Source of the DNA: Cystobasidiomycetes sp. EMM_F5 | Lineage: Eukaryota | Length of the DNA stretch: 20,000 nt | Direction: 5' to 3' | NCBI GenBank assembly: GCA_051047955.1 | Contig: JBPGPT010000027.1 | Coordinates: forward strand, 183,268-203,267 | Shown here: positions 1 through 20,000 of the stretch, in pieces | Numbering within the stretch: the first letter of the stretch is position 1 | Layout of the letters: every line of letters begins with the position of its first letter | The notes under the pieces: model-generated | The model's input: only the letters and a program-made list of their open reading frames with translations | Told to the model about the DNA's origin: nothing | Database searches by the model: none | Translations under genes and position numbers: made by a program

Positions 1-304
1 GTATTGGACGATGCCATCAAGCTCCGCATCCTTGCCAACCTGCACAAGCATCGTTCCATCCTGCCACTCCGGCCGACCAACATATCGCTGCAAACTGGCG
101 GTTTTGCTTTTTGCTGAACGCTTTCAGTCGAGACGGGAATCCAGGTGGTGCTGCGTCGCTGTTTGAGCTGTGATTCTCGGCATCAGGCGTCTGAGCCAGC
201 CCTGCCGTCGTCGTGACGGTCAAGACATCTTGCGTATTTTGTATGGCTCCTGTCGCAGCCAATTTGTCGTCGCCTATAGCTACATCACTTGGCTGGAGCT
301 CCAT
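1..304 (-). CDS. MFS transporter, 5' part only (tandem paralog of the 495..2623 gene); continues beyond the left edge
   Basis: ATG at 304; exon 1 ends KKQNRQFAAICWSAGVAGWNDACA followed by a phase-1 GTTGGC donor. Same motif and intron position as exon 1 of the neighbouring MFS gene. Confidence 0.85.
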
Positions 305-494
305 GCTGTGGCTTCACCTGAGTGCAGAGGTCATCACAGTCGAGACTCGCCAAAGACATCGCGAAACACAATGCATCCCCCTATTTCTGAAGTCAAGGTG
401 GAGACGTTCGATTATGGCTAATAATGGACATCTTTGTGCAATCTATGGACATGCTCTGCTCCATCCTCCATGCATATATTTTCACGTCTCTGTC

Positions 495-2623
495 TTACGA
501 TTTCCTTCTGTCGGCCTCGGGGATGAAGAAGAAGACTACGCCCATGCCGACCAACAGGCCAATGATGACTGGTTGCAAGACGACGGGGCCATACTTCTGC
601 GCAAGAACACCAGTGACTGTGACAGACTGCATTCAGTGGACGAATAGCACACACCTATGCATCAAATCACGTACGAAAAGGAAAGGCTGCACTACCCGCT
701 TGGCCCGCAGCTGCTACCAGTCCAATGGCTCCAGTGTGCAGCGGTTTCGGCAGTGTCTTTATCATTGCCATAATTCCAATACCAAAGAATGTCGACAGCA
801 GGAAGCCAATCAGACATATCGCGACCGCTGTAAGGTCAATATCGTATGAAACGTCAGCAGCTGTTCATATTGAATATCATAAGTCCACAACGCCGTACCG
901 TTGCCGATAAGCTGTCTCCAAAACCACACACTGAACTCAAGAAGAAGAGACAACGTGAGGTACGCGTAGAGGCACTTCCGATCTCCTAGCCGGACTTGCA
1001 GATGTGGCAAGGTAAGTCTTCCCAAGGTAATGCCTGACCAGAAGCGTAAATATGATTGCAAAAATCGTTAGCTTTTCGCGATTCAATGCGCAGAGGCTAA
1101 CTTATCTGTTGCTACATATCCGACGTTTGCCGAACCGCCTCTGCTCTGAAGCAGGAAAGAGACTGCCCACTGATTTTATGTGTCAGCTAGACAACGCTGA
1201 TGTCACGGATAGAGGGCGCCTACTCCTCCTATTGACACCTCGGCCCCGACACTAGAAAGTAATAGGGTCAGCCGCCTGAACAAGCCAGATCAAGTGTGAC
1301 TTGCTAAAAGAACAGGAAAAGAGCAGTAGCCCAAACAATCTTTGACTTGAAAATTAACTTGTTCTTGTCGGAAGTTGAGTATATGCGCTCAGTGTCCAGA
1401 GCCAGCGGGCGCGTAGAATCCGTAGTCATCGGCGTAGCTGCTCCTGAGGGTGATCCGATACCTGTCTCTTGCAACTCTATGCTATGTCCATTTCTTTCGC
1501 TGCTATTTTGAGGCGCAACCTTACGCTGCGGCCCGCATTCAGGGTCGCGACCAAAGGCGAAGAAGAGTGAGATGGAATTGAGTAACGCTAGACCTAGACT
1601 AATGCTAAAAAAGTAGCTGAAGCGAACACCGGAACTGGCGAGGGCGGTTGCGGCCAGAGGAGACAGCAGCGCGCCAACGCCCTTCATGACATGAGGTGCG
1701 TCAGTAAATCCAGGTCCCCTAGCGTAAGTAAGAGGGTATACTGCCTACGTAACAAGCCTGTGCATGATTGATCATTAAATTTGAATTCGGAAGACTCGCT
1801 AGCCACGATGAGGTTTGCGCCTGCGACTCATACGATGAGTCCGATAGACTATGGACTTGACAGATGTGCCCACCATCATGAAGGCCAAGCCAAATCCAAT
1901 CAGGCTGGCGTATACGACGGGAAAGAGCGGGAATGGAGGCGGGGCCAATAGAACTGCATATCCGCATGTTTGAAGCAGGGCAGCGAACGTCAATGTCTTG
2001 CCCATACCCAGGCGATCTGTTGCGAGGTTGTTAAGCAGTCCGGCAACGGCGAAACCGCTGAAGGCGCCGATGAAAATTGTAGAGACCTCGATGTAATTTA
2101 TCTTTTGACAATGAGGATCAGTTTGCGGACACGCGTCAGTGACTGTCGCTCCAATCTTACGTCAAAGAATCTTTCCCTGTTTCACAGCGTTTGGAAGCAA
2201 AACATTGAGCCGAAACCTGCTACTTGTGTAGAGTAAAATATCTCAGCGTACATGAAGGGTATCAATGCGCCTGCATCGGCGTGCACACGGAAACAACGTC
2301 ATATCACCGTCCCAAGTCAGATTCGATAGACGGGGAGTGGAAATTACAAGACTCGGCGTACCCGCGCATGCATCATTCCAACCACCAACACCTGCCTGCA
2401 AGCATGCCGCTGCAAACTGCCTATTCTGCTTCTTCTTTATGGTTGCGATGAATCTAGCTCGGCGGTTCTCTGTGCTCGATTGAACGCGGGACGATGGGCC
2501 ATCTTGTGTGAAAACAGGTGGCTCGACGAGTATCTTCTTGACTATATGCGCTGCAGATGGACTCTGCGGCAGACTCTCCAGCTTTGCGACCTCTGCGGCT
2601 GTTTCCTGATGCAATGAGGCCAT
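495..2623 (-). CDS. Major facilitator superfamily transporter (fungal FucP/Bsc6-like), multi-exon
   Basis: Hand splicing gives GWNDACAGALIPFMERFFD-INYIEVSTIF...LATDRLGMGK...IGFGLAF...HAQACYGVGALLSP...FLFFYVGAEVSIGGWAVSFL...GYVATGFWSGITLGR...GQAGSAAFPFLTGVLAQKYG...LQP, with stop TAA at 495..497. Many hydrophobic segments. The model requires a GC-AG intron (1252..1304) and an AT-AC intron (1046..1105). Confidence 0.9.
1046..1105 (-). other. Predicted AT-AC intron with U2-type signals (60 nt)
   Basis: Minus strand reads ACA G|ATAAGTTAG...GCTAAC...CATATTTAC|GC TTC TGG. Removal restores GYVATGFWSG; retention hits an in-frame TGA. Confidence 0.8.
1252..1304 (-). other. Predicted GC-AG intron (53 nt)
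   Basis: TTT TA|GCAAGT...GCTGAC...TTTCTAG|T GTC GGG GCC GAG restores FLFFYVGAEVSIGG; the unspliced frame stops at TAG. Confidence 0.88.
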
Positions 2624-3085
2624 AGCCTATCAAAGCGGGCAACTGGCTTCAAGTCAGCGGGAGATTAGCGCAGCGTTAGTCTTCGCGTTATTAGCGGGAA
2701 AGAGTCAGCGAACAGCGTCAAAGCCATGCAAAGCGACTGGCTCGTCAAGGCTTGACCGATCAACAAAGAGGTTGCGACTGCTCCAACCATCAGTCGACGA
2801 GATGAGCTCCGAATGTCAGCAAATGCAATGCAGACAGTCCATAATACTCGACTGGGTGCTCGTGGACCACTCGGCTGACAGGCTGACAGGCTGAAGTACC
2901 CTATCCGGGAATGGAAAGACGGCGCGTTTTTGGTAGACAGATCCCTGAGACGTGTGTCCTGCTGTCCATACTAAGATGGGGAATGGCAATCACGCTCACA
3001 CAACTTGAGCCTCATTCCTGACCTGCTGGCTCTTGACTCCGTTCATTAATCTCGGCCTGCTCGAATCCGCGGGAGCTCCGTACTA

Positions 3086-4979
3086 ATGAAGAACCTCACA
3101 ATCTCGGTCGCATTGACAGCCTTGGCTGTCTGTGCTGGTGTGTCTTTCGCAGAAGATACTCCACAGCATCCCGGCATCACTCACCTATGTTATGATCACA
3201 TCCACCCAAACTCCAACATACTCAAGCCCGTCGAATGCTTGTTCGATGATGCGGTCGCTAAGCGAGACCTGAAGCCGTCTGGAACGGCTCCATCTGTTGC
3301 ACCAGTGGGTCTGAACGAATCTAGCGTATTTGGATGCCCAGTCATAAGCCGACTTACTTCACTCATCCAGGCAACCGCAACCGTACCGCTCGCTACATCG
3401 ACATCAGTACCACAGGCATTCAATTTCGTCTTCAACTGCACTGGGTAAGGAGAGGGCAGGGTGGGTTTTACTGCATGCCACACTTAAGCCATCCTTCGCT
3501 AGAACCGGGAGCGGGAGGGCAGACTTTTGTGAGAAGACGCAGAACGCCTTTACCTCGAGTGGTCAGATCATCTCTGGCGTCTTCGACATCAAGACGACGA
3601 TTAACGTCAACGTGCAAATCCGTCCATTCTGTTTCCAAGGAGTCTGTTCCTATGGAGATCAGGCAACCCAACTTGGTAAGTCGGAACTCAATAAGGCTGT
3701 CATACAGCTCTTCATTTAAGAGCTTAACGAGGTCATTTAACAGGAAATGCTGGCCCCACCCGCTCCATCCCACTCACTTCTGACGATGGACAAGTCCGAT
3801 TATATCCACAAGCTCTCGTAAAGCAGTTCGGCATCAGCGGAATTCAGTTCACGCCGTACGACATCGATGCCAACATCAAGTGTGTACAAGTGACATTAGC
3901 CTCATCCCAGCGGCTTACGTTCGTTGAAACTGCAGCTCAAACACCAGTATCAGTCCTGCAAGAACATACGTATGCTGAATATCTACGATCCTGTTCTTCC
4001 CTTACGTTGGCTGATTGGAATGCAACAGTTCCGCGGAGACGCGTTACCATCGCCAGGCGAAAACACACACGATATCGAGTCCACCATTCTACAGTAAGTG
4101 GCGCTTGCCTCAATTGCATAAGTGGTCTTTGGTAAACTGACCGACTTTCTGCAGTGAATTGCTTCATGGTCTCGGGTTCCTGAGTATGGTTAGTAGCCAC
4201 ACTCGACGGCTATACCCATCAGCTAACGACTCCCTCGCCAGTGGAGATATACGGCTCAAGAAGGCACGGCGTTATACATGCCCGCGATTCAGACAAATGA
4301 GCGAGATGAGGCCATATCGTTCTTCGAGGGGGCTTTCGACCGCTACGTGACAAGGACCGATGATAACAGCCGCCTGACTGCTGTTACGGACAGTATGAAT
4401 AAAGTTGCATTTCCAGGATCAACGACGCAATCTCTTGCGGACCTAAGCTGGATAGAAAAGAATGCCCAGTTGATGGGACAGATTACTCCGCTGGGTAAAT
4501 TGGCAACTACTGCCAGAAGCCTGGCTTTCACAGCCAGCGCCGGCATGTCACGCTTTCTAGAAACTGGTCTCACGCCGTGGTCTCCCGGAAGTTCTGGCTC
4601 TCATCTCGATTATCAGAGCTACATTAATTCTACAGACTTTCTGATGATCTGGTCTGACAAAGGCGTAGGCACTATGTCTCAACAGATCGCAGACGTCAAC
4701 GGGTTGCTGTCTGGTAATCAGCTTAATGATGCTTCCGCTCTGGCAACCATCGATTCTCGTATGGCGTTAGGCCCAGGTATTAGATTCATCATGCAATCTA
4801 TGGGATGGTCCGCACGCACAAATACCGCTTCGCCATCTTCAACCCCTGCTTCTGCTTCAGCAGCGCTGCCTACCAATTCCGAGTCTGCGACTCTCATTGG
4901 AATGCCGGCCAGTATCACCGGAGCTGCGCGACGTGTAGTGCGCTTTGCTCGCGCACATCACGATGAAGATGTGCTGTAG
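3086..4979 (+). CDS. Secreted zincin-like putative metalloprotease (HExxH), multi-exon
   Basis: Signal-peptide-like MKNLTISVALTALAVCAGVSFA. Spliced product contains FNCTG...FCEK...GNAGPTRSIPL...RLYPQALVKQ...YDIDANIN...DIESTILHELLHGLGFLSMW, with the first His codon split by intron 4094..4154. S/T/A-rich C-terminal tail, stop at 4979. Confidence 0.8.
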
Positions 4980-5132
4980 CGTAGCGGGATTGTGATGCGT
5001 GGGAGGGCACATACAAAATCACAAACTAAACGGACAATATACTGTAAATACACATGCATTGAAATAAAAAGGCGCAGTGCAGGCACTGCCGTGAGAAGCT
5101 ACGGTCTGTGACGCTCTTGTCTGCTAGTCTTG

Positions 5133-6220
5133 CTAGACTTGCACAGGGGTCCAAAAGCCAACGCCAACGTTCCCGTTGTTGGATGTCACAAGTACATGGT
5201 GGTTGGGGAACAAAGAAGAAGCATCGGGGATTGCATTGGGCGCAAAGACGGCGTAGACGACATTGACGGAGCTGTGATCGATGAGACTGATGCGATCATG
5301 AAGCTCGCGCTGTATTTCCAAGCTACCATTCTGAGTCGACATTTCCAACGTCCCCGTGAACGAGATAGGCAGATACACAGTGGTCCGTCCTGGAAATGCA
5401 AATAAAGTCAGTCACGATCCTGTACGCAAAGTCTGGTTGCTGTCACCATTGAGAGAACGAGCCGCGATGGTCAGAGCATTCGAAGGCAATGGGGCTGTCG
5501 GCAGATCTCCTAGTCTCAAACAGATTTGGCCATTCGTAGTCTCTAGTAGGATGTCAGGGCTTTCGCCACGCGGTTGAAAGGTGTCCGATGGAGATATCGT
5601 TAACTGCGATGTGCCCGCAAATGTTAGCCGCTCGCGCGATCAGATCCTGAAATGTGCCGGGAACACGGCTATTCACCTCTGCTGAAATGCTCCCGTTGGT
5701 CGTTGAAATCTCGAATACAGGCCCGGGGCGGGACCCGACGTCGGTCAGCACAATATTGAAGGCACCAGCTATAGGCGAGTTTGTTGAAATGACGTGACCT
5801 GCGATAATTCGAGTCTTAGTATGTTGCATCTTTCTGACTCCATCAAACGCACCATGGCACTACAACGGATGGTGCGGGGTCAGCGGAAGGCGCTCGAGAA
5901 TGGATCCCATTGACGTTGCCATCCACAATGTGGATCGCCGGCATATCCTCATCGAACCCTCGCGGTGCTCCACCTTCGGTTTGTAATGCCGTCCAGTCAG
6001 AGTCATGGGACTGGCCGCGCGGGCGCGAGGACGCAACGTGCATGAACCCCGACCCTTGTGTTACGAAAGCATCACCAGAGACAGTGATAGAGCCATAGGT
6101 GTGACCGCCTATTCTATGCGATGGTATTCGGACGGTAGTGGTATCTCGGTTTGCGTTTGCTGTGCTGCTGGAGCTGCTGGCACGAGCAGCTTCTGGAAAC
6201 TGGCTCAGATCGGACACCAT
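5133..6220 (-). CDS. Hypothetical protein with repeated (S/T)xNG beta-strand motifs (DUF4097/DUF7330-like), multi-exon
   Basis: Likely start MVSDLSQFP at 6220. Spliced product has ISTNSPI, ISTTNGSI, ETTNGQI, RSLNGRT, STQNGSL, TSNNGNV repeats and VYLPISFTG; stop TAG at 5133..5135. Family call is from motif resemblance only and the start is uncertain. Confidence 0.65.
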
Positions 6221-6479
6221 CTTCCTCTGTTGTGATTGAAACAGATTGTCAGGAGGGAAACGGCTCTGGGTGTATTTGCAGCGCCATTTGAACAGGACCC
6301 TGTCGGTAAAACGTCGGTCCAAGGCAGTTTGCCAACACGGACGTCGCTCGAGCTGCGTAAATGGGAATGTCATCTCGCTCGTTAGTGCGAGACATGGTAA
6401 TTGCGGAGTCAGCTTTGTTAGGACATTCATGAGCAATCTTGACGGAGAATGATGCTGCCTGCCGTCTCCATCCCGACAA

Positions 6480-9400
6480 ATGCCCACGAGTGACCTGGGT
6501 GAGCGTCAGCATGGATTAGCATGTCAGCCATCAGCCCTAACGAGCTTCCGCATCAGACTATTCGATATTTCTGCTCGACGACTTCGACAGCCGTCAATAT
6601 GCCCAGTCGCTGTTGAATGGGACTGCGATTGCCAGCAGAGCGCAGCCAGACGGCGAAGCTCCAGCTGACAGCATTGATCCACGTTCTATCGAAGCACTAC
6701 AGCAGCTGGGACTATCGCATAGTCTCCCAGCGCGTCCGAGCGGTGCCAACGTCGCGGCGTCATTCGAAAGCAGCGCGAAAGGCAACAATCTTGCAAACGG
6801 CGAGCTGATTGACCGCAGTAAACGAGATGCTTTTGCTTCGACATTCGCTAAAGCTGGATCTGGCGATGTCTCGGCTGCGTTGGCCAAGCTGTCGTCCGCG
6901 TTGGATGGGCTAAACAGGCAACTCAGGTCGGAAATCAACACTCACCATGCCGCACTGCTGATTCAAGCTGGATCAGTGTCCGTACTGCAAGATAATCTTT
7001 CGCAAGTACGGACAGGCTTGAGCCAGGTCGAAGGGAGCGTCGAGCGTTTGCAACGAAAGATTGCAACACCCTACGTCTCGCTTTCGACAAACCTTGAACG
7101 TCTGGCAAAGCTACAAAGCGCGTCCGATCTTGCAAGGAGAGCCAATAGGTTCGTTACTCTGGCTCGCAGGCTCGATGTGCAAATGGCAGAGCTCGACGCA
7201 GCCAACGCAAGACTGCACGATGGTCCAAAGACCCCGTATCCTGCAACGCCAGCTGCAGAAGCTACACCTCGCATGTCTCGTGTGAATTCTCAAGAGAATA
7301 TTGCAGAGAGAAGAAACCATAGCTCGGGCGAGAGAGCTTTGGGCGAGGCGGCATTGACGCTCGCGGAGCTGGGTATGTCAAAGTCTCACGTCGTATCGGC
7401 GGATACCTGATAATCGGAACACCTAGATATGCTGCTGCAAGATAATACAGAAGCGGCAGGCACGGAGACCGCACTAGTGCCATCTATCCGCTCGATACAC
7501 GCATTGCGAGACCATGTGCCAGCAGTCGAAGCGAATCGCGAGCGTGTGATAAACGCAATGGAGATTATGATTCGTCGTGGACTACAAGAACTGGTAAGCG
7601 ACATTATCCTTGATACCGGCTTCATTGCTAAATTGTGCGGAATCCCGGAATGTCCTGCAAAGAATCAGTCTTTGCTGGCGTCATCGCTGCAGACGGCCTA
7701 TAATTTATCAGTCCTTCCGCCGCTTGTTGCATCACTCGTGCAAGATCTTATTGAAGCGATCGAATCGCGCATCAAGAATGCCTTTGACGTAAACGCTCTG
7801 GCGAGAGATGCCGCATTACGCGCTGGTGAACCGTATTTGGGAGCAAGCGCTGCCAGTAGCGTATTCTACAAAAGCCGAGCGAAGACTGAGCCGACGAGCA
7901 GCAATCTGTCGCACTTTCAGGCAGCTTTGTGGAACAGGCTGGAAGGCCTGATAGAGGACATGGCGGGATGTTGCATCAAAGTAAGTCCGCGCCTGTCCTC
8001 GAATAGAATGTCGCTGGAATTTTCTTGCCGCATCAGGTGTATGTGCTGGAAAGGGTCCTCAAGCTCAAAAAGGATCAAACCAAGAATGCAACATTTTTAG
8101 ACGATGCCTTGACTGTAAGGTCTGCTTTAAAGCTGCCTGAGTGTAGCTGACCATCCCCATGTTAGGTCTTGGAGAACAAGCCGACTTTTACGTTCTGGAC
8201 TACACTTTCACAAAGTTTCGAGACGCATTCACGCGAGGCAGCACGATCTTCCAACTTCGTTCAGCAGTCTCTTTCGCTAACCTACCCTCGCCTGCTGCGG
8301 CTGTTTCACGAATTCTTCTCCAAAATTGCTCTGCAGTCCGATACCGTCTACGCACAGACTCAACAATCGCCTGAGACTGTACTTATACTGCGATCCATCT
8401 CGTCTTTCGAAAGTTCGTACATTGTCCGCTCACAAAATAGAATGTTGGAAGCGGTCGGGCAAGCGTTCGCCAATGCGCAGCGGAATCCACCAGGCAGTCA
8501 GGAGGGTATCGCTGTTGCTAGAGTCATCAGTAACGAGCTTGATGCAGCGAGATTCGACCCTCTACTTGTCAAGAGTATAGCAAAGACCGTAGCGAAGGCC
8601 ATCGATAGCTTCGTCGATAGGAGCGAGACTCTGGTGAGTCGATGACCGTTTATATGGATGCTGTTCTAGCCGTGATTTGATTGGGTGGTATTCAGTGTGT
8701 GACAGACTACACGGCCGTATCGCTTGCCGGTCCGCACCCCACAGCAGCGCAGCAGATTAATGCAGATTTGGCTACGGCTCTGTATCATCTGTGGTCGCCT
8801 CTCACTCGAGTTCTAGTGAGCTATCCACAAGAGATCCAAGAAACCCTTCGACTCAAAGTCAAGGTATGTAAGAAAGTGATCGACGATGAATCCCAAGTTA
8901 ATGTTCGCTTTTTCGCCTACGCATCAGTCTATAATCGAGACACTGTCCGAAGTGACTACGCCTTTATTTGCAGCCATCAGGAGAGAAGTTGCAGCAATCA
9001 TTGCTCGCATGCATCGTACAGGTTACAACAAACCCTTGGATCCGACGACGACGAGCGTTTTCATGCAAGATCTCAGCGACAAGCTTGGGTATATCCGAAG
9101 GCAGATACTAGCCCCGCTTAGGATTGGCGAGCTATCCAAAGAATGGTGCGCGATGCTCATTCTGATGAGCGTGGTGACTGATGCTGCTATAACAGGGTCA
9201 TCGAGCTTTGCAAGTTTACGATTCAAAGATTCGTACTACACATGTCTATAGTCCACCCGCTTGGCGAGGGCGGAAAACTCAAGCTCACGACGGATTGTAC
9301 CACACTCGAATTTGCAGTCGCGCAGTTACTCGGCGACTTTAAGCTCAATCTGTCGGTCCTCGGCGACAGTTTCCGCGTCTTGCGCTCCTTCCGCCCGCTT

Positions 9401-9733
9401 CTGTTTCTCGAAACTGCCGCGTTGGTGGACGCAAAGCAGACTGCAGACGTGCCTGCTCAGATTTTGCTACACCACATCATCGTTCGAGCTGGTAGCATCC
9501 CCATGCCGCATCAGGTCCAGGGCTGGCAAGAGACGGAATACGTCAAGTTTGTGAGTGAACACAGCGATCATGAGAACAGGAAGCTAGTCGAGATTGCACT
9601 GAAAGACTGGGAGGATAAGGGCATGCCCGTCACGGAAGCGGGAAAAGAGCATAGTGCGGCCGAGTGCGTCGCGCTAGCTAGACAAGTTTTGGATAGAGAG
9701 AAGCAGCGCGAAGCTGCTACGAGCGATAGCTAG
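6480..9733 (+). CDS. COG5: Conserved oligomeric Golgi complex subunit 5, multi-exon
   Basis: ATG 6480 plus intron 6499..6556 gives MPTSDLDYSIFLLDDFDSRQYAQSLL. Further motifs HHAALLIQA, SLQTAYNL, YPRLLRLF, ELDAARFDPLL, PLGEGGKLKLTTD, LRSFRPLLFL. Stop TAG at 9733. Confidence 0.92.
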
Positions 9734-9823
9734 CCGGATGATTAGCAGGATTGACAGCCTGTTAATTATTGTAAACGCCAGTTGCACCAGGCCATGCACT
9801 GTTTATTGTCCAACTCATGACCC

Positions 9824-10902
9824 ATGACTGCAGAAGCTCGCCAGGAGGAGCTTGAGGTGTGCGTAGTCTGCTGTATGCTGGTTTCTACCATGCTGGGCTC
9901 AGACTGACTTTGAAGCTGACGCAAACGCAGCCTAGAATCCATATTGGCTGAAGATTTCCAGAGTGCGATAAATGGCTGCATAGACTGACGCGGGCTGACT
10001 TGTGCGACTTGGCTGACGCATTTCCTGTATCTCAGAGGTTTCCGACGATGAGCTGACGGTCCGAGTAGAGCCAGAAGAGGGCACATCGACCGAACCCCGT
10101 ATGCAAAAAATGGTCGCCAAAATGGCATATGCGTTTGATCTTGCTGACAGAATGTCTATCCTAGCGATTCTCCTGCTACGGGTCAAGTATACTCCAACGT
10201 ATCCAGACGAGTTGCCAGACTTGGAGCTCGAAATTATCGAGAGTGGCACTGAGGAGGATCATCTAAGCCAAGATGAGCAGGAAACGCTGCTACAACGACT
10301 GAGAGAGGTTGTGAGTCTGCTCTGATCAACACAATCGCTCCCCACATGAGCTGAATTTTTCGCTAGGGCGAGGAGAGCCTCGGGATGGCGATGGTGTATA
10401 CTATGTCAATGCAACTCAAGGAGTCGCTCACAGAATTACTCATCGCAAAGGCATCCGCGAGAGAAATGGAAGAGCAAGCTTCGCAATTGCGAATACAGGA
10501 GGTGCGGCAGATTTAGGGCCGGTTTACTGCTTCTCGTCTGACATCAACACTTTTCAGGCGGAGCTTGCAAAACCCAAAGGTACGCCTGTAACAAAGGAGA
10601 ACTTCCTAGCCTGGCAAAAACGCTTTGAAGTCGAGATGGCTGCCAAGCGCGAGCAAGAGCAAATCGAATTTCTCCGCACCCTACCCCCCAAAGAGCGGAA
10701 AGAGCGAGAGACCATTATAATGCGCTTGAGCGGCAGGCAGATATTCGAGCACAAGCGCGGTAGCAAGGATCAGGATGAGGAAGAAGATGAGGAGGGAGCT
10801 CAGCTGATTGACATTTCGAAATACGACCGAGAACAACGGCAGGATGATGCAGAGTCTGACGAGGAGGATGAAAAGGGCTTGGTGTACTCTGATAGTGACT
10901 AG
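9824..10902 (+). CDS. GIR2: RWD-domain protein of the GIR2/RWDD1 (DFRP2) type, multi-exon
   Basis: MTAEARQEELEVLESI, YTPTYPDELP (RWD YPxxxP), EESLGMAMVYT, GTPVTKENFLAWQKRF, LSGRQIFE and an acidic tail; stop at 10902. Confidence 0.9.
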
Positions 10903-10938
10903 GATAATATTGACAACAACACTTGCAGATACGGAGGG

Positions 10939-12120
10939 CTATTGAAGATCGTAAAACAAAGTCGCGGTCGCGGTTGTTTGTGCAGCAATCTCGTCCTCAC
11001 TTTTGCCCGTGATTGCTGCGATACGATCTACTAGATGCAGCAGGCGTTCGGGCTAAAATGTCGTGCTTTAATTATGCGCTTGTGCACCTTCACATACTTT
11101 TGGCCTACCTTGAAATCGTTATTGCTATCTTTACTTAACGGTGCCAGTGGATGACCGGACTCGAGCATGAACTTGTCAAGGTCGTATGCCTCCAGTAGTT
11201 CTGATAATGTCGACCTATGTCTCTCAACAGCCAGCCATGCTGCAAATAGAAGGATGCGAGCGCAAAGCAGAAGCGTGATACAGTCGACACGTGAGCCCTT
11301 ACAGGCCTGTAGACTAGCTGAAGTTATGCGTACTAGGAAGGCCAAGGTATGAATTAGGAAGGGATATGAGACGCTTCATAAAGCGCATATTGGTGTTTGG
11401 GGTAAAATGTAACAATTTGCGGATATCGGGAAACTTGACGTATGTTGGTCTGAGTTGGTCAAGGTCGTCCTTGACCCGAAGAGTGATGGGCAGTTTAGCA
11501 ACTTCTGCTATTCTGACCTGCCTCTTGATGAAGGTCAACTGATGCTGCGTGTTTGTGATGAAGCGTTGCGAATAGCGAGATTTGCTTAGTTTGAGCTTGA
11601 GCCAACCTCGAGGATCTTGCGACTTGTCTGGCAGACGTTGAGGGAAAAGTTCTTCCACAGTGGGCATGTAGTGCAAACCGCAGTTGCCGATACCCTTGAC
11701 GACTTCTTTGTTCGAGGCGAGAAAAGTCCTGATTCTCTTCAACGGTTTCCCCATCTTCTTGATATCTGGGCACATCGGCGCGCCGTGAGTTTGAGAAGGT
11801 GTTGGGTGCAGTCCCAGAGTGCAGCGTAAAACAACTCCCGCGTCCTTGTAGTTTTGGCATGTCTGTATAGCGACTTCTGAGCTCTCGACGCTCCATGCGT
11901 TCATGACCCTGCCGGCGCAAGTCAGTCGCAACATCAGCGCAGTCAGTACAGACGCAGAGTCAGCCCATCTATCTTCAGTATCCGCATAATAAGAAGCCCT
12001 AATGTCAGCACATACAATATGCGATACTCCGACATTTCGATACTGCTCGAGCAAGGCAGTCAGCCTCACTGGGTCCACCTTGCCGGTCACTGCAGCTCCA
12101 GCATCGATGAGCCGTCGCAT
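10939..12120 (-). CDS. TatD-like (amidohydrolase TIM-barrel) protein with degenerate metal ligands
   Basis: Motifs in TatD order: LIDAG, LGLHP, GIGNCGLHY, RQVRIAEVAKLPI, LDKFMLESG, PERLLHLVDRIAAITGKSEDEIAAQTT...LFY. Predicted introns 11240..11333 and ~11053..11108; stop TAG at 10939..10941. Confidence 0.72.
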
Positions 12121-12203
12121 GTATTGCTTCTGGGTTGTCCAGAGCCAAGATGTGATTGAAATTGAAACAAACAGGTTGGCTTTTGACCATTTGAATTCAA
12201 GCT

Positions 12204-13656
12204 ATGTATGCTGCTCGTATGGCTGGTTCACTGGCGTCCACCGCGAGCTGCGCGAATGCTGGCTCGAGTTTGCGCGCAGTTCAGCGACTAGGATTGCTGA
12301 ATCGTCATTTGGATACATCCTTTCCATCAAGTCATAGACCGTCGTCCAGTTTATCAAACAGCTCTTCGTCGTCATCTTCCTCTTCCTCCTCTTCATCATC
12401 GAAATCTTCTACCGCAACTTCAGCGTCACCGTCAACTAACGCAACTTCTCCACGTTTCCGATTCCACGTCGCGGCGTCATTTCTAGGCAAACCTCCAGAA
12501 TACTCGGCAATGAATGGTTCTAGCGATTCAATCTCGTCAGAGCAGAACTATACGCATTCCTTGCCCAAATCATCAAAAATAAGGACTTGGGTTACCGACA
12601 CGAAAGCCAAACACGGACGTTTCACCATTGCACAACAACAAGAAGATGCGCACGGCTCAAAATCCAAGGCGTCCAAGCAAGGAAAGACCGCATCCGACAC
12701 GCCAGTAGAAGCCAAGAAGCAAGCTGGATCTGGCGACGACTTCTTCTTCTTACAAGAAAACAATGTTGAAGCGAATGGTCGCTTGCTTATCTGTGGAGTT
12801 GCGGATGGAGTCGGAGGATGGTCAGAATCTGGCGTGGATCCCAGCGCTTTTTCGCAAGCGTTGATGTTTTATGCCGATAAAGCTGCACAATCTGCATTGG
12901 TGTCAGAAAAACCATCGGATGCTTCGGATGCGAGCGAATGGACAGATGGCGATGAGACGTATCCTCACAACATACTACAAAAAGCATTCGATGATGTACA
13001 GAAGGATTCAGAGATCGAGGCTGGTGAGTCTCTTTTCGAATAGACTCCTAAAAACATAAGTGATTGAATGAGCATGAGACAGGGTCCTCAACAGCTTGTA
13101 TTCTTACGCTTGATCCGTACGACGGCAGTCTTCGAGCAGCCAACTTGGGCGACTCCGGGTTCCTAATTCACCGCAATAAGACCGTGATCCACCAACAACC
13201 CGCACAAACTCACGCCTTCAATACGCCCTTGCAGCTGAGCAAGCTGCCGCAATCTATGTTGAAGCAAGGCAACATCACTGATCTACCAGCTTCGGCCGAC
13301 TTGTTCACCTGCAAGCTCGAGAAAGACACTTGGGTTGTCTTATACACGGATGGCTTTTCCGATAACGTATTCCCTGCCGAGCTCATCGAGTTAATCAAGC
13401 GCGTAGAGGAGAAGAACGAAGACCCGGACGTCCAGTCCAAGCGTTTGGCAGATACACTCGTCTCTTATGCTCGCTTGTGCGGGGAAAAGACGGACAAGAA
13501 ATCGCCATTCGAGTTGGAAGCTCGTCGAAACGGACTGCTGTTTAAAGGCGGGAAGGTCAGTGCGCAGGGCTTCCACGTGTACTAGTCAGAATTCTGACCA
13601 GATCTTTGCAGCTTGACGACGTCTGCATGATTGTCATCAAAGTATGTGCAGCGTAA
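12204..13656 (+). CDS. PTC7: PP2C-family phosphatase, PTC7/AZR1 type, probably mitochondrial
   Basis: GDDFFF, GVADGVGGW, AGSSTAC, ANLGDSGF, QTHAFNTPLQL, TDGFSDN, GGKLDDV (after splicing). Basic, Ser-rich, acid-poor N-terminus. The exact C-terminus could involve one more intron. Confidence 0.9.
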
Positions 13657-13884
13657 GGCAATTCCGAAGAGTCACTACATAGGCGCTGGGCCGAAAACCG
13701 CCTATTTCCCCTTCTTTCACACTGTTGCAGACGTGCAAGATGGTCGCACATTGTCCCTCAGGCAGCATCTCAGTTGCATTGAAATTGCATTGGCAAGAGA
13801 GCACGACCTCTAAAATGGCACAACACACTCCGAAGATACCTCTACACCGCTCCGATCAGGCTCGTAGCTCATTGAAGCTACCTT

Positions 13885-16800
13885 CTACGACTTGGACTTG
13901 CGTGTGGTACCCTTGGTAGTAGCGGATTTGGTAGTAATAGACTTTCGCTTCTTGGCTGGCGGCGCAACCGAATCCTCGTCACTTATTCCATCGCCATTGC
14001 TTTCTCTTTTGACGGAGAGCGTTGAGCCTTGCCCGGCATCGCTTGCAGCGTCACCATCTTTCGCATTTGCACGTGAGGCTTTGCCTTTTCTCGCTGGATC
14101 TTTTCGAGCTTCTTCCGGAGCGTGTTCCTTCTGGATGAGGGAAATGAGAGTGATGCACCTCCTTCCAATCTCAATGGGTGTACGAGACTTGATAAACCAG
14201 TTGAATCTGAAATCAGGCCAGTCGAGCACTTCGCGCTTGATCCTGTCGTATACGTCATCGCTGCCCACACCGTGTCTTGCCAGGGCACAGACGATGAAGC
14301 GATCCTCCTCCTCGGAATACGTCTTTGGCCGTTGTTGAACAGGGTACTTGATTGTCAATTGTTGTAGGGGGTGAGGATACGAAGCGACAATATCCTTGAT
14401 AAGCTGCGTTAGGCGAACATTCTTTGCATGTTGCTTCTCGGCTTCGGTGATCTTGCTAACTTGCCGCTCCCAGTCTGGTTGTTGTACGTCAGCAAAGCAA
14501 GTCATGGATCAGTGTGCGACCCGTCCCTACCCTCAATCTCCTTGTAACGCTCCCAGAAGACATCCGAGTAGCGCTTGACATCCTCTACGCTCTTTGCGCA
14601 TTCGGCAGCAATGCCGTTGAGGTCCTCGCGACCGTATCTCTCGCAGCCTCGAATAAATGCCTGGAAGTCACGCTTGTGCCAATCGCCAAAGCCAGTATTC
14701 TGCAGTGATTGCTTCTCCGCTTGCTCTTCTTCGGTAAGCGGTTCAGCTGTAAACAAGATTGACAAGTTAGGCCACGCGAACAAGTAACGATAAGAGAGAC
14801 TGACCATTATCAATATCAGCTTGCTCCTCCACCCGCTCCGCTTCAAGCTCTTCGGCAGTCATAGTTTTGTCTATTCCCAAAGGCACCTGGAAGTCTTGTA
14901 GCTTCTTCTGGTAATTAAGCTCGAGTTCTTGCAGCTCGAGTAGTCGAGGATCGAAGAATTGCCAATCACCCCTATAACCAATACCCTCAGCGATGTCATT
15001 ACACATGCTCAAAAAGTGGAAAACACTCACACTTGACCTTTAAGCTTGAGCTTTGCAGGTCGACGGCGATGCACGACCGACGAATAGTCTACTCCGAAAT
15101 TGGCTTTGCGCTCACGTTTCGATGGTTCGAGGAAGAAGAGGGCCTTCTTGGGTGCCTTTCCAAACGTCTCACCCTCCCATTCCCTCGTTCCGGGCGCATC
15201 AGACTTGAAGTTGTGCAAGTCATCGAAACCGAGACTCGCATATTTTGCATTCAGCTCTGCCGTTTTAGATTCTCCACGTTTGATGACGTCGTCAATAGCA
15301 TCGTCTATATCCATGCTCTCTTTGGCAGTCATGATTCGCTGAGCACCGTGCTGAATCATTTCTACCAGATCGTCTTTGCCTGCAGCTTTGTTGACGTTTG
15401 TGCTGCGGCCTTGCTGGATAACGAGCTGATCGAGTCGCAGCTTCTGTGCGGCTCGTTCCAGCACCTTCTCCTCGACCGCGTCCTCGGTGATGAATCTGAA
15501 AACGTAGACTTGCTTCTTTTGACCGATACGATGTGCGCGATCCATTGCTTGCAGATCGGCCTGCGGATTCCAATCGCTGTCGTACAGTACGACAATATCA
15601 GCAGTAACGAGGTTGATACCGAGTCCACCAGCTCGTGTAGTGAGCAAGAAGATGAATTTCTCAGAGTTTGGCTTATTGTATTCGTCAATTGCGGCAATAC
15701 GATCTTCATGACTGGTTGAGCCGTCAATTCGGCAGTAGCCATACTCGCGCAGGAAGCAGTAATCCTATGGCGGATGAAGAATAAGTAGTCTGTCAATGTC
15801 GACTGAAATGCAGGAGAAAGCCAGCGTACCTCAAGAAGATCGAGAACTCTGCTCATTTGCGAAAAGATGAGCACGCGGGATCCCTTCTCCTTCATCGTTC
15901 TCAGCAGCTTATCAAGGACCTTCATCTTGCCTGCGTTATCGACGAGGTGTTCATCGGTGGTATACGGCGGTCCAGGTTCCGCGCCATCAAAGAGATAAGG
16001 ATGATTGCAGCACTTGCGGAGCTGCATGACGATGTTGAGAAGGCGAGTCTTGCCCTCCTTCTTGCCCACCATCCCGTTAACGGCATCGATGTCCTTCTCC
16101 AGCAGCGATCTGTACCACTTCCTCTGCATCTCCGTCATGCCGACGTAGAGATTGATCTCCTTCTTCGGCAGCAAGCTCTTTTCCACATCAATCTTGACGC
16201 GACGAAGCAGGAAAGGCCGTAAGACTTTATGAAGTTGCTTGACCACACCATCCTGATCTTCCTCCTTACTATCAAGTCCATTGCCTCCTTTGGATGCTTT
16301 TGGCTTCTTGTCTGGGTTCTCTGCCTCTTTATCCGCTTCATCAATCGTCTTTCCGCCAGTCCGCTCACCAAACCAGGCATCGAAATCACCAACATCCGAA
16401 AAGACATCCGGGAGAAGGAAGTTGAGGAGTGCCCATAGTTCGTGTAGGTTGTTTTGCAGCGGGGTACCAGTAATGAGCAGTCTTGCTCTCGATTCAAATA
16501 TGCGTACAATTTGCGAGAGGATCGAATTTACATTCTTGATTCGGTGAGCTTCGTCAATGATAATGTACTCCCACGACAACTTTTTTAGCGTCGACTTTTC
16601 CCGCTGACAGATTTCGTACGAAGTGATGCACACATCGAAATTCTGGGTGAGAATCACCTCCTGACATTGTGCGGCACGTTCCTGCTTGTCGCCGCGGAGT
16701 ATCATTGTGCGGAATCCGGGAACCCAGTGGGCAAATTCACGAGACCAGTTGTCTAGTGTCGACTTGGGAACAATCACAAGATGCGGACCTGGAATATCAC

Positions 16801-18733
16801 GATGAAATTTGAGGTAGCCTAGGAACGAGATGGTCTGTAGTGTCTTTCCGAGTCCCATCTCGTCTGCCAGGATTCCGTTGATGCCGTTGTGGTAGAGCGA
16901 GATCATCCAGTTCAAACCTTGTACCTGATAATCTCGCATTTGACCACCCTTGACGACTGTATGGAGAAATTCAATCCCACGCGGACGAATCAAATAGGCG
17001 GAGACAATCACATCAGCCTATACTGCAGCCGATACTGAGTATTAAAGCAACCCACAGGCTGGCGATTCAGTAAAGACAAAACTATCATCCTCGCCATTCT
17101 GGTTCTCGCTACCATCAGCAAGGAGTTCAGCATCTTCCTGCTTTTCACTCTTTCTGCCTCTATGCAGTGCCGCCTTCTTAGTCGCAGCAGCAGCAGCAGC
17201 ACTACTTGCCGCTTTCTTGTCACGTGCGGCTTCGCTGTCCTCAAGAAGCAATGCGAACTCTGGATCTCGCGATTTTTTGAGATTGATAAAGTGTTGAAAG
17301 AGATCGGTCTGCCCGAGGAGATACGAGAAACGCTTGATGGAATCGGCGGCCTGTCATTCCCAAAGGAGAAATAGCGTGCAAGGAAGAAGAGTTCGGTGGA
17401 CGGAAGCGACGCGAAGACAAGCATGGACGGGTAGACGGTAAGCGGAAATTGTTACGGCAAAATACACAAAAGACCGGGCCGTGCGTCAGTCCAGCTGCTC
17501 CACTCGGACGTGTGAGACAGGCGACTACCCACCTTCTTGTCATTCACACCCCGCCTTGCTGCAGAGAGCTGAGATTTCTGGGCTGCCCGTTTTTCCTGTC
17601 GATGACGCGCCGTGTTCCAAAGTAGTACATAATGACATGAATGGCACATCTTTGATCAGCCTACTCCACTCCTTGCAGGTGTTGTCAAACGTCTCACCTT
17701 TATACGGCGAGAGACAGGGCGTGTGATGCGTTGTATTACAGGTAGTTTCAATGACAAGGATGACGCGTGACGCATCTCCATCAGCCCACACCCACTCCCT
17801 CTTTACATCTCATGTCAAACCACCCCACCTTTTTAGCACTCCTCTTATTCTGATTCTCCAACCTCTCTTTCAGCTTTTCCTTTTGTCTCTCCGTCATCTT
17901 TTTCGGCGTCGTCTTTACTCCGGTACCCCCCTCGTCATCCAACGCAATCTCATCATCGTCGTCATCGTCTGACGAGTTGTCGGAGTTTGATGATGCTAAA
18001 TCCATCTCTAGCTCGTCCCTGTCGTCCTCGTCGGGAAGTGTCGATCTGGATAGTTTGGATGGTCCTGCTGGTTGGGGAGCTACAGAGGGCTGTTGGTGAG
18101 CGGGAGAATATGAGATGGAGAGGGAGGATGGGGGAGAAGCGTGTAAAGAAGGCAAAGAGAGCATGTCGGTGAGTGGGAGAAATAAGAGATGGACAGGGAG
18201 AGCGTGCAAGATGAGGGAGAAGTGAAGAACGGGGATTGCAGAGAGAAAGACGGATGAGAAAGAGAACGGGGGATTTTAGAGAGATAGAAGAAAGCAGGAC
18301 GGAGGATCCAGAGGAAGGGCGGACAAGAGAAAGAACCGATACAAAAGAGAAAGAAAGAACGGAGAAGAGCATTAGAAGACGGAAGAGAAAGGAGAGAGAG
18401 AAAGAAAGAAGGAGAGAAAAAACATTAGCACTCCTCATACCTCACTCCTCAGGACCTTCACTCCTCGGGACCTTCGGCCCCTTGATCGTTACGGCCTTCG
18501 TCGTTAGAACTCACCTGCCTCGACGTCGCCCTGCTATCATCCACGACGATATCACTGAGCGTGTCATAATCCCCATTACTGCTCCCTTGCGCAGATGGCA
18601 CCTGAAGCATGTTTGCAGACTGTCCAATATCTCGACGCGTAGATTGGAGTCAGAGTGGGCGTGTCGATGGTATGAACGAGTGCTCGCAGTCAGTGTGGGT
18701 GTATATACTCTCAAGAGCACCACTCACGCTCAT
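13885..18733 (-). CDS. ISWI: ISWI-family SNF2 chromatin-remodelling ATPase (Isw1/Isw2-like), multi-exon
   Basis: [49 protein letters not shown] region (YSEEEDRF...[11 protein letters not shown]) and N-terminal [13 protein letters not shown]. Proposed exons: 18728..18733, 18515..18601 (or ..18619), 17829..18089, 17533..17595, 17056..17350, 15830..16956, 15031..15764, 14805..14971, 14531..14746, 13885..14474. The 5'-most exons are less certain than the core. Confidence 0.93.
18424..18505 (-). repeat. Intronic GAGGAGTG-repeat element, copy in ISWI intron 18090..18514
   Basis: AACGACGAAGGCCGTAACGATCAAGGGGCCGAAGGTCCCGAGGAGTGAAGGTCCTGAGGAGTGAGGTATGAGGAGTGCTAAT; three GAGGAGTG units; aligns by eye with 19802..19899. 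Confidence 0.8.
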
Positions 18734-18952
18734 CGTGTCCTTCTTGACCGAGTTGTCGGGATGTAAAGGATGGAGGGCATGATTTACAATGGAATGCGAG
18801 AGATTCTAATCGCGGAATAGTAGTCGCAGTCGAGGCATTACAGAGTGCAATAAGAGTGATGCACCGTCTACAATACATTCCTAATCACTTCATTATCCCT
18901 CTGCCAATATTTTGTAATCTCCCTCTGCTCTGCTCCATCCATCCATTCAATC
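18734..18952. promoter_or_regulatory. Short divergent intergenic region, putative bidirectional promoter of ISWI and PAM17
   Basis: 219 nt between the predicted head-to-head start codons (18733 on -, 18953 on +). Positional inference only. Confidence 0.5.
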
Positions 18953-20000
18953 ATGTCCCGCCTGTCGATGCTCTCTCGCCAACTGAGCACAGCCAGTCCA
19001 TCCCCGACGATGCAGTGGGGGCAGTACTTTACCCTGAGGAGGTCGAGGAGGAGGTGGGCGACGCTGGCAGCTGTCCCGACGTCGGTGGGGGGTGTGGTGT
19101 TGGGAGGAGGTGAGTGAAGCGAAGGGCCGTAGGTCCTGAGCAGTGGAGTAATGGCATTCGAGTATTCTACGAGGGCGCAGTCCGAGTACTGTAGCTTGTT
19201 TGATATTCTTTGTGTTTATGCACCGTCCTCCGTGGACTGAGCGTAGTCATTTATGCTGACGGTGGATTACTCTGTGTGTGTTGGTGTTTGTATTCTGTAT
19301 TATGTATTCTTCTATCCTTCTCCTCCTCTATTCATTCTCTCTTCCTTCTTTCCCTTCTTTCCCTCCTTTATCCTCTTCCCTTCCCTACTTTCTCTCTTAC
19401 TCTTACCTTCTCTTCTTCTCTCTCCATCTCTTCCATCTCTCCCCACCTCTCCCTCATTACACCTCCCTCCCATCTTCAGGCTACTTTGCCAACCTCGAGA
19501 CATCCCCCGGCTCGCTCATTGCAGGATTTGACCCTCTGATAGTGTGTGAGTATGTTTTACTCAATCTACATACTCACCACTGACTGTTTCACAACAGACG
19601 GCGCAGCAATGGTAGCGTGCGTCGCAGGGGGGTGGTTGAGTGGGCCGATACTGGGGAATGCAGTGTGGAGGGCGACGCATAGGAGCGTGAGGAAGGAGAT
19701 GGAGAGGATGGATGCAGTCTTTTTGAGGCATATTAGAGAGAGGAGGGTCGATCCGAGTAGGCAGAGTGTGAATAACCCAGTGCCGGATTATTGTGAGCAG
19801 CACGACGAGGAGCCGTAACGACGAAGGGCCAAACGACCGAAGGGCCGGAGGCCCTGAGGAGTGACGGTACTGAGGAGTGGAGGGCCGAGGAGTGCTTACT
19901 TTGTTGTGTCTTTTTTCTTCTCCTCTTCTTCTTCTCTTCTTCTTCTCTTCTCTTCTCTTCTCTTCTCTTCTCTTCTCTTCTCTTCTCTTCTCTTCTCTTC
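18953..20000 (+). CDS. PAM17: Mitochondrial presequence translocase-associated motor subunit Pam17; 3' end outside the window
   Basis: Exons 18953..19109, 19480..19545 and 19598..19792 give MSRLSMLSRQLST...WGQYFTLRRSRRR...GFDPLIVYG...GWLSGPILGNAVW...FLRHIRERRVDPSRQSVNNPVPDY. The intron starting at 19793 runs off the window. Confidence 0.9.
19121..19146 (+). repeat. Partial, degenerate copy of the intronic element in PAM17 intron 1
   Basis: GAAGGGCCGTAGGTCCTGAGCAGTGG, starting 11 nt after the first base of the GTGAGT donor; resembles the AAGGG(G)CCGRAGGYCCYGAGGAGTG core of the other two copies. Confidence 0.6.
19802..19899 (+). repeat. Intronic GAGGAGTG-repeat element, copy in PAM17 intron 3
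   Basis: ACGACGAGGAGCCGTAACGACGAAGGGCCAAACGACCGAAGGGCCGGAGGCCCTGAGGAGTGACGGTACTGAGGAGTGGAGGGCCGAGGAGTGCTTAC; three GAGGAGTG units ending in a branch-site-like TGCTTAC. Confidence 0.8.
19941..20000 (+). repeat. (TCTTC)n microsatellite within PAM17 intron 3
   Basis: 12 perfect TCTTC units up to the window end, preceded by degenerate CT-rich sequence from ~19909. Confidence 0.97.

Follow-up and report, generated by a model that had tools for sequence, protein, structure and literature searches.

The transporter gene and its AT-AC intron

The window, by which we mean the whole stretch of 20,000 nucleotides of Cystobasidiomycetes sp. EMM_F5 that was analysed, carries on its minus strand a gene for an MFS transporter and the start of a tandem paralogue of this gene, and the features of both are given in Table 1. 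The eighth of the ten introns of the transporter gene is a 60-nt intron on the minus strand (1105-1046) that starts with ATAAGT, ends with TTTAC and lies between ...ACAG and GCTTC.... The original prediction had described such an AT-AC segment with GCTAAC inside it but had omitted the strand, and on the minus strand the description was found to be exact.

Table 1. Features of the MFS transporter gene and of its tandem paralogue in the window
Feature	Position	Strand	Details
MFS transporter gene	495..2623	-	11 exons, 495 aa, one terminal stop; the nine introns other than the AT-AC one placed by hand
GT-AG introns of the MFS gene	2361-2271, 2251-2177, 2160-2102, 1873-1821, 1748-1682, 1223-1170, 898-828, 674-617	-	
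GC-AG intron of the MFS gene	1252..1304	-	53 nt, donor GCAAGT; GT-AG in the paralogue
Exon 8, upstream of the AT-AC intron	1106..1169	-	64 nt
AT-AC intron	1046..1105	-	60 nt, phase 1, splits the Gly codon (residue 356) ahead of Phe-Trp; intron 8 of 10
Donor ATAAGT	1100..1105	-	scored against predicted GT donors and for U1 pairing
In-frame TGA upon intron retention	1083..1085	-	second stop, TAA, at 1070-1068
Predicted branch site GCTAAC	1067..1072	-	branch A at 1068, 22 nt to the intron end; top candidate with a genome-trained matrix
Acceptor TAC	1046..1048	-	TAC in the paralogue's intron as well
Exon 9, downstream of the AT-AC intron	899..1045	-	147 nt
First downstream AG	1034..1035	-	would end a frame-keeping intron of 72 nt from the AT donor; costs four conserved residues; paralogue without AG there
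Tandem paralogue, start	1..304	-	first exon 304-40; runs left of the window into L005; AT-AC intron at L005 8825-8761

The conserved motifs of MFS_1 (PF07690) transporters, a group called 'fucose permease' by some sources, align with the protein of the window gene, which may be BSC6-like. When single frames of the gene were scanned with PF07690, one of four matched, at 24.2 bits, which is below the cut-off of 33.4, and the homologues P0002 and P0003 and the public model of the paralogue, P0004, pass this cut-off. P0002 and P0003 are the closest full-length homologues; their contigs barely exceed the coding sequence and therefore they are probably transcripts from other organisms. None of the solved structures matched P0002 at an E value of 0.001, and an Rfam scan of the window gave no matches. 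The window gene also holds micro-exons of 19, 16 and 28 nt, and its intron at 1304-1252 is of the GC-AG kind, which makes up 42 of 1505 predicted introns, while the counterpart in the paralogue (L005 9030-8976) is GT-AG. Elsewhere in the window exons were predicted on the minus strand at 13888-18161, presumably for an ISWI-like chromatin remodeller, and on the plus strand at 6559-9727, 10038-10899 and 12222-13653, which we assume to encode a COG5-like protein, an RWD-domain protein and a PP2C-like phosphatase, respectively.

The donor of the AT-AC intron scores at the 98th percentile among the GT donors predicted in the genome and that of the paralogue at the 97th. Together with the exon end CAG it pairs with the 5' end of the genome's own U1 at positions -3 to -1 and +2 to +6, the mismatch being at +1. 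The combined scores of branch site and acceptor are at the 35th percentile for the window intron and at the 20th for that of the paralogue, the predicted branch sites being GCTAAC and CTGAT, respectively. As the original prediction had it, retention of the intron brings an in-frame stop, the TGA at 1085, to which the TAA at 1070 can be added, and the nearest GT donors, at 1115 and 1101, are out of phase, being 82 and 68 nt from the first AG (1034).

Placement of the junction in two gene copies

The junction was compared with homologues by means of a profile made from 158 of 168 stored proteins, leaving out P0001, P0004 (the model of the paralogue itself) and proteins with lengths outside 250-700 aa. 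Around the site, all excisions that keep the frame and leave no stop were scored, with no weight given to their end bases. The AT-AC excision of the window gene ranked first of 1485 with 82.9 bits, in agreement with the original prediction, and under the same scoring the AT-AC excision of the paralogue ranked first of 1250. In the window gene the AT-AG excision to 1034 ranked 319th with 61.9 bits, and the best GT-AG excision ranked 935th with 40.0 bits. The spacing of 15 residues across the junction is identical in 151 of the 158 homologues, and 135 of them have Gly at the interrupted codon.

The tandem paralogue, in which the original prediction had proposed to look for the same intron, has at the identical codon a 65-nt intron of the form ATAAGT...TAC. 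The two proteins are 70% identical (329/473). Synonymous sites between the copies are saturated (pS 0.76) and dN is 0.08 after residue 310, in the C-terminal part; for the residues past the junction the values are dN 0.08 and pS 0.77, which amounts to strong purifying selection. The interiors of the two AT-AC introns are 0.52 identical compared to 0.48 for shuffled sequences, and the interiors of shared introns are generally near the level of shuffles. The paralogue shares nine of the ten introns of the window gene, and in none of the eight shared introns other than the AT-AC one is the donor hexamer retained; the donor type of the AT-AC introns is that of 116 of the 1463 predicted GT donors. 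That both copies have the same ends despite saturated synonymous sites and interiors at shuffle level effectively excludes sequencing error and pseudogene decay. By these comparisons the ends and the donor of the AT-AC introns date far back and are constrained, and both gene copies are alive. The tandem copies also differ by gain or loss of introns, the one at 2251-2177 being present only in the window gene and those at L005 8490-8427 and 8184-8112 only in the paralogue.

A small gene finder was trained on sequence of two other contigs (800 kb in total), in which it predicted 1505 introns (1463 GT-AG and 42 GC-AG) with a median length of 60 nt, and in the held-out window gene it recovered the other nine introns exactly. 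Given a prior of 0.002 for AT-AC introns it selected both of them, in the window gene and in the paralogue, and when they were disallowed it invented introns at 1101-1034 and 975-912 in the window gene. The margins in favour of AT-AC, 2.4 and 2.6 log units, are small and within the range of decoy calls, and therefore this result agrees with that from homology but is no proof; the case rests on the homologues and the paralogue. The expected mis-modelling by automated annotation is also seen in the public model of the paralogue: compared to our model, P0004 lacks segments of 21, 40 and 83 residues and carries an insertion of 20 residues but is otherwise the same, and the gap of 83 residues spans the AT-AC junction.

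Other readings of the junction were weighed as well. The AT donor may be spliced instead to the AG at 1034, the first one downstream, or both acceptors may be in use; this AT-AG excision is in frame and free of stops, and AG is the normal acceptor, but it loses four residues including the conserved Trp, scores 21 bits lower than the AT-AC excision, and has a branch-plus-acceptor score of -0.2 compared to 2.0 for AC. The paralogue has no AG at this place and the gene finder never selected AT-AG in either gene, so we regard this reading as very unlikely. It is more improbable still that both genes are pseudogenes or give rise only to truncated transcripts that retain the intron, for although retention yields stops and a non-canonical +1 base could reduce the efficiency of splicing, both genes read without interruption for about 494 codons and strong purifying selection acts beyond the junction. 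As to an error of assembly or base calling at the intron ends, which the original prediction too had thought unlikely, the same two mistakes would have to have occurred twice, in copies that have diverged and are separated by about 2.2 kb, and we give this explanation next to no credence.

Major or minor spliceosome

Minor introns typically have AT-AC ends, and removal by the minor (U12-type) spliceosome, or descent from a U12-type intron whose inner signals have drifted to the U2 type, therefore has to be considered. The inner signals, the donor ATAAGT and the branch site GCTAAC, are of the U2 type as had been proposed; there are four mismatches in eight positions to the U12 donor ATATCCTT in both copies, and the U12 branch site TCCTTAAC is absent from the window intron as well as from that of the paralogue. 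Across the genome the pattern of U12 donor plus branch site is without excess (6 matches compared to 6 in the control), and among the 1505 introns predicted in 800 kb none starts with GTATCC. The nine introns found at the same site in other fungi, which are described below, all carry U2 donors. Surveys of Ascomycota and Basidiomycota have come upon no introns of the minor type (PMC10639083, PMC2846911), and PMC10639083 reports minor introns to be absent from Dikarya; on the other side, PMC2396436 reports U12 and U4atac-like RNAs, possibly relics, in the rust Phakopsora. U11, U12, U4atac and U6atac were not found among the 41-50 candidates scored per family in this genome, where U1, U2 and part of U6 were found, but these negatives are weak: no family matched in the control genomes, among which there was no eukaryotic positive control, and the genome's own U2 and U6 genes are interrupted by insertions that resemble introns, so that a U12 or U6atac gene broken up in the same way could have gone unnoticed. 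The minor-spliceosome proteins CCDC84 (PF14968) and PF18036 were likewise not found in the genome, by a search that had no working positive control. The result for the U12 consensus is more telling than the negatives for the snRNAs. Taken together, current U12 splicing of the AT-AC intron is largely refuted, and a U12-type intron, whether active or a relic, is highly improbable.

The snRNA genes that were found have features of their own. The U6 gene (L006 1554-1300, minus strand; G000:C221, about 636.9-637.2 kb) is seemingly split by at least three GT-AG introns of the mRNA type after the ACAGAGA box, as judged by eye against U6 motifs, which would explain why the Rfam match is limited to model positions 1-50 and is below the cut-off. 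The U2 match (L089 1501-1742; G000:C68:218639-218880) covers 242 nt for a model of 192 positions and has a GT...AG insert inside. There are two equal-scoring matches to U1, inverted and about 6 kb apart (L170 and L171; G000:C13:250997-251173 and 257125-257301). Introns in U1, U2 and U5 snRNA genes are reportedly present in Rhodotorula hasegawae.

We also looked at how frequent AT-AC introns are in the genome. In the 800 kb surveyed, out of 18.3 Mb, the gene finder made four AT-AC calls among about 1505 predicted introns compared to 0-5 (mean 2.6) for 16 decoy end pairs, and it recovered 662 of 1074 planted AT-AC introns. We therefore rejected the idea of a genome rich in AT-AC introns, since even if all four calls of this survey were real the frequency would be about 0.4%. 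The best of the four (L105) is in a DEAD-box helicase gene, which we take to be DBP5-like, and there a GT-AG intron of 110 nt gives the better fit by eye; of the remaining three, one has a downstream stop, and the other two show gains of at most 0.1 together with stops in their flanks. On inspection none of the four was convincing.

Origin and significance of the AT-AC intron

Metagenome contigs were scanned for the same site with an exact pattern, the downstream exon preceded by AG or AC, which gave 65 loci; this pattern is biased and the counts are not frequencies. At nine of the 65 loci a homologue carries an intron in the same position and phase; all nine introns are GT-AG with U2 donors, and five of the nine homologues are closely related to each other, which leaves about five independent cases. 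The other loci comprise 43 that are intronless, 2 that are unclear (intronless by eye) and 11 without a tblastn hit. AT-AC orthologues were sought in the same scan, but all 8 matches with AC are among these 11 without a hit to the family, and the scan may hold no close relative. The same-site GT-AG introns belong to distant subfamilies, and the nearest locus by eye (L052) is intronless. In the genome itself a third paralogue (C177) is intronless at the site, its Gly-Phe-Trp junction being uninterrupted, and a more distant paralogue (C157; L023 about 1727-1675) carries a GT-AG intron that lies downstream of the AT-AC site by about 10 nt. The short conserved helix around this site holds several introns of independent origin. 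From the sequences compared here a GT-AG ancestor of the AT-AC intron is plausible, and repeated gain of introns at one site is equally possible.

U1 and U6 bind the donor and U2 binds the branch site of an intron, and its first and last bases touch at exon ligation. Very probably, as far as can be told from the sequence, the window gene contains a genuine U2-type AT-AC intron, of the class known as AT-AC II, and encodes a full-length MFS transporter. We infer that the transcript is spliced at the AT-AC junction, that the U2 spliceosome does this, and that the intron may descend from a GT-AG intron. U1 and U6 would read the donor through a sequence that is otherwise a near-perfect major-type donor, U2 would recognise a branch site of the usual fungal kind, and when the exons are ligated a pair of A at +1 and C at -1 would replace the usual contact of G at +1 with G at -1. 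For the yeast P complex it has been described (bioRxiv 10.1101/212811) that AU/AC ends could be tolerated, and such ends had turned up in yeast as suppressors; the A-C pair itself was modelled and not observed. The AT-AC ends would predate the tandem duplication and have been kept in both copies. The simplest account is that the state is locked in, as altering one end alone would spoil splicing, and the mismatch at +1 would force the remainder of the donor to be near-perfect. Since a change of a single end would spoil splicing, the ends could be conserved without the need of a regulatory role. A rather doubtful extension of this is that a natural switch from GT-AG to AT-AC, in a lineage that would lack a minor spliceosome, was kept because it is useful, slow splicing throttling both copies of the transporter in a manner that depends on conditions; the retained intron would then lead to an early stop and to decay of the transcript.

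The U2-type AT-AC class has already been described, and on the comparisons made here the window intron is a new, well-supported example of it. As given in portions of PMC1557818, the AT-AC II class includes introns of human SCN4A/SCN5A, which were tested, and of TAF2, was hypothesised for xylanase genes of filamentous fungi, and is rare, with 24 among about 610,000 introns surveyed; ATAAGT is given as the donor consensus of U2-type AT-AC introns in a passage of PMC5029451. The window intron shares with those of SCN4A/SCN5A and TAF2 the AT-AC ends, the ATAAGT donor, the conservation of the ends among paralogues and the rarity, but it differs in being short (60-65 nt in the two copies), constitutive-looking and in a basidiomycete MFS gene, and its dependence on U2 is a prediction. 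With U12-type AT-AC introns only the end dinucleotides are alike. For fungi, an AT-AC junction in RPL30 of S. cerevisiae is described in the same passage of PMC5029451 as a side product of 1-2% with a non-consensus donor, whereas the full-length protein of the window gene would depend on the AT-AC junction, which is kept in two copies. AT-AC junctions are also mentioned for Fusarium graminearum (a section of PMC3577648) and for Trichoderma longibrachiatum, where they are 69 of 14305 junctions (a section of PMC4324775), and like the window intron these occur in fungi thought to be without a minor spliceosome. A few 'other AT-AC' introns are listed in part of PMC2846911 for many species including Phakopsora, and AT-AC introns are described as rare in fungal annotations in excerpts of PMC7072748 and PMC3033335. 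In the literature searched, neither this intron nor any other AT-AC intron of Cystobasidiomycetes was found described, though supplementary lists may include it, and useful AT-AC counts for Cryptococcus or Rhodotorula were not found either.

A direct consequence concerns the gene models, as annotation limited to GT/GC-AG introns drops about 83 residues of the paralogue and a gene finder limited in this way mis-parses the window gene. Beyond this, the intron is a well-supported basidiomycete case in a small class, of which the fungal representatives in the literature consulted are for the most part hypotheses or individual junctions from RNA-seq. No new machinery is indicated. What the two gene copies suggest is that a full-length protein can depend entirely on AT-AC ends, and that such ends can survive while synonymous sites become saturated. 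The same codon hosts GT-AG introns in other fungi and therefore the site suits the study of how end bases are switched. If slow splicing of the AT-AC intron does throttle the two transporters, they would be a natural test of how the coupled change from G-G to A-C is crossed, and of whether the outcome is regulatory or merely trapped.

Follow-up and report, generated by a model that had tools for sequence, protein, structure and literature searches.

Three long introns at the 5' ends of neighbouring ISWI and PAM17 genes in a basidiomycete share a donor-anchored head

The three largest introns of a divergent gene pair in the analysed stretch of DNA (20 kb, referred to as the window), namely ISWI intron 1 and PAM17 introns 1 and 3, have in common a donor-anchored, purine-rich head composed of 16-nt sub-repeats. 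As a whole they are best explained as sibling copies of one two-part sequence, a reading to which we incline with modest confidence, and the pattern resembles duplication of introns at this locus more closely than a new rule of splicing. A branch point far from the acceptor is plausible and, judged from motif content, best supported for ISWI intron 3 with its 182 nt. The absence of AG upstream of the acceptors exceeds the expectation from base composition only weakly.

Results

Genes, exons and introns

The window belongs to a basidiomycete, with ISWI showing its top identity (78%) to Mixia and the top named PAM17 match coming from Cystobasidium. The two genes diverge, ISWI being read from the - strand and PAM17 from the + strand, with an intergenic region of 357 bp between them (Table 1). 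ISWI exon 1 was alignable with the N-termini of 15 homologues, its junction with exon 2 is colinear with a Mixia protein (P0005), and its region was also recovered as weak tblastn matches from many homologues. PAM17 exon 1 corresponds to positions 9–50 of the Pfam Pam17 profile and was aligned to P0121 and P0123; the Pfam match spans exons 1 and 3. As the spliced products of both genes are colinear with homologues, without indels at the junctions, the introns can be regarded as real and the first AG past each tract as the acceptor. By this homology, the long introns, which occupy the 5' ends of ISWI and PAM17, are genuine and spliceosomal. No public protein containing the ISWI exon 2 peptide (90-287 aa) was found. 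PAM17 homologues extend about 30 residues further, a part missing from the window past the start of intron 3.

An earlier note on this DNA, made from the sequence alone, had listed these introns together with candidate branch motifs. The coordinates and lengths of the ISWI and PAM17 introns given here proved correct on rechecking, a further upstream ISWI intron of 108 or 126 nt listed there being putative, and the distances from motif to acceptor were exact: 335 nt for CTAAT in ISWI intron 1 (A at 18425), 220 nt for CTGAC in PAM17 intron 1 (A at 19259), 135 nt for CTGAC, the sole YTRAY of ISWI intron 3 (A at 17486), and 56 nt for ISWI intron 4 (A at 17013). Between motif and acceptor none of these four introns contains a sense-strand AG, and in 4/4 the first AG restores the reading frame, with junctions free of indels relative to homologues. 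The remaining ISWI introns, after intron 4, measure 65, 59, 58 and 56 nt. Introns left of 16.9 kb had been described as mostly 52-75 nt long; the check covered 10 curated short introns of 50–65 nt. Five of these (ISWI, PAM17) are supported by frame or homology, and the other five (COG5, RWD) are putative, being the shortest canonical solutions bridging open reading frames, taken from pattern-based intron lists.

Table 1. Exons, introns and intron parts of ISWI and PAM17, with positions in the window.
Feature	Position	Strand	Characters
ISWI exon 1	18515..18610	-	32 codons; conserved N-terminal LSD..SR motif
ISWI intron 1	18090..18514	-	425 nt; bipartite (head, then CT tail)
ISWI intron 1 head	18424..18507	-	16-nt sub-repeats; GGGCC-NNN-GGYCC hairpin; ends GAGGAGTG-CTAAT
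ISWI intron 1 tail	18092..18423	-	CT-rich, AG-free, 83% pyrimidine
ISWI intron 2	17596..17828	-	233 nt; CTGAT 60 nt from acceptor; sequence unrelated to bipartite introns
ISWI intron 3	17351..17532	-	182 nt; AG-free zone 142 nt; sequence unrelated to bipartite introns
ISWI intron 4	16957..17055	-	99 nt; CTGAT (A at 17013) 56 nt or TTGAT 33 nt from acceptor
PAM17 exon 1	18968..19109	+	presequence-like N-terminus, then start of Pam17 domain
PAM17 intron 1	19110..19479	+	370 nt; short head core 19120-19145; CT tail 19265-19477
PAM17 intron 2	19546..19597	+	52 nt; ordinary short intron; CTGAC 14 nt from acceptor
PAM17 intron 3	19793..20000	+	>208 nt, leaves the window; head 19793-19899 ends GAGGAGTG-CTTAC

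Shared sequence of the bipartite introns

The heads of ISWI intron 1 and PAM17 intron 3 are identical in 66 of 81 aligned columns (81.5%), and the former was also detected as a 64-nt inverted repeat with 19816-19879 (83%). The shared stretch in the head of PAM17 intron 1 is just 26 nt long, and this core forms a direct repeat (D11) with 19838-19863 (26 nt, 88%). Homology of the heads gave a local alignment score of 105 versus 15.0 +/- 2.4 in shuffles, and for each of the three pairs the score was equalled by 0/500 dinucleotide shuffles. Within the window, the 14-mer GGTCCTGAGGAGTG has five matches with at most one mismatch, all of them in sense orientation and inside the three bipartite introns. 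TRF reported period-16 arrays in the heads as well as (TCTTC)16 (93% matching, 19919-20000) in the tail of PAM17 intron 3, where a T run past the head precedes the CT-rich part. Sense-strand 100-nt windows with at least 80% pyrimidine are confined to the three bipartite introns, and AG was counted 12, 14 and 14 times in the heads and 0, 0 and 0 times in the matching tails; the long CT tail would account for the size of the three largest introns and, in the main, for their lack of AG.

Copies of head or tail beyond the three introns were found nowhere in the window, including its other seven genes. Similarity among the tails was equalled by 130, 50 and 246 of 500 shuffles and so does not go beyond low complexity, which restricts the homology of the bipartite introns to their heads. 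The branch-like motif differs between the two best copies, CTAAT in ISWI intron 1 versus CTTAC in PAM17 intron 3, and compared with shuffles the head folds (z -1.1, -3.0 and -1.5) are not consistently stable. A search for the head pattern in metagenome contigs yielded five matches in unrelated context without flanking similarity, four in sequence of 62-74% G+C and one in 38%, which were taken as chance; the double-unit head pattern had 0 matches in prokaryote genome contigs. An origin of the long introns from a snoRNA or a SINE head is unsupported by Rfam and ARAGORN scans: the sole Rfam match at E <= 1 in 16800-20000 was gut-2 (20.1 bits versus a gathering threshold of 39.8), taken as chance, and ARAGORN found no tRNA-like gene.

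Three of the long introns are homologous copies of one sequence, and the clustering that led the earlier note to speak of a regional class does not follow from a rule of splicing. Since these three share the head, the class goes back largely to shared ancestry. ISWI introns 2–4, unrelated to them in sequence, are simply longer 5'-proximal introns with putative branch-to-AG spacings of roughly 56-135 nt.

AG absence and base composition

AG-free runs extend over 18091-18431 on the - strand and 19246-19478 on the + strand, and the AG-free zones of the five long introns comprise 339, 231, 142, 59 and 52 nt, far above the spacing in short introns. Mononucleotide shuffles of each tract, a control against which the earlier note wished AG absence to be judged, gave probabilities of finding no AG of 0.085 (425-nt intron), 0.25 (370), 0.023 (182) and 0.11 (99); combined, they amount to a Fisher p of ~0.012, uncorrected for the earlier reader's choice of the longest cases. 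Composition therefore suffices for the tracts of the 425- and 370-nt introns, and with probabilities of 0.085 and 0.25 exclusion of AG is not demonstrated for these two CT tails; over the four tracts, the lack of AG does not clearly exceed chance. Summed over the four tracts, AG occurs 0 times versus 10 times for GA. On both strands of the window 13 AG-free runs of at least 90 nt were counted, 4/13 being sense-strand 3' parts of long introns, and one of the other runs (16365-16482) belongs to the sense strand of ISWI exon 5. Selection probably adds to the absence of AG in the tails, since any AG arising there would be a premature acceptor.

Candidate branch sites

All five long introns possess a YTRAY motif close to where the terminal AG-free zone starts, at a distance of 1-10 nt (Fisher p 0.0098; p 0.016 using the four non-homologous long introns). 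In ISWI intron 1 and PAM17 intron 1 the pyrimidine tract follows this motif: CTAAT is succeeded by a T run and the CT tract, whereas a stretch rich in T and G separates CTGAC from the CT tract. The 10 short introns carry a branch-like motif 12-28 nt from the acceptor, the best of which has a T-purine-A core in 10/10 and CTCAY in none, with 8/10 matching NTRAY; in ISWI I6 and RWD_a the motif close to the acceptor is CTGA with a final purine, and an NTRAY is present upstream of it. Neither NTRAY nor yTnAy was found 4-87 nt from the 3' end of ISWI intron 3, the nearest relaxed motif being located at 88 nt, and because proximal motifs are absent there, a branch-to-AG distance above the norm of the species is likely for at least this intron.

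Proximal CTCAT motifs are present in ISWI intron 1 (A at 18111, 21 nt before the acceptor) and PAM17 intron 1 (A at 19456, 23 nt before it). A 94-nt intron of TatD lacks NTRAY and has just CTCAC, 52 nt from its acceptor, so that CTCAY may be usable here. A bridging RNA structure or helix between branch site and acceptor was rejected, as ISWI intron 1 as a whole folds no better than shuffles (z +0.89; 83/100 shuffles fold at least equally well).

Discussion

Each bipartite intron begins with a GTGAG donor, and the head, starting within about 10-25 nt of it, is purine-rich and AG-rich with variable numbers of two 16-nt sub-repeats. Past the head, a branch-like motif (CTAAT, CTGAC or CTTAC), a T run and a C/T microsatellite tail lead to the first AG. 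Intron size would come from the tail, which may grow by slippage, and AG absence would result mainly from tail makeup (8-10% A, 3-8% G). Going by this arrangement of motifs, the most likely route of splicing would be a distal branch combined with use of the first AG: U2 would pair where head and tail meet, at the strong branch motif, U2AF or a similar factor would bind to the pyrimidine tract just downstream, and the second splicing step would use the first AG. Such an intron would resemble the distant-branch introns of mammals and would lack a bridging RNA structure.

The earlier note proposed a rule, suggested to be genome-wide, by which donor and branch site define the intron and the first AG is then taken, leaving the branch-to-AG interval free to expand; the long introns would then be independent examples of it. 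The coincidence of branch-like motif and AG-free zone start in all five long introns stands in favour of this mechanism, as do ISWI intron 3, whose nearest relaxed motif and low probability of an AG-free tract were given above, the intermediate spacings (46-60 nt) of two ISWI introns, 2 and 4, as well as of TatD and MFS introns, and a public protein (P0127, transcript- or gene-model-derived) that equals the window minus 11240-11333. However, the three bipartite introns are homologous and thus not independent, composition accounts for the lack of AG in the two longest tracts, and 9/13 AG-free runs of at least 90 nt fall outside long-intron tails. Moreover, splicing of ISWI introns 2, 5 and 6 passes over AGs that lie 2-9 nt beyond a candidate branch site, so a first-AG rule needs a minimum distance. 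A general rule is therefore held to be possible, at odds clearly short of even, and first-AG scanning from a distant branch point is not new but the standard mammalian model (PMC3239191). Conversely, the branch site of the CT-tailed introns might be the non-canonical CTCAT 21-23 nt before the acceptor, with the CT tract placed in the donor-to-branch interval and the AG-free tract functionless. Spacings of 21 and 23 nt are within the short-intron range of 12-28 nt, AG absence is compositional, and the TatD intron offers CTCAC alone. Fungal pyrimidine tracts are mostly situated between donor and branch site, in Fusarium in 83% of cases, in agreement with proximal branching, and ~4-5% of Fusarium branch sites are CTHAH variants (PMC5677156). 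Against this, the best motif of all 10 short introns has the T-purine-A core, perfect CTRAY motifs sit exactly on the head-tail boundary, and ISWI intron 3 is left unexplained; with five copies of CTCAY in the 335 nt of the ISWI intron 1 tail, finding one in the right place is not rare. A proximal branch is thus considered rather unlikely.

Two further readings concern the nature of the sequences themselves. CT-rich tracts near transcription starts are a known promoter feature of fungi, and both tracts flank the shared 357-bp intergenic region, so that they could represent promoter CT-boxes or else untranslated leaders, with spurious exons upstream; but both tracts are preceded by conserved coding exons, each colinear with the next exon, ISWI exon 1 holding the N-terminal motif of the family and PAM17 exon 1 holding Pam17 positions 9-50, and this explanation can be set aside almost entirely. 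The bipartite unit may, on the other hand, be an introner-like element, mobile, intron-creating and present in many genes, of which three local insertions are seen here. Two unrelated genes bear similar introns, at three non-homologous positions in total, each in sense orientation and with the head anchored at the donor. PAM17 intron 3 is displaced by 13 nt, and has a different phase, relative to an intron implied by three related ORF-type proteins that read through it (P0122, P0124, P0125). Introners are known from basidiomycetes (PMC12130899), and in accounts of introner-like elements of Dothideomycetes and of introners generally (PMC3609843, PMC4457414, PMC9860276, PMC12130899) resemblance is found in a sequence common from the donor onward at different positions of unrelated genes, in a length above that of regular introns and in own splice signals. 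Unlike introners, just three copies are known here, confined to 1.5 kb and absent from the window's other seven genes, the position of PAM17 intron 1 is common to relatives, the heads have no consistently stable fold, and a microsatellite tail is not among the introner features described in the relevant passages of these papers. By eye, terminal inverted repeats and target-site duplications are lacking, the 3' end of one copy being outside the window, and the Pucciniomycotina included in a survey table (Mixia, Rhodotorula) carry 0 introners. An introner-like origin is consequently deemed improbable, and similarly doubtful is its fuller version, a basidiomycete introner-like element with its own donor, 16-nt-repeat head, branch site and self-expanding C/T tail that makes distant-branch introns and has in PAM17 intron 3 a recent, lineage-specific gain.

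If the distal branches are real, a fungus with standard introns of 50-65 nt splices across 135-335 nt of unstructured pyrimidine tract, by a mechanism as in mammalian distant-branch introns and not as in budding yeast, and would offer a compact, tractable setting in which to study the choice of AG in the second step. If the head marks a genome-wide family, it would represent an intron-generating element of new design in Pucciniomycotina. Even if neither holds, exon 1 of both ISWI and PAM17 will escape gene finders tuned to short fungal introns, and AG-free tracts are not to be taken as selected exclusion zones.

The homologous copies envisaged here can be compared with several known systems. 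Gooding et al. 2006 (PMC1431707) reported on human exons that have distant branch points and AG exclusion zones, and such zones extend over 149-291 nt in HTR4 introns (PMC3239191). Shared with these are the long AG-free stretch before the acceptor, the first AG as acceptor, an unstructured tract, and a consensus branch motif at the upstream edge with the pyrimidine tract directly after it. In contrast to the human cases, the host is a fungus with a short-intron spacing of 12-28 nt, the branch points are candidate motifs, three cases are copies of one sequence, and AG exclusion is not separable from composition because the tract is a C/T microsatellite. The distant-branch introns of COF1 and UBC13 in S. 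cerevisiae (Gahura et al. 2011; PMC3239191) likewise belong to a fungus and exceed 50 nt from branch to acceptor, a distance that is putative here, but they need a branch-acceptor stem that hides AGs, whereas the present tract cannot pair with itself. In ordinary fungal introns the pyrimidine tract runs from donor to branch site (Kupfer et al. 2004, cited in PMC5677156), and if CTCAT at 21-23 nt were the branch site, the CT tract would be in this usual place; its length, however, is 220-335 nt, compared with 6-25 nt in ordinary fungal introns (PMC5677156).

Gene models and the reality of the long introns

The genes in which the introns lie were identified by protein identity and Pfam domains, and spliced models assembled from window coordinates were then aligned to homologues.

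Features of the window and the basis of their assignment (introns with length)
Feature	Position	Strand	Basis
MFS transporter		-	Pfam
DUF7330 protein		-	Pfam
COG5		+	Pfam
RWD/DFRP protein		+	Pfam
TatD-like protein		-	Pfam
PP2C		+	Pfam
ISWI-type chromatin remodelling ATPase, large exon	15830-16954	-	protein identity
ISWI intron 4 (99 nt)	16957-17055	-
ISWI intron 3 (182 nt)	17351-17532	-
ISWI intron 2 (233 nt)	17596-17828	-
ISWI intron 1 (425 nt)	18090-18514	-
Pam17 domain, profile positions 9-50	18860-19114	+	Pfam
PAM17 intron 1 (370 nt)	19110-19479	+
Pam17 domain, profile positions 65-138	19543-19815	+	Pfam
PAM17 intron 2 (52 nt)	19546-19597	+
PAM17 intron 3 (>208 nt)	19793->20000	+

Judged from these alignments, the long introns of ISWI and PAM17 are real. 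The ISWI product is colinear with the Mixia homologue P0005 where the 425-, 233- and 182-nt introns are spliced out and, at the junction of the 99-nt intron, with all homologues aligned; its exon 1 (18515-18610) encodes the acidic-LSD-[IY]..SR motif that every one of the 15 homologues in the alignment has at its N-terminus. The PAM17 product is colinear with the relatives P0121 and P0123 over the 370-nt and 52-nt introns, and beyond the third donor the homologues have about 30 more residues that are absent from the window, so that intron 3 is real, with its acceptor past base 20000. Coordinates, lengths, motifs and distances in the earlier note were all correct, including the positions of its four predicted branch adenosines (18425, 19259, 17486 and 17013). 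The ATG at 18610 gives an ISWI N-terminus as long as in homologues, and the extra intron of 108 or 126 nt proposed in that note would sit in the 5' leader (18611-18740, -). A perfect (GCA)6 at 17184-17201 codes for an alanine run in ISWI exon 4.

The ISWI large exon showed its best identities to Mixia osmundae (78%) and to many Microbotryomycetes, rusts and Tremellomycetes (73-76%; rusts 73-74% among the matches listed), and no identical protein occurred among the matches listed. For PAM17, Cystobasidium minutum was the best named relative (69%), and two unnamed proteins reached 75-77%. These matches place the window in a basidiomycete, probably a member of the Pucciniomycotina with no close sequenced relative among the libraries searched, and set it apart from the rusts listed. 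When the TatD-like ORF was searched against 1.84 billion protein representatives, P0126 matched it unspliced at 100% over 268 aa (11034-12120, -), and P0127 matched the window sequence on either side of 11240-11333 with that stretch removed, reading through the 56-nt intron 11053-11108. The public proteins thus include sequence of the very same organism or a near-identical strain, and the intron 11240-11333, previously listed as a milder case of the long introns, is supported by P0127, a protein that may stem from a transcript or only from a gene model.

A candidate 463-nt intron of the DUF7330 gene (5390-5852, -) starts with a GTGCGT donor and has CTGAC at 18 nt from its CAG acceptor; if it is real, long introns also occur away from the window's right end, and the branch motif in this one is proximal. 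A 75-nt direct repeat of 72% identity (38-112 vs 2360-2434, +), one copy of which abuts the donor of a putative 91-nt MFS intron, possibly represents paralogous exon ends.

AG-free tracts and a sequence shared by three introns

Each tract from predicted branch adenosine to acceptor was shuffled and the probability of finding no AG was counted. It was 0.085 for the 425-nt ISWI intron 1 (2.25 AGs expected), 0.25 for the 370-nt PAM17 intron 1 (1.28), 0.023 for the 182-nt ISWI intron 3 (3.17) and 0.11 for the 99-nt ISWI intron 4 (1.74). The absence of AG in the four tracts, which hold ten GA, exceeds chance only weakly (Fisher's method, p ~0.012, uncorrected for the earlier note's choice of extreme cases). 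Pyrimidine composition, the explanation which that note had itself set against its own, essentially accounts for the 425- and 370-nt tracts and fails only for the 182-nt intron. AG-free runs of at least 90 nt are no rarity in the window, with 13 on the two strands together, nine of them not being intron tails, and a sense-strand run of 118 nt lies inside ISWI exon 5.

ISWI intron 1 and PAM17 introns 1 and 3 each consist of a purine-rich head on the donor side and a C/T-rich tail. The repeat search found a 64-nt inverted repeat (18443-18506 vs 19816-19879, 83% complementary) and a 26-nt direct repeat (19120-19145 vs 19838-19863, 88%); with ISWI transcribed from the - strand and PAM17 from the + strand, every copy is sense-oriented. 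Between ISWI intron 1 and PAM17 intron 3 the heads agree in 66 of 81 columns (81.5%, one gap), beginning 8 and 23 nt past the donor, respectively, and ending at the branch-like motif. Local alignment of the three head pairs scored 105, 37 and 30 against ~15 +/- 2.4 in shuffles, values reached by none of 500 dinucleotide shuffles for any pair, and ISWI introns 2, 3 and 4 showed no similarity to the head-bearing introns or among themselves (local alignment z -1.3 to 2.4). The 14-mer GGTCCTGAGGAGTG has five matches at up to three mismatches, all with at most one, in sense and inside the three introns (shuffles: mean 1.84; at least five in 11 of 200). TRF resolves the heads into arrays of a 16-nt unit, the number of which, judged by eye, differs between copies (about one plus one, two plus three and three plus three). 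A small GGGCC-NNN-GGYCC hairpin appears in the predicted fold of every head, but the heads do not all fold more stably than their shuffles (z -1.1, -3.0, -1.5).

The heads contain 12, 14 and 14 AGs, the tails none. Sense-strand 100-nt windows of at least 80% pyrimidine occur only in the three head-bearing introns, the sole other windows passing this threshold being a purine-rich coding stretch of ISWI exon 2. Similarity between the tails stays within what their composition would give, the scores of the three pairs being equalled by 130, 50 and 246 of 500 shuffles, and one tail holds (TCTTC)16 at 93% purity (TRF). Head and tail occur together all three times and neither anywhere else in the window, the head being anchored beside the donor in every copy. 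We read the striking AG-free tracts as the C/T microsatellite tails of introns built on one bipartite sequence. This sequence would have been copied and its tail lengthened by slippage, so that the long introns would be regional and very long AG-free tracts would arise without need for selection. In ISWI intron 1, the last ~35 nt, a TCCATCTC...CTCCC-CTCACC block, exist in two copies ~74 nt apart (about 18094-18130 and 18164-18204, -), which suggests an internal duplication of its 3' end.

The most interesting, if less probable, reading would make this bipartite unit an introner, acting genome-wide as an intron-generating element. In favour of this, one sequence stands at three intron positions of two unrelated genes, in sense and starting at the donor, and the ORF-type relatives P0122, P0124 and P0125 read through an intron between the NNP and VPDY codons, PAM17 intron 3 of the window lying 13 nt further on in another phase. 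However, the position of PAM17 intron 1 is a break in the same three relatives also, all copies lie within 1.5 kb with none in the window's other seven genes, and neither terminal repeats nor target duplications were seen at these introns. An introner survey gave Pezizomycotina as the sole fungal group with introners (PMC9860276); later work reports them in basidiomycetes, its table listing Mixia and Rhodotorula with zero (PMC12130899). The read-through exposes the relatives' intron positions, the first two being common to the window's PAM17 and the third (75 nt in P0124) lying upstream of its counterpart.

Position of the branch site

For the distal branch sites, as for proximal ones in the CT-tailed introns, the evidence is mixed. 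A distal site is favoured by a YTRAY motif 1-10 nt from where the terminal AG-free zone begins in all five long introns (random placement of equally many motifs: P 0.037, 0.335, 0.066, 0.103 and 0.105; Fisher p 0.0098, four ISWI introns alone 0.016). It is also favoured by the curated short introns, in all ten of which the best branch-like motif has a T-purine-A core 12-28 nt from the acceptor (eight match NTRAY; ISWI intron 6 and RWD_a have a CTGA motif with purine end at 15 and 12 nt, with NTRAY also further upstream), and by the 182-nt intron, which has no NTRAY or yTnAy 4-87 nt from its 3' end. A proximal site is favoured by a CTCAT before the acceptor, at a distance of 21 nt in ISWI intron 1 and of 23 nt in PAM17 intron 1, by the 94-nt TatD intron, with zero NTRAY and only CTCAC, at 52 nt, and by Fusarium, in which 83% of pyrimidine tracts fall in the donor-to-branch interval and a few percent of branch sites are CTHAH variants (PMC5677156).

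Distant branch points appear plausible, most convincingly in the sequence-unrelated 182-nt intron. The 425-nt intron showed no bridging RNA structure (z +0.89; folds at least as stable in 83 of 100 shuffles). If the branch site is distal, the mechanism would be of the mammalian type with unstructured AG exclusion zones, described for about 0.6% of human introns and spanning 149-291 nt in HTR4 (PMC3239191), unlike budding yeast, where distant branch use depends on structure. AGs 2-9 nt past candidate branch sites are skipped in ISWI introns 2, 5 and possibly 6, so that any first-AG rule needs the usual minimum distance. The proposal that donor and distant branch site define the intron and the first AG is then taken describes the established mammalian mechanism, not a new rule.

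The donor of PAM17 intron 2, GTGAGTAT (19546-19553, +), is exactly complementary to ATACTCAC (19570-19577) just upstream of the branch motif, and that of ISWI intron 1 (18509-18514, -) pairs with GCTCAC near the 3' end (about 18096-18101) in minimum-energy and centroid folds; both pairings could be accidental or could form a helix that brings the intron ends together.

Follow-up and report, generated by a model that had tools for sequence, protein, structure and literature searches.

The origin of new spliceosomal introns is still argued; beyond Dothideomycetes and some algae, few unambiguous examples of copied introns exist. Copied introns with many copies are classed as introner-like elements (ILEs), and those with few as low-copy or same-gene intron duplications. 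The ILEs of Dothideomycete fungi were reportedly described by van der Burgt et al. in 2012. In the parts of the literature drawn on here, ILEs form sets of tens to hundreds of near-identical copies with stable predicted structures (PMC3609843, PMC4457414) and are longer than regular introns (PMC3609843). Low-copy intron (LCI) and same-gene (SGD) duplications are defined in the same survey on near-identical introns via BLASTN (PMC3609843), and 23 of its 24 fungi, a basidiomycete among them, have such duplications (PMC3609843 Table 1). Basidiomycete fungi with introners are reported by Gozashti et al. 2025 (PMC12130899), whose dataset lists 0 introners for Mixia osmundae. A further point of comparison is the work of Gooding et al. 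2006 (PMC1431707) on human exons with distant branch points and AG-dinucleotide exclusion zones. Our search of the literature on introners in Pucciniomycotina and Basidiomycota found no element of the kind described below: three related introns side by side, one at an ancient position and one at a position not observed among relatives. The stretch that they share looks less like a new splicing signal than like locally copied intron sequence, an unusual form of a known kind of event.

The window, the whole 20-kb stretch of DNA analysed, carries a minus-strand gene with the Pfam domains SNF2, Helicase_C and SLIDE (ISWI) and a plus-strand gene with the Pfam domain Pam17 (PAM17); these domains uphold the identities given to both genes by an earlier, sequence-only reading. 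The relevant exons and introns are:
18515..18610, minus strand: ISWI exon 1, 32 codons from ATG
18090..18514, minus strand: ISWI intron 1, 425 nt, GTGAGT...ACAG, junction by protein homology
19110..19479, plus strand: PAM17 intron 1, 370 nt, phase 1, position common to relatives
19598..19792, plus strand: PAM17 exon 3, by Pam17 profile and protein alignments
19793..20000, plus strand: PAM17 intron 3 (phase 1, inside PDY^Y), its 5' part, cut off by the end of the window
The spliced exon 1/exon 2 junction of ISWI, SRQ^PS, sits within the N-terminal motif (D-K/T-LSD...SR-x-PS) of basidiomycete ISWI proteins, and an ungapped alignment block crosses it in 61 of 120 homologues.

ISWI intron 1 (18514..18090, minus strand) and PAM17 intron 3 (from 19793, plus strand) have about 100 nt in common, 83% identical over 64 nt. 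A repeat search of the window found them as inverted arms (18443-18506 and 19816-19879; 64 nt, 83% complementary), and in the alignment both follow the same order: GTGAG, ACGACGA, GCCGTAACGA, AAGGGGCCGRAGGYCC, three GAGGAGTG, GCTAAT or GCTTAC, and a pyrimidine tract. An nhmmer profile built from the two full copies and searched over the 20 kb matched at 19793-19916 (plus strand, E=1.3e-39), 18514-18406 (minus strand, E=5.5e-34) and 19119-19147 (plus strand, E=8.6e-4). The repeat arms, the alignment and these matches bear out what had been read from the sequence: that both introns begin with GTGAG and share ordered elements up to a branch-like motif and a pyrimidine tract. The alignment likewise displays the last unit directly adjoining the predicted branch-like GCTAAT or GCTTAC in the two full copies, as that reading had noted. 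Its partial copy at a matching offset in PAM17 intron 1 is the third nhmmer match; as this intron spans 19110-19479, the partial copy begins 10 nt past the donor. All three copies are sense to their own gene, again as noted earlier, and they cluster within 1.8 kb:
18423..18514, minus strand: full module copy 1, donor through GCTAAT (18423-18428), 2 A and 3 B units
19793..19899, plus strand: full copy 2, from the donor to GCTTAC (19894-19899), 3 A and 3 B units
19119..19147, plus strand: partial copy, about 1 A and 1 B unit, in PAM17 intron 1

Chance similarity of GC-rich, low-complexity intron sequence, which draws on the repetitive build of the module and on nothing more, is refuted by these E values (1e-34 to 1e-39 for the full copies) and by local alignment of ISWI intron 1 with PAM17 intron 3 (z=26.8), and its probability is close to nil. 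PAM17 introns 3 and 1 (z=10.8), and ISWI intron 1 and PAM17 intron 1 (z=6.8), are also related; in each of the three comparisons the score was reached by 0 of 300 shuffles. The window contains 8 instances of the motif GAGGAGTG where 0.83 would be expected, a count reached by 0 of 200 shuffles; each full-copy intron has three, ISWI exon 2 has one, and one lies in an ISWI exon in antisense orientation. Over the remaining 18 kb of the window nhmmer found no further copy (remaining matches all E>2), and degenerate unit searches of the window gave no match with at most one mismatch outside the three introns. A three-unit pattern scan of metagenomes yielded at least 116 loci, and among the 116 listed only four matched the nhmmer profile, weakly (E 0.001-0.01). 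Three of these are heptamer microsatellites of the (GGAGTGA)n type and one is a short three-unit repeat, all unrelated to the module. Candidate degenerate copies in ISWI introns 2 and 3, suggested by GAGTGGAG-like motifs ahead of CTGAY, were rejected, their alignments lying within the shuffles (z -0.8 to 1.9). The 14/15 match TAAGAGGAGTGCTAA, with which ISWI exon 2 ends (17833-17847), is probably due to chance, since by a rough estimate some 0.2 such matches to any part of the module are expected per window.

The module is made of 16-nt tandem units, as identified by TRF, with an A unit of about AACGACGAAGGGCCG and a B unit of about AAGGTCCTGAGGAGTG; a small hairpin is retained in the predicted folds of all three copies:
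18429..18475, minus strand: B-unit array (TRF: 16-nt period, 3.1 copies, 87% matches), sense-strand unit AAGGTCCTGAGGAGTG
18467..18481, minus strand: hairpin GGGGCC-GAA-GGTCCC, in centroid structures
19842..19854, plus strand: hairpin GGGCC-GGA-GGCCC, in predicted structures
19124..19136, plus strand: hairpin GGGCC-GTA-GGTCC, within the partial copy
A second 16-nt array lies at 19817-19846 (1.9 copies, 93% matches). The suggestion that the element is a minisatellite spread by local gene conversion is thus literally true as to its tandem build, with head-to-tail units in the 10-60 nt range of minisatellites, and local spread is likely. As a full explanation it would have a 16-nt-period minisatellite or dispersed repeat enter pre-existing introns and pass to neighbours by gene conversion, the sense orientation and donor-adjacent position being a coincidence or an effect of tolerance. 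The TRF arrays, the unit numbers that vary among copies, the clustering with no copy elsewhere in the window and the partial copy at a conserved intron position speak for this account. It does not predict that both full modules run from donor to branch-like motif, or that all three copies are sense and associated with a CT tract; moreover, gene conversion requires homologous flanks, and the exons offer none.

It also fits poorly with the position of PAM17 intron 3, which appears to be off the ancestral one. Protein alignments place PAM17 introns 1 and 2 at conserved positions: the spliced protein aligns without gaps over the intron 1 junction with P0121 and P0123, and the ORF fragments P0122 and P0125 switch from unrelated sequence to GYFANLE at the intron 1 point. 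At the end of exon 3, the match to the Pam17 profile halts at 138 of 165, and the window's own ORF protein (P0126) ends in ...NNPVPDY followed by intron read-through. The site of intron 3, NNPVPDY^Y, is 10 nt downstream of the NNP^V break used by eight relatives, all ORF-type homologues (P0122, P0124, P0125, P0127, P0128, P0134, P0177 and P0187), of which P0124 picks up again with VPDYYGEK after 25 codons. Comparison with relatives, as the sequence-only reading had proposed, gives a divided answer: the position of intron 1 is conserved, and among 153 homologues a break after PDY is found in the window's own ORF only, the relatives compared being 63-77% identical in PAM17 exon 3 and intron positions being taken from read-through ORFs. 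On balance we consider the minisatellite account rather unlikely. Since PAM17 intron 1 combines an old position with a partial copy, module sequence can also sit in a pre-existing intron. The sequence flanking ISWI intron 1 shares CAG alone, as judged by eye, and the predicted folds of this intron contain no terminal inverted repeat.

Downstream of the module, the carrier introns enter long pyrimidine-rich stretches:
18092..18430, minus strand: AG-free zone of ISWI intron 1, 339 nt, 83% pyrimidine, beginning immediately ahead of GCTAAT and reaching the acceptor
19247..19477, plus strand: AG-free zone, 231 nt, 83% pyrimidine, beginning 9 nt before GCTGAC in PAM17 intron 1
19900..20000, plus strand: CT tract of PAM17 intron 3, (TCTTC)n with 16 copies at 19919-20000
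PAM17 intron 3 has no AG from 19893 to the end of the window (at least 108 nt), and unrelated sequence of about 100 nt lies between the units of PAM17 intron 1 and its GCTGAC (19255-19260). The last internal AG lies 3-11 nt ahead of a CTRAY-like motif, presumably the branch site in use, in all five of the longer introns examined, and the AG-free zones of ISWI introns 1, 3 and 4 and PAM17 introns 1 and 3 measure 339, 142, 59, 231 and at least 108 nt. Under mononucleotide shuffles, the probability of finding no AG in the four informative zones is 0.07, 0.012, 0.07 and 0.17. The zone in ISWI intron 1 contains internal duplications of 38 and 74 nt, and the internal duplicate of the acceptor region has ACATG where the real end has ACAG, a difference that would fit selection against AG within the zone. 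These lengths suggest that the fungus tolerates hundreds of bases between its predicted branch sites and the acceptor. Long sense-strand pyrimidine tracts occur, among the introns of the window, only in the three module carriers (the other two tracts are coding sequence); module and tract thus go together, which is what the copying of whole introns would produce. Homology among the CT tracts themselves was not demonstrable (z about 2.5 with mononucleotide shuffles, the score being reached by 1-6 of 300).

The carriers measure 370-425 nt (PAM17 intron 3, more than 208 nt); six ordinary introns from the same two genes have lengths of 52-99 nt. The earlier statement that the element occurs only in the longest introns holds insofar as the three carriers (425, 370 and more than 208 nt) are the longest, but two other long introns of ISWI, with 233 and 182 nt, lack the module. 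For this reason a splicing element for long introns, another of the explanations first offered, is unsupported as a general rule. In its stronger form the module would be a selected cis-acting element whose purine-rich GAGGAGUG repeats and hairpin help to define a branch site 100-340 nt from the acceptor, either through a bound factor or through base pairing with the CU tract. Conservation is higher within the GAGGAGTG units than around them (24 of 25 aligned columns identical against 46 of 65 outside; Fisher p=0.01), so some cis role is conceivable; none of the six units in the full copies has a mismatch, and the small hairpin is kept in 3/3 copies with G-C to G-U changes. With three copies, however, such conservation may equally reflect recent common descent or homogenisation, and the 182-nt ISWI intron has a 142-nt AG-free zone with no module.

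Minimum-energy folds pair the last unit with the CU tract and leave the branch motif in a loop, which counts in favour of a cis-acting element. Whole introns nonetheless have no excess stability over dinucleotide shuffles (z +0.89, -0.46 and +1.94), and their 5' parts give z values of -0.13, -2.98 and -0.62, so that only one of the two full modules (-0.13 and -2.98) stands out. As folding energies are no better than those of shuffles, the purine-pyrimidine pairing follows from composition, and RNA structure was ruled out as the explanation. Rfam returned no match, the best scores of 20.1, 19.3 and 12.8 bits standing against gathering scores of 39.8, 95.5 and 40. A selected splicing element is a distinctly improbable account of the module.

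Because the module spans the donor to the branch-like motif and is followed by an AG-free CT tract, the shared element amounts to the whole donor-to-branch half of an intron. This span, the tract and the position of PAM17 intron 3 make an introner-like or intron repeat family the best fitting of the three explanations proposed from the sequence. We regard a small, locally clustered family of duplicated introns, either introner-like or a low-copy intron duplication, as having about an even chance of being correct. As in published ILEs, sequence-related sense spliceosomal introns with their own donor, branch motif and pyrimidine tract occur in unrelated genes and exceed ordinary intron length; one copy (PAM17 intron 3) has what may be a lineage-specific position. 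The ILE-type signals are present: a GTGAGT or GTGAGC donor, GCTAAT, GCTTAC or GCTGAC, a CT tract, and the first AG as acceptor (beyond the window for PAM17 intron 3). Unlike ILEs as presented there, the locus has two full copies and one partial copy in the window, 83% identity, a basidiomycete host and no excess folding stability, the latter judged here against dinucleotide shuffles where the published criterion sets ILEs against regular introns. The 16-nt tandem units and the very long AG-free CT spacer also depart from the ILEs described in the material cited (PMC3609843, PMC4457414). The few similar introns in one gene (PAM17 introns 1 and 3) and in another (ISWI intron 1) recall LCI and SGD duplications, from which, as these are outlined in the source, they differ in being diverged and provably similar in the donor-to-branch half only. 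A new intron position would fit gain by insertion, as in the transposon-type introners of PMC12130899. Within the window, which stops short of the 3' end of PAM17 intron 3, the present introns revealed neither terminal inverted repeats nor a target-site duplication, and no coding capacity. With the human distant-branch-point class (PMC1431707) these introns share a long AG-free, pyrimidine-rich stretch between the acceptor and a branch-like motif far upstream; here, in contrast, branch sites are predicted, and zones of 231-339 nt occur in a fungus with ordinary introns of 52-99 nt.

Under the duplicated-intron reading, a member consists of a GTGAG donor, 1-3 A units, a GGGCC/GGYCC hairpin, 1-3 B units, a branch-like motif, an AG-free CT spacer and the first AG as acceptor. 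Copies would arise by the copying of intron sequence between nearby sites; later, slippage may alter the number of units, and tandem duplication may enlarge the CT spacer wherever no AG arises. Both the derivation of the copies from intron duplication and the direction of copying are inferred, with PAM17 intron 1, whose position is old and whose array is the shortest, as a candidate source. If so, this compact locus would allow source, copy and later decay (unit slippage, and growth of the CT tract under an 'avoid AG' rule) to be read together. Several observations count against this reading: the two full copies and one partial copy are confined to 1.8 kb, the full copies are not near-identical, the partial copy occupies the old-position intron, and neither CT-tract homology nor excess folding stability could be demonstrated. 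A bolder version, which we consider unlikely, is an active introner family in an unsampled Pucciniomycotina lineage, in which a mobile half-intron (donor, 16-nt repeats and branch site) carries with it, or gives rise to, an AG-free CT tract capable of expansion and founds new introns such as that at PDY^Y of PAM17, preferentially near its source, the GAGGAGUG repeats serving as its own branch-site enhancer. One route for such spread would be reverse splicing into transcripts as they emerge from the neighbouring, divergently transcribed gene. The closest named relative of the ISWI protein is that of Mixia osmundae, and the closest named relatives of the host are Pucciniomycotina.

The module, a stretch running from donor to branch-like motif, is common to introns of two divergent neighbours: a minus-strand gene for an ISWI-type ATPase (Pfam SNF2-rel_dom, 1.2e-99, with Helicase_C and SLIDE; start codon 18610) and plus-strand PAM17 (Pam17, 6.2e-25; start codon 18953). 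The best ISWI protein matches are Mixia osmundae (78% identity) and Rhodotorula, Leucosporidium and Sporobolomyces (73-76%), and PAM17 exon 3 is 69% identical to that of Cystobasidium minutum. These names put the host among the basidiomycetes, near Pucciniomycotina; no close relative was found in the protein collections. Only about 340 bp (18611-18952) separate the two start codons, and a CT-rich stretch lies immediately 5' of the PAM17 ATG. The gene parts and repeat arrays concerned are:

18514..18090, minus strand: ISWI intron 1; homology supports the junction SRQ|PS
18953-19109, 19480-19545 and 19598-19792, plus strand: PAM17 exons; spliced protein aligned to the Pam17 homologues P0121 and P0123
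19793 onwards, plus strand: PAM17 intron 3, phase 1, within PDY|Y
18429-18475, minus strand: B-unit array of ISWI intron 1, 3.1 copies, sense unit AAGGTCCTGAGGAGTG (Tandem Repeats Finder)
19817-19846, plus strand: A-unit array of PAM17 intron 3, 1.9 copies, AACGACCGAAGGGCCA (Tandem Repeats Finder)

The SRQ|PS junction falls within a motif in the N-terminal part of basidiomycete ISWI proteins. Of 120 homologues, 61 bridge the junction with an ungapped block and 74 have the motif's LSD core. Spliced PAM17 aligns to P0121 and P0123 with no gaps over the junctions of introns 1 and 2, and the Pam17 profile ends at the intron 3 donor, at position 138 of 165.

Similarity between the introns is clearly non-random and genuine. 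A repeat search of the window finds inverted arms of 64 nt (18443-18506 and 19816-19879), 83% complementary, and aligning the 5' ends of ISWI intron 1 and PAM17 intron 3 reveals an identical succession of blocks. The 20 kb contain 8 occurrences of the word GAGGAGTG, where 0.83 would be expected, and none of 200 shuffles has as many. Local alignment against 300 shuffles gives z = 26.8, 10.8 (PAM17 introns 3 and 1) and 6.8 (ISWI intron 1 and PAM17 intron 1) for the three intron pairs. In the 20-kb window, a two-sequence nhmmer profile matches 19793-19916 (+) and 18514-18406 (-), with a partial copy in PAM17 intron 1 at 19119-19147 (+) (E=8.6e-4); it detects no further module copies, all remaining matches having E>2. 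Every copy is sense to its host gene. The sequence-only reading had described just this: an element common to the two genes, a partial copy in PAM17 intron 1, and sense orientation throughout. No Rfam family matches the module, and in a metagenome scan for the motif the loci inspected among the matches listed were unrelated short tandem repeats, mostly heptamer microsatellites.

Tandem Repeats Finder resolves the module into 16-nt units of two types, A and B, and alignment gives 2A + 3B in ISWI intron 1, 3A + 3B in PAM17 intron 3 and about 1A + 1B in PAM17 intron 1. A 5-6 bp hairpin, GGGCC-NNN-GGYCC, is predicted between A and B units in all three copies, which differ in their loops and show G-C to G-U changes; folding stability of the introns is not in excess of shuffles, and of the two full modules only one departs from them.

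To see where the module ends, ten complete introns from both genes and the visible part of PAM17 intron 3 were tabulated, and the five with long AG-free zones examined closely:

ISWI intron 1: last internal AG at 83, GCTAAT at 87, AG-free zone of 339 nt
PAM17 intron 1: last internal AG at 136, GCTGAC at 147, AG-free zone of 231 nt
PAM17 intron 3: last internal AG at 99, GCTTAC at 103, AG-free zone of at least 108 nt
ISWI intron 3: last internal AG at 37, CTRAY-like motif at 44, AG-free zone of 142 nt
ISWI intron 4: last internal AG at 37, CTRAY-like motif at 40, AG-free zone of 59 nt

All five have a CTRAY-like motif 3-11 nt 3' of their last internal AG, and AG is then absent up to the acceptor (for PAM17 intron 3, up to the window end). 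In four of them that AG is no more than twelve bases from a strict CTRAY, a placement very unlikely by chance on a rough estimate, since strict CTRAY begins only at about 1 in 256 positions. For the four zones with enough A and G, mononucleotide shuffles give probabilities of no AG of 0.07, 0.012, 0.07 and 0.17. The acceptor region of ISWI intron 1 has an internal duplicate with ACATG in place of the ACAG at the true intron end, the outcome expected if a competing AG were selected against. This duplication places the last ~40 nt of the intron ~74 nt upstream (18160-18215 and 18086-18140, -), and the upstream copy is AG-free. The CTRAY-like motifs are thus putative branch sites with the first downstream AG as acceptor, the same logic as in AG exclusion zones (excerpt of PMC1431707). 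On this reading, the module makes up everything from donor to branch site in ISWI intron 1 and PAM17 intron 3, and the pyrimidine-rich CT tract 3' of it is the branch-to-acceptor spacer. The same arrangement, minus the module, is seen in ISWI intron 3 (17351-17532, -, 182 nt; ACTGAC at 44, then 142 nt AG-free to the acceptor), so distant branch sites may be widespread in this genome.

Long sense-strand pyrimidine tracts within introns of the window occur only in the three module carriers; the remaining two long tracts are both coding sequence. Because they hold microsatellites and local duplications of 38 and 74 nt, the CT tracts look like slippage products. Their mutual similarity is marginal (z about 2.5 against shuffles) and homology between them not demonstrable. 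A (TCTTC)n microsatellite (19919-20000, +; 16 copies, 93% matches) takes up the last visible part of PAM17 intron 3 and continues out of the window.

The age of the PAM17 introns was approached through relatives 63-77% identical in exon 3, whose intron positions were taken from plain ORF translations reading into introns. Five homologues (P0122, P0124, P0125, P0127 and P0128) continue from ...SVNNP into V-S, V-C or V-R, the translation expected from GTGAGT-like donors, and in P0124 VPDYYGEK returns after 25 codons; these relatives therefore appear to have a phase 0 intron at NNP^VPDYY, a short one (75 nt in P0124). In the window's PAM17, NNPVPDY is exonic and the intron lies 10 nt further downstream than NNP^V. 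Among 153 Pam17 homologues, the window's ORF counted, 104 are uninterrupted in the NNPVPDYYGE region, eight break at NNP^V (the same five with P0134, P0177 and P0187), several more after PDYY or PDYYG, and only P0126, the window's own ORF, after PDY. P0122 and P0125 pass from unrelated sequence into GYFANLE precisely at the position of PAM17 intron 1, and both have an insertion at that of intron 2. These read-through ORFs suggest that introns 1 and 2 are old and that intron 3, carrier of a full module, occupies a lineage-specific position. Conservation in orthologs, a check attached to the sequence-only reading, is split: the intron 1 position is conserved (P0122, P0125), that of intron 3 appears only in the window's own ORF among the 153 homologues. 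The same ORFs suggest that, across fungi, the ten codons NNPVPDYYGE hold at least four intron positions (after NNP, after PDY in the window only, after PDYY and after PDYYG), in what looks to be a minor hotspot for intron turnover.

The module is most likely copied intron sequence, and on the best reading, to which we give about an even chance, the carriers form a small family of introns related by duplication. Five features argue for it: homology covers exactly the functional 5' half, a CT spacer always accompanies the module, all copies are sense, carriers are longer than ordinary introns (370-425 against 52-99 nt), and one full copy occupies a new position. Of the earlier suggestions, that of an introner-like or intron-targeting family fits best. 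An excerpt of Collemare et al. (PMC3609843) separates introner-like elements, with many copies, from low-copy or same-gene intron duplications, with few; the related introns here match in kind, and copy number would set the name. The module is an unusual variant of this known phenomenon. Points against calling it an introner-like element are that its full copies are only 83% identical, that its introns fold no more stably than shuffles, and that a partial copy sits inside an old intron. This last feature also fits a repeat that entered pre-existing introns and then spread through local conversion. If introns were instead duplicated, PAM17 intron 1, being old and having the shortest array, could be the source of both PAM17 intron 3 and the ISWI copy; the alignment scores (10.8 with intron 3, 6.8 with ISWI) are compatible with this, and we infer the direction of copying from these points only. 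Introners are known from basidiomycetes (excerpt of PMC12130899), and a literature search on introners in Pucciniomycotina and Basidiomycota turned up no such element.

The GAGGAGTG units are better conserved than the rest of the module (24 of 25 aligned columns identical against 46 of 65; Fisher p=0.01), which leaves room for a cis-acting role, and for homogenisation as an alternative cause. The proposed splicing-linked element for long introns does not hold as a general rule, because two long ISWI introns (233 and 182 nt) are without the module; its confinement to the longest introns stands as far as the carriers' own length goes. The sole exonic sense GAGGAGTG lies at the end of ISWI exon 2, shortly 5' of the next donor (17833-17847, -), where TAAGAGGAGTGCTAA matches 14 of 15 positions of the last module unit and branch motif of intron 1, probably by chance. 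In ISWI intron 2 (17596-17828, -, 233 nt) an internal ...TAAAG is followed immediately by GTGAGA (AG 17699-17698, GT 17697-17696), with one GCTGAT in each half; this may represent a pair of adjoining introns separated by a zero-length exon, or a recursive splice site.

Follow-up and report, generated by a model that had tools for sequence, protein, structure and literature searches.

An apparently duplicated intron with a candidate zero-length exon in a basidiomycete gene of the ISWI type

Recursive splicing at zero-length exons, positions inside an intron at which a 3′ splice site stands directly against a 5′ splice site, is known from long Drosophila and vertebrate introns. The recursive sites of animals consist of a pyrimidine tract followed by CAG. 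Zero-length exons are well studied in the very long introns of animals and the origin of such sites is rarely clear. For fungi, the available text of a spliceosome profiling study gives two cases, both from fission yeast: zero-length exons with recursive splicing occur in two S. pombe introns, one of which is the 336-nt intron of SPNCRNA.445 (bioRxiv 10.1101/226894).

Stwintrons are complex intervening sequences of fungi in which two U2 introns are combined and can be excised one after the other. The inner intron breaks the donor, the branch site or the acceptor of the outer one and this makes two steps obligatory. In the available parts of the stwintron literature, abutting U2 introns excised by recursive splicing are set apart from this class (PMC6616335; further papers on the stwintrons of filamentous fungi are PMC8469720 and PMC9024468). 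Tandem genomic duplication is a described source of splice sites and of introns (available sections of PMC3265369 and PMC4974935). In the segmental duplication or AGGT model, as far as the text consulted outlines it, a head-to-tail copy introduces AG|GT into a gene and the original mRNA is recovered by splicing between the copies; what is doubled is exon sequence, and the outcome is a new intron.

The 233-nt intron described here, intron 1 of an ISWI-type chromatin-remodelling gene, can be compared with each of these systems. Like the recursive zero-length exons, it has an acceptor placed directly against a donor, and this donor is predicted to be regenerable after a first step, when AAG would be joined to GTGAGA. 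It is also of a similar length scale to the 336-nt S. pombe intron. In contrast to the recursive sites of the known systems, which are in use, the present site is a candidate read from the sequence; its acceptor is AAG, whereas animal sites have CAG; and its two halves, units A and B, appear to be paralogs, a relationship which is not described for the halves of S. pombe and animal recursive introns in the text available for those reports. As to conservation, the inner site was seen only in this organism and in a contig that is 96% alike, and not across genera. Like a stwintron, the locus would combine two U2 introns, removable consecutively, in one complex intervening sequence of a fungus, but the two units abut and a one-step route is possible. 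No interruption is found in donor A, in acceptor B or in either GGCTGAT motif, and the locus is not a stwintron. As in the AGGT model, a head-to-tail copy would have put AG|GT inside the gene, with splicing across the copies restoring the mRNA. The difference lies in what was copied: there exon sequence is doubled and an intron is born, whereas here an existing intron would have been doubled and lengthened, with the gain of an inner junction. The expected mRNA junction is AAG|GAA and not AG|GT, and therefore intron 1 itself was probably not born in the manner of the AGGT model. Its features place the locus among the abutting introns, with a diverged tandem duplication as its apparent origin.

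The gene and the two signal sets of intron 1

The gene was delimited by homology and by reading of the frames in the window, that is, in the whole stretch of 20,000 nucleotides that was analysed (Table 1). When compared with proteins, its 372-residue helicase exon gives basidiomycete ISWI matches at 73–78% identity (Mixia osmundae 78%; Rhodotorula, Leucosporidium and Cryptococcus about 76%), with no close named relative among the matches. The 3′ part of exon 1, whose final letters at 17829 are ...AGTGCTAAAAAG, aligns with the acidic and basic N-terminal tails of the orthologs. Exon 2 begins at 17595 and comprises 21 whole codons, and the gap that precedes it is therefore of phase 0. The junctions located 3′ of the exon 3 acceptor were, like that acceptor, set by ortholog matches.

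Table 1. Positions in the window of the ISWI-type gene, of its introns and of the signals in units A and B
Feature	Position	Strand	Description and basis
ISWI-type chromatin-remodelling ATPase gene	about 18160 down to 13885	(-)	homology and reading of frames
Coding exon 1, 3′ part	17829..18077	(-)	translation; end ...NQNKRSAKK, with AAG at 17831..17829
Intron 1	17828..17596	(-)	233 nt; phase 0
Unit A, upstream copy	17828..17698	(-)	131 nt; signals read; apparent paralog of unit B
Unit A, donor	17828..17823	(-)	GTGGGG
Unit A, branch heptamer	17786..17780	(-)	GGCTGAT; sole CTRAY is CTGAT, nt 45–49 (17784..17780); branch-site A at 17781
Unit A, GAG	17778..17776	(-)	ends 5 nt past the branch-site A
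78-nt in-frame stretch	17775..17698	(-)	MRHASSL...RRIK; stop-free; judged intronic
Unit A, acceptor AAG	17700..17698	(-)	end of TATAAAG; 83 nt from the branch-site A
Internal junction AAG|GTGAGA	17700..17692, cut 17698|17697	(-)	candidate zero-length exon and putative boundary between copies
Unit B, downstream copy	17697..17596	(-)	102 nt; signals read; apparent paralog of unit A
Unit B, donor	17697..17692	(-)	GTGAGA
Unit B, branch heptamer	17661..17655	(-)	GGCTGAT; sole CTRAY is CTGAT, nt 39–43; branch-site A at 17656
Unit B, acceptor CAG	17598..17596	(-)	end of CGACAG
Exon 2	17595..17533	(-)	63 nt, 21 residues; column-for-column match to orthologs, e.g. Mixia KAKKAAQNSQLASRKTGNAAKK
Intron 2	17532..17351	(-)	182 nt; donor GTGGGT; CTGAC at nt 44–48; 142-nt AG-free tail; ACAG
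Exon 3	from 17350	(-)	acceptor set by ortholog matches
Intron 3	17055..16957	(-)	99 nt; donor GTGGGT; GGCTGAT at nt 38–44; 59-nt AG-free tail; layout control
Intron 4	15829..15765	(-)	65 nt
Intron 5	15030..14972	(-)	59 nt; shortest AG-free tail of the gene, 12 nt
Intron 6	14804..14747	(-)	58 nt
Intron 7	14530..14475	(-)	56 nt

An earlier, sequence-only reading of this DNA had placed two full sets of splice signals in the 233-nt phase-0 gap. Both are present and their coordinates were checked by script. In unit A, the GAG just past the branch site is followed by 76 nt without AG up to the closing TATAAAG, and a pyrimidine-rich stretch, CCCTGTCTCTCGCCGT, lies just ahead of the AAG. This 76-nt tract bears out the further claim that, apart from the GAG, the first AG after the branch site of unit A is the one that adjoins the second donor. 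In unit B, the last inner AG is at nt 47–48 and precedes a 52-nt AG-free tail. The putative acceptor AAG stands directly against the donor GTGAGA inside intron 1, and the upstream half has its own branch motif, an AG-free tract and a donor that could be regenerated, features which define a candidate recursive site on sequence evidence.

AGGT is found in only one of the seven introns of the gene, at the inner junction of intron 1. Chance was assessed by shuffling the interior of the intron 20000 times with dinucleotides preserved and with the donor and the acceptor fixed. Some AG|GTRNG was present in 2686 of the 20000 shuffles; two complete units, identified by the same rules, occurred in just 9. 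Together with the absence of AGGT from the other six introns, this low frequency indicates that the pattern does not result from chance: the doubled signal set at AAG|GTGAGA is real.

Tandem duplication as the apparent origin of the two units

Units A and B align from nt 9–105 of A to nt 8–95 of B, with 63 identities in 85 ungapped columns (74%), a divergence which corresponds to a Jukes-Cantor distance of about 0.32 plus several indels. The local alignment score of 43 was attained in none of 1000 dinucleotide-preserving shuffles (mean 17.7, sd 2.9, maximum 31), and the global score was 63 vs 26.2 ± 5.5 in 500 shuffles. Since shuffles leave shared splice signals uncontrolled, a comparison of all pairs among the eight intron units of the gene was added; the other 27 pairs score between 10 and 24. 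The likeness includes blocks that are not splice signals, namely GTTTGACA, GGAGTGG, AGATG, TGTCATT and ACTAC, and the two units are thus alike beyond the signals that introns have in common.

These observations indicate that units A and B are old, diverged and intact head-to-tail copies of a shorter intron in a fungal housekeeping gene, and we regard a duplication combined with complete removal of the 233 nt as very probable. In the proposed course of events, an ancestral intron of about 100–130 nt was doubled head to tail and gave a single 233-nt intervening sequence, in which each copy would have retained a donor, a GGCTGAT about 40 nt from its start and a tail free of AG. The signals would be doubled as the consequence of copying a segment the size of an intron, donor and branch motif included, with later divergence of the copies. 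Both borders of the intron carry AG|G, and a copy boundary at this position would for that reason yield AG|GT: an acceptor-like AAG would come to lie against the second donor and form a zero-length exon. As the duplication accounts for the doubling of the signals, neither an evolved device nor a lost micro-exon is needed.

The last ~38 nt of unit A and wider repeats were tested with 500 shuffles each. For the tail of A, shuffles were as good in 445 of 500 cases against exon 2, in 281 against intron 2 and in 229 against the end of exon 1, and for intron 1 against intron 2 in 102; none of these comparisons is significant. Because the last ~38 nt of A have no significant likeness to the neighbours tested, the copy boundary is only approximate. 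Neither a derivation of TATAAAG from the TAAAAAG of exon 1 nor one of the tail of A from exon 2 found support in the shuffle tests. A single-copy state of intron 1 was found in none of the four related metagenome lineages described below, all of which are without an intron there.

Removal in two steps or in one

Units A and B and introns 2 and 3 have the same layout. In all of them CTRAY occurs once, at nt 39–45, and 3–6 AGs are found until a few nucleotides past this motif, beyond which there is an AG-free stretch (76 nt in A, 52 in B, 142 in intron 2 and 59 in intron 3). The layout shared by all four suggests that in this host the branch site lies close to the donor and the first AG beyond it is taken. 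Its presence in the two units as well as in the neighbouring introns leaves two-step removal mechanistically open. YAG ends seven of the eight intron units of the gene; the sole exception is the AAG of unit A.

In a two-step removal, a lariat formed at the branch site of unit A would resolve at the AAG at 17698 and exon 1 would be joined to GTGAGA. The regenerated donor, AAG|GTGAGA, would then allow unit B to leave as an ordinary intron. If unit B were removed first, the AAG at 17698 would act as the acceptor of A against exon 2. By a third route, donor A would pair directly with the branch site of unit B. All three routes would lead to one and the same mRNA.

It is plausible, though we would put it just short of an even chance, that this duplicated intron is fully removed and that its inner junction is used by a sizeable share of transcripts (at least a fifth). 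We hold equally tentatively that AAG|GTGAGA functions as a recursive splice site, made by tandem duplication, in a 233-nt basidiomycete intron. Several features speak for use of the inner site. The branch heptamer of unit A, GGCTGAT, is identical to those of unit B and of intron 3, the AAG follows a pyrimidine-rich stretch, and an AAG acceptor is supported by homology elsewhere in the window, at 7662. The AG-free tail of unit A would be the strongest argument for use that the sequence offers, yet it is no evidence for use, since it was retained in 26% of the trials of a neutral simulation at the observed divergence, at d/2 (49% at d/4 and 9% at d), and neutral inheritance explains it about as well as use does.

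The same duplication might instead have left inner signals that are silent relics. Donor A would then pair with the branch site of unit B, the intron would leave as a single 233-nt lariat and AAG|GTGAGA would be a copied border of no real use. We consider this a serious possibility, although distinctly below even. It would agree with the status of the AAG as the only non-YAG acceptor among the eight units, at 83 nt from its branch site, and with the neutral explanation of the AG-free tail. In addition, the gene already has a 182-nt intron, intron 2, which the organism handles, and with all signals of the 233-nt intron uninterrupted, removal in two steps is not obligatory. Such silence is less easily reconciled with the branch site of unit A, which has the same GGCTGAT as unit B and intron 3, lies at the usual distance from its donor, 39–45 nt, and precedes that of unit B in transcription, or with donor B, whose GTGAGA is at least as near the usual consensus as the GTGGGG of donor A. 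Moreover, fungi with intron definition pair the nearest sites, according to the available part of PMC6616335.

The origin of the candidate zero-length exon appears to be readable from the DNA, as a doubled intron whose border sequence turned into an inner junction. If the reading as a duplicated intron with a used junction is true, the locus would represent the birth of a zero-length exon caught in the act, and a fungus with donor-proximal branches and first-AG choice would remove the doubled intron as two short introns, in either order. A used junction would also provide a natural test of intron definition (pairing of the nearest donor and branch site) and a test of whether the first-AG rule holds when the branch site is distant, and would show that an intron can grow without harm to the message. 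If it is unused, the gene would contain a lengthened intron with a relic.

The sequence-only reading had also predicted AAG acceptors elsewhere in the window, and these fared differently. The one at 7662 is upheld by homology: in 85 of the 89 COG5 orthologs with a match across the site, the segment 7594..7662 corresponds to a gap of exactly its 23 residues. COG5 proteins with 82–85% identity are encoded in other assemblies. The one at 2102, in an MFS gene, fits the frame and the starts of the ortholog matches and is an unproven candidate. The third, at about 1683, is contradicted by a conserved MFS block over the site: it falls inside HVMKGVGALLSPL, which is aligned to the conserved H..YG.GA..PL block in 7 of the 11 MFS relatives listed, and in those 7 the match reaches the site.

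Less probable readings of the 233 nt

Upstream of the junction, unit A has no AG downstream of the GAG, and an inner exon would therefore be either 78 nt long or of zero length. A real 78-nt exon of 26 residues, constant or specific to an isoform, would lie between a 53-nt intron ending in the GAG at 17776 and unit B. To evaluate it, the N-terminal stretch of 93 orthologs was aligned to two models of the window protein, one which skips the segment and one which includes it as an insert. In all 93 the 26 insert columns, where a cassette micro-exon would be matched by residues, are empty, and the spacing from the insert site to KRF is 27 residues in all 93, equal to that of the skip model. In Mixia, the sequence across the insert site is RRVEKAKKAAQNSQLASRKTGNAAKKAADTIKRF, aligned to 35 window residues. 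The acceptor is a further difficulty. GAG is the poorest acceptor, and here it ends 5 nt past the sole branch motif of the unit, in a gene whose shortest AG-free tail (intron 5) is 12 nt. The earlier description of the segment as in frame and stop-free was correct (by our own estimate, (61/64)^26, an open stretch of this length has a chance of about 0.29), but the orthologs do not support it as an exon, and we judge this reading very unlikely. The whole 233 nt is thus probably intronic, and homology leads us to expect a mature mRNA that joins 17829 to 17595. In annotation, the 78-nt in-frame stretch should not be labelled an exon.

Relatives were sought by scanning metagenome contigs with exon 3. 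The scan gave seven loci, from which four usable lineages were obtained (L001, L002, L003–5 and L006); L003, L004 and L005 are one sequence, and L007 was left out because its match is poor. L002 reads without interruption through the positions of introns 1 and 2. L001 and L003/L004/L005 read through the position of intron 1 and have one intron 12 codons before ..DSIKRF. The closest, L006 (84% in its best segment), is uninterrupted at the position of intron 1, ...HKANAEKRKAQAGQFAERRSKMGAQK, and its intron of about 53 nt coincides exactly with intron 2 in position; both observations come from reading frame 2 by eye, since tblastn matched nothing ahead of exon 3. At the position of intron 1, none of the four lineages thus has any intron, single or paired, or a micro-exon.

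A closer match came from run X1, which may be DNA and was the one run listed in a search (share of sampled words 0.04): a 196-nt contig is colinear with the genome on 17547–17742 with 8 differences (96% alike), and it crosses the acceptor of unit B and the A|B junction without a joint. When the region 13800–18300 was compared with this run at 80% likeness, 12 records were obtained, with no joints, a result that has no bearing on expression or splicing; the remaining contigs listed are less than 90% alike and fall on the conserved helicase exons. The inner junction is thus seen in this organism and in the X1 contig, and the four more distant lineages are without the intron.

These data also bear on the proposal, made in the sequence-only reading, that the junction is the relic of a lost micro-exon, for which relatives might show a micro-exon or two neighbouring introns. 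With no duplication, two separate introns would have come to abut after loss of the micro-exon and their likeness would reflect shared splice signals. Signals of the same kind at similar offsets do raise alignment scores somewhat, and introns 2 and 3 have the same layout too. However, A and B score 43 while other pairs with the same signals score at most 24, and their likeness crosses blocks outside the signals (GTTTGACA, GGAGTGG, TGTCATT and ACTAC). With an intron, a micro-exon or an intron pair in none of the four lineages, and with extra residues in no ortholog, the idea does not fit and is extremely improbable; A and B are better read as tandem copies.

The notion that the units are copies of a mobile introner-like element, or contain a small RNA, for instance a snoRNA, takes its appeal from two similar intron-sized units and from an X1 contig of 196 nt that covers just this region, but it hardly deserves credence: in the 20-kb window, blastn-short with units A and B and introns 2 and 3 as queries gave self matches and chance matches of 10–15 nt only, with no further copy (best non-self match 13 nt, E 0.079, for an extended A–B probe and 12 nt, E 0.09, for a single unit), a permissive Rfam scan of 17200–18100 gave six matches, all with E ≥ 1.1 and far below the gathering scores, inspection of the units by eye revealed no C/D or H/ACA box pair, and folding energies are ordinary.

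The z-scores for folding are 0.39 for the whole intron, -0.61 for unit A, 1.33 for unit B and 0.36 and -0.40 for the two tails, and no fold that would bring the branch site of unit A near its AAG was found beyond chance (z 0.39, -0.61 and 0.36). Unit B contains an 8-bp stem, GAUGUGCC/GGCGCGUC, and unit A a possible 6-bp counterpart, GAUGCG/CGCAUC. With two sequences and ordinary energies we attach no claim to these stems, which could shorten the distance from branch site to acceptor.

Branch sites and acceptors in the ISWI gene

In the second intron of the ISWI gene, the AG dinucleotide is absent over the 142 nt which separate the branch motif from the ACAG acceptor. Introns 1–3 of the gene all include long AG-free tails, an arrangement which suggests that branch sites in the organism of the window would be donor-proximal and that splicing would follow a first-AG rule. 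In L006, the closest of the four related metagenome lineages at this locus, the intron at the intron 2 position is only ~53 nt, compared to 182 nt in the window.

The hexamer GAGTGG occurs 10–17 nt upstream of the branch motif in unit A and unit B, the two diverged tandem copies which form intron 1, and in intron 2. Unit B and intron 2 have GAGTGGAG in common in this region. These motifs may reflect chance or a local splicing motif. The overall likeness of introns 1 and 2 is not significant, since 102 of 500 shuffles were equally good.

Features of the ISWI, MFS-transporter-like and COG5-like genes
Feature	Window position	Strand	Characteristics
Intron 2, ISWI gene (182 nt)	17351–17532	minus	lone CTGAC at nt 44–48; ACAG acceptor
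GAGTGG region, intron 2	17486–17506	minus	
GAGTGG region, unit B	17664–17674	minus	
GAGTGG region, unit A	17789–17799	minus	
Region of predicted AAG acceptor within conserved block HVMKGVGALLSPL, MFS-transporter-like gene	~1683–1693	minus	matches H..YG.GA..PL of relatives
In-frame stop-free intron, COG5-like gene (69 nt)	7594–7662	plus	GTAAGC donor; AAG acceptor

A related sequence across the A/B junction

A 196-nt contig from sequencing run X1 is colinear with window positions 17547–17742 and includes 8 differences. The 7 of these which are listed are all located in unit B, while the exon 2 portion carries none in 49 nt and the tail of unit A at most one in 45 nt, numbers too few to argue for constraint. 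The contig indicates that a near relative with the same A/B junction is present in another sample.

AAG acceptors in other genes

The sequence-only reading had predicted AAG acceptors at three other sites. That near ~1683 on the minus strand is contradicted, since it falls within a block of the MFS-transporter-like gene which is conserved in relatives; the true acceptor has to be located upstream of 1693. The candidate at 2102 in the same gene (2102–2260 region, minus strand) is compatible with the frame. The acceptor at 7662 is supported by an exact 23-residue gap in 85 of 89 COG5 orthologs. Three of the remaining four are gene calls of close relatives (P0213, P0215 and P0217) which appear to run straight through an intron of their own at this position.

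Taxonomic signal

As judged from protein matches, the taxonomic signal across the window is mixed. ISWI is nearest to Pucciniomycotina and Tremellomycetes (73–78%); for COG5 the top named matches are Agaricomycetes (~56%) and other assemblies reach 82–85%. The source would appear to be a basidiomycete for which the protein collection includes no close named relative. A simple purine/pyrimidine repeat, given as REEKRREEKRREEK... by minus-strand ORF frames, occupies the end of the window (~19800–20000).
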